A stretch of 64,000 nt of DNA. Source: a virus. How positions within the stretch are numbered: the first letter of the stretch is position 1; each line of letters starts with the position of its first letter. The notes under the pieces were generated by a model. That model was not told where the DNA came from, ran no database searches, and was given only the letters and a program-made list of their open reading frames with translations. The stretch is taken from positions 1-64,000 of the IMG/VR virus record IMGVR_UViG_3300045988_143931, one strand, 5' to 3'. Shown in pieces: positions 1 to 64,000 of the stretch. The position numbers were made by a program, and so were the translations under genes.

Positions 1-478
1 GATAAATTTCACCAAAGCAAATCTTTGTCTCTGCGTTAGAAGTCTTAAGATTATGTGCAGAATCATCAATAAATAAGTCACCATTCATATTTATATGAGA
101 TTTATCTTTATATTTTTTAAGATTAACTCCTATAAACTGACAAAACGGAAGATGTTCTTTACACCACTCTTCTTTTGCTCTAAGATTTGGGCTGTAACCA
201 GAAGAGACAATAATAACTTCACCTTTTAAGGCGAATTTTCTTAAAGTTTCATAGGCTTGTGGCATGAACTTTAACCTATCAAAGAATCGCTGCTGATTAA
301 AATATGTATTTATATATTCTCTACTTGCACAGTCAAGTTCTTCAAAATCCCAAGTCTTAACCTGTTCTGGAAGAATATATTTATAATCACTATAATATTT
401 GAAATCTTCATTATACAAATCACATATTGCAGCGATTGTATCTACGATAACTCCGTCAAAATCACAATAAAGTTTTAT
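1..478 (-). CDS. 5'(3')-deoxyribonucleotidase-like HAD phosphatase (NT5C-like); C-terminus runs off the left edge
   Basis: Open to the window edge, so absent from the ORF track. My stop-free translation downward from 478 reads (I)KLYCDFDGVIVDTIAAICDLYNEDF...KGEVIIVSSGY...GDLFIDDSAHNL. HAD motif I (DxDGV) is at the N-terminus. SD GGGAG at 488-492. Start codon unclear. Confidence 0.6.
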   Translation of the reverse strand, partial: MKLYCDFDGVIVDTIAAICDLYNEDFKYYSDYKYILPEQVKTWDFEELDCASREYINTYFNQQRFFDRLKFMPQAYETLRKFALKGEVIIVSSGYSPNLRAKEEWCKEHLPFCQFIGVNLKKYKDKSHINMNGDLFIDDSAHNLKTSNAETKICFGEIY

Positions 479-560
479 ACATCATCACTCCCAATCTAAT
501 AATATGTTTGGACATTTATTATTCTTGTCCAATTTATAATTTTCTCTTAGAATTAACACA

Positions 561-602
561 TTATATGGAATATTCTTGTAATACCTTACACATTCCATAT
601 AA
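561..602. repeat. Perfect 11-bp inverted repeat (TTATATGGAAT / ATTCCATATAA) with a 20-nt spacer, in the gmk-to-NT5C intergenic region
   Basis: Read directly: 561-571 is the reverse complement of 592-602. No U-tract follows on either strand. Confidence 0.5.
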
Positions 603-629
603 GGACAAGTCCTATTACTGCAATAGATC

Positions 630-1187
630 TTATTTTTCTCTGTTATTCTTTTCTTTGATTTCATCTAACTCCTTACATATTAAGGCTGTCTCAAAAGCTG
701 TTCTATTTTCGTTATGTACAATATAATCAACTTTCTTAGATATATGTCTAAAGTCCTTTTTGTCAGCCTTATACCTTCTTTTAGATTCAGTTTTATCAAC
801 ATCTCTATTCAGCATTCTTCGCTTAATTTCTTTATTGGACACTTTAATATAAATAACCGTTACATTATCATTAATCTTATTCCTTACTTTATTTAAAGCA
901 TCAGGTGTAAGAATAATAACTGAATGAGATGTCTTATAATCTTCAAGTAATGAACCATAATACCAAACTCCTGAGACGGTTTTATATATTCTGTACTCTG
1001 CAAAACTACCACAATTAATCTTGGTTAAGAAATTCATCTTATCTAAGAAATGATATTCTCTTCCATCAATCTCACCTGGTCTTGGTGGTCGTGTAGTACA
1101 AGTTACAATCTTGTTGTAACCCATCTTCGCTAATTCCTTAACCACCGTATCTTTTCCTGAACAAGATTTACCTACCAATATAATCAT
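630..1187 (-). CDS. gmk: Guanylate kinase
   Basis: P-loop VGKSCSGKDT and guanylate-kinase signature TTRPPRPGEIDGREYHF. The ATG overlaps the upstream stop. Confidence 0.85.
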   Translation of the reverse strand: MIILVGKSCSGKDTVVKELAKMGYNKIVTCTTRPPRPGEIDGREYHFLDKMNFLTKINCGSFAEYRIYKTVSGVWYYGSLLEDYKTSHSVIILTPDALNKVRNKINDNVTVIYIKVSNKEIKRRMLNRDVDKTESKRRYKADKKDFRHISKKVDYIVHNENRTAFETALICKELDEIKEKNNREK

Positions 1188-1429
1188 ATTTTTTCAAATC
1201 CTTTCATATCATCAACAAATCTTTTTACTACAGATGAATCATCGCAATATAGACACACGTTAATTGGTTCAAGTAAGTTTAACGAAAATATTGCCATGAT
1301 TGATTTTGCATTGACTTCATACCTGTGTGACTTAATTGTTATTTCTTCATCATACTTCGTAACCACTTCAACAAAATTCTTAACTCGTTGAATCGTATCT
1401 AAAGTAATAACCGCCGTTGTCTCTAACAT
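1184..1429 (-). CDS. HPr/Crh-like phosphocarrier-fold protein with Gln at the His15 position
   Basis: KYDEEITI and EVNAKSIMAIFSL match the HPr/Crh Ser46 region. The His15 site reads TIQRVKN (Gln), as in Bacillus Crh. SD GGGAG lies 5 nt before the ATG. Confidence 0.6.
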   Translation of the reverse strand: MLETTAVITLDTIQRVKNFVEVVTKYDEEITIKSHRYEVNAKSIMAIFSLNLLEPINVCLYCDDSSVVKRFVDDMKGFEKI

Positions 1430-1431
1430 AG

Positions 1432-2145
1432 TTACTCCCTTTCATAAATTCTTATATAAGCTATTTCACCTTCAAATCCATCTATCTTAGATACATCTCC
1501 TGTATTACCCCAACGATTTGAGATATTAGGAATGAGTGTGTTTGTATGTACTACAAACTCAACAATTGAACCATTTGCAACTGTATACTGGTTAAGAGAA
1601 TCTGTATGTTCATCATCTTTAACATCAGCTAAGATACATGGAATAACTCCTCCATTTTCAAGCACAATATCGAACTCAGTTCCTATATCAGTCGAATAAA
1701 ATGAACCTAAAGCACAAGCATATCTATTACCAATCATATATATTCCCGTGTTATAATCAAGAAGAAATGTTGATTTCATAGCATATTGCTTTGAGCTTTT
1801 ATCCCTAATAGTATCTGCGTCCATATAGGATTTAAAAGGCTTATTTTCTGGAACAGGATAATCTGTATACTTTTCCAAATATTCTTCAATTTCGCTCTCT
1901 AAACTCTCATATTCCCTAGCGATAATTTGTTCCATAGCTTCTTTTTCTTCTAACTCTTTTCGAGTCTTTTCTTTTAGATTCTTCTTTAGGTCAGTAAATA
2001 CTCTTGAATATATGTACTGACCTTCCTGTGCTGCTTCAGCAGTTTGTATATTATTTTGTCCCCATAAGGGGACTATACAAGTTAAAGCTGAAGCAGTTAA
2101 TAACGAACCCGCTATTAATCTTCTCACCTTACTTATCTTTATCAC
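1432..2145 (-). CDS. Secreted or membrane-anchored protein, function unknown
   Basis: Signal-like segment RRLIAGSLLTASALTCIV. GTG at 2145 sits inside the SD AGGTGAT, so the true start is more likely ATA 2136 or GTG 2127. Confidence 0.6.
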   Translation of the reverse strand: MIKISKVRRLIAGSLLTASALTCIVPLWGQNNIQTAEAAQEGQYIYSRVFTDLKKNLKEKTRKELEEKEAMEQIIAREYESLESEIEEYLEKYTDYPVPENKPFKSYMDADTIRDKSSKQYAMKSTFLLDYNTGIYMIGNRYACALGSFYSTDIGTEFDIVLENGGVIPCILADVKDDEHTDSLNQYTVANGSIVEFVVHTNTLIPNISNRWGNTGDVSKIDGFEGEIAYIRIYERE

Positions 2146-2195
2146 CTGCTTTCTTTTAGTATGAAATTGATTAATCTCAATAGAATATTCTCTGA

Positions 2196-4175
2196 TTACT
2201 GAATCATTTTTAAAAAATCTTCTTCTGAAATAATTGGGATATTAAGCGATTTTGCTTTCTGATTTTTAGACGATGTGGAATTTAGATCATTGTTAATAAG
2301 ATAAGATGTTTTAGAACTTACAGAACCTACGACTGTACCACCATGAACAACAATATCGGATTTTAACTCATCACGATTTTTATAATGATTGACAGAACCT
2401 GTTACAACAAATGTTTTACCTTGTAATGTTTTTGGAGTTTCATCTAAGATTATATTAGGTTTATAAAATATAAACTCGTTTGCTAATTGGATTATTTCTG
2501 AGTAGTGTTCTTTCCAATAAGTATTAAGTGAGCTTATTAATGTATCTCCAACACCTGGTAAATATCTAAAATATTCTGCACCTTTGATCGTCATTCCATC
2601 AATAAATGTATCGAAATCACAATCAACTGCTTCTGCAATCATTTTACTTGCTGATTTACCGAGTAAGGGAATTGATAAACTGTAAAGAAAATGCTCAAGA
2701 CTTGTCTTACGAGATTTTTCAATAGAACCAAGAAGCTTTTCGATAGACTTTTCACCAAAACCATCAAGTACAATCATATGTTTTTTATAGTCTGATAAAT
2801 GATAAATATCTTTAATAGAAGTTACCCAACCAAACTTAATTAATCTATCGAGAGTAGATTCTGATAAACCTGAAATATTAAGAGCCGACTTGGATACGGC
2901 ATGTGTAAGTTTACCAAGTAATCGTCCCTTACAATCCTCATTAGTACAATAAAGAACTTCTGAATCGTTATCCTTGATAATTCTTGTAGAAGCTCCGCAT
3001 ATTGGACAAACAGATGGTATATCAAGAAATTGTTTATTAGAACTATTCTGATTATCATAATCTAATTGTTCTGCCCATCTTACTGCTGGTATAATTAAAT
3101 TTGCTTTATAAATACCAATTTTTTGCCCAATCCAAGGATTATCCATAATTTCTTCCATTATACTAATATTATGTAATGATGCACGACTTACTTCACTACC
3201 ATCAATGTCTACCGTATTGAAAATTGCTACAGGTGTTAAAATTCCAGTCTTACCACAACTCCATTCAATATCTTTTAATATTGTTTCTACTGAATCATTA
3301 AACACTTTATAGGCAATACCATTTCTAAAATGATGACTTGTATTTCCAAGAGACTTTCCATATTCAACATCATCAAACTTAAATACCACACCATCTTGAG
3401 GAAGATTATATTCTTTTGCTTTATCAAAACAATACTCAATAACTTCTTCTATATCCATTTCTGAATATCCTAGATTAACATTAGGAACAACATCTAATCC
3501 CAATTCTTCTGCTTCTATAAGTGAAAATGTAAATGACTTGCTTTCTTTAGCACCTTCTACGACTTCCCAAGCATACCAAGATAATTTTCTATCTTTTACA
3601 ACTGATGTATCAAGACTTGATAATGTACCTGCTGCTAAATTACGGCTATTCTTATATTCTCCGTTTTTGTTAATCTCTGCAAAATCATCTAATTTAATTA
3701 ATGCTTCACCATCAATTATATAAGTTCCTTCCTTATTAATATGTAATGGAACATTAGTAAACTGTTTAACGTGTTCTGTCACATCAGATCCAACTACACC
3801 ATTTCCTCTTGATTCTGCTAAAACTAAATTACCATTTTTATAAGTAAGACGTACAGTTAAACCATCGAGCTTTACAGAAGCTACAAGATTATGATTATTT
3901 GCAAATTTAATAATCTCTTCTGTGCTGTGACACTTTTCAAGTGAAAGCATTGGTGTTTTATGAGTAACTTCTTTTATATTATCTAATACTGTTGCACCAA
4001 CGTTATGAGTAGGACTATTAGATAATACGATACCCATTTCTTCTTCCCATTGTCTGAGTTCTTCTAACTTTTGATCAAACTCATAATCACTCATAATCTG
4101 TTGTCCAGTATTGTAGTAAGCCTCTGATGCTCTGTTGAGTTCTCTAACTCTGGCTGCAATATCGAATTTATTCAT
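2196..4175 (-). CDS. ligA: NAD-dependent DNA ligase
   Basis: Adenylation motif KLDGL, ESRGNG, Zn finger CPICG...C..C, HhH region, C-terminal BRCT (GKTFVVTGS). SD GGAGG 6 nt upstream. Confidence 0.95.
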   Translation of the reverse strand: MNKFDIAARVRELNRASEAYYNTGQQIMSDYEFDQKLEELRQWEEEMGIVLSNSPTHNVGATVLDNIKEVTHKTPMLSLEKCHSTEEIIKFANNHNLVASVKLDGLTVRLTYKNGNLVLAESRGNGVVGSDVTEHVKQFTNVPLHINKEGTYIIDGEALIKLDDFAEINKNGEYKNSRNLAAGTLSSLDTSVVKDRKLSWYAWEVVEGAKESKSFTFSLIEAEELGLDVVPNVNLGYSEMDIEEVIEYCFDKAKEYNLPQDGVVFKFDDVEYGKSLGNTSHHFRNGIAYKVFNDSVETILKDIEWSCGKTGILTPVAIFNTVDIDGSEVSRASLHNISIMEEIMDNPWIGQKIGIYKANLIIPAVRWAEQLDYDNQNSSNKQFLDIPSVCPICGASTRIIKDNDSEVLYCTNEDCKGRLLGKLTHAVSKSALNISGLSESTLDRLIKFGWVTSIKDIYHLSDYKKHMIVLDGFGEKSIEKLLGSIEKSRKTSLEHFLYSLSIPLLGKSASKMIAEAVDCDFDTFIDGMTIKGAEYFRYLPGVGDTLISSLNTYWKEHYSEIIQLANEFIFYKPNIILDETPKTLQGKTFVVTGSVNHYKNRDELKSDIVVHGGTVVGSVSSKTSYLINNDLNSTSSKNQKAKSLNIPIISEEDFLKMIQ

Positions 4176-4185
4176 TCATATCCTC

Positions 4186-4392
4186 CTATTTTTTCTTATA
4201 CCACCTCTTATATAACCTCTGTCCACACCTATCACAATAATTTTGTCGAGGTACGCAATTATCAATCACATAATTACACATAGGACAATAACATTTATCA
4301 TATCCAAGCAGTTTTCTCATTGGTTTATTTTTCTTTTTTAATTCCTTATATTCCTTATATTCTTTTTCCGAAATAATATAAAAAGATGCCAT
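4186..4392 (-). CDS. Small zinc-ribbon protein
   Basis: CPMCN...CDRCG pairs. Start moved to the ATG at 4392, downstream of GGGAG. Confidence 0.55.
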   Translation of the reverse strand: MASFYIISEKEYKEYKELKKKNKPMRKLLGYDKCYCPMCNYVIDNCVPRQNYCDRCGQRLYKRWYKKK

Positions 4393-4397
4393 AGTAA

Positions 4398-5078
4398 TCA
4401 CATCTCCCTCTCTGGTTTTCTACCACATGATTTAGCTTCGGTACAATATCCAACCTCGTCACATTTTGCATGAAAAAGATTATCTACAATCCACTTCCAT
4501 TCATCTGAATATCCTCTCAAAGCATTACAAATATCTCTAAAAAGCTCTCTGTATTCCCAATATGCTCTACTGCACATACGTTGCCTACTCATATCAACAA
4601 GATTTCTAAGATTACGCTTGTCTACCATTTTTGATGAGTATGCTAATGGTAACGCCATAGTTGCATCTTCTACTGGTACTCCATTGTCAATCATTGTTTT
4701 TATAGTTCTGTTGATAGTATCCATTAATGCCTTCCATACAGGATAATATCCGTTTTTATCAATAGAACTTGGAGTAGTATATGTAAAACCATCACCTTTT
4801 GAATAATTAATATATCTTGTACTTGCCTGTAATCTTGTTGGTGCTCCACCAATATGTGTATAATATTCTCTTAAAACTTTAGCGGAATATCCATTAATAA
4901 TCATTTCTACATTGACATATTCCATAACACGTCCATGCCCTGACTTAATACAGTCTAATCCACGCTTATAATTCTTTTCATTGTCAGAAACATTTGCTCC
5001 CCAACACACTCCTGCCCTTTGCCCCATTAATGTAATAGGATTCTTAGTTGTTTCTGGTAAAATTGTAATTGTTCCCAT
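4398..5078 (-). CDS. thyX: Flavin-dependent thymidylate synthase-like protein (ThyX family, divergent signature)
   Basis: SGHGRVMEY, ...QASTRY and LPLAYSS...NLRNLVDMSRQR...AYWEY follow the ThyX layout. The RHR of the ThyX motif reads YTH. Start set to the ATG at 5078. Confidence 0.65.
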   Translation of the reverse strand: MGTITILPETTKNPITLMGQRAGVCWGANVSDNEKNYKRGLDCIKSGHGRVMEYVNVEMIINGYSAKVLREYYTHIGGAPTRLQASTRYINYSKGDGFTYTTPSSIDKNGYYPVWKALMDTINRTIKTMIDNGVPVEDATMALPLAYSSKMVDKRNLRNLVDMSRQRMCSRAYWEYRELFRDICNALRGYSDEWKWIVDNLFHAKCDEVGYCTEAKSCGRKPEREM

Positions 5079-5085
5079 AATATTA

Positions 5086-5397
5086 TTATTTCTCCTTAAA
5101 TGACCAACAGTAATCAACGAATCTATCAAAATTCAACATTACCTGATCATGTATATCAATCTTAACTTCAGCTTCTTCTTTATTTCTACCAACCCAAGGT
5201 GATATAACTACTTCATACTCGCATTTCGACCAGAACCAATACATAAGTTCTTTTCTTAGCTTTTCCTTGAATTCCATCTTATCAATTTTACTATGAATTA
5301 ATTTCTGAACCTCTTCATTAAACCTATAATGTCTAAATATGTTGTATGTAATAATTTCATTTCTGTTGAAGTCATGAAAATATACATTCCATTCCAT
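5086..5397 (-). CDS. Hypothetical protein
   Basis: ORF track. SD AGGTGA 4 nt before the ATG. Confidence 0.65.
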   Translation of the reverse strand: MEWNVYFHDFNRNEIITYNIFRHYRFNEEVQKLIHSKIDKMEFKEKLRKELMYWFWSKCEYEVVISPWVGRNKEEAEVKIDIHDQVMLNFDRFVDYCWSFKEK

Positions 5398-5413
5398 ATT
5401 TTCACCTACTTTC

Positions 5414-5563
5414 TTAATAACTTCTTAGTATTATCCACTTTAACCAATTGGGCATACTAGAATTCATTATTAAATTGAAAATCATTTTACTCATACATAA
5501 GCTGATAAATATGCCTAAAATAAGTAAGATGATAATAATTATCAGTAATAATTTCTTATTCAT
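5414..5563 (-). CDS. Small membrane protein (49 aa)
   Basis: Below the ORF-track cutoff. Reads MNKKLLLIIIIILLILGIFISLC..., with SD GGAAGAGGTG upstream of the ATG at 5563. Confidence 0.5.
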   Translation of the reverse strand: MNKKLLLIIIIILLILGIFISLCMSKMIFNLIMNSSMPNWLKWIILRSY

Positions 5564-5565
5564 TT

Positions 5566-5823
5566 TTACACCTCTTCCACATAGATAACTATATGAGGAA
5601 TAATTTCACCGCCAACTTTAGGGAATACGACACTAAAACTTTTTATGTAGTAATCTTCTCCATCTGTATCAACAATATCTTCCGTATTGATTGTTATTGG
5701 TATATCATTTTCTTTCATATAATTAAGTGTTTTTATCAATTCACTTATATTATCTATGTCAGCATATCCTTTAAGTTTATATCCTTCATAATTATCACTG
5801 AATGATATTATTCTTATCTGCAA
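5566..5823 (-). CDS. Hypothetical protein
   Basis: ORF track. Start moved to the TTG at 5823, which is 8 nt after AAGGAAG. An AGAGAATA box lies upstream at 5846-5852. Confidence 0.55.
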   Translation of the reverse strand: MQIRIISFSDNYEGYKLKGYADIDNISELIKTLNYMKENDIPITINTEDIVDTDGEDYYIKSFSVVFPKVGGEIIPHIVIYVEEV

Positions 5824-5945
5824 GTAATATACTTCCTTATTATTTATTCTCTTTTTACTTGTGAAACAATGAGCGAATTGCTCTAAGAAATGCAACAAAA
5901 ATTGTATAGAAATCGTAGCAATGAAATAATGGATTCTTGCTACTT

Positions 5946-6566
5946 TTAATTATCATCTTTACTGCTTCCCAACAGTCTTAAAAACAAATTGATGATATCA
6001 AGATATAAAGCAACTGCACTATCTATAGCATTATCTAAAGTTTTTGCATTATTTTGTGCTTCTGCCCAATCATATCCAATATATCCACAGAATAGCAATG
6101 CGACAATCCAATCCCACCATTTAGGTACATTACCAAATAAAATCATAATAAATTCAATTACTATAACTGCGGATAAACAAATAAATAGTGTTTTTCCCAT
6201 TGATAAAAATATTTCTGGTTTAATACTTGATACAATGATAAGCACAATGGTAATCAAAGTAGTCAAAATAAAAGTTTGTACAATGGATGACATATAATAA
6301 TCCTTTAAGCAAATACTTAAAACTACTCCAACTGGCAATACAACTAAGTTATATCCTATAAAACTCACAATTGAGTTGTCTGAAAACTTACTCATGCCAA
6401 TACCTGCTAATGCAACTACAAAGTAGCCAATTAATACCATTGTTGGATTTAAGTTGCAAAATGTGTCATGAAAAAATACACACATTATGGTATTCACCAA
6501 AAATCCCCAAAGTAAAATAATACCAATGGCAATGTTATACTGTTTGTCTGTTAATTTGTTATACAT
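5946..6566 (-). CDS. BAX inhibitor-1/YccA family membrane protein
   Basis: Multi-TM protein with the family C-terminal signature AVALYLDIINLFLRLL. SD AAGGAG. Confidence 0.8.
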   Translation of the reverse strand: MYNKLTDKQYNIAIGIILLWGFLVNTIMCVFFHDTFCNLNPTMVLIGYFVVALAGIGMSKFSDNSIVSFIGYNLVVLPVGVVLSICLKDYYMSSIVQTFILTTLITIVLIIVSSIKPEIFLSMGKTLFICLSAVIVIEFIMILFGNVPKWWDWIVALLFCGYIGYDWAEAQNNAKTLDNAIDSAVALYLDIINLFLRLLGSSKDDN

Positions 6567-6579
6567 TATACTATTCTCC

Positions 6580-6903
6580 TTATCTTCTACATCTCACACT
6601 TCCACCTGCATCTATATCACCTGATACGTTACCACAAGTTACAGAGCCACCTGCATCTATATCTCCTTTGACATCTCCGCTGACCTCACAACTGCCACCG
6701 CAATCAATACTGCCTGAATTGCCACGAACTATCACTGAACCATTGCAATTAATTTTATTTACATCTCCTTCAATGACCACCTTAATATCACCACTGCTAC
6801 ATTCCTGAATAGTTTTGCCATCAACAATTACTTTTCCATTATTGATAACTACATTACTTCCTGAACAAGTGATTGTTTTACCATTAATAGTTATTCTGTT
6901 CAT
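6580..6903 (-). CDS. Beta-helical repeat protein (bactofilin-like)
   Basis: Repeats such as GDVKGDIDAGGSVTCGNVSGDIDAGGSV. Start at the ATG at 6903, after AAGGAGG. Confidence 0.45.
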   Translation of the reverse strand: MNRITINGKTITCSGSNVVINNGKVIVDGKTIQECSSGDIKVVIEGDVNKINCNGSVIVRGNSGSIDCGGSCEVSGDVKGDIDAGGSVTCGNVSGDIDAGGSVRCRR

Positions 6904-6922
6904 TTGTACCTCCTTAATTTTC

Positions 6923-6944
6923 ACAAGAAACTGTCGATTCTTGT
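6923..6944 (-). promoter_or_regulatory. Intercistronic AAGAA/TTCTT hairpin just upstream of an SD
   Basis: ACAAGAA (6923-6929) pairs with TTCTTGT (6938-6944). It starts 2 nt after the upstream stop. Confidence 0.45.
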
Positions 6945-6945
6945 T

Positions 6946-7152
6946 TTAATAGTTTGACTTATTAATAAAACCTTTTTTCTGAGCACATGATAAACAATAG
7001 TTATATCTTCCATATATAGTGCATCCACATTTTCTACATTTGTGAGGTCTTTCTATTGCTTTCCCAAATGGTTGCCCAAGTTCAAAATAACATTTCTTAC
7101 AATATGTATAATGGTCTTGACAATATTCACCACATCTCTGACAATATGCCAT
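6946..7152 (-). CDS. Cys-rich zinc-ribbon protein
   Basis: CQRCG...CKKC...CRKCG...CLSC. ATG at 7152 lies 9 nt after GGAG. Confidence 0.55.
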   Translation of the reverse strand: MAYCQRCGEYCQDHYTYCKKCYFELGQPFGKAIERPHKCRKCGCTIYGRYNYCLSCAQKKGFINKSNY

Positions 7153-7251
7153 ATAATTCATCTCCTTTTGAAATCCGTCTTTCCTTGGCTTTTTGAGTCT
7201 CTGGAACGCCCTATTTATGGGCTTTCCAGAAATCCTCTATTGTATTATTCT

Positions 7252-7995
7252 CTATAGCTTGGCTAGTAAACTCTTAATTGGCTCTCTATTCATATTTTCT
7301 TTAGCCCATGATATGTAACTTGGATCTGACTGAGCAACATCAACAAGCTTCTCGCCACTGTGTTTTCCAAAGTTCAGAACATAATCCTCTAACTTAACGG
7401 TTTCTTTCTTTGGTGCTTCAAATCCGTCAAATAGAACTTCAATATCTTTACGACTTGCAAGGTAGTCTGCTAAGTGTAAAATCGTCTGATATTTGTTTTT
7501 AGGCAATGGCAATACCGTTGAACTTCTTTTATCAGTATTCCATGCACCCATATGGCTCTCAATTGTAGTTGCAATCATTTCGATTTCTTCGTCAGGAAGT
7601 TCATTGCCTTTTAACTCACGAATAACATTAGCTGCTAAAAGAGGATGGTCAAACTTTGTATATTTATTTTTTGTGAAGTCATCATCATTTCCGCTTTTTC
7701 GTGAATCATGCATCATCCCTGCAACTCTCATTAAATCTTTCTCTCTTTGAGTGAAATTCTTACCAAAGCAATCAACCGCAAAAATATGGTTTAAGAATCT
7801 TACCAAAGCACATGTATGTCTTGCCAATCCTAAATCACCAAGAGCATATTGAGGATGGTATTTTCCCGTACTTGACGCACCCACATTCCAAAAATAATCT
7901 GGGATTGTTTCAATACATCTTTCTGCAAATTTTCTAATATCTTCTGATTCAATTGTGTTTAAAATCGAATCAAAAATGCTTGACTTACTATTCAT
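7252..7995 (-). CDS. HD-domain phosphohydrolase with a DUF3820-like C-terminal tail
   Basis: H...HD residues (LARHTCA, GMMHDSRK). The C-terminal FGKHSGEKLVDVAQSDPSYISWA resembles DUF3820. SD GGAGAAT. Confidence 0.7.
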   Translation of the reverse strand: MNSKSSIFDSILNTIESEDIRKFAERCIETIPDYFWNVGASSTGKYHPQYALGDLGLARHTCALVRFLNHIFAVDCFGKNFTQREKDLMRVAGMMHDSRKSGNDDDFTKNKYTKFDHPLLAANVIRELKGNELPDEEIEMIATTIESHMGAWNTDKRSSTVLPLPKNKYQTILHLADYLASRKDIEVLFDGFEAPKKETVKLEDYVLNFGKHSGEKLVDVAQSDPSYISWAKENMNREPIKSLLAKL

Positions 7996-8003
7996 ATATT
8001 CTC

Positions 8004-10247
8004 CTATTCTGCTTTCATAAATATCTGAAGCATTGTTTTTCTATCGAAATTTTCCTTCTTTTTAAGTGCATTATTTACTGTACGAATTTCTCCAAGGTGA
8101 TAACATTTTTCTTTTGCTCTACTTTCTCCTACATATAACAAATTGGAATTCAACATGAAGGTATGTGCTTTAGGCGTAATTAAAACAACCACCTTGAACT
8201 GACCACCCTGAGATTTGTGTGTGCTGATAGCATAAGCCAATCGAATATTTTTCATAGAACTTTTTGGGATATAGATAAGCGTTCCATCATAATCAACAAC
8301 CATTGCATCTTTTAGAATTTTTACAACTCTACCAGATTCACCATTAGCAATAAATGTTGTATTTTTATCATCAATATATTCCTCATTATAGATAATTGCT
8401 TTATAATCATTAGCATAGTTCATTACAATGTCATTCAATCTGAATTCTGTATCTCCAAATGTAATTTTCGCCTTTGGATTAGAATTAACTGCATTCTGTA
8501 TCTTTTTATTTAATGCTACTGTTCCATAATCACCCACGTTATAGCAGGAAAGAACTGCGATATCATCTACTGTATATCCTTTAGATAATAACGTTTGATA
8601 CAATTTCACTGTATATCCAACAAGCTTATCCTGAAGAATCGGCATAAATATATATGACTGATCCTCTCCAAATACTTGCATACCCGTTTTTGTTTTATCT
8701 AAATACTCTGTTCCCGTTCTTGTATCTGTAGCAACTGTTGAAAGACCACCTTTACCATATCTGAATACTTTATCAAGCGTAATTGTAGGTATGTTTTCAC
8801 ATTTCAATAAGTCATATAACACATTACCAGCTCCAACTGAAGGAATCTGTGCATCATCACCAATTAAAAGTAATTTAGTCTTTTCAAAATCAATAGCTTC
8901 AAGCAATCTTCTAAATAAGAAAATATCAACCATAGAAAATTCATCTACGATTACTACATCATATGGTAATTTGTTTTCTTCATTAAATCCCCAATCGGCA
9001 GGTGGCATATACATAAGACCTCTATGGATTGTCATGGCATTTTCATTTGTAAATCCTGATAATACCTTTGCAGCTCTACCAGTAGGTGCTAAAAGTAAGT
9101 GTCTTTTGTTATATGCATTAAGCATATTTACAAATGCTTGTGTACTCGATGATTTACCACTACCACCATAACCAACTAAAAGAACTATGTTGTTTTCACA
9201 CATATATTGAGAAGTTTTACACTGATTGTCTGTTAATTTGAATCCGTCAAGTTCTTGAAATTTAGAGCAATCACAATCCCATTTAGTATGTATTTGTAAT
9301 CCTTCTTTAATCCTATCTGATATATATTTCTCTGTTTCATATGTTTCTTTTTTACATACACTTAATAATTCTCTATCAAATATAACATCATTCTCACCTT
9401 TTAATATGAGTGGCAAATTATTTTTTGCTTCTGGAACTAAAACATCAAACTGTTTCTTCAAATCACCAACATGCATATATGTATTGCCATTGTTCTCATT
9501 TTCATCAAGTAAATAGTCTACACATGCTTTTGCTCTTTGGTATGATGTAATCAAATCAAATCCAAAAAACAATACTGGTTTCTTTCCATTTTTTTGACAT
9601 TCCTTGCCATCTTTATCAAGGGTAAGTAATAATGAATCGGCGGTCTTAAAACCAATTCCACCAAGTCTACATAAACATTGATAAGGTTCTTCTCTGATAA
9701 CTTCCTTGATTTTATCTACTGATGTATATTTGTCATACAACTTTTTTACTGTTGAAAGATTGAATAAACCTCTGAACTCTTCAACAATCTCAGCTAACTT
9801 GAAATTTTCTATAACTTTATTTTTAATGACATTGAATGTATAATCCTTGATTCCTTTAGTCTTATTCAAATCAATATCATCTAATCTGTTATTCATAATC
9901 CTATCTACAATATCAGGGTACGCTTCAAGTAATACATCCGTTTGATTTGGTGTTAATATTTCATATAAGAAATTTCTTGTTGCTGCTAATGTAGTAGGTT
10001 TCTCTCTTTTAATATTGATTACATCGTATCCGACTCCATGAGAATCGGATACCTCCTTTGCTTTTACAATGTAGTCAACTCCAAGATTAAGTTCTGAAAT
10101 ATTACCTTTAATAGTTGCTGTGCCATATTTGCCAATCTGTACATCAGGATATTCAAATGAATTGACAGAAACGCCATATATTTTGAAGTCAGTAGAATTA
10201 TATACAAGTCTTTCTGGTACACATTTAAACTCAATTATTTTATCCAA
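8004..10247 (-). CDS. RecD-like (SF1B) DNA helicase
   Basis: HhH GIGFKTADSL, Walker A GYGGSGKSS, Walker B VVIVDEFSMVD, AISTHKSQGGQF, LYVGESRAKE. Start set to the TTG at 10247, after AAGGAG. Confidence 0.9.
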   Translation of the reverse strand: MDKIIEFKCVPERLVYNSTDFKIYGVSVNSFEYPDVQIGKYGTATIKGNISELNLGVDYIVKAKEVSDSHGVGYDVINIKREKPTTLAATRNFLYEILTPNQTDVLLEAYPDIVDRIMNNRLDDIDLNKTKGIKDYTFNVIKNKVIENFKLAEIVEEFRGLFNLSTVKKLYDKYTSVDKIKEVIREEPYQCLCRLGGIGFKTADSLLLTLDKDGKECQKNGKKPVLFFGFDLITSYQRAKACVDYLLDENENNGNTYMHVGDLKKQFDVLVPEAKNNLPLILKGENDVIFDRELLSVCKKETYETEKYISDRIKEGLQIHTKWDCDCSKFQELDGFKLTDNQCKTSQYMCENNIVLLVGYGGSGKSSSTQAFVNMLNAYNKRHLLLAPTGRAAKVLSGFTNENAMTIHRGLMYMPPADWGFNEENKLPYDVVIVDEFSMVDIFLFRRLLEAIDFEKTKLLLIGDDAQIPSVGAGNVLYDLLKCENIPTITLDKVFRYGKGGLSTVATDTRTGTEYLDKTKTGMQVFGEDQSYIFMPILQDKLVGYTVKLYQTLLSKGYTVDDIAVLSCYNVGDYGTVALNKKIQNAVNSNPKAKITFGDTEFRLNDIVMNYANDYKAIIYNEEYIDDKNTTFIANGESGRVVKILKDAMVVDYDGTLIYIPKSSMKNIRLAYAISTHKSQGGQFKVVVLITPKAHTFMLNSNLLYVGESRAKEKCYHLGEIRTVNNALKKKENFDRKTMLQIFMKAE

Positions 10248-10261
10248 CTTTACATCTCCTT

Positions 10262-13200
10262 CTAATATACGTCCCACTTCTTTACTATTCTCTCTTTTTC
10301 ATCTGTTTTAATCCAATCGCCACCAACCTTTTTCATTTTGTTTCTTTCACCAAACTCTTTTACATTGATGACATTACCTTCTTTAAATGGGGATTCAATA
10401 AAAGATTTTCCAGAAGTGATTTTGGTTTTTAGATACTCACCATTCCTCATGTTATATAACATAAGATATGGCTTGGTCTTATCCTTATAGAATTTACATT
10501 CAAGCACGTAATACATATCTTTTGGTGCTTTTGGATTTGTGTACATTATATTGCCAAGATATTCTTGCTCATATTCGATTTGCTCTTTAATTAATAGTTG
10601 TTTGTTCTCAAAGCTACCAATTATTAATTTTACAAGCATATTCTTATCAACATTACTATATTGTTTAGGTGTCTCTTTCTCTGCACATTTTCTTACATCT
10701 TCTTCTCTAATGTTCAGTGATGCAATTTTATCTTTTTTCAATGTCTTGCATTTTCCTAACAAATTGTACATATCAATAATTGATAGTAAATATTTATTCT
10801 TGCCAAACTCAGAAAAGAAATTTAGTGTTGTAAGAATATGTAATTGTCTATCATCCGCAGATGTTTTTGATATAATATCAGAAAGTAAATCGACAAAATT
10901 ATCATAATGATTTTTAGACAATTCATATAATTCGTCTGCGATCTGATCATTACAATATTTTATAGAAGAGATTCCTTGATAAATGGCATTTTCGTCTTTA
11001 TCCATAAAATACTGTGCTTTGGATTTGCCAAATTTTATTCCTTTGATTTCTATTCCCTGTGATTTGATATATTCTTTGATATTTGACATTTTTTCATTAT
11101 TGTCTACATAAACATTCAATGCTGATGTTAATAGCTCAATCTTATGGTAATACCTTAACCATCCAATAAATAGACCTATCATACTATATGGAACGGAATG
11201 ATTTCGTGAAAATAAATAATTAGATGCATCTTCGATTACTATCAAGAATGATTTTATAGTTTCTTTTGCCTCAGCTTCTGTCATTCCATACTTCTCTTGT
11301 GCAATTGCAATAAATCCTGGAATATATCTATCATCTTTATTACCGTGAATATCTACCATATATCCACCATTTTCAATAATAGGTATATCTGCTTCAGTAC
11401 CTGTTTTCTTAGCAAAGTGTCTACGGACAATATCTGCTTGTCCCATAGTAAAGCCACAGAAATCATGTAAGAAATCAATAATCTGCTCTTGGTATACTAA
11501 ATATCCAAGTGTCGGCTTTAAGAACTCATTTAATGCATCATTGCCATTGTCTTTATATATACCATTAAATAATTGTTCTCTATAAGACTCTCCTGCTGGT
11601 CTAATAGCACCACTGACCATAGCCATTACATCCAAATATGAAATATTGTCATTCTGTGCTTTTATATTCTCCAAAGTTTCTTTACTTAATGTTCTTTTTA
11701 ATGAATCACTAGCAAATCCACTTTCAAACTGGAAAATCAATGTCGTGTCTTCTGCAATGGATTTAATAACATTCTCGTCTGAAAAATCAACTTTATCTGG
11801 CGTTAAATAATCTATTCCTGCAAGCTTGCAAGCCCCATCAATTAAACCAACAGCATTTAATCCAAGCAAATCCAATTTAACATAATTTAATGAATCAATC
11901 TCATGCATATCAATTTGGCTTACAGGTCGTGGATCTGATGTAATAGATAGCGTCCCAAAATCATATCTAATATCAGTAGGACTACACACAATACCTGCCG
12001 CATGTCTACCAAGAGATGTTATTGTTCCAATTACCATATCAACATATTTAAACATTTCAGGATATTGTTCTCTTATCTCATCTGGCATATAATCCTTTCC
12101 CTTATCATCAGTTTCTACCATATTTGATAGTTCCTGTGTTTGATCAGGTGTCATACCATATGCTCTACCAACATCTTTAATCGCAGCTTTCAACTGAATG
12201 GTATTAAAAGTAATGATATTACAACAGTACAATCCTTCTTTGTTAAATAAATATTCACGCACCTTGTATCTGTCTTCAGCATAAATATCTGTATCAACAT
12301 CTGCCAGAGACATTCGTTCTGGATTCATAAAACGTGAGAAATTCAATTTGTATTTAACAGAATCTACATCTGTACATTTAATTAAATATGCTATCTCACT
12401 GCCAGATACAGAACCTCTTGAGCATCCATAATGCATATTATTTTTTAAAAGCCAATTCTTATAATCTGAATCAAGCAACATAAAATCAATTGCATCATTA
12501 TGCTTATAAGTCTCTAATTCCTCTTGTATTCTTGGAATGTATTCTGTTTTATAATTAGGTAGTTTATTAATACCTCGTTCTTTTACACCATTTACAATTC
12601 GTGACTTAAATTCTTTCTCAGCATCAGGATATAATCTTGGATATTTGTTACTATAATCCAACTCATATGATTCAATAGCATCTGCAAATCTATTTGTTTC
12701 CTCTATTGCATCAAGATATATTGATTTTGGCAATGCGTTTTGTAGTTCAAATGCAGCAACCATATCACCATAAGACTTCCATGATAAATCACATGCATCT
12801 TCATCATGGAAATTTACATTTTTGGATTTCTGCATTACAGCTCTGCCCATCATATGATCTTTGTCAATTGCATGTACATCACTTGTAGCAATTAGTTTCA
12901 TTCCATATTTCTGTGAAATTCTATATAAATATTGATTGTAATATATTTGAACATCAAAATTATGAGGTTGTATTTCTAACCAACATCTGTGTTTATTTTT
13001 AATAAGAAATTTTAAAAATCTTTCTTGCACCTCTTTAGTGCCTTTACATAACATACCTGCTACGCAAGCTGTTAAAACCAGAATATTATCAGATGTATTT
13101 TCGAGTTCTTCTAAAGTAATTCTCGGATTATAATAGAAATGCCCATCATTACGGTTAAACGAATCTGATGAAAGTTTATTTAATTCCAATACTCCATCAT

Positions 13201-13495
13201 AATTTTTCGCATATAAACAACAATGGTAATTATCTCTTTGTAAATTATCCATATCAATTTTTTCTGTTACATAAAATTCTTCTGCATTGATATATTTTAA
13301 TCCAGCCTTTTCACAAGCTTGTCTTTTTGCAATATTATGAAGTACTGCGCCATGCTCTGTAAAAGCTATGGCTTTCATTCCTTCCTCTTTCGCTTTATCA
13401 ATATAAGCTTGAAAAGGCGTAATTGAGTCAACTTCAAGACCGCTATATGGGTTAGAATCCATACTATGCAAATGTAATACTGTTAAATTACTCAA
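10262..13495 (-). CDS. dnaE: DNA polymerase III alpha subunit (DnaE-type, N-terminal PHP domain)
   Basis: PHP LHLHSMDS, ADVDTDI, GRHAAGIV, 1077 aa. TTG start after AGGTGAA. Confidence 0.9.
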   Translation of the reverse strand: MSNLTVLHLHSMDSNPYSGLEVDSITPFQAYIDKAKEEGMKAIAFTEHGAVLHNIAKRQACEKAGLKYINAEEFYVTEKIDMDNLQRDNYHCCLYAKNYDGVLELNKLSSDSFNRNDGHFYYNPRITLEELENTSDNILVLTACVAGMLCKGTKEVQERFLKFLIKNKHRCWLEIQPHNFDVQIYYNQYLYRISQKYGMKLIATSDVHAIDKDHMMGRAVMQKSKNVNFHDEDACDLSWKSYGDMVAAFELQNALPKSIYLDAIEETNRFADAIESYELDYSNKYPRLYPDAEKEFKSRIVNGVKERGINKLPNYKTEYIPRIQEELETYKHNDAIDFMLLDSDYKNWLLKNNMHYGCSRGSVSGSEIAYLIKCTDVDSVKYKLNFSRFMNPERMSLADVDTDIYAEDRYKVREYLFNKEGLYCCNIITFNTIQLKAAIKDVGRAYGMTPDQTQELSNMVETDDKGKDYMPDEIREQYPEMFKYVDMVIGTITSLGRHAAGIVCSPTDIRYDFGTLSITSDPRPVSQIDMHEIDSLNYVKLDLLGLNAVGLIDGACKLAGIDYLTPDKVDFSDENVIKSIAEDTTLIFQFESGFASDSLKRTLSKETLENIKAQNDNISYLDVMAMVSGAIRPAGESYREQLFNGIYKDNGNDALNEFLKPTLGYLVYQEQIIDFLHDFCGFTMGQADIVRRHFAKKTGTEADIPIIENGGYMVDIHGNKDDRYIPGFIAIAQEKYGMTEAEAKETIKSFLIVIEDASNYLFSRNHSVPYSMIGLFIGWLRYYHKIELLTSALNVYVDNNEKMSNIKEYIKSQGIEIKGIKFGKSKAQYFMDKDENAIYQGISSIKYCNDQIADELYELSKNHYDNFVDLLSDIISKTSADDRQLHILTTLNFFSEFGKNKYLLSIIDMYNLLGKCKTLKKDKIASLNIREEDVRKCAEKETPKQYSNVDKNMLVKLIIGSFENKQLLIKEQIEYEQEYLGNIMYTNPKAPKDMYYVLECKFYKDKTKPYLMLYNMRNGEYLKTKITSGKSFIESPFKEGNVINVKEFGERNKMKKVGGDWIKTDEKERIVKKWDVY

Positions 13496-13515
13496 TTTTT
13501 CACCTACCTATATTC

Positions 13516-14685
13516 TTATAAACTATTCACAAATGCTAATAAATCTTCCTCGTCATTATCAGTTTCGTTTTCTTCTTCGCTCTTAAATAATTCTTGAGCC
13601 TTTAAATACTCATCATATGGTTTATGTAATGACCTTGAATATCCTGATAGAGTTGCCAATCTAAAAGCATCTGCATCTGTAACCTCTTGCCAAAAGATAT
13701 TTTCATCTTCACTATCTTTATATTCTCTTTCTTTCTCGTTGATTTCTGAAATAGTGCTAATGATATCTGTCTTTAAATCATTGATCTTCTCTTCTGTTAA
13801 TAGAATCTGCACATAACAATCATGTATCTCAAACTTGTCTCTAACTTCGTCTGGTAAACAATCAATGTTATTATTTAATACCATTTCATCAATATATTTT
13901 TCAGTATCATCCTCATATCCAAATGCTTTAAGCCACATTTTTGCTGTATTTACAAGATTTTCACCAATCGCATTTCTTTCAATATATCTATCTTTTTTCT
14001 TACCGTTCTTTTGTTCAATAGTAACAGTTACATATTTTAAGAAATTCCATTCGCATACAATATCCTCTAACGGAATATCTAATGCTTGTCTAATTCCTTC
14101 AGCGTAAATAACCAACTGCCCACATTCAGCGTCAATTTTTGCTCCCTGATATCGTGTAGAAGTTTTCCAATCTACAATATGCACACGCTTTTTTTCATTG
14201 CCATCTTCATCTGTATATGGCTCAATATAGAGCATATCTATATATCCTTGCATATAAATGTCATCAGATATTTTAATTGTAATAAAATGTTCAACTTTAT
14301 GTGGGAAATTAATCAGATTATGATTTTTAAAGAAATGTCTAATGCAATTTTCATATTTATTTGCTATTGCATCGTTTTTATCAGAATCACTACGATTATA
14401 TTTAAGTTCTGCACAGTTCATTGTGAACAAACTATCTTCATATAAATCTGGCATGTCTTCATACTTAATTTTATCAGTGTATAGCTGCTCAATAATATCA
14501 TGTACATTTCCACCTGATACACAATAAATACTGTTTGTTCTGTCTTCTTTTTTATGTAGAATATATTTCAAAAAATATTCCCATTTATCTTGCTTGTAAC
14601 AATGATACCTTGACCATGACCATAATGTGTCAACACCAAATTTCTTACAAATTTCTGTTAATTCTTTACTTGTTTTTCTTGCCAA
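13516..14685 (-). CDS. PD-(D/E)XK family nuclease (Cas4/RecB-like)
   Basis: GYIDMLY...VHIVDWKTS matches the D...(D/E)xK core. Confidence 0.65.
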   Translation of the reverse strand: MARKTSKELTEICKKFGVDTLWSWSRYHCYKQDKWEYFLKYILHKKEDRTNSIYCVSGGNVHDIIEQLYTDKIKYEDMPDLYEDSLFTMNCAELKYNRSDSDKNDAIANKYENCIRHFFKNHNLINFPHKVEHFITIKISDDIYMQGYIDMLYIEPYTDEDGNEKKRVHIVDWKTSTRYQGAKIDAECGQLVIYAEGIRQALDIPLEDIVCEWNFLKYVTVTIEQKNGKKKDRYIERNAIGENLVNTAKMWLKAFGYEDDTEKYIDEMVLNNNIDCLPDEVRDKFEIHDCYVQILLTEEKINDLKTDIISTISEINEKEREYKDSEDENIFWQEVTDADAFRLATLSGYSRSLHKPYDEYLKAQELFKSEEENETDNDEEDLLAFVNSL

Positions 14686-15668
14686 ATTCTTAATTTTCTC
14701 CTTTCTGATTCATCATATATAACACGATGTTTAAGAAGGAAATTATATACTTTGTTTGGCATATCGGCAGGACTGTCTTTACTACCCCTTTTTATTAAAT
14801 CCCATTTGTCATATATGTAACTTACTTTTCTAATCGGATAGAATTTATCACATTCCTGTCTGATATGATTTATATCAATTCCTTCATCTAAAGCTATTAC
14901 AATTTCTACATTCAAACTAATTAAGATTCTTACCTGTTCTTCTGTTAGTTCACAGTTTCCAATTGCTACAGCCGTACCATCTTTTCTTGAGTATCTTTTT
15001 AAAACTGATTTCTGTGCTTCTAAGGCTACACAATAACCAGCTTCTTGAATTGTTTGATAATTTTCGTTCAATCCATATACATTAATCCCTTTTGGATATG
15101 TTTTGGATAACTTAAAAAATTTTGGTATATCAAACATTTCGTAATTTGGTACTGTAGTTCTGCCACTAATACCTATATATTCATTATCATCCCCATCCCA
15201 TTTTCGTTCAGGAATAACAATTCGTTTTCTATCATATGAATATCCAATATTAAATCTTTTACAAGCAAACGGCATAACACCTTCACGAACCCAATCAATA
15301 TAAGGTAAATCCGTATATTCTTTCATACACGAATCATCATATACTGGTATATCTTTATCTATTGTGTATCTTTGCCGCTTAACTTTTTTAAAAATTGCTA
15401 ATGGATCTTTCTTATCGTCTTTGTCATTATTTTTACTATATGAGTATTTCAATCCTAAAATATTATGGAGATATTTATTGGCTTTCCCAAAAGAAAATCC
15501 TTTAATTGTCATAACCAATGTAAAAATATCTCCACGCTTATTTTTCTCTGAGCTTCTAATTGCTACTGATAATGTATCTTTTTTAACACATATAGCAGTT
15601 TTATTATTGCCTTGTGGTAAGGCGGCTCTCCACTCTGTAGGATATTCGTGTAGTCCATGGCACTCCAA
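14658..15668 (-). CDS. DNA primase (Toprim type); the N-terminus probably extends upstream
   Basis: Toprim-like ALEAQKS and IVIALDEG. The frame stays open to 15740, with no ATG, GTG or TTG and no SD at the TTG at 15668. Possible ATT (15734) or ATA (15704) start. Confidence 0.7.
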   Translation of the reverse strand: MECHGLHEYPTEWRAALPQGNNKTAICVKKDTLSVAIRSSEKNKRGDIFTLVMTIKGFSFGKANKYLHNILGLKYSYSKNNDKDDKKDPLAIFKKVKRQRYTIDKDIPVYDDSCMKEYTDLPYIDWVREGVMPFACKRFNIGYSYDRKRIVIPERKWDGDDNEYIGISGRTTVPNYEMFDIPKFFKLSKTYPKGINVYGLNENYQTIQEAGYCVALEAQKSVLKRYSRKDGTAVAIGNCELTEEQVRILISLNVEIVIALDEGIDINHIRQECDKFYPIRKVSYIYDKWDLIKRGSKDSPADMPNKVYNFLLKHRVIYDESERRKLRIWQEKQVKN

Positions 15669-15759
15669 CGATAATAAAATCTGTTCTATACAATTATTCT
15701 CTATAATGTATTCCTTTAGTTCATCTGCATTAATACACGCTCACCGCCTCCATCACAAA

Positions 15760-17268
15760 TTAAAAATCAACTGGAACAGATGTAAAACCAACTTCTTTTA
15801 AGATATTTCTACTCATATCATGTTCACAAACAATCTGTATGCTACTTGCTGCACCTTCACGGTTTTTACAAATAAAAATAAGCTGATAATGCTTACCCTC
15901 GTCCAGCTTCACAGGTATCTTAGACTTGTTGTTTTTCCCATCAAATCTATATACCTTTAATGCATTTTTCTCGCCTGTATATTCATCTTCAAATACATCT
16001 CTAAGCATTAAACATGTACTTGCAGGATCGACAATACTTTTTGCCATACCAATGTTATCTTGGCTATAAAATCTCTGACGTGCTGAAGATTTCGCCAACT
16101 GGAATGTAATAGTTACATGAACTTCCAAGCCACCCTCTTCTTTACACTTAATTGTGTCATAAATATCAACCATATTCTGTTGCATATCTAACCACATCTT
16201 ATCGGAACGACTGCCTGAATCGGCTTTATATGTATCAAGAATGAAATACTTAACACCGAGATTTGCATATTTCTTTAGAACTTTTATGAATTTCTGAGTC
16301 TTATATCTTTTAAATGGAATAAGGGTAAGCATGTTATTCTCAGATTTTTCAACAATCCAATCTGCACATTTCTTTAACAAATCTTTTGTCTCATCTGAAT
16401 ATTTACCATCTCTTACAACAAACTTTTGTAAGTCTTGCTTGTAGATATTATTTGCAACCCATACAAGTAATTCTCTCTGCCATTTACGAATTCCTTCTTC
16501 GTTTACAGCTATAACAAGCCTTTCCCCATATTTAATCGTGCTTGGGATTAACATTGACCTTGTTAATGTGGTTTTACCCATATTAGATAATCCACCAATC
16601 AGTGTTATATTGCCAGGCAACTGACCACCAGTTTCCTTGTTAAGAATATCCATATTATTATAAGGAAGACCAACTGCAATACCTGCATCTAACTCATCAA
16701 TTAAATCATAAATGCCATCAGCCAATGAATATGACTGTACATCATCATCTGCATTGATGAAAATATGATTTAACATTGCTTCATATTCTTCATATATTTC
16801 ATCCAAAGACATATCACAGAATTCATTGATACGATTATTTACAGGGAATCCATTTTTTAACATCTCCAAAACTGTTTTCCACTTGTATAGTTCTTTAACA
16901 TACCCATCCATATTGTTGATGTTTACATACTCTTTGGCTTTATCAATCGTTTCATATCCACCATAATCCTCATATTCCTTTTTGAGTTTTTGATGCTTTT
17001 CAAGATATAAACCAACAGTCATATCATCCAATACTGATTTCTTTTCTACTACAATAATGTCATTTGCAATCTGCCAATAGACTCGCCATGTATTTTCACT
17101 AAAATCTTCAAGCTGCAATGTATAATCAAAAATTAATTCTGGTTGTTTATATAAAATAGCAACTATATTAGCTTCTGCTATTATCTTGTATTCTCGAATC
17201 TGTTTTGCACATTTTAATACTTCTTCCTGATAAGGAGTTAATTTTTTATTCTCTTTTTTCTCAGCCAA
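15760..17268 (-). CDS. dnaB: DnaB-like replicative helicase
   Basis: Walker A GGLSNMGKTTL and a RecA-like C-terminal domain. SD AGGAGG 6 nt before the TTG. Confidence 0.8.
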   Translation of the reverse strand: MAEKKENKKLTPYQEEVLKCAKQIREYKIIAEANIVAILYKQPELIFDYTLQLEDFSENTWRVYWQIANDIIVVEKKSVLDDMTVGLYLEKHQKLKKEYEDYGGYETIDKAKEYVNINNMDGYVKELYKWKTVLEMLKNGFPVNNRINEFCDMSLDEIYEEYEAMLNHIFINADDDVQSYSLADGIYDLIDELDAGIAVGLPYNNMDILNKETGGQLPGNITLIGGLSNMGKTTLTRSMLIPSTIKYGERLVIAVNEEGIRKWQRELLVWVANNIYKQDLQKFVVRDGKYSDETKDLLKKCADWIVEKSENNMLTLIPFKRYKTQKFIKVLKKYANLGVKYFILDTYKADSGSRSDKMWLDMQQNMVDIYDTIKCKEEGGLEVHVTITFQLAKSSARQRFYSQDNIGMAKSIVDPASTCLMLRDVFEDEYTGEKNALKVYRFDGKNNKSKIPVKLDEGKHYQLIFICKNREGAASSIQIVCEHDMSRNILKEVGFTSVPVDF

Positions 17269-17279
17269 TTAGTACCTCC

Positions 17280-17738
17280 TCAAAACAGTTTCTTCATTCT
17301 GTCACTTGTCTCTTTAGTCTTTTTTACATATCCAGCATTCTCATTACTCTGATTATTGAAGTCTTTAGATTCAACTCTCTCCTCAGTCTTTTTAACATTC
17401 TGCAATCTCAAATATACATCGTTGATTTCAGGTTCAATCATTTTCATAATAAGATTGATTTTATGTTTTTCATCTTTGATTTTCTTTTCATTTTCATGTA
17501 AATATGTAACAATTTTTCTCTTACATAACTTAAAGGTACATAAAATTGTGTAATCATCGTAATTAGCTTTTGCTTCATGATTATTATTCGCTATATGTTC
17601 GCCACGTTTAATACCTTGTAGCTTTAATGCGAGATACTGTGGAAATTTCATATTATCATCGTATTCAAGAATCTCTTTCTTTACATACTCACATAGTTCA
17701 ATCCACTGCTCGTTATCTTTCTTTTTTATATTTCTCAT
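17280..17738 (-). CDS. Hypothetical protein
   Basis: ORF track, co-directional within the replication module. Confidence 0.6.
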   Translation of the reverse strand: MRNIKKKDNEQWIELCEYVKKEILEYDDNMKFPQYLALKLQGIKRGEHIANNNHEAKANYDDYTILCTFKLCKRKIVTYLHENEKKIKDEKHKINLIMKMIEPEINDVYLRLQNVKKTEERVESKDFNNQSNENAGYVKKTKETSDRMKKLF

Positions 17739-17801
17739 TTACCAAATCATCCTTTCTTAAAAACTCCAACAGGCAATTAACCTGTCGGAGCATAATTTTA
17801 A

Positions 17802-18782
17802 TTAGGCTAACTGTAACTTGGCAAAATCAATTAACTCTGTAAGAGTATCTGGTGACTGCATTTCAAGATTCTTTAATGAAACATCCTTATCCTTCATCTG
17901 CTTGTTTACTTTGAGCAAAGCATCTTTATTATCCTTGAGTGACTTTAATACATCTTTAAATTCAGCAGCTAACTCTTCTGCTTTCTCAGCTTTGTCAACC
18001 ATAGAATCCGTAGAAGTCTTTAAGTCATTCTTGTATGATGTCTCATTCGTTTCAAGATCATGCATTGACTCAAAATAATCCTTCCAAATATCATAAGATG
18101 GGTTCTCAATAATCTGTCCAACCTTAGTTACATTTGTTCTGTCTTTCTTAACCTTTGCAAAATAACGAACATCCTCACCATTCTCTTCCTTATAGAACTC
18201 AAGGATTGTATCATAATCAAATTTAACTGACTTATGCATATCAGGTTTAATGCCAACTAACTTACGGTTATCGCCTGTTCCTTCATACACTTCTGTTGCC
18301 TGTGCAACTGACACAACATGCTTACCCTTTGCAGAGAGATCAATCTTAGCCTGCTGAAGCTTCATGTTAATGATCTTGATACGTCCCCACTGTCTCTGAG
18401 AAACTACTGTATCGTCAACATCTCCACCCTTTCTACGAGCTTTCTTCTCTTCAACTTCTGTAGCTCCGACCTGCATTGTTGCATAGAACTTAGTCTCCGA
18501 GTCGATGTCAAGTGTCTGAATCTCATCCGAATCTACTGCTTCGTCAATATCATCCTCTAAATCATCAAGATCTGATGTGTCGTCTACTAAAATAAGATTG
18601 TTGTAAGTCTTACCATTTGCTAATGTAATATCCTTACCCTCATAGTGAGCAATACCTGTCTCTGAGTCGATACATGCAACCTTTGGAAATGTAAGAGCAA
18701 ACCATGACTTACCAGAACCCTCATAACCATATGCTAAAAACTTTCCACCAATCTTTGCTTCTCTTGCTTTTCTAAATGCCAA
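17802..18782 (-). CDS. AAA_24/Sak4-like RecA-fold ATPase
   Basis: YGYEGSGKSWFALTF...ACIDSETG. SD GGAGG 8 nt before the TTG. Confidence 0.7.
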   Translation of the reverse strand: MAFRKAREAKIGGKFLAYGYEGSGKSWFALTFPKVACIDSETGIAHYEGKDITLANGKTYNNLILVDDTSDLDDLEDDIDEAVDSDEIQTLDIDSETKFYATMQVGATEVEEKKARRKGGDVDDTVVSQRQWGRIKIINMKLQQAKIDLSAKGKHVVSVAQATEVYEGTGDNRKLVGIKPDMHKSVKFDYDTILEFYKEENGEDVRYFAKVKKDRTNVTKVGQIIENPSYDIWKDYFESMHDLETNETSYKNDLKTSTDSMVDKAEKAEELAAEFKDVLKSLKDNKDALLKVNKQMKDKDVSLKNLEMQSPDTLTELIDFAKLQLA

Positions 18783-18852
18783 TTGTTTATCCTCCTAGAA
18801 TTTAATTTTTTATAAAGTGCTCACCCTGTTTATAACAGGGCAAGTATATTTT

Positions 18853-20043
18853 TTAGTTCATACCTTCAAGCATTGCAAGAAGATCATCATCTTCTGATGA
18901 GCTGTCACTTTCTGTTTCAGAATCGCCATCATCACTTGGTTCTACACCAGCATCATTTAATGCCTGTTCGTAGAAATACAGGTCATCCTCATCATACTTA
19001 CCATCTTCAAATGCTACAGTTGGTTTTCTATCATCACCATCACCAACATATGTAATATCAGGCTTAACAATAATCATTCTTCTCTCACGATTACCATTTC
19101 CTACGGCACACTTCTTTTCAGCCTCTTCCTCTGAATAAAGTCCCATTTCGATAAGTTCCTTAATGTCGTCAGGAATGTCATCTGCTGTGATATTTACTAC
19201 TGAACCACCTTCAACTAAATTTCCTGTAACCGTAATTTCAGTCATCTTACCCTTCTTAGGCTTAAAAAATCTCTGAAGCATCTTTGCTGTAATTTCTGGA
19301 TTCTCGTTGATAGCAACCTCAAATGTCTTAGGGAATGTAACATTCTTCTTAACCTCAACCTTTTCTCCATCAATCTTAGGCTTACCAACATAATCAACAA
19401 CATATGCAGAAAGCTCCATAGTTCCCTTGTCCTCATTTTTCTTTCCAATACTCTTAGAATCTACAAGGATTGTCTGTGAGAATGTAGCCTTAAAATCTGC
19501 TTCATCATCAACCTTTGAAAGAACAATAGATGTAATTTCCTTCTTTATAGATACATTCCCTTCGTACTCGCTATAACCCATTGTTCCCTTTACGTTCACA
19601 ATCATTCCGTCTTCAAGATGTTCATTGAGATATTCAACTGCGTCATAAGCTGTAAGGAACTTCTTATATACAGTCTTATCCTTAACATCCTTCTCAACAC
19701 CAACTGTTAAGAAAGAAGAATCTGAAATACTGTCATATAAAGACTCATCAAGACGATCTTCCCATGCAATCTCTACTGACTTACTCTTTCCTGAATCATC
19801 CTTTTCATCCTTGCTATACGCACGAATGACATTATCCTTATCAGGGAAGAAACCACTTCGCATCTCTGCATAAACCACATTACCATTGCCACAATCAACA
19901 CCAACATACATACTATTATCTGTCCAACCAGAATCATAACTGTTGTCAAGATTGAATGTCTTGTCTGTTACTTTTACACGTCCAATAAGATTAAATGCTG
20001 CCTTACCTTTCTTTAACGCTTTTCTTTCCTTTGTCTTTGCCAA
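18853..20043 (-). CDS. Putative ssDNA-binding protein with an acidic C-terminal tail
   Basis: Position between the recombination ATPase and accessory genes, and the acidic tail ...SSSEDDDLLAMLEGMN. Start moved to the TTG at 20043, 9 nt after AAGGAGG. Confidence 0.4.
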   Translation of the reverse strand: MAKTKERKALKKGKAAFNLIGRVKVTDKTFNLDNSYDSGWTDNSMYVGVDCGNGNVVYAEMRSGFFPDKDNVIRAYSKDEKDDSGKSKSVEIAWEDRLDESLYDSISDSSFLTVGVEKDVKDKTVYKKFLTAYDAVEYLNEHLEDGMIVNVKGTMGYSEYEGNVSIKKEITSIVLSKVDDEADFKATFSQTILVDSKSIGKKNEDKGTMELSAYVVDYVGKPKIDGEKVEVKKNVTFPKTFEVAINENPEITAKMLQRFFKPKKGKMTEITVTGNLVEGGSVVNITADDIPDDIKELIEMGLYSEEEAEKKCAVGNGNRERRMIIVKPDITYVGDGDDRKPTVAFEDGKYDEDDLYFYEQALNDAGVEPSDDGDSETESDSSSEDDDLLAMLEGMN

Positions 20044-20267
20044 ATTACTTGTCCTCCTTAAAATTAAATAATTTATGTAAATATTGTTAATAAAACAATC
20101 TATATAAACGCCCACTCAGGACGGAACATGGAAGTAAATCTATATGAAAATTTATCCATAAACAGTGATTTTTGAGTATAAAAACCCAAGGGTATGCTGC
20201 TAACCACCCATTATTTATTCTTTGTTCAGTTGTTTGTTTTGGAAATTTTGAACTGAATTGTTCAAGA

Positions 20268-20657
20268 CTAAGAACTTACTTTGTTCTTCATAATATTTAG
20301 TATTGTATTTAACATATTCTCCGTGGTTGCGAAGTCTCCACCTAAACAAGAAGCAGTTGTCTTTATTTCATAAGTCCAATCAGCTTTATTACTTGTTGAT
20401 TCTACTGGATAATCCATATATAATACTGTTCCTTTTGGAACAACAATATTATTGTATTTATTCTTGTAATCTTCTTTCAAAACTTTTAACCACTTTTGAC
20501 AACCTTTATTATATGATTTATACTTTGCATCACTTGTATATACATGAAAATAAGGTTCAGACGGATATTCAATGCTCTTGAATTTGTTAATTACAAGTAA
20601 TACTCCATCAGATATTCTATAAAGGTCTTGATAATCTGTTTCTGCTAATATCTCTAT
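20268..20657 (-). CDS. Hypothetical protein (extended to a putative ATA start)
   Basis: The track ORF starts at the TTG at 20480 with no SD. The frame is open to 20657, where ATA follows GAGGTGAT by 4 nt. Confidence 0.5.
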   Translation of the reverse strand: MEILAETDYQDLYRISDGVLLVINKFKSIEYPSEPYFHVYTSDAKYKSYNKGCQKWLKVLKEDYKNKYNNIVVPKGTVLYMDYPVESTSNKADWTYEIKTTASCLGGDFATTENMLNTILNIMKNKVSS

Positions 20658-20693
20658 TTATATCACCTCACTTATATATTCTCTATCAGTAAT

Positions 20694-20939
20694 TTATTTA
20701 TCACACATAATACTGCCATCAGAATTTAATCTTGGTATCATGCCGCCCCTAATAGACAATAAATAATGAACACCTGTATCAGAATCAATAAATTCATAAA
20801 CATAACTACCATTTATTTTACTAATTGAATTGCTCTCACTTGATTCTGTAGTTTCTGGAACGCTACATCCAACTAATGAAAATGTTAAAATTGTTGCTGT
20901 TAGAAATATCATAAGCTTCTTTTTCATATCTTTTACCAT
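20694..20939 (-). CDS. Small lipoprotein (paralogue of 43164..43439)
   Basis: Lipobox LVGC after MKKKLMIFLTATIL. Shares ...GVHYLLSIRGGMIPRLNSDGS with the other copy. Confidence 0.7.
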   Translation of the reverse strand: MVKDMKKKLMIFLTATILTFSLVGCSVPETTESSESNSISKINGSYVYEFIDSDTGVHYLLSIRGGMIPRLNSDGSIMCDK

Positions 20940-20963
20940 CTCTTATCTATATATTCTCTGTTA

Positions 20964-21470
20964 CTATCGAAGAATGTGAACCATTCCTTCTCTTGTACCC
21001 ATTAAAACAGGTTCTTCACCATTAGCTTTCATCTTCCAATAAGCACTTTTACTTTTCTCCATATTTAATTGATGTTTCAAGCTTTCAATTTCTTTCTCAT
21101 AATAGTTATTATCGAACTTCTGAATGCCAATCTGCTTATAGTCTTTAGAAACATGTTTTACATAATAATTGGATATATAATCACTTGTACCATCTGAATA
21201 CTGAATTGTTGGCTCAAAGAACCCACGCTTTTTACATTCATCACAATGACATATATCTGAAATGTAACCAATTCTTCCATCTCTATTTTCTACGAAATCT
21301 CCGATGTTAAATTTCATATCTGTTACATTATTCTCTTTTGGTATATCAACTTCTTCAAAGAAAAGATTTACATATTCAATATCTTGTGCTGATCCGATAA
21401 ATCTGTATCCTAAGTTTTCATATTCTTTAATTGTTTTATGTGCATCAGATAATCTAACTCTTACCTCCAC
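20964..21470 (-). CDS. Hypothetical protein
   Basis: ORF track. Start set to the GTG at 21470, after AGGAGGTGAG. Confidence 0.6.
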   Translation of the reverse strand: MEVRVRLSDAHKTIKEYENLGYRFIGSAQDIEYVNLFFEEVDIPKENNVTDMKFNIGDFVENRDGRIGYISDICHCDECKKRGFFEPTIQYSDGTSDYISNYYVKHVSKDYKQIGIQKFDNNYYEKEIESLKHQLNMEKSKSAYWKMKANGEEPVLMGTREGMVHILR

Positions 21471-21510
21471 ATTCTCACCTCCTAACAACCAATGAAACAG
21501 TGATTTACAA

Positions 21511-21708
21511 TCAACTTAATTCATCATGTAATTTTCCACATTTCTTACATCTGAAAATGTGCTTTACTGTATTATGTTCATCTATAATTTCGTGAGCTAT
21601 TTCAACATAATCATGTGACTCACATGGACAGATAAGATTTTCTAAATAAGATATTCTCTGTCTATATTTTAGTTTTTCGACTTCATATTTTGTTCTGTTA
21701 ATCCACAT
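21511..21708 (-). CDS. Small zinc-finger protein
   Basis: CPC...H and CKKCG. SD GGAGAAT. Confidence 0.55.
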   Translation of the reverse strand: MWINRTKYEVEKLKYRQRISYLENLICPCESHDYVEIAHEIIDEHNTVKHIFRCKKCGKLHDELS

Positions 21709-21784
21709 AAGATTCTCCTATATGTTTATTCTCTATTCGATTTTCATTTTTATTGGAAATTATTAGCTGAATCGCTAAGATTAA

Positions 21785-22288
21785 TTATTCAAGACTTTTC
21801 ATCTCGCAAGTAACATTTTCATTTCTTATCGTTTCTGCCAGTTTACATAAACCAAGTTGAGTATCAATATGATATGTATCAACAAATCGTGGTTGAGTTT
21901 CGTCATCGTGAAACATATCTTTGTATGTTTTAATAAATTCTTTAATACCAACTTTGTCACGATATTCTTCCATTTCTTTTTCATAAATTGGATTGTATGA
22001 TTGAGTAATCGGAGGCTCGTTACCACAATGCCCACCTGCTCTAATATTTAATTCTTTGTACTTCTTATACATTTCATTTGCTATATCAAGAGGCATATCA
22101 CCATGACAAACCCAATAACTCCATGCTCTATAAAATACAAAACCATTTAAAATACCGATATATTTTGTCTTGACTTCTGTGTTCATGTAATATGGCAATC
22201 TGAATACAGGAATATTTGCTATTTGAAGTTCTTCTTTTACTTTGTAATCAATCTCTCCATCGTATTCATGTCTTGCAAAATTATCCAT
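21785..22288 (-). CDS. Hypothetical protein
   Basis: ORF track. SD GGAGGTGA 4 nt before the ATG. Confidence 0.65.
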   Translation of the reverse strand: MDNFARHEYDGEIDYKVKEELQIANIPVFRLPYYMNTEVKTKYIGILNGFVFYRAWSYWVCHGDMPLDIANEMYKKYKELNIRAGGHCGNEPPITQSYNPIYEKEMEEYRDKVGIKEFIKTYKDMFHDDETQPRFVDTYHIDTQLGLCKLAETIRNENVTCEMKSLE

Positions 22289-22302
22289 TTTTTCACCTCC
22301 AA

Positions 22303-22551
22303 CTATACGCTCTCTGTTTTCTTTCTTCTCATTACTAATTCAAACTCTGTACTAGGATATGTGATCTGATATTCTTCTTTCTTACCTTCGGAGTCTTCCA
22401 TATTACCCATAAACCATTCATATACAGCAGCTATCACATCATCTGTAACATCTATTTTCTGTCCAATCCACATATGTTTTTCTGTATCCTGTGTTCCATA
22501 GTAGATTGTATTTGTTATTGGACTTACACCAAAACCCTTCTTTTTCGCCAT
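22303..22551 (-). CDS. Hypothetical protein
   Basis: ORF track. SD AGGAG upstream. Confidence 0.6.
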   Translation of the reverse strand: MAKKKGFGVSPITNTIYYGTQDTEKHMWIGQKIDVTDDVIAAVYEWFMGNMEDSEGKKEEYQITYPSTEFELVMRRKKTESV

Positions 22552-22562
22552 TTATTTTCTCC

Positions 22563-22733
22563 TTACTGCAACATTTCTGGATAAAAGTCATAAAGATAAT
22601 CACAAAAATCTCCATCGTATTGCGAACCTGTTCGTTCCCTCCAAGAATTTTGCCATTCTTTACCTCTCTCAGTCTGAATAAACTGTTTATATTTAGGTCT
22701 TAAAGCTTCTCTATCTTTACAAATGTCACTCAT
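22563..22733 (-). CDS. Small hypothetical protein (56 aa)
   Basis: Below the track cutoff. Reads MSDICKDREALRPKYKQF..., with SD AAAGGAGAAT before the ATG at 22733. Confidence 0.5.
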   Translation of the reverse strand: MSDICKDREALRPKYKQFIQTERGKEWQNSWRERTGSQYDGDFCDYLYDFYPEMLQ

Positions 22734-22796
22734 TCTATAATTCTCCTTTAAAAATCACCTCAAGAAATGTCAGTTTCATTCGGTCTTGATTTCCAT

Positions 22797-22840
22797 ACCA
22801 TATATAGTGTTTGTTGTGCTTTACGCTCACTATATATGGT
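22797..22840. promoter_or_regulatory. Pair of 12-bp palindromic boxes (ACCATATATAGT / ACTATATATGGT), 32 bp start to start
   Basis: Read directly at 22797-22808 and 22829-22840, upstream (minus sense) of the gene at 22733. Confidence 0.55.
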
Positions 22841-22847
22841 ATGTTAT

Positions 22848-23702
22848 TTACTCTTCACCAATAAATACCAATCTATCAATATATTCTCTACCTTCACCCT
22901 TGAAAATAGGAATATCTGTATCAATAATCCACTCATTTTCTGATTTAGAAAAATCTCTTAAATGTGCAGTTGCCATGACACCATCAGATTCAATAATAAT
23001 CTTATTTCTTACACAGCAACTTCCACGCTTTTGATAAGTCGGCAAATCATTCCAGTTGATGCCTTTCTGAGTCATAAGCATATCCTGAATATCATTACAT
23101 GACTTATTCTGTAATTCCTTGTGTGAGAAATTGGCTTGACCTACCATCTGAATTGAATTACGAGAAGCATCAAGTTGTCGCCAATATACGAGATTTGTTA
23201 CTTCTTCTTTTGGAATATTGAAACAACGAGCATCGAACATTGCACCTTTATCAACTGCTAAAGATAAAATATGTTCATAGTTTTCATGAGTATTATCCAT
23301 ACATTCGTAAGTATATGTACAATAATCTCCTACATTATTAGCAAAAGCCCTATTAAATGCCATAGTAGCCATACTTGCTGCAATACTACAAATCTTCTGA
23401 ACTTCATAATCAAACCATGCTGAAGATGTAAGTTTCTTATAATCAACAAGAATAAGTGTAATCTCATCTGACTGCGTGTAACCAAGAACACAGCCCTGAA
23501 TATTCTCGCATAAGTATCTCATTGTTTCCTGCATTGATTTAATCAAAACTTCATCAAAAGGCTTCTGAAATCCTCTTGTGAATGTGTGGAACGCTTTTCC
23601 ATCAATTCTGATAGCAACTGGACACCTTCTCATCAGTTTTGTCTTTGGAATCTGCTCATAAAATGTCTTCATCCTAACGCCTAAATCATCATGTACTGGC
23701 AT
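22848..23702 (-). CDS. tRNA-His guanylyltransferase (Thg1)-like 3'-5' nucleotidyltransferase
   Basis: IRIDGKAFHTFTRGF.KPFD and SDEITLIL match Thg1 N-terminal motifs. Confidence 0.85.
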   Translation of the reverse strand: MPVHDDLGVRMKTFYEQIPKTKLMRRCPVAIRIDGKAFHTFTRGFQKPFDEVLIKSMQETMRYLCENIQGCVLGYTQSDEITLILVDYKKLTSSAWFDYEVQKICSIAASMATMAFNRAFANNVGDYCTYTYECMDNTHENYEHILSLAVDKGAMFDARCFNIPKEEVTNLVYWRQLDASRNSIQMVGQANFSHKELQNKSCNDIQDMLMTQKGINWNDLPTYQKRGSCCVRNKIIIESDGVMATAHLRDFSKSENEWIIDTDIPIFKGEGREYIDRLVFIGEE

Positions 23703-23741
23703 ATATGTACCTCTCTTTCTTTACTTTTATATTCTCTCTTA

Positions 23742-23987
23742 CTAATATAATTTCGTACTTAATTCAGAAACTTGTTTTTTAATTTCATCCACTTCTGTTA
23801 AACCATTTATAGGTTCTAACTTGTGATTGATATCATTTATATCAGATTCAATTTCGTCAATTATTTGAATAACAACACTTTTGGGAATAAATTCTTCCCT
23901 ATCATCAAATTCATAATCAGATAAATCACCATACTGATATGCTTCTTTGTCTATTTGTTCTCTATAATTTGTATTTTTATATGCCAT
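23742..23987 (-). CDS. Hypothetical acidic protein
   Basis: ORF track. SD GAGGAGG upstream. Confidence 0.6.
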   Translation of the reverse strand: MAYKNTNYREQIDKEAYQYGDLSDYEFDDREEFIPKSVVIQIIDEIESDINDINHKLEPINGLTEVDEIKKQVSELSTKLY

Positions 23988-24034
23988 TATCTTTACCTCC
24001 TCATATAAAATCGAAATTTCTTGGTACTTTTGTC

Positions 24035-24108
24035 ACTATATATTGTGGTTCATCTCTTATATGGTACTATATATAGTATGTAAATTTTACTAATCAACTA
24101 CATATAGT
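24035..24108. promoter_or_regulatory. Three ACTATATATAGT-type boxes phased exactly 31 bp apart
   Basis: Boxes start at 24035 (ACTATATATTGT), 24066 (ACTATATATAGT) and 24097 (ACTACATATAGT). Confidence 0.6.
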
Positions 24109-24115
24109 TATTCTC

Positions 24116-24460
24116 TTAACCGATTGTTAAAATTGCCGGATTTACAACACCATCACCATCATAGTTGTATTCCTTATTGTGCCACTTTCTAAGATATTCT
24201 CCATACCTCCAGCACTGTGAAAGAATACTAACTGCACATCCATACATATATCCTGTAATGCCCTCAGGATCAGCTTCATGGCTTAACTTATCAGCATTAT
24301 CAACAATAACTTTCATAGCATCTTCTGTAGAAGATTCAATCTTGTTCTCTAACATTTCTGCCCATCTTTCAGCATATGTAAAACAAGCTCTACCATAACC
24401 GTCACTATTTTTATCATACCAATCCTTGTATTCTTTTTCGTGTCCTTCTAAAATTTTCAT
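24116..24460 (-). CDS. Hypothetical protein
   Basis: ORF track. SD AGAGAGGAAAAT. Confidence 0.65.
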   Translation of the reverse strand: MKILEGHEKEYKDWYDKNSDGYGRACFTYAERWAEMLENKIESSTEDAMKVIVDNADKLSHEADPEGITGYMYGCAVSILSQCWRYGEYLRKWHNKEYNYDGDGVVNPAILTIG

Positions 24461-24483
24461 ATTTTCCTCTCTTTCTAAGCTTC

Positions 24484-24505
24484 ACAAGAAACCGATATTT
24501 CTTGT
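24484..24505 (-). promoter_or_regulatory. 5' leader hairpin ACAAGAAA-N6-TTTCTTGT
   Basis: Perfect 8-bp arms at 24484-24491 and 24498-24505, between the palindromic boxes and the SD. Confidence 0.5.
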
Positions 24506-24515
24506 CCTTTTTATT

Positions 24516-24589
24516 ACTATATATAGTAGTTTTATTTTATCTAACCACTATATATAGTATGTGATTTTATGAAATATACTATTTATTGT
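24516..24589. promoter_or_regulatory. Three ACTATATATAGT-type boxes phased 31 bp apart
   Basis: 24516 and 24547 are perfect ACTATATATAGT. 24578 is ACTATTTATTGT. Confidence 0.6.
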
Positions 24590-24602
24590 ATTATTCTCTC
24601 TT

Positions 24603-25010
24603 TTACTTCAATAAAGCAGCAATCTCATCAATTTCCAGCTCTGTTTTCTTATCATTAGAAAGCAACTTGTCCAACTTGCTCTCCATTTTCTTCAAATCAG
24701 ACTCTTCTTTCTTCAGACCAGATATCTCTAACTTACTCTTAATATCTTTAATCCATGCTGTCACACTGTATCCTGAAATTTCAAAATCAGCCATATTAAG
24801 ATCCTTTGCAGACATTAAATATGAATTCAATCTAATCAAAAGTAATAATAATGCATCGTCTGAACACACATTGAGATTAATTGTCATTCCATCCATATTA
24901 AGAACACAATTTGTTTCAGGAATAAATCTGATTTTCTTCTCAGAAATTGATTTCTTCTTCGTCTCAATCTGTTTCTTTAATTCTAAAATTCTGTCATCGT
25001 TTTTACTCAT
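24603..25010 (-). CDS. Hypothetical coiled-coil protein
   Basis: ORF track. Start moved to the ATG at 25010, which overlaps the upstream stop after GGAG. Confidence 0.6.
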   Translation of the reverse strand: MSKNDDRILELKKQIETKKKSISEKKIRFIPETNCVLNMDGMTINLNVCSDDALLLLLIRLNSYLMSAKDLNMADFEISGYSVTAWIKDIKSKLEISGLKKEESDLKKMESKLDKLLSNDKKTELEIDEIAALLK

Positions 25011-26268
25011 TAAACTCGTACTCCTTTTTATATTCTCTACCATTTGCTAAATATTTCTGCTTACATACTGGTTTTAACTTTTCAAAAACTGTTTCAATAG
25101 AAACTGGAATCATATGTGTCTGAATTTCTTTTTGACCATAACGCACTTCCACTTCTCTTTCTTCTGTCGGGAAAATATCAATTGCTTCCTTATCTCCATG
25201 ATAGATATTCTTGGCACTATATTTATAAACAGTATATTTGCCGTTATCTTCTGATCTATATGGCGTTGTCATTTCATATTTAATATATTCTCCATTGTCG
25301 TTTACCATAAAACGAACATCGACATATTTTCTTGTTATATCATCATCGACATATGTATTAATTGCTTTTTCATAAAAATCTTCAAATGAGATGTTTATAA
25401 TTTTATCCTTGCTATTGTCTATAGGGGAAAATTGATAAGATGATTCCATTGAATCATAAATTTCAGAATATTTAGATGTGCATTTATCATCGAGACAACT
25501 AATAAGTTTGTTTTTAGGAACACTTTTGAGTTGCTCAAAATCATACTTCCCATCGCTCAATCTTGCGAACCAATGCATTTTACCATATGAAAGATCGTTA
25601 ATTCCTTTATAAGAAATCTTACTATAATATCCAAAACGAGTTGGTTCAGTTGGAATATCTTTATAAGATTTTGTTCTTACAATTTTACCATTCTGTATAA
25701 ACTCATAACCATGTCCATATGTTTCAAAACGTCCCATATAAATCCAGTTCTCATTATCTTTTGTAAGATATGTAGCACCAAGAATCAAGTCTTTTGTCTT
25801 AATGGATTCATTATTATGTACAATCTTATTATAAGCCGCAATTTGCTTATAGTCAGGTGACTCAACTGGCATAAGAACTAAATCCTTACCATCCCATCCA
25901 TATATAAATTCTCCTTCAAGTCCCTTACCTTTGATGCAATTCGCATTTTCGAGAATATACAATAAATTTTCAATGGTAATTTCAAACTCAAATCCTCTTG
26001 GATCATATACTCTACAATAAGCATGTCTGTGATCCCATCCTGTAGAGTAATCACCAGCTTTCTTATTTAGTACAAATCCTTCTGTTGGGACATTATCAAA
26101 TTCATCATTCGGAATTTTATCGTCACGCCAACTATTCCATGATGTTTCTTTTCGCAGCTTACCTTTTTCGTCATAGTAAATGACGTATGCAAGTTTTCCT
26201 GTGTAAGTTCCTGAACGATTTTGATATCCAACATTTATCGTTTTAGGAACAAAAATACTGCTGTTCAA
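25003..26268 (-). CDS. Hypothetical protein (421 aa) directly downstream of the PurA-like gene
   Basis: ORF track, TTG start. No motif recognised. Confidence 0.65.
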   Translation of the reverse strand: MNSSIFVPKTINVGYQNRSGTYTGKLAYVIYYDEKGKLRKETSWNSWRDDKIPNDEFDNVPTEGFVLNKKAGDYSTGWDHRHAYCRVYDPRGFEFEITIENLLYILENANCIKGKGLEGEFIYGWDGKDLVLMPVESPDYKQIAAYNKIVHNNESIKTKDLILGATYLTKDNENWIYMGRFETYGHGYEFIQNGKIVRTKSYKDIPTEPTRFGYYSKISYKGINDLSYGKMHWFARLSDGKYDFEQLKSVPKNKLISCLDDKCTSKYSEIYDSMESSYQFSPIDNSKDKIINISFEDFYEKAINTYVDDDITRKYVDVRFMVNDNGEYIKYEMTTPYRSEDNGKYTVYKYSAKNIYHGDKEAIDIFPTEEREVEVRYGQKEIQTHMIPVSIETVFEKLKPVCKQKYLANGREYKKEYEFNE

Positions 26269-26308
26269 TCTGTTGTTTTCTCCTTTCGTTGTATAAAATC
26301 ATTTTCGC

Positions 26309-26326
26309 AAGAAACAAATCTTTCTT
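26309..26326 (-). promoter_or_regulatory. Intercistronic hairpin AAGAAA-N6-TTTCTT
   Basis: Arms at 26309-26314 and 26321-26326. Confidence 0.4.
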
Positions 26327-26330
26327 TCTC

Positions 26331-27422
26331 TCAGTTCACACCATTATGTGTTTCGCCATCTGAGTAATAAATGTTCCAACCCTTGAATAGCTCAATTAAC
26401 TTATCATTATCCCAATCATATTCATTACAATGTGTAATGGCGATTGATTTTTTATCTCCAAAGTTTCCTGCATCATTAGAGCATCTACTATATAATTCTC
26501 CTAAATCAAGTGTTCCATATCTCAATGTATCCTGGAATGGATTTGGTACATTTGTTTTATCAAACATATACTCATTGATAAATCTCTTATTACATTCAGA
26601 TGGGAATTTACCAGCACCATGTCTCGTTAAATAAGTACGAGATACATAACAAGTTTCAATACTTATCTCATCATTCCATTCAACATTTTCAATTATTCTC
26701 TTGGGATTTTCTATACCTGTATTAGACGGTGTTAGATGTGGAAAATATTCTGTGTTGTTCTGATCAAGCAATAAACCTTGTGCAGCTTCAAATACAATAT
26801 TGTCAAATTGATTTAAGAAATAATTATCTGATATAGCCAATGAGTGATTATTCATAAAATCCCAATCATCTAAAAAGTGTTCAAATATACCATTATCAAG
26901 GAATATTTTTGACCATTCATCTGTTAATATAATATTCTCTCTTTCAAATTGTTCTAAGTAGTATTCCCTGATATGATTATCTACATCAGTTATGCCAGCT
27001 TTATATCTTTTGATAGTTTCAAAAATTCCCAAGCCACAACTACCATGTTTATTTTTTCCACGATTTTCTTCTATAATCTGATTTGCCATCATATCAAAAG
27101 GTGTAGTCAACATACAATTTTGATTGATATAAACATTCGTAATATATCCTAATTTCATCAATTCATCATATTCCTGCTTAAAGATAATTGGATTAACAAT
27201 AAAATCCTCAGATAAATATGTACTTGCATGATTGAATGTTCCAGATCCAAAATGATGAAAGACATGTCTGATTCCATCAGGCGTTGTTACGGTATGTCCT
27301 CTCTGAGCACCACCATTTGAACAAACAACAATACTATTAGGTTTCTGTGAGAAATAATCTGTCATTAATCCCTTTCCACAATCTCCAAAGTTAGCACCTA
27401 TTACAATCTTAATGTCTTTCAT
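26331..27422 (-). CDS. purZ: Adenylosuccinate synthetase-family enzyme; PurZ candidate (N6-succino-2-amino-2'-deoxyadenylate synthase)
   Basis: PurA motifs FGDCGKGL (P-loop), NGGAQRGHT and GSCGLGI. Short 363-aa form in a phage context. The family call is firm; the PurZ specificity is inferred. Confidence 0.6.
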   Translation of the reverse strand: MKDIKIVIGANFGDCGKGLMTDYFSQKPNSIVVCSNGGAQRGHTVTTPDGIRHVFHHFGSGTFNHASTYLSEDFIVNPIIFKQEYDELMKLGYITNVYINQNCMLTTPFDMMANQIIEENRGKNKHGSCGLGIFETIKRYKAGITDVDNHIREYYLEQFERENIILTDEWSKIFLDNGIFEHFLDDWDFMNNHSLAISDNYFLNQFDNIVFEAAQGLLLDQNNTEYFPHLTPSNTGIENPKRIIENVEWNDEISIETCYVSRTYLTRHGAGKFPSECNKRFINEYMFDKTNVPNPFQDTLRYGTLDLGELYSRCSNDAGNFGDKKSIAITHCNEYDWDNDKLIELFKGWNIYYSDGETHNGVN

Positions 27423-27439
27423 CTCTTAAATCTCCTATC

Positions 27440-28318
27440 CTACCAAGTAATTCCTTCTGAGTTAGAAGGTGTAGTAACTGTATCTGTAACATTATTCTCT
27501 GCTTCACTAACAATAATATCTACAATCTCATTTGTAATACTATCCATAGTTACTCTTCTAAAGTGTGTATCATCAAGATACTTCTTGTAGGACTTCTCAA
27601 TTTCTTCTTCATCCCATCTGTGACCGTGATTTACATCTAAATGATAAATGTTAAACTTCTGAGAAGCCTCTTCGTATAAATCCTTAGTCTCTACATCAGA
27701 CTGAAGGTTATCACCTGTCACCTCTGATAAGCCATGACCTCTACTCTTAAATGGAAGATATGGATTTAACTGCTCATCACCCATTGTAATAATAATTCCT
27801 TTTCTTCCACGGTTTAAGCAATCAAGCTTTGTGTGACGAGAACCGAAATACCATGCTGCTGTGTAGGATTCATAACTATTTCCACCACCGCCAAATTCAA
27901 AATAAATCTTGTCAAGCTGTTCAGCAATACGAATATCTGACTCAAACTGTGAAGCCTGAATTGGATAGCTATCACAAGCTAAATCACCAATACCCATGAT
28001 AAGGAACTCAACATCTGTAACCTTTTCATATAACTTAGTCATAATTACATTTAACTTCTTTGCCACTTCAACGGCAGCCTGTCCCATAGAACCAGTTACA
28101 TCAAGTGCAAGAATAACAGGAATTGTGTTTGGATGTTCCTCTGTATCGCAACACTCTCTAATAACATTCTTAGGATCAAGTGCAGAATCAATATTTCTTG
28201 CCTTAAACATGTCCTGATTAGAATAAGAACCTCTAATCATACCATCCGTTGAAACACTCATACCCTTTGTTGTTGAATAACTTACATAACTATCTCTTGT
28301 CCATGAACCGCATCCCAT
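27440..28318 (-). CDS. von Willebrand factor A (VWA) domain protein
   Basis: MIDAS-like ILALDVTGSMG. Start at the ATG at 28318, after GGAGGAGG. Confidence 0.7.
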   Translation of the reverse strand: MGCGSWTRDSYVSYSTTKGMSVSTDGMIRGSYSNQDMFKARNIDSALDPKNVIRECCDTEEHPNTIPVILALDVTGSMGQAAVEVAKKLNVIMTKLYEKVTDVEFLIMGIGDLACDSYPIQASQFESDIRIAEQLDKIYFEFGGGGNSYESYTAAWYFGSRHTKLDCLNRGRKGIIITMGDEQLNPYLPFKSRGHGLSEVTGDNLQSDVETKDLYEEASQKFNIYHLDVNHGHRWDEEEIEKSYKKYLDDTHFRRVTMDSITNEIVDIIVSEAENNVTDTVTTPSNSEGITW

Positions 28319-28319
28319 A

Positions 28320-28937
28320 TTATGCCTCCTCCTCTTCATCTACTTCTGTATCATCGTCATCATTGCTACTCATATCAAAGTCGAACATTCCGTCAAACAT
28401 ATCACCCATATTTCCACCCATCATCATAAGTGGTAACATAGAACTCATTCCACCATTGCCATTCATCATGCCAGCAGAACCATTATCACTTTTCATCATC
28501 TGAGAAAGCATCATGTACTTAAAGATATTATTTGTACCTTTCTTACCTTTAATAACATCACTTCCAAACATCGAAACAATCTTTCCATAAAAATATGTAT
28601 TGCCCATAAATACATGTCTTTCAGGAAGCACGGTTTCAATTGTTGAGTCCTCATAATTGATTACTGTAATCTTTGTCTTATCGGCTTCAATAACACATCT
28701 TGGCTTACCATTTACAAGAATGATGTCACCCTTCTCTACCTTATTAGTTGGAATAATAAAGAAGAATTCCTCTCCAATATCAAATACAAAGTTACTACAG
28801 TTTGTGAGCTTGCCAGTCTTGATGTTATATGTCTTATAACCACCATTTGTCTTAACTGCAATTCCACCATTCATAGAAAGTCTACACATTCCACTTCCTA
28901 CCTTACCAAACATGCCATTTAAAAAATTGTTCATCAT
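28320..28937 (-). CDS. Hypothetical protein with a Gly/Met-rich segment and an acidic tail
   Basis: ORF track. SD TAGGAGG. Confidence 0.6.
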   Translation of the reverse strand: MMNNFLNGMFGKVGSGMCRLSMNGGIAVKTNGGYKTYNIKTGKLTNCSNFVFDIGEEFFFIIPTNKVEKGDIILVNGKPRCVIEADKTKITVINYEDSTIETVLPERHVFMGNTYFYGKIVSMFGSDVIKGKKGTNNIFKYMMLSQMMKSDNGSAGMMNGNGGMSSMLPLMMMGGNMGDMFDGMFDFDMSSNDDDDTEVDEEEEA

Positions 28938-28979
28938 ATTTATTTCCTCCTATGATATAAAATTATTGTTTACAATTAC

Positions 28980-29270
28980 TTATTCTCTTAACTGCGACAT
29001 TCTCATCAATTCTTCTTTGTCTGCTTCTGATAATGTCAATCCTGCTTTAATCCAAGCCTCTGTCTGTTCATCAATTTTCTTCTTATATCCACCTTGAATT
29101 ATCCCATTTTCACTTAGCAACCTCTTACAATTCTCATACTGAATATCATTTGTCTCATGTGCATTTCTAAGATTACTTTCTAAGCAGCGAATAATATCAA
29201 TCAGCTCATCTTTTGTCATAGACTTTAATGTACTATCTGAATATGTTCTTCTTCCATCACCTATCGCCAT
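28980..29270 (-). CDS. Hypothetical protein
   Basis: ORF track. ATG at 29270 chosen. Confidence 0.5.
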   Translation of the reverse strand: MAIGDGRRTYSDSTLKSMTKDELIDIIRCLESNLRNAHETNDIQYENCKRLLSENGIIQGGYKKKIDEQTEAWIKAGLTLSEADKEELMRMSQLRE

Positions 29271-29460
29271 GTTCAACCTGCTTAAACAATCTAGCTGGAA
29301 ATTCGTCTATATCGCCATCTTTATAAGCCTGTTCTTCACCAACCCAAACAATTTCAATTTTATTAGGATTAAAATTTGATCTACCAATAAAATAAGCCTT
29401 CTTACCTTTTTTATAAAATGTTGTATCCTCAATTAATTCAATAATATCTCCTCTTTTCAT
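29257..29460 (-). CDS. Hypothetical protein
   Basis: ORF track. SD CGGAGG. Confidence 0.6.
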   Translation of the reverse strand: MKRGDIIELIEDTTFYKKGKKAYFIGRSNFNPNKIEIVWVGEEQAYKDGDIDEFPARLFKQVEHGDR

Positions 29461-29507
29461 TCTTTTTCCTCCGATTTTTCATAATACTGTTTTATTAATT
29501 AGCTGTC

Positions 29508-29690
29508 CTATATAATTATTCTCCTATAACTATTTAAAACATCATTTATCTTATCAACTAATATTGTTGGATCACTTGACATACGACATACAAATTCATC
29601 ATTACAATAAACTTCATATACATCATCATATTCTGGTCTTCCCCAACAATCACATCCATTTACAACTTCAGTTTTCTCTATACGAAATAT
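29508..29690 (-). CDS. Hypothetical small protein with a putative ATA start
   Basis: The track's GTG at 29699 is part of the SD GGGAGGTGAT. ATA at 29690 lies 4 nt after it. Confidence 0.45.
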   Translation of the reverse strand: MFRIEKTEVVNGCDCWGRPEYDDVYEVYCNDEFVCRMSSDPTILVDKINDVLNSYRRIII

Positions 29691-29705
29691 ATTAATCACC
29701 TCCCA

Positions 29706-29725
29706 AGAAAGAAAAATTTCTTTCT
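29706..29725 (-). promoter_or_regulatory. Hairpin/palindrome AGAAAGAAA-AA-TTTCTTTCT
   Basis: Perfect 9-bp arms overlapping the stop codon of 29724..30362. Confidence 0.4.
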
Positions 29726-30362
29726 ATGATTCAAACTGATAATCTTTGTTACTTACAAATTTGTTAATTTTTCCATCTTTGAAAAATACAAATTCTGCAT
29801 AAAAATCATCTGTATTTTCTGACATTGCACACGAAACATATTCATCAGATTCCTCGTCATATTTTTCAAACCATCTCTCAACACCATCATCCACTGTTGT
29901 ATTTTTAAATACAAAATATGGAAATTCATTTTCATCAATTGATAAAATATCATTTGCTATTTCTGTAAATCTCTCAATGATATGTTCTCTTTTTAAAACG
30001 GGAACATTATCTTCTTCTGATACATCATAAGTATCATTTTGTTTTAAGAATTGCATAATAGAATCTGAAATAATTTGTTTGTCAGATGTATGAAAAATCT
30101 GTTGATTCGACATCTCCCAACAAACCCTATCAGGTGTGTTATCGCACTCATTAATGGATTTGTTAGTTCTTGTCCATACATCGTTCCCATCCATTCCAAT
30201 AATTCCCTTTTTAAAACCAAATGGTGTTTGAATGTAATCATGAATATATTTATCTGGTAAGACACTCCAAATTATAGGAGAAAACCACCATGAGTTTTTA
30301 TATTCAAATATCTCTTCTCCTGTATAATCTTTTCTTATTCCATAAATGCCACTGCTACTCAT
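29724..30362 (-). CDS. Hypothetical protein
   Basis: ORF track. SD AAAGGAG. Confidence 0.65.
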   Translation of the reverse strand: MSSSGIYGIRKDYTGEEIFEYKNSWWFSPIIWSVLPDKYIHDYIQTPFGFKKGIIGMDGNDVWTRTNKSINECDNTPDRVCWEMSNQQIFHTSDKQIISDSIMQFLKQNDTYDVSEEDNVPVLKREHIIERFTEIANDILSIDENEFPYFVFKNTTVDDGVERWFEKYDEESDEYVSCAMSENTDDFYAEFVFFKDGKINKFVSNKDYQFES

Positions 30363-30381
30363 TTGTTCTCCTTTCTTATCC

Positions 30382-31134
30382 TTAATCTAACCACCTATTA
30401 TCCAAATAGTAGAACCCAAATACCATTCCACCGATTAAAATAACCCAAAAGAACCAGAAAATAATAATTGGAAAATCAGATTCTAATCTTTCTATCGTCT
30501 CGTCAATAGTCGAATTATTATAAAATGATGTGTTATCAGAAATGGTTTTATCTCTCAAATCTGTAAAAATTGTTCCTTTATATTCAGTACCAACACCATA
30601 ATATTTATATCTTACATGACTCGACTCTTTAATTGTGTCAATATAATCAGTACCAGGTAAATTAATTTTATTACTTGTGAAATTTACTCCACAAAATGAT
30701 ACTTCTTTACACTTAATATTTTCACTTCCGACTCTATCCCAAGTCCAATATGTTTCTGTTGTATAATAAGTTTGTGATTTGCCATTAACAGTTCTTGTAT
30801 GAGCTACTTGTCTTGTATGCATTGTGTATCGCTCTTTGACTTTTTCTACATACATATATTCTCCACTAATTTCAGGATATGTAACTGCATCTACTGCTTT
30901 CAAATCACCATATACAAATGCATTACCAACATTTGTATCCATTCCATATTGGAACATTTCTTGACTTTCTATCTTAACAGCTTTGTTATAAATTTCATTT
31001 TTATCCATTTGGTGTTCTGAAATCTTAGAAGAAATCAGAATACCAAACAGAATCATAACTGCAATGATAGAAATACTAGCCAAGATTTCACGTTTTGTTA
31101 TTTCAAAATCGCCAAAATCAAAACCATATCTCAT
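30382..31134 (-). CDS. Membrane protein (N- and C-terminal TM segments) coupled to LemA
   Basis: TM stretches ILASISIIAVMILFGILI and IIIFWFFWVILIGGMVFGFY. Starts 4 nt after the LemA stop. Confidence 0.6.
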   Translation of the reverse strand: MRYGFDFGDFEITKREILASISIIAVMILFGILISSKISEHQMDKNEIYNKAVKIESQEMFQYGMDTNVGNAFVYGDLKAVDAVTYPEISGEYMYVEKVKERYTMHTRQVAHTRTVNGKSQTYYTTETYWTWDRVGSENIKCKEVSFCGVNFTSNKINLPGTDYIDTIKESSHVRYKYYGVGTEYKGTIFTDLRDKTISDNTSFYNNSTIDETIERLESDFPIIIFWFFWVILIGGMVFGFYYLDNRWLD

Positions 31135-31137
31135 ATA

Positions 31138-31689
31138 CTAATCCTCTTTAAACAAATCCTGTGGAGCATCAACTGGCGCATTGTAATCCAGATACTCATA
31201 TTCCTGCACTTCGTATCCAAGCAATCCAAGAAACTGTCTTGTAGGGAACTTTCTCACATATCGTTTGTATTCCTTAATCTGTTTATTGTAATTGCTGCGA
31301 TACTCTGCAATCATATTCTCTGTCATAGATAATTCATTCATAAGAGTCTTATAATTCTCATTGGACTTCAGCTCAGGATATGCTTCTGCAACTGCCGTAA
31401 TAGCTGTTGTTACATTCTCAATATCTCCTGTTGATCCACGACCATCCGCAACTGCTGTCAATGTATCAGCTTCATGTTTGTCATACTGTTTTACGCAATC
31501 AGCAAGGTTATACACAAGGTCAACTCTTCGCTTTTCCTGTACTTTAATATCTGATGATGCTGTATTTACCTGCTCCTCAAGTGCAATAGCTTTATTCTGC
31601 GAACTCTGTACACCAAATACAATCATCAAAATAACCGCTAATACTCCTACGCCAATAATTACTGGCACTTTCCAATTTGTGTTCTTCAT
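31138..31689 (-). CDS. lemA: LemA family protein
   Basis: N-terminal TM segment, then the LemA pattern ...EKRRVDLVYNL...YPELKSNENY...YNKQIKEYKRYVRKFP. Confidence 0.85.
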   Translation of the reverse strand: MKNTNWKVPVIIGVGVLAVILMIVFGVQSSQNKAIALEEQVNTASSDIKVQEKRRVDLVYNLADCVKQYDKHEADTLTAVADGRGSTGDIENVTTAITAVAEAYPELKSNENYKTLMNELSMTENMIAEYRSNYNKQIKEYKRYVRKFPTRQFLGLLGYEVQEYEYLDYNAPVDAPQDLFKED

Positions 31690-31805
31690 TTAAAATCTCC
31701 TTTATATGTAATATTTTTATTAGTTACACTGTAATATTCTCTTATTTGTTGGGATTCCCATAGCCGAATGGCTTAGATACGATTAAAAATTTTCCAAAGA
31801 AAGAT

Positions 31806-31823
31806 TGGTTTGCTTCGAAACCA
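31806..31823 (-). terminator. Candidate terminator hairpin TGGTTT-N6-AAACCA
   Basis: 6-bp stem immediately after the stop of 31824..32135, followed on the minus strand by AUCUUUCUUU. Confidence 0.35.
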
Positions 31824-32135
31824 CTACTTGCTCTTCTTTACAGAAGTATTATTAACTGATTTCTGAATGTTCTTCATAAGCTGAATATTATCGTTAATCA
31901 TAAGTGCTAACGCCTGATTCTCTGTAAAACCAACATTTACATATGCATCAAACATATTCTTCTTGGTTCTCGCCTGAATTGCAGGATATTCAGTATTCTC
32001 AGAATAATCCTTTGCAATAATCATGAGCTCCTTCAGGACATCATATACAGGCTCTTTATACTTTGTAATGTATGTCTTTACTACCTCTCCTAAACTTTCT
32101 GGGTTCTCTGCTAATAATCTTAAAATTGTTTCCAT
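31824..32135 (-). CDS. Hypothetical protein
   Basis: ORF track. SD AAAGGAG. Confidence 0.6.
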   Translation of the reverse strand: METILRLLAENPESLGEVVKTYITKYKEPVYDVLKELMIIAKDYSENTEYPAIQARTKKNMFDAYVNVGFTENQALALMINDNIQLMKNIQKSVNNTSVKKSK

Positions 32136-32163
32136 GTTTAATGTTCTCCTTTATAATTTTTTG

Positions 32164-32457
32164 TTATTCTCCAAACTCACAAGTGTCACATGTTGAAAAA
32201 TACTTATCGTGATCTATGCAGCATTGTGGTCTGTTATCGTCTTCATCAGTTTCTTCATTAAATTTAATATAAAATGGAGTACAATCACAGACCAATATTG
32301 ATGCGATTGACATTCCGTAAATAATGGCAGATTTACACTCTTGATTATCCTTGAATATTGAACAATTGACCATCTTGTTAAATTCTTCAGACCCAATGAA
32401 ATTCAATACTGTTTTCTGTAATTCGGTTGAATCAATTAGCTTTTTATAATCATCCAT
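32164..32457 (-). CDS. Hypothetical Cys-rich protein
   Basis: ORF track. SD AGAGG. Confidence 0.55.
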   Translation of the reverse strand: MDDYKKLIDSTELQKTVLNFIGSEEFNKMVNCSIFKDNQECKSAIIYGMSIASILVCDCTPFYIKFNEETDEDDNRPQCCIDHDKYFSTCDTCEFGE

Positions 32458-32505
32458 TTGATACCTCTTTTCTATAATCCAATGATATGTTGCTTTCCTG
32501 TGAAG

Positions 32506-33396
32506 TTACTCAGATATGATTTTCTGGAACATATCATCTACTGAATCCAATACGTCATATCTCTTATCAAATGCTGCCGTTGAACTTCTTGCAAATTTAC
32601 GCTCTACCATGTCTATAAAATAAGTGAAATTGCCATCATCGCCCATATAGAACTCATTCCATTCATCATCAGACATCAATCTTCTAACATTCAACTGGTC
32701 AATGGCAAGATTATCAAAGCTAACTACCTTAAATTTCTCAATAATATCTGCAAGATTTTCATATAGCCAATTCTGCTTTACAACAATGTTTTCATGATCT
32801 TCTGAATAAAAATCATCACCACGTCTTAAATGTTTATAACCAAGAATCAGCATCTTCAGATCATTATTCTCTAAAGCTTCTACATCCGATGGCTTTAATA
32901 CCCCGTTGATTACATGAATGACCGCATTTGGATATTTCTTAATAAGTTCAATAAATTTTTCTGTGGGATTTACAAGTGATACACCAAGACCATAGATAAG
33001 TTTTTCATCAACAAGCTTTTTAATAAGTTCTTGTTTTTTCTCAAAATGAATCTGATTTACAGTCATATTTGCAATGACTTTCTTCTCTTTGAGTTTTTCC
33101 AAGAATGGAATTAAATCAGGATGACTTGTAGCATCACCACCACCAATAGCAACTTCCTGATAAGGATGAAGTGTGTTAATGAATTTCTCATTCAAAATAT
33201 CTCCAAATTTTCCATCTGTTGTGCTACCTTCATGGCAGAATGGACATCCCATATCGCAAAAATTACAAATTTTTATATCCATATTCTCTGCAAAAGCTGG
33301 TACAAACTCATCATCTTCTGTTTCTCTGATCTTTGTTCCATCACTCAGAATAGTAGTGAAAAAGTTACCATTCTTATATCTTCCTAATAATTCCAT
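32506..33396 (-). CDS. Radical SAM enzyme
   Basis: CxxxCxxC cluster motif CDMGCPFCHEG near the N-terminus. SD TAGGAGG. Confidence 0.8.
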   Translation of the reverse strand: MELLGRYKNGNFFTTILSDGTKIRETEDDEFVPAFAENMDIKICNFCDMGCPFCHEGSTTDGKFGDILNEKFINTLHPYQEVAIGGGDATSHPDLIPFLEKLKEKKVIANMTVNQIHFEKKQELIKKLVDEKLIYGLGVSLVNPTEKFIELIKKYPNAVIHVINGVLKPSDVEALENNDLKMLILGYKHLRRGDDFYSEDHENIVVKQNWLYENLADIIEKFKVVSFDNLAIDQLNVRRLMSDDEWNEFYMGDDGNFTYFIDMVERKFARSSTAAFDKRYDVLDSVDDMFQKIISE

Positions 33397-33412
33397 TCTT
33401 AAATCCTCCTAA

Positions 33413-33796
33413 TTAATTGTAACCATAATATCCAAATGCATATACGGTCTCGCCATTTGCTCCTGTATAAGATTCTTCAAAAGTCTCATACTCTTCAGAA
33501 ACATTGTTCCAATATTCTTCAGAAGTACAATAATCTGATTCTGCTAAAACACGATTAAATTCATCGTCATTATTCCAATCTATGCCAGGATATTTTGGTG
33601 CTTTTGTTCTCCAATCCACTGCTTGTTTGAATTTTTCAATCATCTCTTCTTTTGTATACAGTTTGTGAGAACCCCATCTTTCTATGTACATATTCCCTTT
33701 TTCAAATTCATCATATTCTTTTTTGCTACACATTGTTAAACTATGTGTTGAACTGCTATTTGTTTCAAAAACTCCACGTCTAATCTGTCTCTTCAT
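33413..33796 (-). CDS. Hypothetical protein with N-terminal motif MKRQIRRGVFETNSSSTHSL (short paralogue)
   Basis: The first ~20 aa are nearly identical to 33800..34531, then the sequences diverge. SD GGAGG. Confidence 0.65.
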   Translation of the reverse strand: MKRQIRRGVFETNSSSTHSLTMCSKKEYDEFEKGNMYIERWGSHKLYTKEEMIEKFKQAVDWRTKAPKYPGIDWNNDDEFNRVLAESDYCTSEEYWNNVSEEYETFEESYTGANGETVYAFGYYGYN

Positions 33797-33799
33797 ATT

Positions 33800-34531
33800 T
33801 TAATCCTCCATTCCATAATCATCTCTTGGATACTCATGATCAATAGCATCCATATTTACTAATCCTGCTTTCTTCATATCTGACCAATAACAATATTCGT
33901 CACCATCCTGAATAACAACATACTTCTTATTTATCAGATATTCTTCTAATGATATATTCTCTTTTTTGAGGAATCCACTAAGCATATCTTCATCAACATA
34001 CCCTGTATATGGCTTATCAAAATGAAAATATCCATTATCTCCCTCCCAATATTCGATTGTATCAATTTTCCAATCTTTTTCTTTCTGTTCAAGCCACTCA
34101 TTAAGTTCATCCTCTGTCTTACCATACTTTTGTGCATATTCACTATCTTTATTCTCTGGATGATTTTTATCAGCGATTGAATCTGAAATCATAGGAATGA
34201 CAATCTTTTTAAGACCAGGAACATATTTTAATGCAAGTGTTTCAAGTTTCTTATAATTCTCATCATTATATTCATGCACTAATGAAGCACAAGCATACAA
34301 CCATTTATCATGAAAGTTACCCAAAGCTCTAAATGGACTTCTGCCAAATTCCATATCATGATCCCAAATATGCCATTCGCAATCCTTTTCACCAGTTTCT
34401 TTGTCATCCCACAAATAAAAATCCTTAGAAATCTCGTCTGGCGTATAATGTTCATCGTTTTTCATGATACAAAGTGAATGCTGACTTGATGAATTTGTCT
34501 CGAAAACACCTCTACGAATCTGTCTTTTCAA
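33800..34531 (-). CDS. Hypothetical protein with N-terminal motif MKRQIRRGVFETNSSSQHSL (long paralogue)
   Basis: TTG start 9 nt after AAGGAGGT. AGAGAATATA box at 34556. Confidence 0.65.
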   Translation of the reverse strand: MKRQIRRGVFETNSSSQHSLCIMKNDEHYTPDEISKDFYLWDDKETGEKDCEWHIWDHDMEFGRSPFRALGNFHDKWLYACASLVHEYNDENYKKLETLALKYVPGLKKIVIPMISDSIADKNHPENKDSEYAQKYGKTEDELNEWLEQKEKDWKIDTIEYWEGDNGYFHFDKPYTGYVDEDMLSGFLKKENISLEEYLINKKYVVIQDGDEYCYWSDMKKAGLVNMDAIDHEYPRDDYGMED

Positions 34532-34597
34532 TTTTGTTTACCTCCTTGTTTTTATATTCTCTCTTTGTAACCAAATGAAACCTGAATTTACTTACCT

Positions 34598-34873
34598 CTA
34601 CTTTCTATTAATCCATTCCTTAAACTTATTAAAATCATCTTTTGTAAACACAATATCCGAATAATAAAAATCCTTATTCCTAATAATCGCCCAAATTTTC
34701 TTCAACTTTTCAAAGAATGGTCTTTGCTGAGTATAAAAATTGCCATTCGTATAGGTCAAAAAAGCGTAATCTCCATCTTCATAATCGGCGATTTTAAAAT
34801 GGATACCCTCATCACAACCGCATTTACAGCTTACAATCAACTCATCATCTTTAAAATTCTTAAACATTGCCAT
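34598..34873 (-). CDS. Hypothetical protein
   Basis: ORF track. SD AAGGAG. Confidence 0.6.
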   Translation of the reverse strand: MAMFKNFKDDELIVSCKCGCDEGIHFKIADYEDGDYAFLTYTNGNFYTQQRPFFEKLKKIWAIIRNKDFYYSDIVFTKDDFNKFKEWINRK

Positions 34874-34884
34874 AATAATCTCCT

Positions 34885-35223
34885 TTACTTGCTGTTTCCA
34901 AGCCCAACCTTATAATCATCTTTCACATCAATAGTAACTTCTCGCTGGAATTTCCCTTCCTTGTCATACAAAGATAAGTAATATCTATTACCACGTTGTT
35001 CTAATACGACATCTTCATTCTCGAATAACTGAACTCGCTTCTGTTTCTGTACTGGTTTATTTTCTACTTTTAAGTTATTTATTGCCTCCTTTGAACCAAC
35101 AAGGATTGGTGATTTTAATTCTTCAAGGATACACCTAATATCATCATCAAGATTGCCATATCTGTTTGTGTGCCTATCAACTGCTTTAATAACATCATTC
35201 TCAAGTAATAATCTGTTTCCCAT
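34885..35223 (-). CDS. Hypothetical protein
   Basis: Start moved to the ATG at 35223, after AAAGGAG. Confidence 0.6.
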   Translation of the reverse strand: MGNRLLLENDVIKAVDRHTNRYGNLDDDIRCILEELKSPILVGSKEAINNLKVENKPVQKQKRVQLFENEDVVLEQRGNRYYLSLYDKEGKFQREVTIDVKDDYKVGLGNSK

Positions 35224-35224
35224 T

Positions 35225-35689
35225 TTAATATTCTCCTTTCCACTCTCCCAACTCATAAAAATCATTAATCTGGTCATCTAATTTTCTAACTTGCTTTCTT
35301 AAATCATACTCTTCTTTCTTACTATCTGTTCTCTGACACTTCTTCCGTAATTCAATACGCTGCTTAGTCAGTTCATCATACTTTTCAGATACATCAATCT
35401 CATCTACGACTTCAATCCCAATCTTCTCACCACAGTGCGGACAAAACTGAATTGGATAGTTGTCTGTCTGTACAAATTCGTCTTCATATGATGTAATAAC
35501 TTCTGTATATGAAGTACAGAATCTCGGAATATATCTTTCATCATCCCAACAATCATCACTATAAATTAAATCTTCATCTGTGAAAATGATGGCTTTATCA
35601 TTCTGGATTTCATCACAGCAATGTTTAAATGGCTTGTACTTGTATGAATGTGTATCATTGAATTTTAACTTGATTAGCTCTATCTTCAT
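35225..35689 (-). CDS. Hypothetical protein with a zinc-ribbon (CPHCG)
   Basis: Start moved to the ATG at 35689, after AGGAGAAT. Confidence 0.6.
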   Translation of the reverse strand: MKIELIKLKFNDTHSYKYKPFKHCCDEIQNDKAIIFTDEDLIYSDDCWDDERYIPRFCTSYTEVITSYEDEFVQTDNYPIQFCPHCGEKIGIEVVDEIDVSEKYDELTKQRIELRKKCQRTDSKKEEYDLRKQVRKLDDQINDFYELGEWKGEY

Positions 35690-35699
35690 ATTTATTCTC

Positions 35700-36173
35700 C
35701 TAGCTAAATTTCCACCAAAAATCATAAATTTTATGAATATGTTGATAACCTTTGTGTAATTCACCCTTATATCTGCGAATCGCTTTATTGGACTGTCGCT
35801 TCAAATAACTGCTTCTTTTACCTCTATACCATCTTTTATAATATGGTTTTGGATTTTCAACATATCCCAAACCTTTAATCAATATCTTATCTTTATATGT
35901 TACAGCATAAGGATATCTACACGACACTCTTTCTAAATATTTGAGATGATTTTGATGCCTTAAATATCTCTCACGCTTATTCATTCTCTTTTTCTTGGAA
36001 TGATTCTTATGCTTTTCTTCATCGTGTTCATACCAATCACTACAATGACCAAAAGAATAAACCTTGCCACCAACTTTATCGCACCAAACACAGTTCTCAA
36101 TATCTTCTTCGTCAATGTATGATTTATATTTTTCAAAGTCTTCATATCCATAAAGGCAATCTTTACATTTCAT
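35700..36173 (-). CDS. Cys-rich protein with a basic C-terminus
   Basis: CKDC...CVWC. SD AGAGGTGAT. Confidence 0.55.
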   Translation of the reverse strand: MKCKDCLYGYEDFEKYKSYIDEEDIENCVWCDKVGGKVYSFGHCSDWYEHDEEKHKNHSKKKRMNKRERYLRHQNHLKYLERVSCRYPYAVTYKDKILIKGLGYVENPKPYYKRWYRGKRSSYLKRQSNKAIRRYKGELHKGYQHIHKIYDFWWKFS

Positions 36174-36191
36174 CAAATCACCTCTTTTATT

Positions 36192-36368
36192 TTATTCTCC
36201 TAATTTCCTTCCACACCAAGGACAATACGAAATATATTCTTTCTGATGAACAAATCCATCGTCATATTCATCCCATTCAGAAGTTTCAATATCCAAATAA
36301 TATTCATTTGTCAGTGGATCAACATATATCTGATTGTCAGGTGAATCATAATTACAACGGTTACACAT
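36192..36368 (-). CDS. Small zinc-ribbon protein
   Basis: CNRC...CPWCG. ATG at 36368, after GAGG. Confidence 0.55.
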   Translation of the reverse strand: MCNRCNYDSPDNQIYVDPLTNEYYLDIETSEWDEYDDGFVHQKEYISYCPWCGRKLGE

Positions 36369-36372
36369 ACAC

Positions 36373-37257
36373 TTACCTCGCTCTATCACATTCGTTAAAA
36401 TCTAAAAGCATCTTATATTTATATTCTCCAAATCTTTCTTTCCAACGCTGCTTTGCTTTATCAGTATCCCAACTAAAAGGCATCATATGGTAATTGATGA
36501 GGAAACATGTATCTAAAACAACATCAGAATTAACATGATACATAGCTGTCATGTATTGATATGAACCGTAACAATGATGCTGATAATAATGAGCTATCCC
36601 ATCTTCATCAAATGTTTGTGTACTCAATTTGCCTAAATCGTGATACAAAGCACCTATTCTGAATCTTGCAGGATAAGCATATTTTGTAGAAAATAATCTT
36701 GATGCATATTTGCAGTGTTCAAATAAATTCATTGTATGATGCGGACTTTTCTGATCAAATCCTCTCATATCTGGAATATCATTTGGTTCGTAATCATTTA
36801 ATAAATTATGAATAATAATCTCATCGAATCCTTCCTCGTAGAACGGAATCTGAAATTTTCTAATCTGCTTATCCAACACAAAGTCAGGTACAGGATGTTC
36901 TCTATGTAGATTATCTTTTTTACACTGTTCAAATGGCTTTGGAATAATTACACATACTTTTCTGACATTTAAGCCATTTACTTTCATCATAATTGCTCTG
37001 CGAGATTTCATAGTCAGATTAGTCGCATCTGCGATTACATTCTTTTTATTCTCCAAATTCTTACGGATTCTATCATGAAAAATTTTGAATACTTCTTTAT
37101 TATGTTCTTGATTTTCGTAATTACCAGTCAATTCCTCACGAATTGCATCGGATGATACGATTATTGTATTTGGATTCTCATTGGCAATCTGAGTGGTAAT
37201 GGTTGACTTGCCACTACCACTCAAACCACACATAATATACAATGTAGGTTTATTCAT
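36373..37257 (-). CDS. P-loop polynucleotide kinase-like domain fused to an HD phosphohydrolase (RNA end-healing candidate)
   Basis: Walker A CGLSGSGKST with an AAA_33/PNK-like layout. C-terminal HD motif ALYHDLGK...YYQHH. Overlaps the RNA ligase gene by 8 nt. Confidence 0.7.
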   Translation of the reverse strand: MNKPTLYIMCGLSGSGKSTITTQIANENPNTIIVSSDAIREELTGNYENQEHNKEVFKIFHDRIRKNLENKKNVIADATNLTMKSRRAIMMKVNGLNVRKVCVIIPKPFEQCKKDNLHREHPVPDFVLDKQIRKFQIPFYEEGFDEIIIHNLLNDYEPNDIPDMRGFDQKSPHHTMNLFEHCKYASRLFSTKYAYPARFRIGALYHDLGKLSTQTFDEDGIAHYYQHHCYGSYQYMTAMYHVNSDVVLDTCFLINYHMMPFSWDTDKAKQRWKERFGEYKYKMLLDFNECDRAR

Positions 37258-38569
37258 TTAAAGTCTCCTCGAATAACTCTTCAGCTTCTTCCATATCAGG
37301 CACATCAGATGTATCTTTAGCAATCCCCTCAATTACCTTAAATTCAAACACCTTATCCTTATAAGCTGTGAATGTTGCTCTGTTATCAATACGAACAACT
37401 ACACCTTCAGCAACATGTGTCTTACCGATTTCATCTGCTGGCATACCATCAAGATATTTATTTACTCTTTCTTTCAAATCTTCTGGTGTAGTAAAAATAA
37501 ACTTCTCTAAATCAGGTACATGCTTAACGCCCAACTTGTCACACCATACTTCTACAGTTTCCCAAGGCACTTCAACAACTGTTCCGTCTGCTGTTGTCAT
37601 TGTCATTCGATATACATACATCTCATTTTCGCCTTGGTCACAGCCATATGAGAATGTTGTGGTGTCACCAAATTTCTTAGTAAATTCTTTTTCCTTAACT
37701 CCCTTATTAGATACTGAACCCATAATTGGTGTTGTTTCATTTACATATCCGACAATTTCATAGAAAATTTCAGCACCTTCAGGAAGCTTGTCTTTTAATA
37801 AATCGTGGTACTTCTTTCTAAATCTATTATCAGAATAATATCCATCATTCTTTGTCATATCCTTTAACACAACCCTTCTGCTACCAGATACAACAGAAAC
37901 TTCTCTTATAACCTTTGGCTTCATATGTAAAAACTTTCTCAGCTTACTATTCTTCTTTGTAACCTTAACAGTCTTCATAGTACGAGCCGATGTTCCGTGG
38001 AGCTTACGAGTAATATAAATTGTATCTCCTGGCTTAAATGCTGATATATTATATGCAAGCTGTGCAGTATCTTTATGCTCCTCAAAAAATGGATATGATA
38101 CTGTTTCTTTCTGAAACTTATTTTTCTTCTTTAAATTATTTCCATTACCTCTTGAACGATTTTTTCCTCTTGGAATATATTTTTGACAAATCTCATGACC
38201 ACCAAGAACTGTAATCTGATCGCCATCTTTTAATTTTGAAATATCTGTATACTTAGAAAGTGTTTCAACAGGTAATACAAGTCCTTCTGACTTCTCACCT
38301 CTAAGTCTAATAGCGGTTACATTTCTCTTCTCAGCATCCATATAACCACCAATGTTGTTTCCATTCTCATCTTTCTTTCTGACAAGGTTATTATCTGCTG
38401 CATACTCAAGTGATAACTGACCGTCAGATGGGAAGAATACTACTTTCTGTCCTTCCTGATAATTCAAATCTACAATTACATTCTGTCCAAATACCTCTAC
38501 ACACTGTAACCTATCAGCGTTACTATGTTTTCTTAATCCTTTTAATGTTGTGATATAAGCACAATACAT
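37250..38569 (-). CDS. ATP-dependent RNA ligase with an N-terminal OB/tRNA-binding-like domain (Rnl5/DRB0094-like)
   Basis: N-terminal HSNADRL...RLRGEKSEGLVLP (OB). Motif I TRKLHGTS (KxHG), EGVVVRI, YKDKVFEFK. Confidence 0.75.
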   Translation of the reverse strand: MYCAYITTLKGLRKHSNADRLQCVEVFGQNVIVDLNYQEGQKVVFFPSDGQLSLEYAADNNLVRKKDENGNNIGGYMDAEKRNVTAIRLRGEKSEGLVLPVETLSKYTDISKLKDGDQITVLGGHEICQKYIPRGKNRSRGNGNNLKKKNKFQKETVSYPFFEEHKDTAQLAYNISAFKPGDTIYITRKLHGTSARTMKTVKVTKKNSKLRKFLHMKPKVIREVSVVSGSRRVVLKDMTKNDGYYSDNRFRKKYHDLLKDKLPEGAEIFYEIVGYVNETTPIMGSVSNKGVKEKEFTKKFGDTTTFSYGCDQGENEMYVYRMTMTTADGTVVEVPWETVEVWCDKLGVKHVPDLEKFIFTTPEDLKERVNKYLDGMPADEIGKTHVAEGVVVRIDNRATFTAYKDKVFEFKVIEGIAKDTSDVPDMEEAEELFEETLNE

Positions 38570-38639
38570 AAGTTCCTCTTACCTTAGTAAGTAGTGCGCA
38601 CTTTATCCTATAGGAACTTTTCTATTTTTCCTTTCTTCT

Positions 38640-39263
38640 TTAATCTTCTAATTTGTTACCTTTTGCTTCATTACAAAGCTTACACATTGTTTGATAGTTA
38701 CTAATATCATCAATACCACCTTTTGAGCGTGGCATAATATGATCTTTTGTCATTAAAATTTCATCACCATTATCATCAACTGCATACAAATTTAGATGAT
38801 AACTTTTATCCTGTAAATGTCTTTCTTTTGCAAAATATTTTCCTTCAATTCCACAAACTACGCATTTACAACCTTTAGTAAAAAATGTTTGGTATCTTTG
38901 GCTATTGCCCTTAATCAAATCTCCATCAAAATCAACTTTTGCAAGTTTTTTATCTTTCTCAAATAAAACATCCTTTACTTTATCTCTGACTTCTTCTATT
39001 GAATAGATTTCTTTCCTAAGTAATTTTGTAGGATTAAAATCTTTTAAAAGCGTTTTTACTTCACCTAATTTAAAACATTTTTCAAATAGCGGTTGCTTGT
39101 GCCAAGTTACGGATAATAATTCCGTATCGTTTGTAGGTGACATTGGATTATTATTCTTAGGGAAATCGGTTTCTAAAAAATCCCGTATTGTCTCAAACCT
39201 CAAAGACAATACCTTATCATCGACTTTGTATTGGATTTTAAATTTTTTATCTTTTCTTCGCAT
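38640..39263 (-). CDS. HNH endonuclease
   Basis: DHIMPRSKGG...N...CKLCNEAKGN. Start at the ATG at 39263, after AAGGAG. Confidence 0.8.
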   Translation of the reverse strand: MRRKDKKFKIQYKVDDKVLSLRFETIRDFLETDFPKNNNPMSPTNDTELLSVTWHKQPLFEKCFKLGEVKTLLKDFNPTKLLRKEIYSIEEVRDKVKDVLFEKDKKLAKVDFDGDLIKGNSQRYQTFFTKGCKCVVCGIEGKYFAKERHLQDKSYHLNLYAVDDNGDEILMTKDHIMPRSKGGIDDISNYQTMCKLCNEAKGNKLED

Positions 39264-39348
39264 AAAACATATCTCCTTATAATTTAATGTCGTCACCTAT
39301 GTATTCTCTCTTATTTTTCCAAAACTCCAAAGAAAATGCTTCATTCCT

Positions 39349-39699
39349 CTAACCATGAATATTCATATAAGGATATTTAACTCCCTTATATTCCTTATAA
39401 CCCTTTGTTAATAATCTAAAATTCACATTCTGTTTATAATATCCTTTGTATTTCTTTACTAAAAACAAATGAGTACACCTACATTGAATACAAAATTTGC
39501 TATTTCGTTTGGCTTCATTTTTTGAATAATAATATCCTTGAATTCCACTACAACAAGGGCAGGTTGATACCCATACTTCTCTTGTTAAGTTGTGTATTTC
39601 TTCAAATGGAATTTCATGAAATATTAGACCTTCAGGAGTTACAAGATAATATTTCTTTTCACCAACATCTATACTTTCTGACTCAACTTGACTAATCAT
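39349..39699 (-). CDS. Hypothetical Cys-rich protein
   Basis: ORF track. SD GGGAGAAT. Confidence 0.6.
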   Translation of the reverse strand: MISQVESESIDVGEKKYYLVTPEGLIFHEIPFEEIHNLTREVWVSTCPCCSGIQGYYYSKNEAKRNSKFCIQCRCTHLFLVKKYKGYYKQNVNFRLLTKGYKEYKGVKYPYMNIHG

Positions 39700-39978
39700 T
39701 TATTCTCCCATCTGATCTACAATGCTTTGTAATTTATCAACATATATCTGAGCATCCTTTTTATGTCTAAGCTGCTTAATATCAGCAGGTACAAAAGTCA
39801 ATATTGCTTCACCAAAAACTTTATTGTCAGCGTATAAATTCATAAACTGACACATAGTCTCGACATCAATCCAATTTAAATCTGGCTGAAAACAAATCAC
39901 ATCACCCTTCTGTGGATGCAGTTTTCTAACCTTAATAAGTGTCTGTTTAAATAATTTCTTTCTCTGTCTCTTGTTCAT
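39700..39978 (-). CDS. Hypothetical protein
   Basis: ORF track. SD TAGGAG. Confidence 0.6.
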   Translation of the reverse strand: MNKRQRKKLFKQTLIKVRKLHPQKGDVICFQPDLNWIDVETMCQFMNLYADNKVFGEAILTFVPADIKQLRHKKDAQIYVDKLQSIVDQMGE

Positions 39979-39982
39979 ATGG

Positions 39983-40339
39983 TTATTCTCCTAACACTTC
40001 CACATCAATACACAATAAATCACGCAAATTCTTAATCTGTTCATCAGTTGGTTTCTTCCACTGCATTGTTTCGTCTACATTAATTGTAAAAGCACCACCA
40101 CATAATTTGATTTTTGCAATAATACCAGGAGCACCAACAACAGCTACTTTTGGCATTGGAATGTTACAACTTGTTTTTGGTAACTTTGATTTCTGAGCAT
40201 ATTCAAATGCTCTTAACTCATCCTTGCCGAGCCACTTTACCCAAGCACCACAATCATCACAATACAATCCTATATTATTACCTTTTGTTTCTATATGAAG
40301 TGCAACGCTGCCACACTTCTTACAACAATTCTGATACAT
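39983..40339 (-). CDS. Zinc-ribbon protein
   Basis: CCKKCGS...CDDCG. ATG at 40339, after TAGGAGGG. Confidence 0.6.
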   Translation of the reverse strand: MYQNCCKKCGSVALHIETKGNNIGLYCDDCGAWVKWLGKDELRAFEYAQKSKLPKTSCNIPMPKVAVVGAPGIIAKIKLCGGAFTINVDETMQWKKPTDEQIKNLRDLLCIDVEVLGE

Positions 40340-40349
40340 GATTTCCCTC

Positions 40350-40562
40350 CTAATCAATTTCTTCAAATACAACACTATTGAATTCCACATCTGGAAACTC
40401 TTTTATATATACAATTGTGTGCCAAGAATGAACTACAATATCTTCCAATGTATATTCTTTACCAACTTCCAATAAGTGATGATTTTCACCGCCACCACCC
40501 CATACGTCATCATCGTTTCTAACACATTTAATTTTTCTTCGTTTTGTATTATAAATATCCAT
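40350..40562 (-). CDS. Hypothetical protein
   Basis: ORF track. SD AGAGGAG. Confidence 0.6.
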   Translation of the reverse strand: MDIYNTKRRKIKCVRNDDDVWGGGGENHHLLEVGKEYTLEDIVVHSWHTIVYIKEFPDVEFNSVVFEEID

Positions 40563-40805
40563 TTAATTTCCACTCCTCTTCCAAACGCCTATATATTCCT
40601 GTGACTCCTGTTTGAATCTTTTTAACATATCAATTAATGCATCTACTTCTGTCAAATCATCAAAAACAATCTCGACTGGATCTTTTTCTTTTAAATCCAA
40701 TCTTTCTGCGTAAGGAAATGGTTTGATAAAACATTCAAATTTAATATCTCTGCCCTTATGTCTGAGTGTGATTTCATTAACATTTTCTTTGTCACCAATC
40801 CTCAA
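40563..40805 (-). CDS. Hypothetical protein
   Basis: ORF track. TTG after AAGGAGG. Confidence 0.6.
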   Translation of the reverse strand: MRIGDKENVNEITLRHKGRDIKFECFIKPFPYAERLDLKEKDPVEIVFDDLTEVDALIDMLKRFKQESQEYIGVWKRSGN

Positions 40806-40844
40806 TATTTTGCCTCCTTGTGAAATGCGAGTTTTATTGGATAA

Positions 40845-41276
40845 TTATTCGTACTTATTTCCAGTTGCAGTCGTAACTGAACTAATTGAAAATCCTAAAT
40901 GTTTACCAAAATCATTGATGAAATCAATCTGCCTCTTCTGAAAATCAATATCATAACAGATATTTGACTTCGCATATGTCAAAATCATCTCAAACAAAGT
41001 TTCAATAGATAAATCATCATTTTCATCATTCAACCATCCGTCACCAAAGTTTAAAGGACTTATGCAAGTTTCAGTCTGTACTACAAAATCATTACGCTCA
41101 TCTTTGTAAACACCGCATACATATACATCATCGTCATCATATTCACAATCAAATCTGAATATCTCTAATACACTTGGACAATCTTCTTTATAATCTGCAT
41201 GAACTAACCCATACTCAAAATTATCTGAGTCGATGAACTTTTTAATGTCTTCTAATGTAAAATCTTTATATCTCAT
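40845..41276 (-). CDS. Hypothetical acidic protein
   Basis: ORF track. SD AGAGGAG. Confidence 0.6.
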   Translation of the reverse strand: MRYKDFTLEDIKKFIDSDNFEYGLVHADYKEDCPSVLEIFRFDCEYDDDDVYVCGVYKDERNDFVVQTETCISPLNFGDGWLNDENDDLSIETLFEMILTYAKSNICYDIDFQKRQIDFINDFGKHLGFSISSVTTATGNKYE

Positions 41277-41280
41277 TTAG

Positions 41281-41541
41281 TTATTCTCCTCTTCGTATAA
41301 TTTCTCCATCTTTATTACATATCATTGCGTTTTCGCATACTTCTCGCATAACATATGGTAAATTATTTTCTTTAAAATATTCATTTGCCATATCAATGAA
41401 TTTATCTCGATTTTCATCAATATGGTTATGTGAATATTCATCCTCAAAATCCCATGTGTCTAAATACTTTGTCTCTATAAAATCATTATTTTCAATATCG
41501 TTTTTTAAATCTTCAAATACTTCATAGCAAATATCTAACAT
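41281..41541 (-). CDS. Hypothetical protein
   Basis: ATG at 41541 lies 6 nt after CAGGAGG. Hairpin TGAAAG-ATTT-CTTTCA at 41561-41576 upstream. Confidence 0.6.
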   Translation of the reverse strand: MLDICYEVFEDLKNDIENNDFIETKYLDTWDFEDEYSHNHIDENRDKFIDMANEYFKENNLPYVMREVCENAMICNKDGEIIRRGE

Positions 41542-41581
41542 TTCACACCTCCTGACCGAATGAAAGATTTCTTTCAATGTA

Positions 41582-41779
41582 TTATTTGAACTCTATCTTG
41601 TTCCTTTTTAATACTTTAACTGCCTTATCATAATCAGTTTCAGCTACTTTGATATTTTTCATCTTAGTTGGTTTTGGCTTAATCCAATGACGGCATTCAG
41701 TAATGTTTTCGTCATACCACATCAAACCGCTTTCACAATATTTATGCCATTGGCAGTCATTGTTACCACATTTACTCAT
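41582..41779 (-). CDS. Small Cys-rich protein
   Basis: ORF track. Its ATG overlaps the end of the methyltransferase gene. Confidence 0.55.
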   Translation of the reverse strand: MSKCGNNDCQWHKYCESGLMWYDENITECRHWIKPKPTKMKNIKVAETDYDKAVKVLKRNKIEFK

Positions 41780-42635
41780 TTATGTATCCTCTTACTCTCT
41801 TGCTTCCAACCTCAAAAATATCCTTATCTTTCTCAAAACATATGTAATTCCTATTTGTATTCATAGCTGCGACTGCAGTTGTACAACTTCCTGCACATGA
41901 ATCAAGGACTAAATCGCCTGGATTTGTGTATGTCTTAATCATATACTCGCACAGTGCTAACGGTTTTTGTGTCGGATGCAGACACGATTTTTGTTTGTCG
42001 CTTGCAAAAGTCAGTACACTCCTTGGATAACGGTCGGTTTCACCGCCACCAGATAATTCTTTATTCATTCTTCCATAAATTTCTGTATTATTCTGTGTTT
42101 CTATATACTTTGTATATGAATGAATTGGTGTATGTCCTGTTGTTTTCTGTGGATGATATGTAGGAAGTTTTTTATAGAATATTAAGATGTTTTCATGTGC
42201 CTTCATAGGCATTTTTTTAGCATTTAGATGACCAGTAGCTTGTGTTTTTTCCCATATCCATTTATAACGCAACATACTGAGATTGGAAGCACCTAACACT
42301 TTATCAAAAGGTGTTTGTGCAAATAATGCAATACAACCATTGTCTTTAATAATTCGATTATAATGAGTCCATAAACCGTCTTTTTTATTCTCATAAAACC
42401 AATCTCTTGTATATTCAAGACTACTATTTGTTACTTGAGCCAACTTAAATAAATCTGTTTCATAGAAATATTGTCCTGATAACTCAACGTAATCATTTAA
42501 TGGTAAAACAGAATCCCATTTACAATGAGTTGTTCCATAAGGAAGATCCGTAAGTATAAAATCGACTGACTTATCATCAATCTTTTTCATACCTTCAAGG
42601 CAATCTTCGTTGTATATTTTGTTAATCTCTAACAT
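41772..42635 (-). CDS. DNA methyltransferase, N6-adenine or N4-cytosine (beta-class, motif IV before motif I)
   Basis: Catalytic DFILTDLPYG (DPPY-like) at the N-terminus. SAM-binding VLDSCAGSCTT near the C-terminus. Confidence 0.8.
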   Translation of the reverse strand: MLEINKIYNEDCLEGMKKIDDKSVDFILTDLPYGTTHCKWDSVLPLNDYVELSGQYFYETDLFKLAQVTNSSLEYTRDWFYENKKDGLWTHYNRIIKDNGCIALFAQTPFDKVLGASNLSMLRYKWIWEKTQATGHLNAKKMPMKAHENILIFYKKLPTYHPQKTTGHTPIHSYTKYIETQNNTEIYGRMNKELSGGGETDRYPRSVLTFASDKQKSCLHPTQKPLALCEYMIKTYTNPGDLVLDSCAGSCTTAVAAMNTNRNYICFEKDKDIFEVGSKRVRGYINE

Positions 42636-42705
42636 TTCTTACTCAGAGCAAATCCAGATTTAATGCTGCAGCAAATCTCTTGCTCCTTTCATTATTCTTA
42701 TTCTC

Positions 42706-43113
42706 TTAATAGATTTCTGTCCATTCACTAATTTCTACTTTATTATCAGGATAGCCAGATAAACTCCATTCATCGTCGTTATATACTACTTTCCACATAG
42801 CATTCTCTCCATGTGGATTACCTTTAATCTTGCCATAATATAATCCTGAACATGGTGGTAATTCTTCTTCTGTCTTTCTCCAAATTGGCTTCTCATATAC
42901 TTTGTTAATGTCATCTACTGCTTTTGCTAAATCTGTCGCAATTGTATTGAAATATCCTTTTTGTAAATCAATCATTTTTTCTAAATATTCTTTAGTATTA
43001 TTGTTCATTTCAAGTATGTAAGTATGATTAATTTTAAAATCAATTCCAAGCCCAATAAGTGCTCCTATACAAATTCCTAATAATCCAATTAATACTGTTA
43101 AATAAATATCCAT
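42706..43113 (-). CDS. Membrane-anchored hypothetical protein
   Basis: N-terminal TM segment YLTVLIGLLGICIGALIGLGI. SD GTGAGG. Confidence 0.6.
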   Translation of the reverse strand: MDIYLTVLIGLLGICIGALIGLGIDFKINHTYILEMNNNTKEYLEKMIDLQKGYFNTIATDLAKAVDDINKVYEKPIWRKTEEELPPCSGLYYGKIKGNPHGENAMWKVVYNDDEWSLSGYPDNKVEISEWTEIY

Positions 43114-43163
43114 ATCTTACCTCACTTTCTTATCATCCGAAGGAAACTTCGGTTTACTGTGGT

Positions 43164-43439
43164 TTATTTTCCATCATACAATTTAACTGTTCCATCTGAA
43201 TTGTAGATAGGAGTGATTGCCATTGAGTTGTTTCCATAAACACATAAATACATTACCTTTGTATTCTCGTCATAAGCAACTACACTTCCATCATTCTTAT
43301 CATAAATTTCATGCATTTTTATATATTTGTTATTAACATTTGAAAAATTACTATCTCCATCTTTAATATAAGCTCCACATCCAGTCAATCCAAAGCACAA
43401 TGTTAATCCTAATACAACCACTAAAATTTTCTTCTTCAT
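43164..43439 (-). CDS. Small lipoprotein (paralogue of 20694..20939)
   Basis: MKKKILVVVLGLTLCFGLTGC lipobox. ATG at 43439, after TAGGAG. Confidence 0.7.
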   Translation of the reverse strand: MKKKILVVVLGLTLCFGLTGCGAYIKDGDSNFSNVNNKYIKMHEIYDKNDGSVVAYDENTKVMYLCVYGNNSMAITPIYNSDGTVKLYDGK

Positions 43440-43452
43440 ATGATTTATTCTC

Positions 43453-43866
43453 CTATCTACCATACATAATATATTCATCACCAAGTTCAAGATTCATTTT
43501 GTAATTTCCATTGTTATAAACCTGAACTCTCATATTGTAAAATTTACTATCCTGCTCATGAGAATTTGGATCATAAGGATAACTAAAACCTGCTCTTGTT
43601 AGATGTCTAAGAACACGTCTCTCTGTTGTCGCACGACTACATCTTTCTTCAAAAGCTAATTGTCCATTGTCGAGATTTACCAAACTACAATATGTTGATG
43701 TACTGTCACCACCATATTTGTTTTTATTATCTCTGAACGAAATCACTAAATAAACACCTATTACATTGTTATTTTCTTTCTGCACTACGACTGCACCATT
43801 TGTTAATTTGATATTTCTGTCTAAGTCTACACAATCGCAAACTCCTTTAATACTAATATTCTGCAT
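43453..43866 (-). CDS. Hypothetical protein
   Basis: ORF track. SD AGAGGTG. Confidence 0.6.
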   Translation of the reverse strand: MQNISIKGVCDCVDLDRNIKLTNGAVVVQKENNNVIGVYLVISFRDNKNKYGGDSTSTYCSLVNLDNGQLAFEERCSRATTERRVLRHLTRAGFSYPYDPNSHEQDSKFYNMRVQVYNNGNYKMNLELGDEYIMYGR

Positions 43867-43897
43867 TTATTTACACCTCTTGTTATATTATTCTCTA

Positions 43898-44047
43898 TTA
43901 TTTCTGCCACCAATGTTTCTTTTTATTTTCTTTATAAACATTACAAACATTTGGATAATTACAACTTTTGGTTTCTTCATTGTAATATTCGCAAAAATAT
44001 CCATCTTCACAACCAATATCGCATTCCATTTCAGTATATATTCTCAT
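43898..44047 (-). CDS. Small Cys-rich protein (49 aa)
   Basis: Below the track cutoff. Reads MRIYTEMECDIGCEDGYFCEYYNEETKSCNYPNVCN..., with SD TAGGAGGG before the ATG at 44047. Confidence 0.5.
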   Translation of the reverse strand: MRIYTEMECDIGCEDGYFCEYYNEETKSCNYPNVCNVYKENKKKHWWQK

Positions 44048-44081
44048 AAAACCCTCCTAAACTCCTCAAGAAATCTATGTT

Positions 44082-44246
44082 TCATTGGTTTTCTACATTT
44101 TTTAGCACATGCCATATTTTATTGACAGTATCGTTTTCATCATCATCGACCACCAAAAACCCTTTATTTTCAAGGGTTTCAACGACCTCTTTTGCTTCAC
44201 ATCCGTAATATGCCTTAATTTCAGCGATTTTCTTTAATTTTGCCAT
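44082..44246 (-). CDS. Small hypothetical protein
   Basis: Start moved to the ATG at 44246, after AGAGG. This leaves a regulatory gap carrying a palindromic box. Confidence 0.5.
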   Translation of the reverse strand: MAKLKKIAEIKAYYGCEAKEVVETLENKGFLVVDDDENDTVNKIWHVLKNVENQ

Positions 44247-44302
44247 TTTTACCTCTTTTCTAACCCAATGAAATTCCGCTTTCTTGTGGTCTTGATTTTT
44301 AT

Positions 44303-44346
44303 ACAATATATAGTATTTGTTAAAATCATTTAACACTGTATATTGT
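44303..44346. promoter_or_regulatory. Pair of ACTATATATAGT-type boxes 32 bp apart
   Basis: ACAATATATAGT at 44303-44314 and ACTGTATATTGT at 44335-44346. The second lies inside the 3' end of the C5 methyltransferase gene. Confidence 0.45.
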
Positions 44347-45537
44347 TATTTGTTTTTTATGTAAATTTCCCGTATTAATTGCTTTATACAGTCTATTTAG
44401 TGCAACTTCAAATGCACCAATGCCAGAAAAGAAGCTACTCACCCTCAAGTTATCAAATAGATATGGCATAGCCGCATACAATTCAATTAAAGTGTAATAA
44501 ATAACTGCAACAACAATACTGTTTCCTGTCTGTTTATACATCTGATGATCACTAATTCCAGCTTCCTTACAAGCATAATAAGCAGAGTCATCAAAATCCA
44601 TCAATCTAAAGCATTCTAATGTTGTTAATTTCCTTAATACTTCGTCTTTTTCAATTTTAGGACAATTGCTATGACCTGCTGTATGTGTTTTCGAAATACC
44701 ATTAGGATCTAAAATTACACCATCTTGTGACGAATTTATCTTTCCTTTTACTAATATCTGTTTTGGTTGTTTGTATGTAGTAGCATCAATTGTTGACATA
44801 TATTCGTTAATGTCATATACCCAATGTCTACTATTTGTACCTTTGCCTGTTCCAACAGTTGTTCCAAGAACCTTATATTCATTCCCACATGGATATTTTT
44901 CACTTTTTTGACTCTCTTTAAATCGTTGGTAATACTCTTCAGATAAATAATACTTATTCTCTACTTCTGATTCTGGTTGCAATAAATCTTTCAATCTTAT
45001 ATCGCTATCAAAAGGTTTATGAAAATGAAACTTACCATTGTCAATATCTTTTCTAATACTTACAATTATTACTCGCTCTCTATTTTGAGGAACACCATAG
45101 TCCTTGGCATTAAGTACTTTCCAATACGAATTATATCCAGCTTGATCTAAATCTGATAAAACTGTCTCAAACTCCTTTTTAAATCTCTTACTAACCAAAT
45201 TCTTGACATTTTCTATAATAGAAAACTTTGGCTGCTTATATTTTAAAATTCTTATCCCTTCGTAATACATGCCACTTCTTGTTTTATTACCACTTTCATC
45301 TATAAATCCTTTTTGACTACCGGCAACTGAAATATCAGTACATGGAAAACCCCAGGTCATCAAATCAAAATCGTTTAATTTTGTTTCATCCACTCTTGTT
45401 ATGTCGCCTAAATTCAGTGACTCATCTACATTATGAATGGCACAATAGCTTTTTGTAGCATATTTATCGAACTCGCAGAAGTTCACTAACTTCCAGTTCT
45501 TCTCACAATAATTATTTTTTTCTTTATTCTCTGTCAA
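44326..45537 (-). CDS. DNA (cytosine-5)-methyltransferase, circularly permuted (motif I at the C-terminus)
   Basis: Motif order in the ORF: EFDKYATKSYCAIHN, GFPCTDIS (IV), ENVKN (VI), QNRERV (VIII), QTGNSIVV (X), then LRVSSFFSGIGAFEVAL (I) as the final segment. Confidence 0.85.
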   Translation of the reverse strand: MTENKEKNNYCEKNWKLVNFCEFDKYATKSYCAIHNVDESLNLGDITRVDETKLNDFDLMTWGFPCTDISVAGSQKGFIDESGNKTRSGMYYEGIRILKYKQPKFSIIENVKNLVSKRFKKEFETVLSDLDQAGYNSYWKVLNAKDYGVPQNRERVIIVSIRKDIDNGKFHFHKPFDSDIRLKDLLQPESEVENKYYLSEEYYQRFKESQKSEKYPCGNEYKVLGTTVGTGKGTNSRHWVYDINEYMSTIDATTYKQPKQILVKGKINSSQDGVILDPNGISKTHTAGHSNCPKIEKDEVLRKLTTLECFRLMDFDDSAYYACKEAGISDHQMYKQTGNSIVVAVIYYTLIELYAAMPYLFDNLRVSSFFSGIGAFEVALNRLYKAINTGNLHKKQITIYSVK

Positions 45538-45725
45538 AATCCTTTAATCTACAGAGATTGCGCAATCATTTATACCTAGAATTTACTGTTAAATCCTTTC
45601 TTCTTAATATTATTTTGTTGTAAAATCACTCGAAAATGGGCACGTCTGCCTAATCAAATGAAAAAAATATTTCTTGTTACTTTTATTTGGAAAGTTTGGC
45701 TGATCAGCCATGAATAGAATTGCTT

Positions 45726-46019
45726 CTATATTAGATTATTCTCTGTTTGAAACTTCTTTAATTCATCTTGAATAATTTTCTGCATATCTTCTTTGTCAAA
45801 AGATATATTTGCAACTGGAATAATATTTGCATTTAGATTAGCATCACCAACAACGGCTTTATCAAATGCATCTAAAAACATTTCTGCGATTTCTTTTTCA
45901 TAAAACCCACACATTCCATCGCAGTTAATATCTGCAATTACTCTTGAAAAGAAATCTTTGAACTTATCAGCTATAAAATCTCGTTCATATTCTCTTGGAA
46001 TATCAATTGTTATTTTCAC
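45726..46019 (-). CDS. Hypothetical protein
   Basis: ORF track. GTG after AGAGGTGAG. Confidence 0.6.
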   Translation of the reverse strand: MKITIDIPREYERDFIADKFKDFFSRVIADINCDGMCGFYEKEIAEMFLDAFDKAVVGDANLNANIIPVANISFDKEDMQKIIQDELKKFQTENNLI

Positions 46020-46023
46020 TCTC

Positions 46024-46467
46024 TCACCTCTTACATACTAAAATCTCAACATCCGTATCTGTAAAAACACTTTTTATCTGTTCTGAGACATCATTCCAGT
46101 TCAGCCTATCTAAACCACAACCAATTACAGGCATTGCAATCTTTTTAATATCGTTCTCTAAACAAATCTGTTTCATCTTTTCGAGCGCAAGTCTCATTGT
46201 GATAATTGTTGGCTTGTTGAAATATCTTTCTTTTGTAATAAGATTAAATACCTTACCTTCTAATAAGCAGTCGCCACTAATTCTCTTATGAGTGTACTGA
46301 TTAAGATAATCTGGATATTTTGACTGCAATTTTCTTTTCAAATCAAATCTTTTATTAAACTCAACTACAATTCCTTTACCCATTCCAAAATCAGCACTAA
46401 TACAATGTGCTAAATTGTAATCTTCTGAAACTGTAAACAAGTCTTTATTCTCTTCACTGTATGTCAT
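46024..46467 (-). CDS. Macrodomain protein, TARG1/OARD1/DarG-like (ADP-ribosyl hydrolase)
   Basis: LAHCISADFGMGKGI, LITKERYFNKPT and MPVIGCGLDRLNWNDVS closely follow the OARD1/TARG1 pattern. Confidence 0.85.
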   Translation of the reverse strand: MTYSEENKDLFTVSEDYNLAHCISADFGMGKGIVVEFNKRFDLKRKLQSKYPDYLNQYTHKRISGDCLLEGKVFNLITKERYFNKPTIITMRLALEKMKQICLENDIKKIAMPVIGCGLDRLNWNDVSEQIKSVFTDTDVEILVCKR

Positions 46468-46477
46468 TTATTTCACC

Positions 46478-47032
46478 TCACTTATTCGTAATCATATCCA
46501 AAAACAACAACTCATCTTTCTTCAATGTAATATCATAATCTTTCCACTTTTCCATAAGCCCCCTTGTATCAAATCCATGTGGAACTACAATCGCAAACCC
46601 ATGCGGTGTCTTATGACAATTCATATCAATAAGTTTTATACCAGAAAAATGATTAATGTCTGATAAAAAATCTGCTACTAATTCTCTATTATCAGTATCA
46701 AAATCAAATAGCCATTTGCTCTCATCACGATTTTGTACCTGCTGTGCAACAGATGCTAATGTGCGATTTAACCGAGTCATACTTAGTTTATCTCTTAGCA
46801 GACGGATAACAAACTCCTTTCTGATTTTTTCTTCATTTCTTGAATTAACCGACCTATACAACCTTGTCTGTTCACCAGGAACTCCTTTAGCTGCAAAACT
46901 CTTAAAAGCTTCAATTACCTTGTCTTCATTCTCTTTATACTCAAGAATTGTTTTTGCTCGTTCCCTGAAATTTGGAATATCTTTGTTGTCCTTATTACGA
47001 GAACGAATCAGATATACATATAAGTTTGACAT
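46478..47032 (-). CDS. Hypothetical protein
   Basis: Start moved to the ATG at 47032, after AAGGAGAAT. WLFDFDTD...KTPHGFAIVV is noted but not assignable. Confidence 0.6.
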   Translation of the reverse strand: MSNLYVYLIRSRNKDNKDIPNFRERAKTILEYKENEDKVIEAFKSFAAKGVPGEQTRLYRSVNSRNEEKIRKEFVIRLLRDKLSMTRLNRTLASVAQQVQNRDESKWLFDFDTDNRELVADFLSDINHFSGIKLIDMNCHKTPHGFAIVVPHGFDTRGLMEKWKDYDITLKKDELLFLDMITNK

Positions 47033-47045
47033 TGTATTATTCTCC

Positions 47046-47417
47046 TTAAATCCACCCAATATCTCTTGGTGTAATCTCAACATAACAATTTGGTTCACAT
47101 GATTTTCCAAAATTCACGCCAATGAAAATACTTGTGCCTCTCAATGACATTTCTGTACTTGAAATCTTACAAAATTTTGTAATATACCACGGCAATTTAT
47201 TCTTAATCCATGTCATTCTCATAGTGTTGCTTTCAGAAATTTTCTCATACAGTGAACACATTTCATTTTTCTTTGTTACATGTTCTTTTCTATCCTCAAT
47301 AATTTCATCCATACATTCCTGACGCATCTTGTAGTACTGTTCGTCAAGACTCTTTGACAATTCAGATAACGATGCCTGAATACTTTTTAATCGTTCATAA
47401 CTATTTCTATTTTTCAT
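47046..47417 (-). CDS. Hypothetical protein
   Basis: ORF track. SD GGAGG. Confidence 0.6.
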   Translation of the reverse strand: MKNRNSYERLKSIQASLSELSKSLDEQYYKMRQECMDEIIEDRKEHVTKKNEMCSLYEKISESNTMRMTWIKNKLPWYITKFCKISSTEMSLRGTSIFIGVNFGKSCEPNCYVEITPRDIGWI

Positions 47418-47439
47418 GTCTTAACCTCCAAAATTTCAT

Positions 47440-47457
47440 AAGAAATGTGCGTTTCTT
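47440..47457 (-). promoter_or_regulatory. 5' leader hairpin AAGAAA-N6-TTTCTT
   Basis: Arms at 47440-47445 and 47452-47457, between the palindromic boxes and the SD. Confidence 0.45.
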
Positions 47458-47474
47458 TTTAATGTAAAATATAC

Positions 47475-47518
47475 ACCATATATAGTATATATTACTTATT
47501 TTTAATACTATATATGGT
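47475..47518. promoter_or_regulatory. Pair of palindromic boxes ACCATATATAGT / ACTATATATGGT, 32 bp apart
   Basis: Read directly at 47475-47486 and 47507-47518. Confidence 0.55.
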
Positions 47519-47531
47519 ATATATGTAACAA

Positions 47532-47921
47532 TTACTCACTTAATTCTGCAAGTGCCTTATCCAGATCCTCATCAGACATGTTCTCAAGTGCTGCATCCTG
47601 TCTCTTAGCCTTGATTTCAAGCAATCTCTGTCTCATCTCAGTATTTTTCTTAGCGTCTTCTCTCTTCTTTTTCTCATCCAGCTTCACACCAACAATATAC
47701 TTGACAATTTCAATCTTGTTAGAAATCTCCTCATCTTCCTTTGACTTGGTATTCAGAAGACTTTCTTCCTCAAACTTCTTTGCTTCTGCATTGAGTGTCT
47801 TAAACACTGAGTCCAAATTTGTGAGAGATAAATCCCACAAATCAATTACGTTAATCATTCCTCTAAATGGGAACTGATAGTTTGCTCTTGTTGCATTGAT
47901 AAATAATTCATTGTTTGTCAT
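47532..47921 (-). CDS. Hypothetical coiled-coil protein
   Basis: ORF track. SD AAAGGAG. Confidence 0.6.
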   Translation of the reverse strand: MTNNELFINATRANYQFPFRGMINVIDLWDLSLTNLDSVFKTLNAEAKKFEEESLLNTKSKEDEEISNKIEIVKYIVGVKLDEKKKREDAKKNTEMRQRLLEIKAKRQDAALENMSDEDLDKALAELSE

Positions 47922-47942
47922 AATAGTAATCTCCTTTTCTAA

Positions 47943-50000
47943 TTAAAACTTAATCTTCATTACACGCTCTGTTGCACCCTTAACCTTAATAACTAAATCT
48001 GCTCTCTTTGTCATAGAGAATCCAATTCCTGAAAGCTGATCATCAGTATCCTCTACATGACACTTAGCACCTAATGCTTCAAATACTCTCTTGTGCTTCA
48101 TTAAATCATTGTCAAGGAACTCAAGATAGAATCCATTAGGACTTTCGTTATTCACACAATCCTTCAGGAAGAAGAATAAATGTCTATGACCAATTCCATC
48201 CTGCTCGTCAAAATAGTTTGGACTGTAACTAATTACTGATATAGGAACAAACTGATTTGTATTTACACCCCAAATTTCACGACTTGAAATAGATGAATTT
48301 CCTGCTAACTTCTCCTTAATTGAGAAGTTTCCATTCTCATCAAGTGTTACTTCTGCAACCTGAACCTTTTCATCAGTTCTCATTGACTTATCGTAATCAA
48401 ACTTGTAAATTTCTCCATTAAATTCAATCTCTGCTCTAAATCCATGCCTTACGCTTCCTGAATACTGATGTACAAAAAACTTATAAACACCTGGTTTCAT
48501 TCTTGACAAGTCTTCCCAAGTAATATTCTCTACTGCAACCTTTCCATCTGGATGAATAATATCAACGTCCAACTGACCACCCATTCTTGAAACACTTGGC
48601 TTTCTACAATTACTAAAGAAAATTTCATTCTTATCTGGCTCAATACAATGTGCATCAAGGTCGTAATTATCATGACCATCTTCATTCCACTGAATAGAAA
48701 ATCTGAGTACACCATCGACATTGCCGCCAGCAGCTTTTACATTCTGCTTCATATCAGAGTCAGTAATGTTTCCTGAATAAGCCCAAGATAATCCATTATT
48801 CCATTTGAACATTGTCTTAGCGTCTGGATTAACAGGTGCAATCATAGAAACAAAGTTCTTCTCATGTTTATTTTCTACAAAAGCTTCAATCTCCTTTGCA
48901 GTTGGAAGTACCTTATAAATGAAATCCTGTGCTGAAATCTCTTCAACTTTAGAAAACTTCTTAGGACTTACAGCAATATCCTTTTCCATCTGTCCAAAAA
49001 TATCATCTGCACCAACCATTCTTCTTGCAGCACTTTTATTTGAGAACAGTACATTATTTACAGTAATATCATTCAGATTAGCAAATCTTCTCTGCAATGA
49101 ATCCATATATCCAAGTTCTGTAATGGTCTTCTTTGCATCCTCAAGCATTTTCTTTGTAAAAATAGCCTTTGGTCTTTTATAGTTGCTCGGTGCTGTAATC
49201 TGTTCATACTTCTTAACTGCTGTGTCAAGATCCATATCCTCACTTACATTGATAAGAAGTGTTCCAATAGAATGATTTCTAATTCTACCGATAGCCATAC
49301 CTGCTGTTACTGATTTTTCCCAAGCATATAAGTCCTTTTCAGTATCAGAAGTCAGCTTATCATATTCCTTCTTATACTTCTTGAACTCTGTGAGTACGCC
49401 TTTCCACTCTTCGCCCTTGTAAAGTGTATTTGAATTGATAAGTTCAAAAATTGTATCAAGTGCTTCCATAGTAATCTCATCAAGAGAACGCTTAAATACA
49501 TTTCTTGTGTCTCTGAACTGTCCCTTAACTTCCTCATTTGAACAACTACTTCTATTTACGAACTTGCTTGGAAGCTCTAAGAATAAATGATCCCACTGAT
49601 GAGACTTTCCATTAATTTCCTCAAAGTTAAAATCTGTACCAATCTTAGGGAACTTAGTTGTATAAATATCTGTAACTGTATGCGTCTTTACAAAAGCGTC
49701 AAGTGCATCACATACTGGCTGATATGTTGTATCACCAAGATTCAGTTCCCAAATCGTATGAATCTGGTTGTCCTTGATAGTGACAGCAGAACCAATATTC
49801 TTGATAAACTGTCTACAACAACTGCAATCATGCTCTCTGTGCTCTCTGAAAATCTCATTTGTACCAGCAGGGAAGCTATCAAGATATGTATTCCATAATT
49901 CATCCTTATCTACATTTACCTCAAATAAATGTGTAGCCTCTTTCTGCATTTCATCGAAGTGCTTCTGTAAAGCCTTCTTAAACATCATAAATCCATCCAT
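47943..50000 (-). CDS. Large hypothetical protein (685 aa), possible TerD-like beta-sandwich near the C-terminus
   Basis: ORF track. SD AGAGG. The segment LRFSIQWNEDG..YDLDAHCIEPDKNEIFFSN...GGQLDVDI resembles a TerD-type fold (recalled from memory only). Confidence 0.6.
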   Translation of the reverse strand: MDGFMMFKKALQKHFDEMQKEATHLFEVNVDKDELWNTYLDSFPAGTNEIFREHREHDCSCCRQFIKNIGSAVTIKDNQIHTIWELNLGDTTYQPVCDALDAFVKTHTVTDIYTTKFPKIGTDFNFEEINGKSHQWDHLFLELPSKFVNRSSCSNEEVKGQFRDTRNVFKRSLDEITMEALDTIFELINSNTLYKGEEWKGVLTEFKKYKKEYDKLTSDTEKDLYAWEKSVTAGMAIGRIRNHSIGTLLINVSEDMDLDTAVKKYEQITAPSNYKRPKAIFTKKMLEDAKKTITELGYMDSLQRRFANLNDITVNNVLFSNKSAARRMVGADDIFGQMEKDIAVSPKKFSKVEEISAQDFIYKVLPTAKEIEAFVENKHEKNFVSMIAPVNPDAKTMFKWNNGLSWAYSGNITDSDMKQNVKAAGGNVDGVLRFSIQWNEDGHDNYDLDAHCIEPDKNEIFFSNCRKPSVSRMGGQLDVDIIHPDGKVAVENITWEDLSRMKPGVYKFFVHQYSGSVRHGFRAEIEFNGEIYKFDYDKSMRTDEKVQVAEVTLDENGNFSIKEKLAGNSSISSREIWGVNTNQFVPISVISYSPNYFDEQDGIGHRHLFFFLKDCVNNESPNGFYLEFLDNDLMKHKRVFEALGAKCHVEDTDDQLSGIGFSMTKRADLVIKVKGATERVMKIKF

Positions 50001-50103
50001 ATTTTGTACCTCTTCTTTCTTATATTTATTTTTGTTAATTGTTTCTACTGTTACATTCTCTCTTCTAAAAAATTAAAAGGCTATTGAATTACCTTTGAAT
50101 AAG

Positions 50104-50127
50104 TCGGTAGGCTTTAACACCTACCAA
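50104..50127 (-). terminator. Candidate operon-end hairpin
   Basis: 8-bp stem (one G-U pair) TCGGTAGG/CCTACCAA with an 8-nt loop, just after the 29-aa ORF. The U-tract is weak. Confidence 0.35.
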
Positions 50128-50135
50128 CCCTTACA

Positions 50136-50225
50136 TTATTTTTTCTTACGCTTTCCTACAATAAAACCTGCTCCAAAGCATATACCAAGACAGATTAAGA
50201 AAACTCCAATGTTTAATACAATCAT
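50136..50225 (-). CDS. 29-aa transmembrane peptide at the operon end
   Basis: MIVLNIGVFLICLGICFGAGFIVGKRKKK. The ATG lies 2 nt after the upstream stop. Confidence 0.4.
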   Translation of the reverse strand: MIVLNIGVFLICLGICFGAGFIVGKRKKK

Positions 50226-50227
50226 AT

Positions 50228-51784
50228 TTATTCCTCAATAATCTTGAATGATATGTCAGTTCTTCTGTTCTTCTGCATATTAGTTTCTGAATCGTTAGGT
50301 GCAACTGGCTTTGTGCCTCCATTTCCTACTGTAACAATTCTATCTGCACTAATACCATTGAGAACAAAATACTGCTTAACTGTTTCTGCTCTATTTTTCG
50401 AAAGGTTAATACCATCTTCATCATCATTATCAGAAGCTATATTTCCTTCAATCTGAATAATCGAGCCATCCAAGACTTTAGCAATTTCAATAAATTCATC
50501 TAATTTAGAAGTTGCATCGCCTGAATCTAAGAATTTTGCTGTATTAGCAATAAAGTCTACAGAAGTTGACTTTGTGAGTAATGCCTTTGCATTTATTACA
50601 TCATTCTGATTAGATTCATTAACAACAGGCTTTGAATCTGTAGATGTATAACCATTTGAATCATACTTAGATGATAACTTCTGAATATACGTGTCATCGA
50701 AAAGAGTATCTATAAGACCTGTATTAACATTCTCTCCCATTGATGTCCAGACTTTACACATATCATTATAAATAGTCTTTGCTGTACCATTAAAAAGCTT
50801 AAGATTGTCTGCGTATGTAGTAAGTTTAGCAGATGCGCAATTATCCTTGACATCCTGATTAGAAGCTGTTGAGAACATTGGCATAACTGATTTGATTGTT
50901 GTCATATCCTTTTCATATAAATCTGCTGCCTGTAAAGCTCCATCAATAAAAGCTGTTACAACATCAGGATATTTCTTTGCAAAATCATTATTAAATAAAA
51001 TACCGTCCATAATTAAGCTAGAAGAACTTGCTGTACTAAATAATATATGAGCATCTGACATATTCTTTGCCTGAGTTAAGTAAGGCTCCCAAGTGGCAGC
51101 TACATCAATCTGTCCAGCGAAAAATGCCTTTGCAGCATCATCAGGTGTTGAGAACATAATTAAATTATTGATAATCTTCTGCTTATCAGCATCAGATAAA
51201 TCCGACTGATTTACAAACCATACTACAAGAGAGTGAGCTTCTGAAAATTCAGGAACACCAATTTTAGCATTAACCAAATCCGTTACAGATGTAATACCTG
51301 ACTTTGCTATGATTCCATCTCCACCATTTGAGAAATTAGTTATATATGGCATAATTACATCTATTCCTGCCGTCTTAAACTTTTCTGAAAGAAACGCTGT
51401 TCTATTAATTGTATATCCTGCTGCATCTAGCTTTTTACTGATAATCGCATTACTTGACTGTGTTGCATCATTTATAATACTTATGTTTACTTTAATTCCT
51501 AACTTATCATAAATCGAATTTTCTTTAGTAGAAAGACCGCCATTAGCGTCTATGATCGGCTTCCACCCGATCCATTCGTCAAGTGATAAATTAATTGTCT
51601 TATCATCTGACTTATCTGTATTAATAACATTTCCATCTTCATCTGTTGTTATGTTGAAGTGTTTACTTGTGACAAATCCCGACTTTAATCCAGCGAAGAC
51701 ACCACCACCAATTAATGCAATAACTAAAACCACAATTAAAATTTTTGAGGCTTTAGTAAGTCTAAATCTTTTTGTATTACTCAT
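50228..51784 (-). CDS. TM-anchored ABC substrate-binding domain fused to an OmpA/MotB-like peptidoglycan-binding domain
   Basis: N-terminal TM segment ILIVVLVIALIGGGVFAGL, a periplasmic-binding-like middle, and C-terminal NRAETVKQYF...GGTKPVAPN...NRRTDISF (OmpA_C pattern). Confidence 0.65.
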   Translation of the reverse strand: MSNTKRFRLTKASKILIVVLVIALIGGGVFAGLKSGFVTSKHFNITTDEDGNVINTDKSDDKTINLSLDEWIGWKPIIDANGGLSTKENSIYDKLGIKVNISIINDATQSSNAIISKKLDAAGYTINRTAFLSEKFKTAGIDVIMPYITNFSNGGDGIIAKSGITSVTDLVNAKIGVPEFSEAHSLVVWFVNQSDLSDADKQKIINNLIMFSTPDDAAKAFFAGQIDVAATWEPYLTQAKNMSDAHILFSTASSSSLIMDGILFNNDFAKKYPDVVTAFIDGALQAADLYEKDMTTIKSVMPMFSTASNQDVKDNCASAKLTTYADNLKLFNGTAKTIYNDMCKVWTSMGENVNTGLIDTLFDDTYIQKLSSKYDSNGYTSTDSKPVVNESNQNDVINAKALLTKSTSVDFIANTAKFLDSGDATSKLDEFIEIAKVLDGSIIQIEGNIASDNDDEDGINLSKNRAETVKQYFVLNGISADRIVTVGNGGTKPVAPNDSETNMQKNRRTDISFKIIEE

Positions 51785-51795
51785 ACTAATTCTCC

Positions 51796-52533
51796 TTACT
51801 TGTTATATTTTCTCTTTAAGCTGTCTAAATAATCGTTACTGCTATTTTTCTTAGCTTCAACTTCTGCTCTTGCAAGTTTAGTTGACATTTTGTTGTTATA
51901 TACCACCTTAGATCCTTCAACAATGGCATCCAAATCTCTGTTTTTATCTCTGACAGAATCGAGAAGTTTATCGGTTGTAGTTACATTCTTTAACTCGTCC
52001 ATATCATCATAGACTTCCTGTAACTGTTTCTTCACTTTCATATTCTCCACAACTTCCTTACTTTCTCTCTTTAATTTACGGAGATTCTTTTCACACATTT
52101 CCTGTGCTTCTTTTGCGGTATTCGCTGCATCTTCATATGCTTTTATTAACTCAGAATATCTCTTAATATCAGCCATAATCTCTTCTCTCTCGTCAGCCTT
52201 TAACTGTGCCAATTCAATTTTATTAGCTTTCACAAGAGACTCACATTCAGATTCGACCTTCTCAAGCTTCGATTTAAGATTCTTCATATCTTTCTGCGCA
52301 TTGCTTAATTTACCAGCAGCTACCTTGTAAGCGTTGTCTGCCTTGTTATAAGCATCCTGAGCTTGATCAATTTTTTCACCATAAATGGCTTCTGCTCCTT
52401 CTGGTGTTGTTGCCATATCTTTGATAAATAATCTTGTAATTCCCGAAAATAATGTTCTTGCTTCAGGAAACAGAATAAAAATCAAAATGACAACCGCAAT
52501 TACTAAGATAATAATTAGCTTTCCAAGTTCCAT
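51796..52533 (-). CDS. TM-anchored PspA/IM30-like coiled-coil protein
   Basis: TM segment, then FSGITRLFIKDMATTPEGAEAIYGEKIDQAQ... and long heptad-like helices resembling PspA/LiaH. Confidence 0.55.
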   Translation of the reverse strand: MELGKLIIILVIAVVILIFILFPEARTLFSGITRLFIKDMATTPEGAEAIYGEKIDQAQDAYNKADNAYKVAAGKLSNAQKDMKNLKSKLEKVESECESLVKANKIELAQLKADEREEIMADIKRYSELIKAYEDAANTAKEAQEMCEKNLRKLKRESKEVVENMKVKKQLQEVYDDMDELKNVTTTDKLLDSVRDKNRDLDAIVEGSKVVYNNKMSTKLARAEVEAKKNSSNDYLDSLKRKYNK

Positions 52534-53064
52534 TTACTCATTTCCTCCTTCAATAAATTTGATAAGTCCAGAAATTCTATCAACCTCTGCATTGATATTA
52601 TTCTCTGAAGTCTTCATCTCTGACTGTTGATCTGCTATCTCTTTCTCAAGTCTAGCAATTTCTTTTTTATGATTTTCAATTTCAGCCTGCTTATCAATGA
52701 CTATATTCTCTCCTTCATTTAATATTTTTGACAAAACACTATTAAGCACATCAACACGCTGTTCGCCATCAAGTGTTACATCAGTAACCGTTAAGCCAAA
52801 CACTCCAAGAGTCGCTAAAACTGAACCTCTCTTTGTCTCTGTAACCATTTCTTTTGGAAGAGAATTAATCAGTTCTTCAATCTTGAAAATTGACTTTGAC
52901 TTATCTGATAACTCGTTTTGAGTATAAATATCCTCGATAAGTGTATCTGTATGCACCTCATCAAGCTCAACTAAAACCTCTGTGTCTTCTACAGAATAAT
53001 CAGTGTCTACATCATAATTCTCTTCTTCTGGAACTTTCTCTACGAAAAAGTCTCTAAATCCCAT
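52534..53064 (-). CDS. Acidic N-terminus plus coiled-coil protein
   Basis: ORF track. SD AAGGAGG. Abuts the next gene's ATG. Confidence 0.6.
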   Translation of the reverse strand: MGFRDFFVEKVPEEENYDVDTDYSVEDTEVLVELDEVHTDTLIEDIYTQNELSDKSKSIFKIEELINSLPKEMVTETKRGSVLATLGVFGLTVTDVTLDGEQRVDVLNSVLSKILNEGENIVIDKQAEIENHKKEIARLEKEIADQQSEMKTSENNINAEVDRISGLIKFIEGGNE

Positions 53065-53081
53065 TTTGTTTCCTCCTTAAA

Positions 53082-53693
53082 TTAAAATTCTATAATCACG
53101 TCACACATTTTTTGTGCTTCTCCTTTGCTATGTGTAACCATAATTATTGTGTTATTTGTTTCTTTATGCTGCTTGATAATCAAATCTTGCATTTTTTGCC
53201 TAGTTTCAATATCTAATGCAGATAATGGCTCATCCATAAGAATTATTTCTGGATTCATAAATAATGTTCTTGCTAAAGCAAGTCTTTGTCTCATACCACC
53301 TGATAGTTGTTTTGGATATTTATTTTCATTACCTTCCAATCCAACAATAGAAATCATTTCTTTTGCTCTATCAATATCACACTTATTTATTCTCCCTTTG
53401 ACTTTCTGTGCTATCAGAATATTGTCTAAACACTTTAACCAATCAAATGAAGTGTAATTTTGATGCATCATGTAAATATTATTTTTACTTGCCTTAGTAA
53501 CTAATTCTCCATTTACAACCGCATTCCCACTTAACGGTTTTATCAAACCTGCAATTGTTCTTAGTAAAGTTGTTTTTCCACAACCAGATTCACCTAATAT
53601 CCCATAAATTTTAGAATCAAATTGATAATTAAAATTCTTCAATAAAGGCTTGTCTCTGCTATAGCCTGTATATAACTCATTCAATTCAATCAT
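53082..53693 (-). CDS. ABC transporter ATP-binding protein (NitT/TauT-like)
   Basis: Walker A GESGCGKTT, signature LSGGMRQR, Walker B ILMDEPLSALD. Confidence 0.9.
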   Translation of the reverse strand: MIELNELYTGYSRDKPLLKNFNYQFDSKIYGILGESGCGKTTLLRTIAGLIKPLSGNAVVNGELVTKASKNNIYMMHQNYTSFDWLKCLDNILIAQKVKGRINKCDIDRAKEMISIVGLEGNENKYPKQLSGGMRQRLALARTLFMNPEIILMDEPLSALDIETRQKMQDLIIKQHKETNNTIIMVTHSKGEAQKMCDVIIEF

Positions 53694-54432
53694 TTATATA
53701 CCTCCATTTAAAAATATGTTTTACTAACCATTTCGCAGCAAAATCAAATATAACACTTATAATCATGATTACGATAATAGCCATAAAAACTAAATCTGTT
53801 CTTCCTCTTGAAGAAGATTGCTGAATTATATAGCCCAATCCGTATTTTGCATTAATTGTTTCTGCTACTGCTATATATGTAAACCCAATTCCATACATCA
53901 TGATGAAACTATTTAATACTCCTGGTAAAGACGCAGGTATTTGTATTCTCCAAATGGTCTGTATCTTATCCATTCCGATTGTTAGTCCTGTATCAATCAA
54001 ATCACTACTGACTTCCTCTAAACATAAAATGACTGATGGCATCATATATACAAAAGTTGCGATAAATAAAAATACTATTTTCATTATTTCATCTATGCCA
54101 AACCACATAATCAACAGAGGATAAAAAGCTGTAACAGGAATGTATCTCATAACACTGATAATTGGACTTAATATATCTTTTGCTACTTTTGAGTTATAAA
54201 CTAAAATTGCAATAGGAAAGGCAATAAATCCTGATATAAAAGTTGCTATGGTTATTCTCAAAAACGAATATTTGATAGCCATTATCAATTGTCCAGTTTT
54301 TAACATTGCAATTAAATCTGTAAATACTATCTTTGGATCTGGAACAAATAATTGATTTACATGTTGCGATGCAATATTCCAAATTATGAGAATGGCTACA
54401 AGTAATGCTATTCTTTTTAAAATAATTTTCAT
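53686..54432 (-). CDS. ABC transporter permease
   Basis: Multi-TM protein with the binding-protein-dependent permease layout (…AETINAKYGLGYII). Overlaps the ATPase gene by 8 nt. Confidence 0.85.
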   Translation of the reverse strand: MKIILKRIALLVAILIIWNIASQHVNQLFVPDPKIVFTDLIAMLKTGQLIMAIKYSFLRITIATFISGFIAFPIAILVYNSKVAKDILSPIISVMRYIPVTAFYPLLIMWFGIDEIMKIVFLFIATFVYMMPSVILCLEEVSSDLIDTGLTIGMDKIQTIWRIQIPASLPGVLNSFIMMYGIGFTYIAVAETINAKYGLGYIIQQSSSRGRTDLVFMAIIVIMIISVIFDFAAKWLVKHIFKWRYIND

Positions 54433-54531
54433 GCCCTCACCTCTTTCTATATCTATATTCTCTTTTTAATTTGGGAATTTTTATTGAGCTGAATCGCTCA
54501 GAATTTTTTCAAAGGAAACGAAGTTTTCTTG

Positions 54532-54861
54532 CTAATATTCTTCTGCTATATCATCATATTCGCTTGACAGATATTTAATCAAATCTTTATAAATATCCAA
54601 CTGATGGTCGTATAAATAATTACACAATTCAATATCACTATCGAAAAACTCTTCAATAGCTGTGGAATTAGCCCATCTGTCAAAAGCAGTTCTTGTTGAA
54701 ACTCTAAGCATCCATCTATTTTTTGTTCCGCTATGAGGCTCTACTATCATAAAAATAACTGTATCTGTTCTTGCTTCTAAATGACCTTCGTATTCATAAA
54801 TCTCGTAATCCTGACCATTGTTTACTTTGTCATTCTCAAACCATCTTCTTATATTTTCCAT
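54532..54861 (-). CDS. Hypothetical protein
   Basis: ORF track. The ATG overlaps the upstream stop (TAATG). Confidence 0.6.
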   Translation of the reverse strand: MENIRRWFENDKVNNGQDYEIYEYEGHLEARTDTVIFMIVEPHSGTKNRWMLRVSTRTAFDRWANSTAIEEFFDSDIELCNYLYDHQLDIYKDLIKYLSSEYDDIAEEY

Positions 54862-55019
54862 TACCTTACCTCTCTTCTATCCAAAATCTTCTGAATGGTT
54901 TTCTTATCTTTCTCAGATAAACTATCCCAATCTAACTTAAAACTCCCACAATTTTTATGGCGATTCCAACCATCATCACAATCATAAGAATAACGGTACG
55001 CACAATAATCACATGCCAT
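54861..55019 (-). CDS. Small Cys-rich protein (52 aa)
   Basis: Below the track cutoff. Reads MACDYCAYRYSYDCDDGWNRHKNCGSF..., with SD AGAGAGGTGA before the ATG at 55019. Confidence 0.5.
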   Translation of the reverse strand: MACDYCAYRYSYDCDDGWNRHKNCGSFKLDWDSLSEKDKKTIQKILDRREVR

Positions 55020-55039
55020 TTATTTTCACCTCTCTTCCA

Positions 55040-55057
55040 AAGAAATCGAACTTTCTT
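55040..55057 (-). promoter_or_regulatory. Intercistronic hairpin AAGAAA-N6-TTTCTT
   Basis: Arms at 55040-55045 and 55052-55057, starting 1-2 nt after the upstream stop. Confidence 0.45.
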
Positions 55058-55058
55058 G

Positions 55059-55481
55059 TTATAAAAACATTTTAATTTCCGCTTGATATAGCGAATCATA
55101 TCCTTGCATTAATTTCCAAACACAGAAATTATGATCATTGCCTTTATCTACAAACAACACGCAACTCTCATTTATATCTTCTATACAATAATTCTCTTTG
55201 ATATAATCAATATCAATACCATTTTCTAATTTACAGTAATAGATATTAAATTTTTCTCTATGAATATAATCTCCAATCATCGTTGTTAATAATAAACAAA
55301 GCATAACTGGCAGTTGTAAAAGAAAAAACAGCACTAATACTTCTTCTGTATCTGTTATAAAGAATTGTCTTATTGCACATATCTCTAATAAGATAATCAT
55401 AATCACAAATAAAATTCCAAAAAACAGATACCACTTATTAGCTGACCACACCTCTTTTGTTTTAATTTTTGTTTTATCCAT
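55059..55481 (-). CDS. Membrane protein
   Basis: Two TM stretches (WYLFFGILFVIMIILLEI, VLFFLLQLPVMLCLLL). SD GAGGTGA. Confidence 0.6.
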   Translation of the reverse strand: MDKTKIKTKEVWSANKWYLFFGILFVIMIILLEICAIRQFFITDTEEVLVLFFLLQLPVMLCLLLTTMIGDYIHREKFNIYYCKLENGIDIDYIKENYCIEDINESCVLFVDKGNDHNFCVWKLMQGYDSLYQAEIKMFL

Positions 55482-55502
55482 TTATTTTCACCTCACAATC
55501 CA

Positions 55503-55520
55503 AAGAAATGAAAATTTCTT
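55503..55520 (-). promoter_or_regulatory. Intercistronic hairpin AAGAAAT-N4-ATTTCTT
   Basis: Arms at 55503-55509 and 55514-55520. The ~45-nt leader is nearly the same as the one at 55020-55062. Confidence 0.45.
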
Positions 55521-55524
55521 CCTG

Positions 55525-55806
55525 TTATATTGGAAATCGTTCTTGTGTATTTTCCAAAAACATATCACTGTTTGGTTTCCAGCCTCCTGAATTCGAAAGA
55601 ATATCTTTTCTAATTCGTGCAAATTCGTCTATATGGTTTCTAAAATAATCAATAGCATCTCTTTCTCGTAAAAACTCTGTGTCATATTCCCAAAAGAAAT
55701 GTCTCTGATTTGTAATAAAAAACGAATTAGTATCTAAACAATAAGCAATGATCCATGATGAATATGTATCATTAAAGTTTTCGTTTTGTTTTAATTCTTT
55801 ATACAT
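55525..55806 (-). CDS. Hypothetical protein
   Basis: ORF track. SD GGAGGTGG. Confidence 0.6.
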   Translation of the reverse strand: MYKELKQNENFNDTYSSWIIAYCLDTNSFFITNQRHFFWEYDTEFLRERDAIDYFRNHIDEFARIRKDILSNSGGWKPNSDMFLENTQERFPI

Positions 55807-55853
55807 TTAACCACCTCCATTTTTAAAAAACTTTGATATTTGTCCTCAGTTCT

Positions 55854-56132
55854 TCATTTCTTCTTGCCTAAGTCCCATATAAAAAGATATAATGTACCAA
55901 TAATAATAATTAATTCCATTCCATATCCTATAATTATCCCTGGAATGAATAACGTTACAATTACACTACTTAATATTTTTCCCAATATGTTCCTATTATG
56001 AAATAATTTTTCAAACCAGTTTTTTAATGCTTTATGTGGTGTAGAATTGTCTATTCCTATATCTAAAGTAATTATAAATATGATATTGACAACCACTTCA
56101 ATAATTGCAAATATACCCAATAATACTTCCAT
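55854..56132 (-). CDS. Small membrane protein
   Basis: Hydrophobic segments at both ends. SD AAAGGAG. Confidence 0.6.
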   Translation of the reverse strand: MEVLLGIFAIIEVVVNIIFIITLDIGIDNSTPHKALKNWFEKLFHNRNILGKILSSVIVTLFIPGIIIGYGMELIIIIGTLYLFIWDLGKKK

Positions 56133-56157
56133 AGTTTCTCCTTTCTTAAATATTTAA

Positions 56158-56230
56158 TGTGCCATATGGGAGTTGAACCCATGACACCTCGATTAAAAGT
56201 CGAGTACTCTACCTACTGAGCTAATGGTAC
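56158..56230 (-). tRNA. tRNA-Lys (anticodon UUU)
   Basis: Manual cloverleaf: GTACCAT/ATGGCAC acceptor (A3:C70 mismatch), anticodon stem CTCGA/TCGAG, loop CTTTTAA, T arm ATGGG-TTCAACT-CCCAT, discriminator A. No encoded CCA. Confidence 0.85.
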
Positions 56231-56234
56231 GAAA

Positions 56235-56307
56235 CTAGACTGGTGGGATTCGAACCCACGAATGACAGAATCAAAATCTGTTGTGTTGACCACTTCACCA
56301 CAGCCCA
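56235..56307 (-). tRNA. tRNA-Gln (anticodon UUG)
   Basis: Manual cloverleaf: U1-A72 and G73 (Gln-like identity), anticodon stem ACAGA/TCTGT, loop TTTTGAT, T arm GTGGG-TTCGAAT-CCCAC. Confidence 0.85.
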
Positions 56308-56313
56308 TTGTCA

Positions 56314-56334
56314 GGTGTGGAATTTCACCACACC
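56314..56334 (-). promoter_or_regulatory. GC-rich hairpin in the tRNA leader
   Basis: GGTGTGG / CCACACC 7-bp stem with a 7-nt loop, between the AGAGAATATA box (56340) and tRNA-Gln. Confidence 0.4.
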
Positions 56335-56348
56335 TATATATTCTCTAA

Positions 56349-57218
56349 TTACTTATCAGTTACAACTGTATTATTTGTTCCTGAAATTGTAACCCAACCA
56401 AACTTATTTCTTGCTTCTGCTTCCTTCATTCTAATAAGCTCATCGGTAATAGAAGAACTTAACTTATTGTTAGCTTCTGCCTGTGCTTGAGCTTCTATGA
56501 GCTGTGCATCGGCTTTAGCCTGCGCTTCTGCCTTAGTTACTTCTGCATCTGCTTTTGCCTTATTAATAGCTGTTTGATTATTAATTTCCTGTGTTTCCGC
56601 AGCCTGCTGTGCGGTAATCTTAGCATTAATCGCTTCCATCGTATTTTCATCTACAGTAATATTAATAAGAGATACATTTGTAATATTAATTCCATATGTA
56701 GAAAATCTTTTATTAAGATAATCTGTTAATGCTGCATTAACATTTGCTCTTTCAGAACCGAGAATATCAGATACCTTATACTGCGCCACGACTTCTTTTG
56801 TCCAAGAAATGATATTAGGCTTAATAAAACTATCTCTTACTTCCTTACCAGATTGTCCTCTAAACCTTGTAAATAAATCAGCGACCTTTTCAGTGTTGTA
56901 CTGATATGTAAATGTTAAATCTAATGTCATAGCCTTACCTTCAGATGAACTAGCTGAAAAACTATCATCATCTTTAGAGTCTCCGTCCTTACCTGCTGTA
57001 AGATATGACTGTTCTAAGCTTACAGAATATAATGTAGTCTTTACTGTGGGTGACTTGAAATGCCATCCCTGTGTTAATACATCACCTTTGATTCCACCCG
57101 ACATACTGTACTGGATTGCAACATATCCCGCTGGAACACGAACTGTTGACTTAAATAAAATTATTGCTAAAAATAGTATCACTATGGCAGATACAACGCC
57201 ACCTACAACTTTCTTCAT
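56349..57218 (-). CDS. SPFH/Band 7 (prohibitin/HflK-like) membrane protein
   Basis: N-terminal TM segment, an SPFH core (VPAGYVAIQYS...GWHFKSP) and an Ala/Gln-rich coiled-coil tail. Confidence 0.8.
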   Translation of the reverse strand: MKKVVGGVVSAIVILFLAIILFKSTVRVPAGYVAIQYSMSGGIKGDVLTQGWHFKSPTVKTTLYSVSLEQSYLTAGKDGDSKDDDSFSASSSEGKAMTLDLTFTYQYNTEKVADLFTRFRGQSGKEVRDSFIKPNIISWTKEVVAQYKVSDILGSERANVNAALTDYLNKRFSTYGINITNVSLINITVDENTMEAINAKITAQQAAETQEINNQTAINKAKADAEVTKAEAQAKADAQLIEAQAQAEANNKLSSSITDELIRMKEAEARNKFGWVTISGTNNTVVTDK

Positions 57219-57376
57219 TGTTGTTTTGTCTCCTTTTCTTCTTTGTTATTTATTTCATCTGTTACAAGATCTTTTATTTTATTAATAGTAGAATTTCCTA
57301 TTTTTTGAAAAAATCTTGACAGTAGAAACCATATAATCATTAATCCAACTGCAATTAATATAAAAAATACTTCCAT
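57215..57376 (-). CDS. Small TM protein (53 aa) translationally coupled to the SPFH gene
   Basis: MEVFFILIAVGLMIIWFLLSRFF... SD AAAGGAG. Its stop overlaps the SPFH ATG (ATGA). Confidence 0.5.
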   Translation of the reverse strand: MEVFFILIAVGLMIIWFLLSRFFQKIGNSTINKIKDLVTDEINNKEEKETKQQ

Positions 57377-57391
57377 TTAATTATTCTCCTT

Positions 57392-57547
57392 TTACTTATC
57401 ATTCCATTCCATTTCCAATAGCTCGTCATATGTAGCAGCATTATCAGACAGACTCTTTTCTTTTTCTTCTAACAACTTAATACACATCTCAATAAGCTTT
57501 GGTTTAGAATAATTCTGTAATTCTTCTCTTAATTCTTCTTTATTCAT
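57392..57547 (-). CDS. Small hypothetical protein
   Basis: ATG at 57547, after AAAGGAG. Confidence 0.5.
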   Translation of the reverse strand: MNKEELREELQNYSKPKLIEMCIKLLEEKEKSLSDNAATYDELLEMEWNDK

Positions 57548-57557
57548 TATTCTCCTT

Positions 57558-57764
57558 TCACTCCATTTCTTTATTAACATTAAGACTAGTCTTTCGTTTT
57601 TCTTCGCTAGTTAATAAATCAATAAGTTCTAAAACTTGGCTGTATGCCATTAATTGTCCTTTCATTATTAATTCATTATCTTGAGAATGATGCACTTTTA
57701 AACTATCTTCTCCTACCGCAATACAATCATTAATCAAATTTTTTAATTTACTTAAAGTATTCAT
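57558..57764 (-). CDS. Small hypothetical protein
   Basis: ATG at 57764, 6 nt after GAGGTG. Confidence 0.5.
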   Translation of the reverse strand: MNTLSKLKNLINDCIAVGEDSLKVHHSQDNELIMKGQLMAYSQVLELIDLLTSEEKRKTSLNVNKEME

Positions 57765-57766
57765 TT

Positions 57767-57967
57767 TTAACACCTCGCCATAATATTATCTACATCACTT
57801 ATAAGAACATCTCCATCCTTAATTACCCACATACACTGATAATCTTTCTCAGCACATAATTTTGTAAAATCCCCATAAGATTGATATTTACCTGGTTTAG
57901 CCATAGCTCTATAACATTGTTTTCTATTCTTACAAGACTTACTTGTACACATCGTAATATCTGGCAT
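57767..57967 (-). CDS. Small Cys-rich protein
   Basis: ORF track. SD AAGGAG. Confidence 0.55.
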   Translation of the reverse strand: MPDITMCTSKSCKNRKQCYRAMAKPGKYQSYGDFTKLCAEKDYQCMWVIKDGDVLISDVDNIMARC

Positions 57968-57983
57968 TTATTCATTCTCCTTC

Positions 57984-59453
57984 CTATGCCATTGCAGCAC
58001 AATAATTATCAAAATCTTTCTTAATATATGTATAATTAATTTTCTGTGATGGACTAAAATCAGTCTTTTCATTCTGATAATCTTTCATCCATTTAGAGAA
58101 TTCTATATCTTTCTGAGTTTTATATACATAAGCCATTATTGCAATCAAAGCTGTTTTACATTTCTGATAAATAGGAGAACTTATTCTAACTATATCTTCT
58201 AAATCCTGTTCATAATCATTAATATCTAATTCAGAAATATCTTCACTTACATTATCCTGAACAAACTGTAATACATCAGAACTACCCGTATTCTGTTCTG
58301 ACATATTACTATCTGTTTCATCTTCGTTAGAAGACATAGTATTATTCTCTGTTTCAGATGTGATTTTTTCATTTTCTGAATGAGCTTCTTCCTTATTAAT
58401 ATGTAAATATTCTTCCATAAGCTTGATAAGCATACCAAACTTAGCAAATACAACTTTCTTATCCTTTGTACTTCTGTTACTGTCATATGTATCAAATGAT
58501 TCATTCTCATATTCTTCAAATGTCTTACTATGTAATGTTCTCTGAAATTCATTTAAGAAATCAGCAAACTTAATATCTTCTACATTGTATGAAGTGAATT
58601 TATGAAATGCTGCTAACCAAATAAAACTATTCTTACTATTAAATAACTGTCCGTTTGTGTTTTGATCTATTACATTCTGTAATCTATTAAGTTCCTCTTC
58701 TAATATATTGAATTCCTCTTCTGTGGCATTTTCATTAAGATACTTAGCCATAGCTGCGTTTTTCTTCCAAGAATCAGAATGGAACATTAACATAATAGAT
58801 TCTTCAACCACTCTATTTAGTACTTCTTTCTTGCGCTCTGGAGCTGTGTACTCACCACAATCCAAGAAAAATCTATTCTTTGTTACTCTCTTGAGTGAAT
58901 CTACCACTTTATACATCATTAAAACATTTTTTTGATTTGTATTCATGCTTGTCTGCTTATTATATCTATCAATATGGTAAGCTATTTCTTCATTAGTACA
59001 ATCAAGATGCTTAACTATGTCTACCTGAAAATTATCAAATTCTTCTTTTAATTCATCTGGAAGGTCTTTATACTTCTTACCTCTTAAATCATATTCCACT
59101 ACCTTACCACTGCCATCTTCAGCTTGATATGCAATCATAGGCATTCTCAATGATTTACTTATGGCAAATACATTATTCTTAAACTCTTCTAATACTGTTA
59201 ATCTCTGTAATCCATCAATCAACCAATTTGTAAAACCATCGCCTATTAACTGCTCACATAATTTTACAGAATCAATATCCTCATGCTTAATTACACTGGC
59301 AGCAAGTCCAGATTTTGCCTCGTCCGACCACTGATCAGGCTTTCTCTGTAATGGATGATTCTTATTGATTACATTTGTTCTAAACTGCTTAATCACCGTT
59401 CCTAACATTAACTGTGTCTTTACTACCTTATCTCTTCCTAACATTACTGCCAT
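57984..59453 (-). CDS. DUF262 (ParB-like nuclease/NTPase fold) protein without a recognisable DUF1524/HNH module
   Basis: N-terminal ...HPLQRKPDQW... and WLIDGLQRLT (DGQQR-type motif). Acidic, Ser-rich insert. Confidence 0.65.
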   Translation of the reverse strand: MAVMLGRDKVVKTQLMLGTVIKQFRTNVINKNHPLQRKPDQWSDEAKSGLAASVIKHEDIDSVKLCEQLIGDGFTNWLIDGLQRLTVLEEFKNNVFAISKSLRMPMIAYQAEDGSGKVVEYDLRGKKYKDLPDELKEEFDNFQVDIVKHLDCTNEEIAYHIDRYNKQTSMNTNQKNVLMMYKVVDSLKRVTKNRFFLDCGEYTAPERKKEVLNRVVEESIMLMFHSDSWKKNAAMAKYLNENATEEEFNILEEELNRLQNVIDQNTNGQLFNSKNSFIWLAAFHKFTSYNVEDIKFADFLNEFQRTLHSKTFEEYENESFDTYDSNRSTKDKKVVFAKFGMLIKLMEEYLHINKEEAHSENEKITSETENNTMSSNEDETDSNMSEQNTGSSDVLQFVQDNVSEDISELDINDYEQDLEDIVRISSPIYQKCKTALIAIMAYVYKTQKDIEFSKWMKDYQNEKTDFSPSQKINYTYIKKDFDNYCAAMA

Positions 59454-59471
59454 TGTAATATTCTCCCTTCT

Positions 59472-60128
59472 TTAATCAAATAATAATGATATGTATTCGT
59501 ATGACCTTAGAATCTTCATACAATCTAATAATTGTTGTTCTGTTATATGTAATAATTCCATAATTTCATCTCGATTGTATTCTTGAGAAAATAACTTTGC
59601 TACACCTCTAACTCTTTTAGGTAAATTGCTAAGATATAGTTCAACCTTATCTGTATATTCCTCTGCAATGAGAATATCTTCTATGTTTATCTTAGATGAT
59701 AGTGTCTCTTTTAAATTTTGCGTCTCATCATTATCCATATCAAATGAAACACTATCAATTCTTATAGGTCTTTTCTTGCCATTGATTTCTTCGTATATAA
59801 TCTTTCCATTACCGTCTCTGGCAAGATTGTTTCGGCAACCTGTATACTTATTATCACGAAACCAACTATAAGATGATCTTGAAATATTACCCGTTAGGTA
59901 TGTTTCAAATTTTGCCTTACTTTTAGTGTCATATGTAACTAAAGATTCTATTAATACCTCTATAGCATCATCAAGCAATTCGTCTTCTTCGTAATTATCA
60001 ACCTTACCTTTCCATATTTTATAGCAAATATTTTTTAACTTCTTCATTTCATTTGTCATATATAAATCAAGTATTTCTGACAACTTAGGATTGTTTTTAA
60101 TAACCAACATCATTTCTTTATTAATCAT
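59472..60128 (-). CDS. Sigma-70 family (ECF-like) phage sigma factor candidate
   Basis: Region 2-like DDAIEVLIESLVTYD...FETYLTGNISRSSYSWFRD. Region 4-like LPKRVRGVAKLF...RDEIMELLHITEQQL. Confidence 0.55.
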   Translation of the reverse strand: MINKEMMLVIKNNPKLSEILDLYMTNEMKKLKNICYKIWKGKVDNYEEDELLDDAIEVLIESLVTYDTKSKAKFETYLTGNISRSSYSWFRDNKYTGCRNNLARDGNGKIIYEEINGKKRPIRIDSVSFDMDNDETQNLKETLSSKINIEDILIAEEYTDKVELYLSNLPKRVRGVAKLFSQEYNRDEIMELLHITEQQLLDCMKILRSYEYISLLFD

Positions 60129-60169
60129 GACATCTACCTACCTTTCCATTTATATATTCTCGATTTACT

Positions 60170-60754
60170 TCACACTTTTTCATCTTCTTCTATCTCCGTA
60201 ACACGATACTTATATTTTCTATGTAATAATCCATCAACAGCTTTCTGTATGCGTTCTTTTTGAAAACGTGATGGTTTTATCTCATTTAATACATCAGATA
60301 TAATCATTAGTTCATCCTTTAATTCACGTCTTCTTCTACGATTCTTACGAAGTCTGACATATAACAGATATCCTTTATACATATTCATATCATTTTCCAA
60401 CTCAGCATCATGAACTATATCTATAAGTTCATCATCACAAGTATTAAGTTCGGCTATAAGTATGTTGCTTCTTGCTTCTGCTTCGTTTAACGTCTGTCCA
60501 ATTGAACCGAATTTATCAATCCATTGTGAAACGGATTCGGGTATTTTATATGTATTATTTTCTATAATTTTAGGTGGTATATCAGGTATTGCTTCAACAC
60601 GAAAACCATATCTCTTCAATGTTTTCGGTAATGAACTTAATATATTTTTTGCTTTCGACTCACTAAATATACTTTTCATTTTTTCTGCACATGTTTCTAT
60701 CTTCCCACTGTTTATTCGAAGATAAATTTTCCCACTCCTGATAATATAATCCAA
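60170..60754 (-). CDS. Hypothetical protein with an Arg-rich helix
   Basis: TTG at 60754 lies 4 nt after GGAGTGAT. The track's GTG is inside the SD. Confidence 0.6.
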   Translation of the reverse strand: MDYIIRSGKIYLRINSGKIETCAEKMKSIFSESKAKNILSSLPKTLKRYGFRVEAIPDIPPKIIENNTYKIPESVSQWIDKFGSIGQTLNEAEARSNILIAELNTCDDELIDIVHDAELENDMNMYKGYLLYVRLRKNRRRRRELKDELMIISDVLNEIKPSRFQKERIQKAVDGLLHRKYKYRVTEIEEDEKV

Positions 60755-60864
60755 GATAATCACTCCTCTCTGATTTTTGACGCACTTTAATAAGCCTTGG
60801 GTATACCAAAGAAAAATTAAAATGCTATTAAATTGTTAAAATTTGGAAAAATTCTGCGAATGCA

Positions 60865-60893
60865 TTGATTTTTATATAATTGATATGTATAAT
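60865..60893 (+). promoter_or_regulatory. Near-consensus sigma-A-type promoter TTGATT-17-TATAAT
   Basis: -35 at 60865-60870, 17-nt spacer, -10 at 60888-60893. Plus strand, opposite to all neighbouring genes. Confidence 0.6.
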
Positions 60894-60899
60894 TTAAAT

Positions 60900-60988
60900 G
60901 CGTACTAGTCTTTTTCCCCCAAGAAATAGATTTTGTATGTTGCTTGACTAGAAAGTTGGTAGCTGGCTAGTCAAGCATTTTTTATTTT
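60900..60988 (+). ncRNA. Candidate ~90-nt small RNA (promoter to intrinsic terminator)
   Basis: Predicted start ~7 nt after the -10. Terminator has a 10-bp stem GCTTGACTAG/CTAGTCAAGC (60942-60976) followed by ATTTTTTATTTT. Confidence 0.5.
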
Positions 60989-61054
60989 CTTTTCCATTAT
61001 ATTACTCCGAACATGTGTTTGTGTCAATATAAATTCGAACAAAAATTCGAGAAA

Positions 61055-61351
61055 TTATCTTAGCAAAATATCATGCATAATTCCCTTCTTAATAATATTT
61101 TTTATGTCCTGTTCGACATTAAATAGTTGCATATGAGGAATGTACTCATCCTCATTCACAATTATTGTTTTTGATTTTCTAACTAATAAGCACCCATCAT
61201 CAGGTGTTGCAATTTTCTTTGAAGAAGTATTATTATCAAAATCCATTGTAAGTATTACTACATTCTTAGGATTTTTCCCTTCAGCTTTCAGCTTTTGTAA
61301 TCTTTCAATTGCTTCGTCAATTGAGGTATAATCATATGTTTCTGTCTTCAT
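61055..61351 (-). CDS. Hypothetical protein downstream of MazF (antitoxin or partner candidate)
   Basis: ORF track. SD GGAGAGGAG. Lies 18 nt after the MazF stop. Confidence 0.6.
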   Translation of the reverse strand: MKTETYDYTSIDEAIERLQKLKAEGKNPKNVVILTMDFDNNTSSKKIATPDDGCLLVRKSKTIIVNEDEYIPHMQLFNVEQDIKNIIKKGIMHDILLR

Positions 61352-61369
61352 GATATTCTCTCCTCTCCC

Positions 61370-61720
61370 TTATATCAAAGCCAAACTTATTTTCATCGCT
61401 TCCATAACCTTTAAACTATCTTCAGCAGATAATTCACCAATTTTAAATTGAATCCGATCTTTATCAATCGTTGTAATCTGCTCTAATGCCACAACAGAAT
61501 CATATTTTAGTCCATTAAGCTCATCTTTATGTATTTCTACATGTGTTGGCAATTCTCTTTTAGACTTGGTTGTTATAATGGCAATTATAGTGGTAGGGCT
61601 AAACTTATTGCCAATATTGTTTTGCAATATTAGTACCGGTCTTTTACCACTCTGTTCTGAGCCTTTAGAATCGTATTTAGTTATATCAGCGAAATATATT
61701 TCACCACGTTTAATTTCCAT
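61370..61720 (-). CDS. mazF: MazF/PemK family endoribonuclease toxin
   Basis: RGEIYFADI...GSEQSGKRPVLILQNNIGNKFSPTTIIAIITT matches the PemK/MazF pattern. SD AAAGGAGGG. Confidence 0.85.
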   Translation of the reverse strand: MEIKRGEIYFADITKYDSKGSEQSGKRPVLILQNNIGNKFSPTTIIAIITTKSKRELPTHVEIHKDELNGLKYDSVVALEQITTIDKDRIQFKIGELSAEDSLKVMEAMKISLALI

Positions 61721-61764
61721 TATGTTAGCCCTCCTTTCTCTGTTTGTCCCTTTTGATATTTTAT

Positions 61765-61793
61765 ATAATACATCATATTATAATATATGTCAA
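61765..61793 (-). promoter_or_regulatory. Candidate promoter of the MazF operon, TTGACA-17-TATTAT
   Basis: -35 is the complement of 61788-61793 and -10 the complement of 61765-61770. The -35 lies inside the 20-bp palindrome. Confidence 0.5.
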
Positions 61794-61801
61794 CATATAT
61801 T
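61782..61801. promoter_or_regulatory. 20-bp palindrome AATATATGT-CA-ACATATATT (operator candidate)
   Basis: Perfect 9-bp arms between the divergent MazF and XRE promoters. Confidence 0.55.
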
Positions 61802-61802
61802 A

Positions 61803-61831
61803 TTGATTAATATATTATTTTTTACTATAAT
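61803..61831 (+). promoter_or_regulatory. Promoter of the XRE gene, TTGATT-17-TATAAT
   Basis: -35 at 61803-61808 and -10 at 61826-61831. Confidence 0.6.
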
Positions 61832-61861
61832 ACAAATAAATAATATATGAAGAGGTGCTAT

Positions 61862-62068
61862 ATGTACAAGCTTAATGTAAAAAATCTTTTAGATGCAAAA
61901 GGTAAAACACAATATTGGCTTTCTAAACAAACAGGGATATCCGCAAATAATGTAAGCAAAATCTATAATGGAGAAACAATCAATATTAGACTTGATACAA
62001 TTAATAAATTGTGTGAAGCATTAGAATGTACACCATGCGAATTATTTATTAAGGACGATACAAAATAA
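61862..62068 (+). CDS. XRE/Cro-CI family helix-turn-helix regulator
   Basis: QYWLSKQTGISANNVSKIYNGE...LDTINKLCEALECTPCELF. ATG at 61862, after AGAGGTG. This is the only plus-strand gene I support. Confidence 0.85.
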   Translation: MYKLNVKNLLDAKGKTQYWLSKQTGISANNVSKIYNGETINIRLDTINKLCEALECTPCELFIKDDTK

Positions 62069-62082
62069 CTTTGTATCATCCT

Positions 62083-63063
62083 TTACATATTGTTTAACAC
62101 ATCTTTCATCCCCACTGCACCATTTGCATAATTATTAACTGTTGTATTTACATTACTATGTCCTAACTGCTGCTGTACAAATGCAAGATTTCCATTTCTG
62201 TTCATTATACTAGCATAATAATGACGCATCATATGTGGTGTTATACCATTTCCATAATTCTCAAATATCTGTTTGATATTTCTTTCTGTTGTACGAGTTC
62301 CATTTTTATTTACAAACACAGCTTCTGTATCAATAATGTTACTTAATGTGCTTCTGTATTCTAACCACTCTCTTATAGCTTTTAAAGCAGATCCGCTAAG
62401 ATATACCATTCTATTTTGCATTTCTCTGTACACACCTTTACCAAGAATAGTAATATAAGGCATTTCTTCATCTAAATGCAAATTAGATAAATCCAAACCA
62501 GCAAGTTCAGATTCTCTTATTCCAGTTCCTCTTAATACTCGAAAAATAGCAATATTTCTATTTCTTACTGAAATATCCTTTTTCCACATTATTTTTTCTT
62601 CCATATCATTAAGTTGCTTTTCTGTTGGAAGTTTTTTAGTTAAATTGTTTCCAGATGGAATCCCTTTATAAGTTACATCTTTAAAGAATCCATCTTTAAT
62701 TTCAGTTCCCTTCACTCTACTCATATAATCCCAAAAACTACTTATTATATGTTTTCTAGTTTCTAATGTCGTAGGTGACATTCCATTCTGTTCTTTAGTC
62801 TTTAAATATAACGTGATATCTTCTGCCATAATGTCAGTAAAATCTGATGGCTCAATATCTGAAATATTTGTTTTATCAATAAGTTTCTCTTCAATAAACC
62901 AATTGAGCAAATCTACAATAACTCCAAGATAATTTAAAGCACCTGCTTTACTTTCAATTTTAACAGTGAAATATTTTCTCATATATATAGGAAAATTTAA
63001 CTCATCCAACTTCCTATTAAGCTTTTCAGCATTTTTGTTTTGTACTTCTATTTTGTAACACAT
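62083..63063 (-). CDS. Tyrosine recombinase/integrase
   Basis: Catalytic residues in context: GTGIRESEL (R), HMMRHYYA (HxxR), LGHSNVNTTVNNY (H...Y). ATG at 63063, after GAGGTTGAT. Confidence 0.85.
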   Translation of the reverse strand: MCYKIEVQNKNAEKLNRKLDELNFPIYMRKYFTVKIESKAGALNYLGVIVDLLNWFIEEKLIDKTNISDIEPSDFTDIMAEDITLYLKTKEQNGMSPTTLETRKHIISSFWDYMSRVKGTEIKDGFFKDVTYKGIPSGNNLTKKLPTEKQLNDMEEKIMWKKDISVRNRNIAIFRVLRGTGIRESELAGLDLSNLHLDEEMPYITILGKGVYREMQNRMVYLSGSALKAIREWLEYRSTLSNIIDTEAVFVNKNGTRTTERNIKQIFENYGNGITPHMMRHYYASIMNRNGNLAFVQQQLGHSNVNTTVNNYANGAVGMKDVLNNM

Positions 63064-63331
63064 ATTCATCAACCTCACTTTCATATTCGTCTATGTAATA
63101 ATTCTCTCTTTTTATCTTTGCAGCCTCAAAAATTTCTTCATATGAATCACAAAATCTTACTTCGATACACTTCGTTACCTCTCCGCACTTCAAACAATAC
63201 AAATCTTTAATATGTTTTCGTTCTCTTTGTCTCTGTCTCTGAATTCCACTGGCTAACATATTTTCATTCATACATTTCATACATATGAATCTGCTTGCAT
63301 GTTTTGGATTTCCATTCTTATATCTACTCAA
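63026..63331 (-). CDS. Zinc-finger protein overlapping the integrase start
   Basis: CMKC...CLKCG. TTG after GAGGTGA. Confidence 0.55.
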   Translation of the reverse strand: MSRYKNGNPKHASRFICMKCMNENMLASGIQRQRQRERKHIKDLYCLKCGEVTKCIEVRFCDSYEEIFEAAKIKRENYYIDEYESEVDEYVLQNRSTKQKC

Positions 63332-63353
63332 AAATTATTCACCTCATTTCCGC

Positions 63354-63383
63354 AATAAAAAAGAAGCAGGTATTTCTGCTTCT
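63354..63383 (-). terminator. Rho-independent terminator
   Basis: Minus-strand RNA: AGAAGCAG-AAAUAC-CUGCUUCU followed by UUUUUAUU. Confidence 0.75.
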
Positions 63384-63416
63384 AATACTTGTTTCTATAT
63401 TTGATTTGTTTTCAAT

Positions 63417-63434
63417 AAGAAAGCAATTTTTCTT
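63417..63434 (-). promoter_or_regulatory. Hairpin AAGAAA-N6-TTTCTT after a stop codon
   Basis: Arms at 63417-63422 and 63429-63434. Confidence 0.4.
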
Positions 63435-63438
63435 TGGG

Positions 63439-63690
63439 TTATATTTTTTCTCTTAATTTATTACAAAAATCAGAGGAATCAAGTAATGAGCCGTCAAATA
63501 TTTTTTTACCTTCTGATTCATATATTTTCAATGAACCATCGAATCCTATAACAGCATATTCTCCGTTATATTTATTCATATCTGAAAGTTTCCATTTAAC
63601 AACTTTATACTGTGTACTGTCATCCATAGGATCACAATATCCATCATATTCTAAAAGGGCAATTCCAAACATATAAACTATATTATCCAT
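63439..63690 (-). CDS. Hypothetical protein
   Basis: ORF track. SD GGAGGTGA. Confidence 0.6.
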   Translation of the reverse strand: MDNIVYMFGIALLEYDGYCDPMDDSTQYKVVKWKLSDMNKYNGEYAVIGFDGSLKIYESEGKKIFDGSLLDSSDFCNKLREKI

Positions 63691-63728
63691 TATCTATTCA
63701 CCTCCAAATTTTCAAAAGAAATCGTCAT

Positions 63729-63926
63729 TTACACTGGTTTATATTTTTGACGATTTACTTTCTGTCTTTCTTCAATAATAAGATTCAAAATAATTGTTAG
63801 TCTCCTCTTTTCATTTGAGGAATCAGTCTCTTCATATATCTTAGTCAGTTTACCCTCATATTCTTGTTGTAAGCTACATAATTCTCTTTCATATTCTATC
63901 AATTCTTTTAGTGTCATATTTGTCAT
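63729..63926 (-). CDS. Hypothetical coiled-coil protein
   Basis: ATG at 63926, after GAGGTGAT. Confidence 0.55.
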   Translation of the reverse strand: MTNMTLKELIEYERELCSLQQEYEGKLTKIYEETDSSNEKRRLTIILNLIIEERQKVNRQKYKPV

Positions 63927-63956
63927 TATATCACCTCGTTTCTTCTGCTCATTAAT

Positions 63957-64000
63957 CAAATCTTATACTTCATATACAAAATTTCTGCCCACATTGAGGA
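63957..64000 (-). CDS. 3' end of an ORF entering from the right edge
   Basis: Frame ...SSMWAEILYMKYKI ends at the TGA at 63957-63959. Too short to judge. Confidence 0.3.

Follow-up and report, generated by a model that had tools for sequence, protein, structure and literature searches.

A two-part phage module in which acidic proteins sharing an N-terminal peptide tag accompany a single-cluster radical-SAM enzyme

Results

Three adjacent genes and a shared N-terminus

The window considered here (the whole stretch of viral DNA that was analysed, 64 kb in length) carries on its minus strand three neighbouring genes, encoding a long tagged protein of 243 aa (33800..34531), a short tagged protein of 127 aa (33413..33796) and a radical-SAM (rSAM) enzyme of 296 aa (32506..33396). 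All three open reading frames (ORFs) lie where a preliminary description of this DNA had placed them, but the interval between the stop of the 127-aa ORF and the rSAM start measures 16 nt and not the 13 nt given there. The 243-aa ORF begins with TTG, 8 nt downstream of an AAGGAGG ribosome-binding site, and its relatives begin with TTG or ATG at the equivalent codon. Scanning for promoters returned matches at chance level, and scanning for terminators returned none.

The two tagged proteins begin almost identically, as had been noticed of their first 16 residues and of the xHSL that follows. Residues 1-20 read MKRQIRRGVFETNSSSQHSL in the 243-aa protein (34472..34531, minus strand) and MKRQIRRGVFETNSSSTHSL in the 127-aa protein (33737..33796, minus strand), so that 19/20 are identical and position 17, Q in one paralogue and T in the other, is the sole mismatch. 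The divergence described at the DNA level is equally real: only 34/60 nucleotides are identical, a different codon is used at 11 of the 18 same-residue codons in positions 2-20, and all four tag serines switch between TCN and AGY. As a switch between these serine codon families is unreachable by a single synonymous step, it is the peptide that has been conserved and not the DNA, and the earlier proposal of selection on the peptide is borne out by nucleotide identity, changed codons and serine switches alike. Past residue 22 the best BLASTP match between the paralogues has E=0.34, in agreement with the claim that their bodies are unrelated, and a profile-profile comparison of the two families (A-like for the long type, B-like for the short) confines the alignment to columns 1-28. 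A six-frame translation of the window contains no further tag motif.

The bodies of the tagged proteins

The A-like 243-aa protein, which we examined through its homologues, alignments A2 and A4 and an AlphaFold2 model, carries the motifs FETNSSSQHS, EFGRSPFR, DKWLYACASL, TGYVDED and VVIQDGDEY. It has 563 homologues, and no Pfam domain is recorded for any of the 120 listed among them. In a set of 24 highly diverse A-like proteins to which that of the window belongs, R6, F10, T12, N13, S14-16, H18, Y58 and D116 are invariant, and E11, G43, H117 and D150 are conserved to at least 90%. This is the commonest body type, and it has conserved D-H-[EQ]-S and G-G-N-D-N motifs, of which D-H and G-N-D-N look like a metal or active site. 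The B-like 127-aa protein, examined through its homologues, alignment A1 and AlphaFold2, has a conserved C-terminus (ETF..YT..G..VYAFGYYGYN) and belongs to a family of 1394 clusters at 50% identity (E<=1e-3). The B-like type, a Cys-rich type with a C..C..GC...C.C motif and several other body types retain the tag intact and are without D-H and G-N-D-N. The A-like and B-like types conserve a hairpin glycine, in [EA]-F-G-[WYR], that is missing in several of the others. The domains that follow the tag are folded and acidic and measure roughly 75-240 residues, the acidity extending to 287/287 tagged bodies (median pI 4.4). Certain short tagged copies are truncated and resemble pseudogenes.

AlphaFold2 gave the 243-aa protein a pLDDT of 85.6 and a pTM of 0.84, with residues 1-14 below 50, and the 127-aa protein a pLDDT of 89.2, with residues 1-16 as low-confidence coil; over these tag residues pLDDT ranges from 33 to 69, and the bodies are modelled confidently. 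In the models each paralogue thus has a well-folded body and a tag that is disordered; the weak confidence at the tag could stem from shallow alignments (30-40 sequences).

Database searches agreed with the preliminary failure to place either paralogue in a known family. Whether searched singly or as 24 diverse members, the tagged proteins had no match in Pfam, NCBIfam or PADLOC, and phmmer and profile searches of PDB sequences returned noise only. Foldseek, run with both models against the PDB and with the 243-aa model against BFVD, found nothing better than E 0.24-2, with TM-scores <=0.27. SupH-type phosphatases stood at the top of the Foldseek matches, at a TM of 0.12 that is not meaningful, and a HAD-like phosphatase was accordingly rejected. 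The sole database match is PHROG 28997 (unknown function), which aligns with the window paralogues over residues 4-28 only (E=2.3e-3 and 2.7e-4) and is matched by 22/24 A-like relatives (best E=5e-115); A4 aligns the 243-aa protein of the window with the A-like relatives.

Conservation of the tag

Comparison with 288 distinct relatives yields the consensus R-x-G-h-F-E-T-N-S-S-S-x-H-S, beginning 8-9 residues after Met1 in 275 of them. R, E and S16 are 99-100% conserved in this set, for which N, S14, S15 and H were fixed by the search pattern; N13, S14, S15 and H18 are also invariant in A1, A2 and A4, which were made without that pattern. Nine of ten contiguous residues are near-invariant (some of them set by the pattern), while the second Arg is conserved to 59% and G8 to 67%, and the tag holds no invariant glycine. 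E11 is 99% conserved in proteins with a separate rSAM partner and is Ala in 100% of those fused to one (see below), which fits a docking contact made needless by tethering, though the split may be mere phylogeny. Although R-R-x-V-F is reminiscent of a Tat signal, a Tat or Sec signal peptide was rejected, given that R-R-G-V-F is followed by polar E-T-N-S-S-S-x-H-S and not by a hydrophobic h-region (>=12 residues). With selection at the peptide level, a fixed distance from Met1 and unrelated bodies behind it, the tag behaves as a portable element.

The radical-SAM enzyme

The enzyme was rightly recognised as an rSAM protein from CDMGCPFC at residues 47-54, and it passes PF04055 with 33.5 bits against a cut-off of 29.5 (E=6e-8). 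Its CxxxCxxC cluster-binding motif, C47 DMG C51 PF C54 (33235..33258, minus strand), is the only [4Fe-4S] motif of the protein. C47, C51 and C54 do not vary among 20 diverse relatives (alignment A3), 75 rSAM proteins of the split form or 120 fused proteins. The protein has four cysteines in total, the fourth being C44, which is not conserved, and A3 holds no other conserved Cys column that could mark an auxiliary cluster. The C-terminal region bears the motifs LILGYK..RG, SFDNLA, FYMGDDG and YIDMV. At the other end lies a family-specific extension, residues 1-36 (..YKNGNF..DGTKIRET.DDEF; 33289..33396, minus strand), in which stand-alone enzymes conserve Y7, N9, G10 and N11 at 97-99% and fused ones do not, and which we propose as a candidate docking surface for the tag.

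The family is large (more than 7288 homologues; more than 7000 clusters at 90% identity) and matches PHROG 16999 ('Fe-S oxidoreductase') at E=1.8e-43, over residues 33-292 and profile positions 7-287 of 288; in one source a relative bears the name 'organic radical activating enzyme.' The more specific identities raised in the preliminary description can be answered in the negative. A SPASM or twitch domain is contradicted by the lack of a Cys-rich C-terminus and by a twitch score (NF033640) of 12.8 bits against a cut-off of 170. The best NCBIfam match, NrdG2 (TIGR02495), reaches 26.1 against 131. QueE is represented only by 5tgs, at E=0.11 and over the cluster region, and no QueE model appears among the NCBIfam matches. 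An activase of the BssD type (TIGR04003, 13.2 against 496) was rejected as well, as was the rSAM enzyme of thymidine hypermodification (M6 gp53), which is SPL-like, has its cluster motif at residue 125 and belongs to a different family. The HxsC model yields 17-21 bits where its cut-off is 268, PADLOC offers a weak partial pVip match (E=0.005, 14 bits), and a PDB search with the rSAM profile found distant relatives only. A RiPP recognition element is likewise missing: PqqD/RRE gave no Pfam match at E<=1 in any of the three window proteins, the N-terminal extension of the enzyme is short (about 36 residues), and a third gene does not recur beside it.

Linkage, fusion and distribution

Tagged genes and the rSAM gene are nearly always close neighbours. 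In a set of 76 rSAM loci kept after dereplication (38-100% identity), tagged ORFs, 1-5 of them, lie no further than 3.5 kb from the rSAM gene in 73; the gap has a median of 17 nt, and no other family is present in more than 7 of the 76. Starting from the short protein, about 76/80 IMG/VR loci have an rSAM gene (43-100% identity) directly downstream. A further 80 loci were found in GTDB through the rSAM gene alone; 68 of these have >=1.5 kb upstream, and in 62 of the 68 an ORF matching the strict motif lies no more than 3 kb away in the same orientation. Where a B-like gene occurs with another type, it is the rSAM-proximal one in 32/34 loci, and the order found in the window (long type, short type, rSAM) is the commonest arrangement. 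Among 50,697 phage genomes, a close rSAM homologue and the A-like family are found in the same 25 records, namely Lak megaphages, Microcystis phage Ma-LMM01 with its relatives, and Salmonella phage Arash, and a search of phage genomes with the tag peptide found 24 records only. In Lak-A2, the one record checked, there are five tag places, corresponding in number and approximate position to the five tagged ORFs beside the rSAM gene in L115.

The two partners may also be joined in one protein, as in Salmonella phage Arash gp146c and several hundred metagenomic proteins in which the tagged domain is fused to the rSAM domain. The search for this form gave 726 matches, with at least 120 full-length relatives of Arash gp146c, of which 119/120 have GGNDN, 117/120 DH[EQ]S and 114/120 FGW. 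The N-terminal domain of the fused proteins matches no known family, and no stand-alone tagged genes lie within 4-8 kb of the fused enzymes.

The module is carried by phages of Bacillota, by the Lak megaphages that infect Prevotella and by phages of Microcystis and of Salmonella that are in culture, and it is surrounded by replication, nucleotide and RNA-repair genes, not head genes. Some module-bearing MAG contigs are labelled archaeal. The co-occurrence check suggested in the preliminary description was thus positive on three counts (73/76 loci, the same 25 of 50,697 genomes, and fusions), and the motif proteins did not prove to be a known family lacking linkage to rSAM genes.

Discussion

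Working model

The three genes form a self-contained and widespread phage module, in which a dedicated single-cluster rSAM enzyme is accompanied by one to five strongly acidic tagged proteins. The bodies of these proteins are unrelated or highly diverged, and only the N-terminal tag is common to them. In comparative genomics, the near-obligate adjacency across deep divergence, the identical distribution among complete phage genomes and the fusions strongly support the view that the motif proteins and the rSAM enzyme encoded after them act together. To that extent the preliminary inference stands; neither of the mechanisms it offered, a recognition or modification site and a catalytic N-terminal motif, is proven. 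Recognition or modification fits more of the data than catalysis does, in view of the unrelated bodies, the tag modelled as disordered, its fixed distance from Met1 and the several tagged genes per rSAM gene.

Our working model, which we consider quite possible though short of probable, is that the tag gives the rSAM enzyme a handle for binding and modifying the tagged proteins; both the modification and the residue modified are what we infer. The tag would be flexible and recognised in extended form, with R6, F10 and E11 docking it, possibly on the YKNGN N-terminal extension of the enzyme, and with T-N-S-S-S-x-H-S, anchored to the first strand of the body, presented to the site of SAM and the cluster. 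The 5'-deoxyadenosyl radical would then take a hydrogen from a tag residue, most plausibly a serine, and a stable modification would be installed that the acidic proteins need for their action. One enzyme could mature several clients in this way, by analogy with activases and maturases that have more than one substrate. In biological terms the module probably serves host takeover or counter-defence, a weakly supported assignment.

Several observations count against such maturation. Glycyl-radical activases make up, to our knowledge, most of the single-cluster rSAM enzymes with protein substrates, and the tag has no invariant glycine, G8 standing at only 67%. The fusion of enzyme and client more naturally suits a subunit or a second catalytic domain than a substrate, and the tag might belong to the putative D-H and G-N-D-N site.

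A first rival reading, doubtful but deserving of attention, is that the tag is a docking peptide which stays unmodified and plugs interchangeable acidic subunits into the rSAM enzyme. Its Ser and His would perhaps complete the rSAM active site, and the variable bodies would be alternative specificity, regulatory or electron-transfer subunits that steer one radical enzyme to its substrates, for example host nucleic-acid-binding proteins, nucleotides or RNA. A fusion family of this kind classically marks its parts as subunits of a single enzyme, and the 1-5 different tagged genes per rSAM gene, the retention of E11 only with separate partners and the conservation of the rSAM N-terminal residues only in the stand-alone form all agree with it. 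The Cys-rich body type could hold a cluster supplied in trans, and the acidity of the bodies recalls flavodoxin and ferredoxin partners or nucleic-acid mimics. Nucleic-acid recognition is nonetheless ill suited to acidic bodies, 9/10 near-invariant residues exceed what a docking strand usually needs, Foldseek found neither a flavodoxin-like nor any other known fold, and no third, substrate-like gene is conserved nearby.

It is less likely again, and in our estimate unlikely, that E-T-N-S-S-S-x-H-S forms the first loop of the active site in a superfamily of metal-dependent enzymes represented by the A-like bodies, with the A-like enzyme catalysing a step that precedes or follows that of the rSAM enzyme in a single small-molecule or nucleotide pathway and the short and other types being degenerate or regulatory paralogues. 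The invariance of the tag residues together with Y58 and D116 across 24 A-like proteins would be explained, as would the retention of D-H and G-N-D-N by the commonest body and by the fused proteins (117-119/120), and in many alpha/beta hydrolases the first catalytic loop lies within 10-15 residues of Met1. Such a loop is difficult to reconcile with B-like, Cys-rich and other bodies that keep the tag without D-H and G-N-D-N, with two independent models in which the tag is disordered and the body confident, and with the lack of likeness to a known hydrolase in sequence or fold. Finally, the tag could be a signal for virion targeting or processing that sends the proteins into the capsid and is cut after V-F-E, the rSAM enzyme being functionally unrelated. 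Neighbouring hypervariable genes with only a short N-terminal peptide in common are reminiscent of this, and V-F-E is similar to the L/I-x-E site of the T4 prohead protease, but we hold it to be very improbable: conservation peaks past the putative cut site, in T-N-S-S-S-x-H-S, rSAM co-occurrence is near-perfect across unrelated phage groups and extends to fusion in hundreds of proteins, and the context is one of replication, nucleotide and RNA-repair genes.

Significance

The module is two-part, widespread in large phages and undescribed in databases; for all its size it is wholly unannotated, and both tagged bodies are without a known fold. Speculatively, the tag may be a portable peptide, for activation or for docking, through which a single phage rSAM enzyme arms, or is guided by, a varying set of acidic decoy-like proteins, as a new class of counter-defence or host takeover. 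If so, either a tag serine becomes a reactive or cofactor-like residue without an auxiliary cluster, a chemistry that would be novel for rSAM enzymes acting on proteins, or the tagged proteins bring a radical enzyme to different host targets, and in both cases the phenomenon would span gut megaphages to cyanophages. Were the acidic clients matured anti-defence factors, a post-translational layer would be added to phage counter-defence. What a single-cluster rSAM enzyme does to an invariant T-N-S-S-S-x-H-S peptide is a sharp and testable question, and the presence of the module in cultured Ma-LMM01 and Arash means that genetics may be feasible, most readily with Arash on Salmonella.

Comparison with known systems

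A literature search on the tag motif and on phage-encoded radical SAM found nothing, publications on Campylobacter phage rSAM clusters gave no evidence of the module, and the Arash and Ma-LMM01 papers do not discuss its genes. Partial parallels do exist elsewhere. Glycyl-radical activases (PflA-PflB/GrcA, NrdG-NrdD) are likewise small rSAM enzymes with the SAM cluster only, may have multiple clients and act on a short, highly conserved peptide displayed on folded proteins; unlike their targets, the present tag is N-terminal, lacks an invariant Gly and does not conform to an R-V-x-G-[FWY]-like motif, and the module has no conserved thiyl-radical cysteine. Module-bearing phages moreover infect an oxygenic cyanobacterium and Salmonella grown aerobically, settings in which an oxygen-labile glycyl radical is unlikely. 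The anaerobic maturases anSME/AtsB, rSAM enzymes acting on Ser- or Cys-type sulfatases, oxidise a serine of a short conserved motif near the N-terminus of the folded protein to give its catalytic residue, much as proposed here, but anSMEs have a SPASM domain and two auxiliary clusters, whereas only C47, C51 and C54 are conserved in the module enzyme, and neither the (C/S)-x-P-x-R motif of sulfatases nor an alkaline-phosphatase fold was detected.

RiPP precursors and their rSAM maturases offer a conserved N-terminus with a variable remainder, several precursors per maturase and tight operons. The module departs from them in that its 'cores' are folded acidic domains, its enzyme has no RRE/PqqD or SPASM, and its conserved segment probably holds the reactive residues instead of preceding them. 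The capsid-targeting sequence of the T4 internal proteins is also a short N-terminal peptide on unrelated proteins encoded by adjacent hypervariable genes; it has no enzyme partner, whereas the tag family and an rSAM enzyme are inherited together and in some cases fused. Flavodoxins that partner rSAM enzymes, and TYW1, in which flavodoxin and rSAM are fused, illustrate how small, very acidic proteins may be tied or fused to rSAM. Flavodoxins resemble the tagged proteins in acidity and in having, close to the N-terminus, a hydrophobic first strand with a Ser/Thr-rich loop after it, but a flavodoxin-like reductant was rejected, as Foldseek found no such fold for either model and the bodies are several unrelated families.

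The HXS defence system is bacterial, with two rSAM enzymes and HxsD, and has His-Xaa-Ser repeats, whereas the module is phage-borne and has one N-terminal T-N-S-S-S-x-H-S. Its full-size effector HxsA, which bears a His/Ser-rich motif and acts in phage-bacterium conflict, is matured by the rSAM enzymes HxsB/HxsC in a process that includes N-terminal processing (PMC13128918). We count this precedent, an rSAM-matured protein in the conflict between phage and bacterium, in favour of maturation of the tagged proteins.

Organization of the Module

The module in the window consists of three tightly packed open reading frames (ORFs), all on the minus strand: a long tagged ORF of 243 aa (33800..34531) with a TTG start 8 nt after AAGGAGG, a short tagged ORF of 127 aa (33413..33796) that begins 3 nt past the stop codon of the first, and a radical-SAM (rSAM) ORF of 296 aa (32506..33396) that begins 16 nt past the stop codon of the second, a gap put at 13 nt in the preliminary description. 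The two tagged proteins do have a common N-terminus, with 19 of the first 20 residues identical, and they are, as had been described, unrelated past the motif: BLASTP found no similarity beyond residue 22, and a profile-profile comparison of the long and short families aligns only columns 1-28 (99.4% probability). The tag does not occur again anywhere in the window. At the DNA level its two copies are identical at 34 of 60 nucleotides, with differing codons at 11 of the 18 same-residue sites in positions 2-20 and a switch between the TCN and AGY families at all four serine codons. These codon differences argue for conservation at the peptide level and an old duplication, in agreement with the earlier view that the peptide is under selection and not recently duplicated.

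The Tagged Proteins

Neither tagged protein of the window matches Pfam, NCBIfam or PADLOC, and the preliminary description was likewise unable to assign either to a known family. The 243-aa protein has 563 homologues, with no Pfam domain recorded for any of the 120 listed. The family of the 127-aa protein is large, with 1394 representatives at 50% identity (E<=1e-3) and lengths of 115-135 residues; R6, E11, N13, S14, S15, H18 and the C-terminal motif ..A-F-G-Y-Y-G-Y-D vary little or not at all within it. AlphaFold2 models have a confident body for both the long protein (pLDDT 85.6, pTM 0.84) and the short one (pLDDT 89.2, pTM 0.78), preceded by the tag as a low-confidence coil (residues 1-14 of the long protein, pLDDT <50; residues 1-16 of the short), and residue 17 opens the first strand. 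Foldseek searches of the PDB with both models, and of BFVD with the long one, returned no similar fold.

Among 288 distinct stand-alone proteins (those encoded separately from the enzyme), the tag consensus is M-K-R-Q-I-R(99%)-R-G-V-F/Y-E(99%)-T/S-N-S-S-S-x-H-S/A, where N, S14, S15 and H were imposed by the search pattern; the same four are invariant in alignments of the short, B-like type (A1) and the long, A-like type (A2, A4) made without that pattern. The distance of the tag from Met1 is fixed in 275 of the 288. The bodies that follow it are of many types, most of which fall within a single diverged A-like superfamily that corresponds to PHROG 28997, of unknown function, and has the motifs E-F-G-W, a K..Y helix, G-Y-I-D-H and G-N-D-N. 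The 243-aa protein aligns with this superfamily and carries G-Y-V-D-E-D and Q-D-G-D-E-Y; the motifs are missing from the B-like type, a Cys-rich type (C..C..G-C...C-x-C) and others. Every body is acidic (287/287; median pI 4.39, median net charge -17, 97% under pI 5), unlike the tag itself, which is basic. A Cys cluster, exemplified by PYCTNCFYNGCLIDCNCQF (C-x2-C-x5-C-x3-C-x-C), is conserved in the tagged bodies of loci L155, L158, L161, L167, L170, L183 and L184. Such bodies are found mostly at loci with one tagged gene, and the adjoining rSAM genes are of 41-48% identity. These cysteines could hold zinc, or an Fe-S cluster made available in trans to an rSAM enzyme free of auxiliary cysteines.

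The Radical-SAM Enzyme

The rSAM protein passes Pfam PF04055 and is matched over its full length by PHROG 16999 ('Fe-S oxidoreductase'). The preliminary description had raised a SPASM or twitch domain and a likeness to NrdG or QueE as possibilities, and none of these held. The protein has four cysteines only (44, 47, 51 and 54), of which C47, C51 and C54 alone are conserved when 20 relatives with identities as low as 42% are aligned; neither a SPASM nor a twitch domain is therefore present. Scores against curated models, NrdG2 and MoaA among them, fall far short of the cut-offs, and the nearest solved structures give weak matches confined to the cluster-motif region (tetraether-lipid synthase, E=0.003; QueE, E=0.11). 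The alignment of 20 also shows an N-terminal extension, Y-K-N-G-N-Y..D-G-T-K-I-R-E-T, and C-terminal motifs that are specific to the family. The family is very abundant and well conserved (>7288 clusters; the best 120 all at least 81% identical), and the closest sequenced relatives of the window gene at the DNA level are Lak megaphages (~65% identity). Residues 211-273 (LYENLADIIEKFKVVSFDNLAIDQLNV..FYMGDDGNFTYFIDMV; 32506..32802, minus strand) match PDB chain 6pxe_T, deposited under the name 'Holin' (E=2.5e-5, 27.8 bits), a match that drops to E=0.13 with the rSAM family profile; the likeness may reflect a common small domain or chance.

Linkage and Distribution

Of the 35 loci retrieved with the long protein, all that extend far enough beyond its gene have another tagged ORF and an rSAM gene as well. 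Retrieval with the short protein gave 80 loci; in ~76 of these an rSAM gene (43-100% identity) lies within a few tens of nt downstream, the rest being truncated contigs or having the rSAM gene 3 kb off or upstream. An unbiased test is provided by 80 loci from GTDB genomes, retrieved (at 38-79% identity) with nothing but the rSAM alignment: of the 68 that extend at least 1.5 kb upstream, 62 have a same-strand strict-motif ORF within 3 kb. After dereplication at an rSAM identity of 80%, 76 loci were left, 73 of them with tagged ORFs, a co-occurrence of the kind that the preliminary description had proposed as a check. Copies per locus number one in 22, two in 37, three in 8, four in 4 and five in 2. 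In 65 of the 73 the tagged genes precede the rSAM gene (median gap 17 nt), and the short type adjoins it in 32 of the 34 loci also holding another type, making the window's arrangement the commonest. Any other gene family reaches 7 of the 76 loci at most, so the module is self-contained.

Of 50,697 complete phage genome records, 25 have a full-length rSAM homologue: 15 Lak megaphages, Salmonella phage Arash and nine Microcystis phages, Ma-LMM01 among them. The identical 25 records contain the A-like tagged family, and a search with the tag peptide returned 24 records only. Lak-A2, the one record checked, has five tag places, corresponding in number and approximate position to the five tagged ORFs by the rSAM gene of locus L115. 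The Microcystis phages have one each, which coincides with the tagged gene in Ma-LMM01 (L196). There, gp129 (4631..4969; phage ProQ C-terminal-like domain, PF24203, E=6.7e-15) separates the tagged gene gp130 from the rSAM gene gp128, and gp131 upstream, whose annotation is 'histidyl tRNA synthetase', matches nothing in Pfam. Some module contigs (L178, L182, L187, L125, L126, L177, L180) bear MAG labels such as Methanobrevibacter, Methanomassiliicoccaceae, Absconditabacterales or Saccharibacteria, and may be phages of these hosts or binning artefacts; in the Saccharibacteria loci (L177, L180) the rSAM gene is present with no tagged ORF within reach.

Fusion Proteins

In Arash gp146c (477 aa), which starts MYLTQIRYGFATNSSSSHSV..DDFGYGW..GYIDHES..ILGGNDN, a tagged domain is fused to an rSAM domain; its GenBank label 'methyltransferase' (L197, OQ632216, 3491..4921) accordingly looks wrong. 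As a query it retrieved 726 proteins, the best 120 of which measure 435-570 residues and cover 92-100% of it at identities down to 30%. The tag is present in 117 of these 120, lying 9-10 residues from Met1 in 94 of the 117; variants with A-A-N or A-N-N are seen in the remaining three. Position 11 of the tag is Glu in 99% of the 288 stand-alone proteins versus Ala in 100% of the fused ones, and in the enzyme Y7, N9, G10, N11, H161 and K181 reach 97-100% conservation in the stand-alone form only. E11 may be a contact required for association in trans; the contrast could equally be a lineage trait.

Genomic Surroundings

All features of the window named here are on the minus strand, as are nearly all its long ORFs (G+C 31.7%). 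Upstream of the module lie an RNA ligase (PF09414, 37250..38569) and a polynucleotide kinase-like AAA_33 kinase of 294 aa (36373..37257), which together with a Thg1-like tRNA-His guanylyltransferase (22848..23702) and tRNA-Lys(UUU) and tRNA-Gln(UUG) genes (56158..56307) form an RNA-repair-type set; among the 76 loci, 7 have the AAA_33 family close to the module and 3-5 have an RNA ligase there. Small Cys-rich ORFs with CxxC pairs (91, 179, 158, 65 and 97 aa) flank the module (34598..36389, 32164..32457), one with a weak match to DUF5887; the 91-aa and 97-aa ORFs recur in only some closely related loci and are thus placed outside it. The window also encodes a LemA-family protein (31138..31689), an HNH endonuclease (38640..39296), an N6/N4 DNA methyltransferase (41772..42635) and a 363-aa adenylosuccinate-synthetase homologue (26331..27422; PF00709, E=1.2e-34). 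Phage PurA-like genes can be PurZ, the maker of 2-aminoadenine genomes.

An Acb1-like anti-CBASS gene lies 0.4 kb from the Arash fusion gene: gp143c (5338..5790) matches the phosphodiesterase family Acb1 (PF23474, E=1.3e-15), in light of which its GenBank label 'RNA ligase' looks wrong. DNA methyltransferases are near the module in some loci. These neighbors, along with the window's RNA ligase and kinase-like protein, the hypervariable copy number and body type, and the acidity of the bodies, reminiscent of nucleic-acid mimics, hint at a possible role in counter-defence or host takeover.

Function of the Tag

The module is a conserved, phage-borne, two-family unit with gene fusion whose common denominator is the tag, and we infer that the tag is the element by which the rSAM enzyme engages the tagged proteins. 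That the motif proteins work with the enzyme, as proposed in the preliminary description, is supported by linkage and fusion; its two accounts of the motif, modification site and catalytic motif, differ in likelihood. Modification of the tag by the enzyme is the reading that we tentatively favor, as unrelated bodies share a tag with nine of ten contiguous residues near-invariant, the models have this tag flexible and anchored just ahead of the first strand, its spacing from the N-terminus is constant, and one enzyme is accompanied by several clients. Near-invariance, flexibility, fixed spacing and multiple clients per enzyme are typical of substrates of modifying enzymes. Counting against modification, we know of no serine oxidation by single-cluster rSAM enzymes, and the fusions suggest subunits; that the tag is a docking peptide of interchangeable subunits is a somewhat less probable explanation. 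The D-H and G-N-D-N motifs also count against modification in that they suggest a metal site, and that the tag is itself part of the catalytic site seems less probable again. A T4-like capsid-targeting signal would be a very improbable role for this N-terminal motif.

The libraries and papers searched contain no description of this enzyme subfamily, of the tag, of the partner families or of how these are distributed among phages, and there is a real, if minor, chance that the module embodies chemistry, or a principle of counter-defence, that is new. As a general kind, rSAM enzymes that have protein partners of their own are already known, and the HXS system offers a recent precedent for a protein effector matured by an rSAM enzyme (PMC13128918).

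Follow-up and report, generated by a model that had tools for sequence, protein, structure and literature searches.

Why would a phage carry an ABC importer whose genes alternate with those for a PspA-like membrane protein and for a binding protein fused to a peptidoglycan-binding domain? Such a cassette is found in the window studied here, a stretch of 64,000 nucleotides from a virus record of IMG/VR, and the genome that carries it is that of a large gut phage. The window also encodes an integrase, two tRNAs, Pol III alpha, RecD2, a NAD-dependent ligase and methylases, with nearly all genes on one strand. On another viral contig of IMG/VR (L006), the five main proteins of the cassette and a 29-aa peptide are encoded at 100% protein identity. 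Together with the cassettes of phage G and other phages, these features bear out the phage-borne nature proposed in the first-pass annotation. The features of the locus are as follows:

56349-57218, minus strand: SPFH/Band-7 membrane protein (Band_7, 6e-25), about 2 kb upstream and outside the operon
54454-54463, minus strand: AGAGAATATA box, exact match; promoter-like or regulatory motif, lineage-specific
53686-54432, minus strand: permease, 248 aa
53082-53693, minus strand: ABC ATPase (NBD), 203 aa
52534-53064, minus strand: acidic coiled-coil protein, 176 aa
51796-52533, minus strand: TM-anchored PspA-like protein, 245 aa
50228-51784, minus strand: SBP-OmpA, 518 aa
50136-50225, minus strand: single-TM peptide with a KRKKK tail, 29 aa
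50101-50130, minus strand: stem-loop at the operon end, 12-bp stem, -18.2 kcal/mol, z = -3.9 against shuffles

By ORF translation, six co-directional ORFs occupy 50136-54432 on the minus strand almost without gaps, as had first been described. Their spacing can be called operon-like, since from the permease to the peptide the coordinates give an 8-nt overlap (between the permease and ATPase genes) and then gaps of 17, 0, 11 and 2 nt. The AGAGAATATA box reported ahead of the operon is confirmed as an exact motif; 22 nt separate it from the permease ATG downstream, and a AGAGGTGAGGG ribosome-binding site lies in between. Allowing up to one mismatch, the window holds 54 copies of it, against 19.6 +/- 4.7 expected (2.8-fold enriched), and 52 of these lie on the coding strand. 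It can be regarded as a putative promoter or regulatory motif; upstream of the permease it is kept in the closest relatives only, the others having sigma-A-type promoters. The terminal hairpin, also reported before, is a stable stem by free energy and shuffle score and is probably a terminator with a weak U-tract, which is why the simple consensus terminator scan did not call it. The cassette would form its own transcription unit, and the sigma-A-type promoters of some relatives are consistent with early or lysogenic expression by the host RNA polymerase. The cassette belongs to an accessory region of variable content, where toxin, SPFH and integrase genes are also found.

Regarding the importer, the permease matches BPD_transp_1 (79.8 bits, cutoff 26.4; 2.8e-22), carries the EAA-like coupling loop EEVSSDLIDTGLTIGMDKIQTIWRIQIPASLP and is 47% identical to gp243 of phage G. 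In NCBIfam it matches TauC (8e-31) and also SaoP and SsuC, all far under the equivalog cutoffs, and it can be assigned from its sequence as a type I ABC importer permease of TauC/SsuC/SaoP-like kind. The ATPase matches ABC_tran (99.1 bits, 4e-28) and is 53% identical to gp245 of phage G. Its Walker A (GESGCGKTT), Q-loop (MHQN), signature (LSGGMRQR), Walker B/D-loop (ILMDEPLSALD) and H-loop (VTHS) motifs are intact, and the translation contains the Walker A, signature and Walker B/D-loop strings exactly as quoted in the first-pass annotation. It is a minimal NBD lacking a C-terminal regulatory domain. Sulfonates, nitrate and HMP, put forward as substrates in the first-pass annotation, are candidates only, and every equivalog-level model scores far under its cutoff.

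The SBP-OmpA protein matches NMT1 (34.3 bits, cutoff 20.5; 2.9e-8), OmpA (52.4 bits, cutoff 27.2; 6.8e-14) and, under its cutoff, SsuA_fam (6e-22), while its sequence matches in the PDB are OmpA-like domains and SsuA/TauA/NrtA-type binding proteins. It is predicted to be an extracytoplasmic SBP of the NMT1/SsuA class that is anchored by an N-terminal TM helix and ends in an OmpA-like domain for binding peptidoglycan. Among 31 homologues from phages and cells, the SBP-core loops and the S..RA and TD..F residues of the OmpA domain are conserved and the linkers variable; the core loops being the most conserved parts of the fusion, a real binding site is likely. Phage G, several gut phages and one cellular locus carry a second copy of SBP-OmpA, a feature typical of importers that use more than one binding protein. 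The 29-aa peptide, which begins 2 nt past the SBP-OmpA stop codon and is a called gene in one relative (L005), was recovered by tblastn, directly 3' of SBP-OmpA and at 57-100% identity, only from phages that are closer relatives.

Taken on their own, these components could represent a plain auxiliary metabolic importer for NitT/TauT-type uptake of a nutrient or precursor in limiting supply. The PspA and acidic proteins would then be helpers, either as co-transcribed housekeeping or by inserting or stabilising the transporter. The importer has its three parts, each with complete motifs, the SBP-core loops are conserved, SBP genes are duplicated or swapped, and the NAD-salvage and PnuC/NadR-like uptake genes that flank the cassette in two loci (L004, L096) suggest a metabolic neighbourhood. 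However, uptake alone would need no more than a lipoprotein or a soluble SBP, which leaves the double anchoring by TM helix and peptidoglycan unexplained, and PspA and its acidic partner are linked in cellular operons too.

For the PspA-like protein, the direct match to PspA_IM30 (PF04012) reaches 25.2 bits, under the cutoff of 33.9, with an alignment that spans positions 13-217 of the 220 in the profile. An orthologue (L002, 3e-35 to the window protein) scores 42.4 bits, above this cutoff, 44 of 92 family representatives match PF04012 (best 6.6e-13), and the family profile has Vipp1/PspA as top matches in the PDB (3e-6 to 1.5e-5). The AF2 model contains a TM helix followed by a 44-102/106-230 hairpin. 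In Foldseek its top match is Vipp1 (6zvr), and E. coli PspA (4whe) aligns with a TM of 0.76, the E-values being weak (0.05-0.3) as expected of helical hairpins. At the level of orthologues, family profile and structure model, PspA homology can be considered established, and the protein is an N-terminally TM-anchored member of the PspA/IM30 family, within the ESCRT-III superfamily. From the charges flanking the TM helix, an N-out/C-in topology is predicted, with a cytoplasmic PspA domain. The first-pass annotation had named the PspA and OmpA assignments as points at which its reading might fail; both hold, and so do all its other domain assignments in profile searches.

The acidic protein is made up of an N-terminal basic/aromatic motif, an acidic disordered stretch, a conserved helical core (IY..N.L.D.SKSIFKVEELI.SLPKEM..TK, with R103 invariant) and a C-terminal coiled coil, and its AF2 model is confident for helix 100-173 only. 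Pfam, PDB and fold searches return generic coiled coils only. That it is a second PspA was ruled out (hhalign probability 5%). Homologues are encoded in phage G (gp246), in other phages and in cellular operons, where the family HMM gives 4e-16 (L093) and 3e-9 (L090), and the gene is present in 74 of 75 viral loci. It appears from its sequence to be a cytoplasmic orphan family specific to this system.

The survey of related phages that the first-pass annotation had called for shows that, among 75 related viral loci, 61 have the five genes in identical order, with the PspA protein diverging down to about 30% identity. These relatives include Bacillus phage G (gp243-gp250), with homologues of all five proteins at 31-53% identity, gut Lachnospiraceae phages and one marine phage. 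In Lak megaphages the cassette is rearranged, and for its two middle proteins only weak homology, or none, was detected. The interleaved order strengthens the earlier notion of a composite envelope machine. In contrast, the idea that stress and wall modules had been inserted into an importer does not stand: SBP-OmpA accompanies TM-PspA in 75/75 loci, while permease and/or ATPase genes are absent in 14 (the NBD alone in 11, the permease in L063, L068 and L069, the last two lacking both), so that the importer appears to be the more dispensable part. The absence of the NBD, or of permease and NBD, where SBP-OmpA stays with PspA also weighs against a plain metabolic importer, a reading which seems unlikely. 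Given this loss, the transporter and the PspA pair could work independently in some lineages; such loci could equally use host components in trans.

An SPFH homologue lies within 7 kb of the cassette in 11 of 80 related viral loci, and immediately upstream of the permease in three (L025-L027). The SPFH/Band-7 protein of the window, HflK-like with a score below cutoff, is a possible loose accessory of the module. This recurrence, together with the TelA and patatin genes next to cellular versions, forms a membrane-maintenance theme.

A role in superinfection exclusion or envelope defence has also to be weighed. A wall-anchored surface protein expressed from the prophage, together with a membrane-sealing PspA, would keep out the genomes of rival phages or confer tolerance to envelope damage from such phages, from bacteriocins or from compounds active on the wall. 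The element is temperate (with an integrase in the window), the cassette is found in the genomes of two isolates, Clostridium sp. 12(A) and Acetatifactor muris, and its variable, accessory surroundings would suit such a role. In phages that share the rest of the cassette at 98-100% protein identity, SBP-OmpA drops to only 63%, as is seen in conflict-facing surface proteins, although most of the differences fall in the linkers and leave the binding core conserved. Its OmpA domain has a generic, domain-level resemblance to that of ZorB, but PADLOC models match no cassette-specific protein. The module also occurs in Clostridia chromosomes amid housekeeping or sporulation genes, and the available part of the phage G paper contains no mention of the cassette, nor was a link to exclusion found there. 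Exclusion or envelope defence is considered doubtful.

Homologous operons with permuted gene order and 23-45% identity are present in Clostridia chromosomes (L090, L093, L095). One, adjoining rpsF-ssb-rpsR, encodes homologues of all five phage proteins (SBP 45%, 6e-150; permease 39%; NBD 36%; PspA 23%, 2e-13; acidic partner 3e-9 to the family HMM), and a second context shows the same five-protein homology. TelA and patatin genes are neighbours of the cellular operons. Some of these include an AAA+ ATPase, which the phage cassette lacks, so the phage version may work differently. The cassette is a phage-borne, AAA+-less and gene-order-permuted version of a conserved five-component envelope module that is shared with Clostridia chromosomes. 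The genome contig scan used short phage-clade motifs and thus says little about the frequency of the cellular version. Gene overlaps and 0-17-nt gaps, conserved order and five-protein homology in phage G and cellular operons support a functional linkage.

Capture of a host operon, raised in the first-pass annotation, is borne out insofar as homologous operons exist in Clostridia, and not as regards identical organisation. The permuted order, the identities of 23-45% and an NJ tree (without support values) in which SBPs from phages and from cells are interleaved at its deep branches argue against recent capture. That a large phage picked up a Clostridia envelope operon and carries it neutrally would fit the presence of homologues in the host class. 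Nevertheless, the identities and the interleaving tell against it as well, reading frames and catalytic motifs are intact, and the phage-type order is kept by very divergent phages, whose hosts are Bacillus-type, Lachnospiraceae and marine. Such wide retention would not be seen with neutral cargo, and this explanation is very improbable.

The reading preferred here, with a probability of about 0.5, is a module for envelope maintenance, which couples the import of a solute to a PspA scaffold and to a tether between wall and membrane. SBP-OmpA would have its N-terminus inside the cell and its SBP and OmpA domains outside the membrane, gripping peptidoglycan. The PspA-like protein, oriented oppositely and with a single TM helix in place of amphipathic helix alpha-0, would provide the cytoplasmic side of the membrane with a polymerising scaffold of ESCRT-III type. 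These constant partners, whose physical contact is inferred from co-occurrence, would form a wall-membrane-scaffold tether that stabilises or reseals the cytoplasmic membrane and thereby preserves the proton-motive force. Where present, the type I importer would dock the tethered SBP and import a small NitT/TauT-class solute, coupling solute supply or a signal, and ATP turnover, to the scaffold, with the acidic cytoplasmic protein as probable adaptor or regulator. The phage would benefit from a host envelope kept intact and energised through a long infection or in the lysogen.

Several known systems share parts of this architecture. Jug gut jumbo phages transcribe a pspA-like gene next to terD (PMC12880540); they resemble the present case by description, as huge gut phages with a PspA-like stress gene, but differ in the terD neighbourhood, with no ABC or OmpA parts in the main text (PMC12880540). 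NitT/TauT importers such as SsuABC, TauABC and NrtABCD share the EAA-loop type I permease, its cognate NBD and an NMT1/SsuA-class SBP, whereas the cassette scores far under their equivalog cutoffs, its NBD lacks the C-terminal domain and its SBP is TM-anchored and OmpA-fused rather than a lipoprotein or soluble. Pal of Tol-Pal, the MotB/PomB stators and ZorB of Zorya also have a C-terminal OmpA-like domain tethering an inner-membrane complex to the wall. Unlike these, the cassette has no MotA/TolQ/ZorA-type ion channel partner, its anchor being part of an SBP fusion that has an ABC transporter and PspA as partners. With E. coli PspFABC and the Lia system it shares a PspA/IM30 effector that acts from the cytoplasmic side when the membrane is stressed, as well as the recurring SPFH/Band-7 neighbourhood. 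The B. subtilis counterparts are LiaIH and PspA-YdjGHI, the latter with the SPFH protein YdjI. In contrast to them, the cassette PspA is permanently TM-anchored instead of being recruited via helix alpha-0 or membrane partners, PspB/C, PspF, LiaI and a two-component regulator are absent, and the protein is coupled to an ABC importer and a peptidoglycan anchor.

The first-pass annotation had not recognised a described system. This no longer holds for the cellular association, since a 2024 comparative genomics study briefly mentions a PspA/Snf7-ABC-PBP+OmpA(-AAA+) association (PMC11237479; section 18, Text S2.2, Table S3); the phage version still appears undescribed, the available parts of that study making no mention of phages alongside it. 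Band-7/PspA gene neighbourhoods are also described there (PMC11237479). Compared with those operons, the phage cassette has no AAA+ ATPase, an orphan acidic coiled-coil protein instead of a second PspA, a permease-NBD-first order, phage genomes as its setting and, in close relatives, the 29-aa TM peptide. As far as the available text of the study goes, the parts are otherwise the same: an ABC ATPase with its permease, a TM-anchored protein of the ESCRT-III superfamily and a signal/TM-anchored SBP-OmpA, as in the example OGG56892.1 of Candidatus Handelsmanbacteria, likened here by description of parts. For the cellular operons, membrane remodelling linked to solute transport is proposed (PMC11237479).

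The block at positions 50136-54432 (minus strand) most probably constitutes, at a probability of about 0.9, a version, carried by a phage, of a conserved envelope module of PspA-ABC-SBP/OmpA type, in which the AAA+ ATPase is missing and the gene order is permuted. The six ORFs of the operon proposed in the first-pass annotation were all recovered at the positions described, in the following arrangement.

Features of the cassette and its flanks
53686-54432, minus strand: permease ORF
53082-53693, minus strand: ABC ATPase (NBD) ORF, 203 aa
52534-53064, minus strand: ORF of the acidic protein, 176 aa
51796-52533, minus strand: ORF of the TM-anchored coiled-coil, PspA-like protein (TM-PspA), 245 aa
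50228-51784, minus strand: ORF of the protein with a TM helix, a substrate-binding domain and an OmpA domain (SBP-OmpA), 518 aa
50136-50225, minus strand: ORF of a 29-aa TM peptide
54454-54463: AGAGAATATA box, 22 nt 5' of the permease ATG; a strong ribosome-binding site lies in the interval
50101-50130: terminal hairpin with a 12-bp stem, -18.2 kcal/mol, z = -3.9

The ORFs overlap by 8 nt at the first junction and are thereafter separated by 17, 0, 11, and 2 nt, which indicates a tightly coupled operon. The terminal hairpin was missed by a consensus terminator scan because its U-tract is weak. With at most one mismatch, AGAGAATATA is present in 54 copies in the window as compared with 19.6 +/- 4.7 expected (2.8-fold enrichment), 52 of them on the coding strand; the sites include 313, 13719, 20675, 20950, 22880, 23728, 25029, 33953, 34553, 52702, 54454, and 56337. 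An exact copy can be found within the acidic-protein gene, 169 nt ahead of the PspA start, and the spacing between box and start codon is irregular (11-169 nt). The box is a real feature of the phage lineage of the window and a putative promoter. Upstream of the permease it is kept in the nearest relatives only, and more distant relatives display sigma-A-like promoters at that place, e.g., TTGACA-17-TAATAT in locus L058. Its identity as a canonical sigma-70 promoter was rejected, since a sigma-70 consensus scan across the operon returned 24 sites against 23.9 expected, without enrichment. A gene for a sub-threshold sigma-70-family protein lies 5 kb upstream of the operon (59472-60128), and its product could be a candidate factor for reading the box.

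The domains called from the sequence alone, PspA and OmpA included, proved correct in profile searches, comparison with orthologues, and structure modeling. The permease matches BPD_transp_1 with 79.8 bits (cutoff 26.4; 2.8e-22) and harbors a readable EAA-type coupling loop, while the ATPase, a minimal NBD, matches ABC_tran with 99.1 bits and retains intact Walker A, Q-loop, signature, Walker B/D-loop, and H-loop motifs. The nearest named families of the permease are TauC, SaoP, and SsuC, all far under their equivalog cutoffs. None of the importer proteins reaches an equivalog-level match to TauABC, SsuABC, NrtABC, or SaoABC (in bits against cutoff, TauC 107/342, SsuC 84/347, SaoA 156/360, and SsuA_fam 78/163.5). 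From its BPD_transp_1 permease, motif-complete NBD, and NMT1/SsuA-class binding protein, the importer would be classified as NitT/TauT type I.

In SBP-OmpA, a positively charged N-terminus precedes a single TM helix (N-in), followed by an NMT1/SsuA-class binding domain and an OmpA-like domain joined by low-complexity linkers. The binding domain scores 34.3 bits against NMT1 (cutoff 20.5) and a sub-cutoff 78 bits against SsuA_fam, with weak PDB sequence matches to SsuA, TauA, and NrtA-type proteins. The OmpA domain scores 52.4 bits against PF00691 (cutoff 27.2), and its core residues can be read as LSKNRAETV and NRRTDISF. In an alignment of 31 homologues from phages and cells, conservation is highest in loops of the SBP core (N.GL.T, ND...SS, GYT.NR, N.S.GGDGII, VP..SE, and TW.PYL.QA) and in the S..RA and TD..F residues of the OmpA domain, the columns of the latter being at least 90% conserved, and the linkers vary freely. 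Such a pattern fits what would be expected of a working ligand site combined with a working wall anchor. Two SBP-OmpA copies can be found in several loci and in phage G.

TM-PspA aligns over its full length with PspA_IM30 (PF04012) at 25.2 bits, under the cutoff of 33.9; the cutoff is passed, at 42.4 bits, by its orthologue from the faecal phage L002, which matches the window protein at 3e-35. By exhaustive search, the family proved compact, with 202 representatives (50% identity level) of which almost every one is 240-270 aa long, and 44 of 92 family representatives match PspA_IM30 individually (best 6.6e-13). Against PDB, a shallow profile (alignment A1) gave Vipp1 at E-values of 0.3-0.5; the deeper family profile that replaced it finds Vipp1/PspA as best matches (3e-6 to 1.5e-5, residues 45-204 on 26-186). 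The AF2 model consists of a TM helix and a hairpin of helices 44-102 and 106-230, with pLDDT 85-95 at residues 50-160. Foldseek places Vipp1 6zvr on top, the E-values being weak (0.05-0.3), and Vipp1 and E. coli PspA recur among the fold matches (TM 0.76 and rmsd 1.9 A with E. coli PspA 4whe; TM 0.63/0.70 with Vipp1 9eom). On the transitive and profile evidence together with the predicted structure, homology to PspA/IM30 is considered settled. While classical PspA/Vipp1 proteins carry an N-terminal amphipathic helix alpha-0 for peripheral membrane binding, the window family has in its place a hydrophobic TM helix (5-22), after which come a short helix (23-40) and a TPEGA motif specific to the family. 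Such an architecture is that of a variant and is compatible with membership of the ESCRT-III superfamily. Across the family, the N-flank of the TM helix is very short and uncharged and the C-flank positively charged, so that an N-out/C-in orientation is predicted, with the PspA domain in the cytoplasm.

The N-terminus of the acidic protein bears a conserved motif of basic and aromatic residues; the protein further contains a disordered acidic stretch, a conserved helical core in which one arginine is invariant, and a coiled coil at the C-terminus. No relative was found by Pfam, PDB sequence profile, or Foldseek, and its single-sequence AF2 model has a pLDDT of 59.7. By these searches it is an orphan. 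Its interpretation as a diverged second PspA was rejected (hhalign against the PspA family, probability 5%).

Regarding distribution, megablast of the 4.6-kb block against annotated phages found nothing, and relatives were detected at the protein level only. Homologues of SBP-OmpA occur in Bacillus phage G (gp249, gp250), a human-faecal phage scaffold, Lak megaphages, and a 735-kb uncultured phage. In phage G, gp243, gp245, gp246, gp247, and gp249/gp250 are 31-53% identical to the five main window proteins, with the order kept. Scanned with the PspA-family alignment, IMG/VR yielded 117 confirmed relatives, and the locus analysis was restricted to the 75 loci with sufficient flanking sequence. 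All five genes stand in the window order in 61 of these, an answer to the survey of related phages suggested at first pass; beside this retention, that the cassette is neutral cargo is very improbable. SBP-OmpA accompanies TM-PspA in every one of the 75 loci and the acidic partner is present in 74. The NBD gene alone is absent from 11, which form one clade (L075-L085) that also holds the faecal phage L002 (1469-5528) and a Peptococcaceae MAG contig, L089 being listed too. In this clade no NBD gene occurs within 7 kb, and the permease, acidic partner, TM-PspA, and SBP-OmpA are kept; the perfect EAA loop of its permease implies that an NBD is encoded elsewhere. The permease is absent from three loci, among which L068 and L069 also have no NBD. 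Either the NBD acts in trans, possibly from a homologous system of the host, or the transporter is dispensable. As SBP-OmpA and TM-PspA always occur together and transporter genes are sometimes absent, the pair forms the constant core of the module, and the earlier description of the other components as insertions into an importer is therefore probably inverted. A plain nutrient importer, to which the intact permease and NBD motifs would lend themselves, is rather unlikely.

The Lak cassette is probably the same module. In Lak-B5, SBP-OmpA, permease, and NBD are clustered, with an acidic coiled-coil ORF and a TM/coiled-coil ORF immediately upstream. These middle ORFs gave nothing by BLASTP or by hhalign against small family alignments, and coiled-coil noise only against Pfam. 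A 92-sequence profile weakly detected the 355-aa TM protein (2.4e-7, in a small local database) and did not detect the 229-aa protein. Three to four paralogous ORFs of ~150 aa are located between SBP-OmpA and permease and recur downstream (L003 9501-10864, 14537-14986), and a second ABC-ATPase-like fragment (13826-14131) points to a split gene or to recoding of a stop codon.

Several genes neighbor the cassette in viral loci. In the window, it adjoins a gene for a 685-aa DUF8224 protein (47943-50000; phrog_1735, listed function unknown), which is found on either side of the cassette in 39 of 80 related viral loci, including the distant L066, L070-L073, and L096; this may reflect linkage or merely a conserved phage gene. 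NAD-salvage genes directly adjoin the cassette in other phages. In the Clostridium sp. 12(A) prophage (L004 2881-6394) they encode an isochorismatase/PncA-like protein, a phosphoribosyltransferase, NAPRTase, and NAD synthase, and in a marine phage (L096 10833-13364) a PnuC-type NMN transporter and a NadR-like protein.

Besides the sigma-70-family protein, the window codes for an integrase, two tRNAs, an SPFH protein, DNA methylases, RNA-repair-type enzymes, and a replication block, with almost every gene on the same strand. The RNA-repair-like set (22848-23702, 36373-38569, 56158-56307) comprises a Thg1-type tRNA-His guanylyltransferase, an RNA ligase with an adjacent AAA_33/zeta-like kinase, tRNA-Lys(UUU), and tRNA-Gln(UUG); kits of such kind are a phage means against anticodon nucleases. 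A short, divergent adenylosuccinate-synthase-like gene (26331-27422, 363 aa) scores 99 bits against PurA (cutoff 402), and its reading as PurZ is unsupported (43 bits, cutoff 300), so that any part in making 2-aminoadenine DNA would be hypothetical. In the isolate Clostridium sp. 12(A), a close version of the cassette lies amid phage replication genes on a 3.5-Mb contig, a setting indicative of a large prophage. Another is carried by the isolate Acetatifactor muris DSM 23669, and the cassette is also present in Lachnospiraceae and Blautia MAGs; on this basis the window phage is classed as large, temperate, and infecting Lachnospiraceae. Proteins 96-99% or fully identical to the window TM-PspA (P0121, P0127, P0142; L005) are encoded on contigs of 497-774 kb, among them a 637-kb contig from an NCBI assembly, and such carriers are either a very large phage genome or copies integrated in host contigs.

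A temperate lifestyle would suit a role in superinfection exclusion or envelope defence, as would the exchange of SBP-OmpA seen in two close relatives (L007, L008; 7754-9352). There, the permease, NBD, and acidic protein are 100% and PspA 98% identical to those of the window, and SBP-OmpA is 63% identical to 50228-51784, with nearly unrelated linkers and a binding core of about 75-85% identity. By sequence, the SBP-OmpA gene alone seems to have undergone allelic replacement. However, PADLOC-DB 2.0 returned no specific match, only generic ones to ABC-ATPase (mad3, AriA) and OmpA-domain (ZorB) entries, nothing for the permease, and coiled-coil noise only for the PspA-like and acidic proteins, and a role in exclusion or defence is judged improbable.

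Homologous operons can be found in cellular Clostridia contigs. On the contig of the distant family representative P0378 (L090), beside rpsF-ssb-rpsR, dipeptidase, rubredoxin, and flavoprotein genes, the order is a 177-aa protein, TM-PspA, NMT1+OmpA, permease, ABC ATPase, and AAA+ ATPase. Identity to the window is 45% for the SBP (6e-150), 39% for the permease, 36% for the NBD, and 23% for PspA (2e-13), and the acidic partner matches the family HMM at 3e-9. The order recurs in a Clostridiales MAG (L093), whose operon is located among der, plsY, gpsA, pta, and ackA and includes no AAA+ gene. A third locus (L095, among sporulation genes) harbors two SBP-OmpA genes, with a VWA protein and TelA nearby. 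Genes for patatin-like phospholipases lie immediately upstream of two cellular operons (L090 5073-5931, L093 5835-6671) whose contexts are otherwise unrelated; together with TelA and VWA, these neighbors suggest a possible connection with membrane lipids or stress. No AAA+ gene is located in or beside the window operon or in the phage contexts L004, L005, and L096. In a neighbor-joining tree of SBP-OmpA, built without support values, the cellular sequences group as a single clade that sits between clades of phage origin, which argues for an old exchange and against recent capture. The possibility that the block is a captured host operon thus holds in so far as cellular homologues exist; the permuted order and the divergence, from SBP to PspA, speak with the tree against a recent event.

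With regard to function, a wall-membrane-scaffold tether coupled to solute uptake or sensing is proposed tentatively, at slightly less than an even chance. SBP-OmpA and TM-PspA together would constitute the tether, which the ABC importer and the acidic partner would couple to the uptake or sensing of a small solute and to ATP turnover. The phage would benefit from a host membrane that stays intact and energised while a long infection lasts or during lysogeny.

PspA, Vipp1, and ESCRT-III proteins are ancient membrane remodellers. It can also be hypothesized, as a doubtful extension, that the cassette is an ABC-transporter-driven, Vps4-independent ESCRT-III machine for active remodelling or resealing of the host membrane or for infection-specific membrane structures. 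The SBP-gated transporter would then, via the acidic adaptor, assemble, disassemble, or position a TM-anchored PspA polymer at wall-tethered sites by ATP binding and hydrolysis, and huge phages would reseal the membrane, e.g., around entry or lysis lesions. If true, polymers of ESCRT-III type would be powered or controlled in a new way, and the module would represent a new class of device for host takeover by phages.

More generally, the compact five-gene module ties a permanently membrane-anchored PspA genetically to a binding protein anchored in the wall and, in most cases, to an ABC transporter. Large phages that differ widely from each other have retained it (phage G, abundant human-gut Lachnospiraceae phages, a marine phage, and probably Lak megaphages), as have Clostridia. 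If its parts form one complex, the module would reveal by what route membrane repair is coupled to envelope state or solute supply, and how big phages keep their host intact and energised in long infection or lysogeny. The system is tractable, as phage G is cultured and the two isolates are sequenced. The cassette also gives names to PHROG families 33389, 25518, and 6743, PHROGs labeling the PspA-like and SBP-OmpA families as 'unknown function.'

A literature search on phage-encoded PspA/ESCRT-III found nothing relevant. The main texts of a jumbo-phage comparative genomics paper and of the phage G multi-omics paper do not mention the cassette, and the available part of the paper on Jug gut jumbo-phages describes solely a pspA-like gene beside terD, and no such cassette (PMC12880540). 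A comparative-genomics paper reports bacterial PspA/TM-anchored Snf7-like proteins with AAA+ in operons encoding an ABC ATPase, a permease, and PBP+OmpA, and proposes that membrane remodelling is linked to solute transport; the part of it available mentions no phages and reports no experiment (PMC11237479, mSystems 2024). The earlier view of an undescribed system therefore stands for the phage cassette, within the available text of the examined papers, and not for its cellular version, mentioned once and computationally. As described in that part, the cellular operon includes an associated (tandem) AAA+ ATPase and a second, soluble PspA, whereas the window operon has no AAA+ and its soluble partner is the acidic protein, without PspA similarity. 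The association of parts is nevertheless the same, and homologous operons exist in Clostridia. The system is a new phage variant of an already known but uncharacterised kind, common in abundant gut phages.
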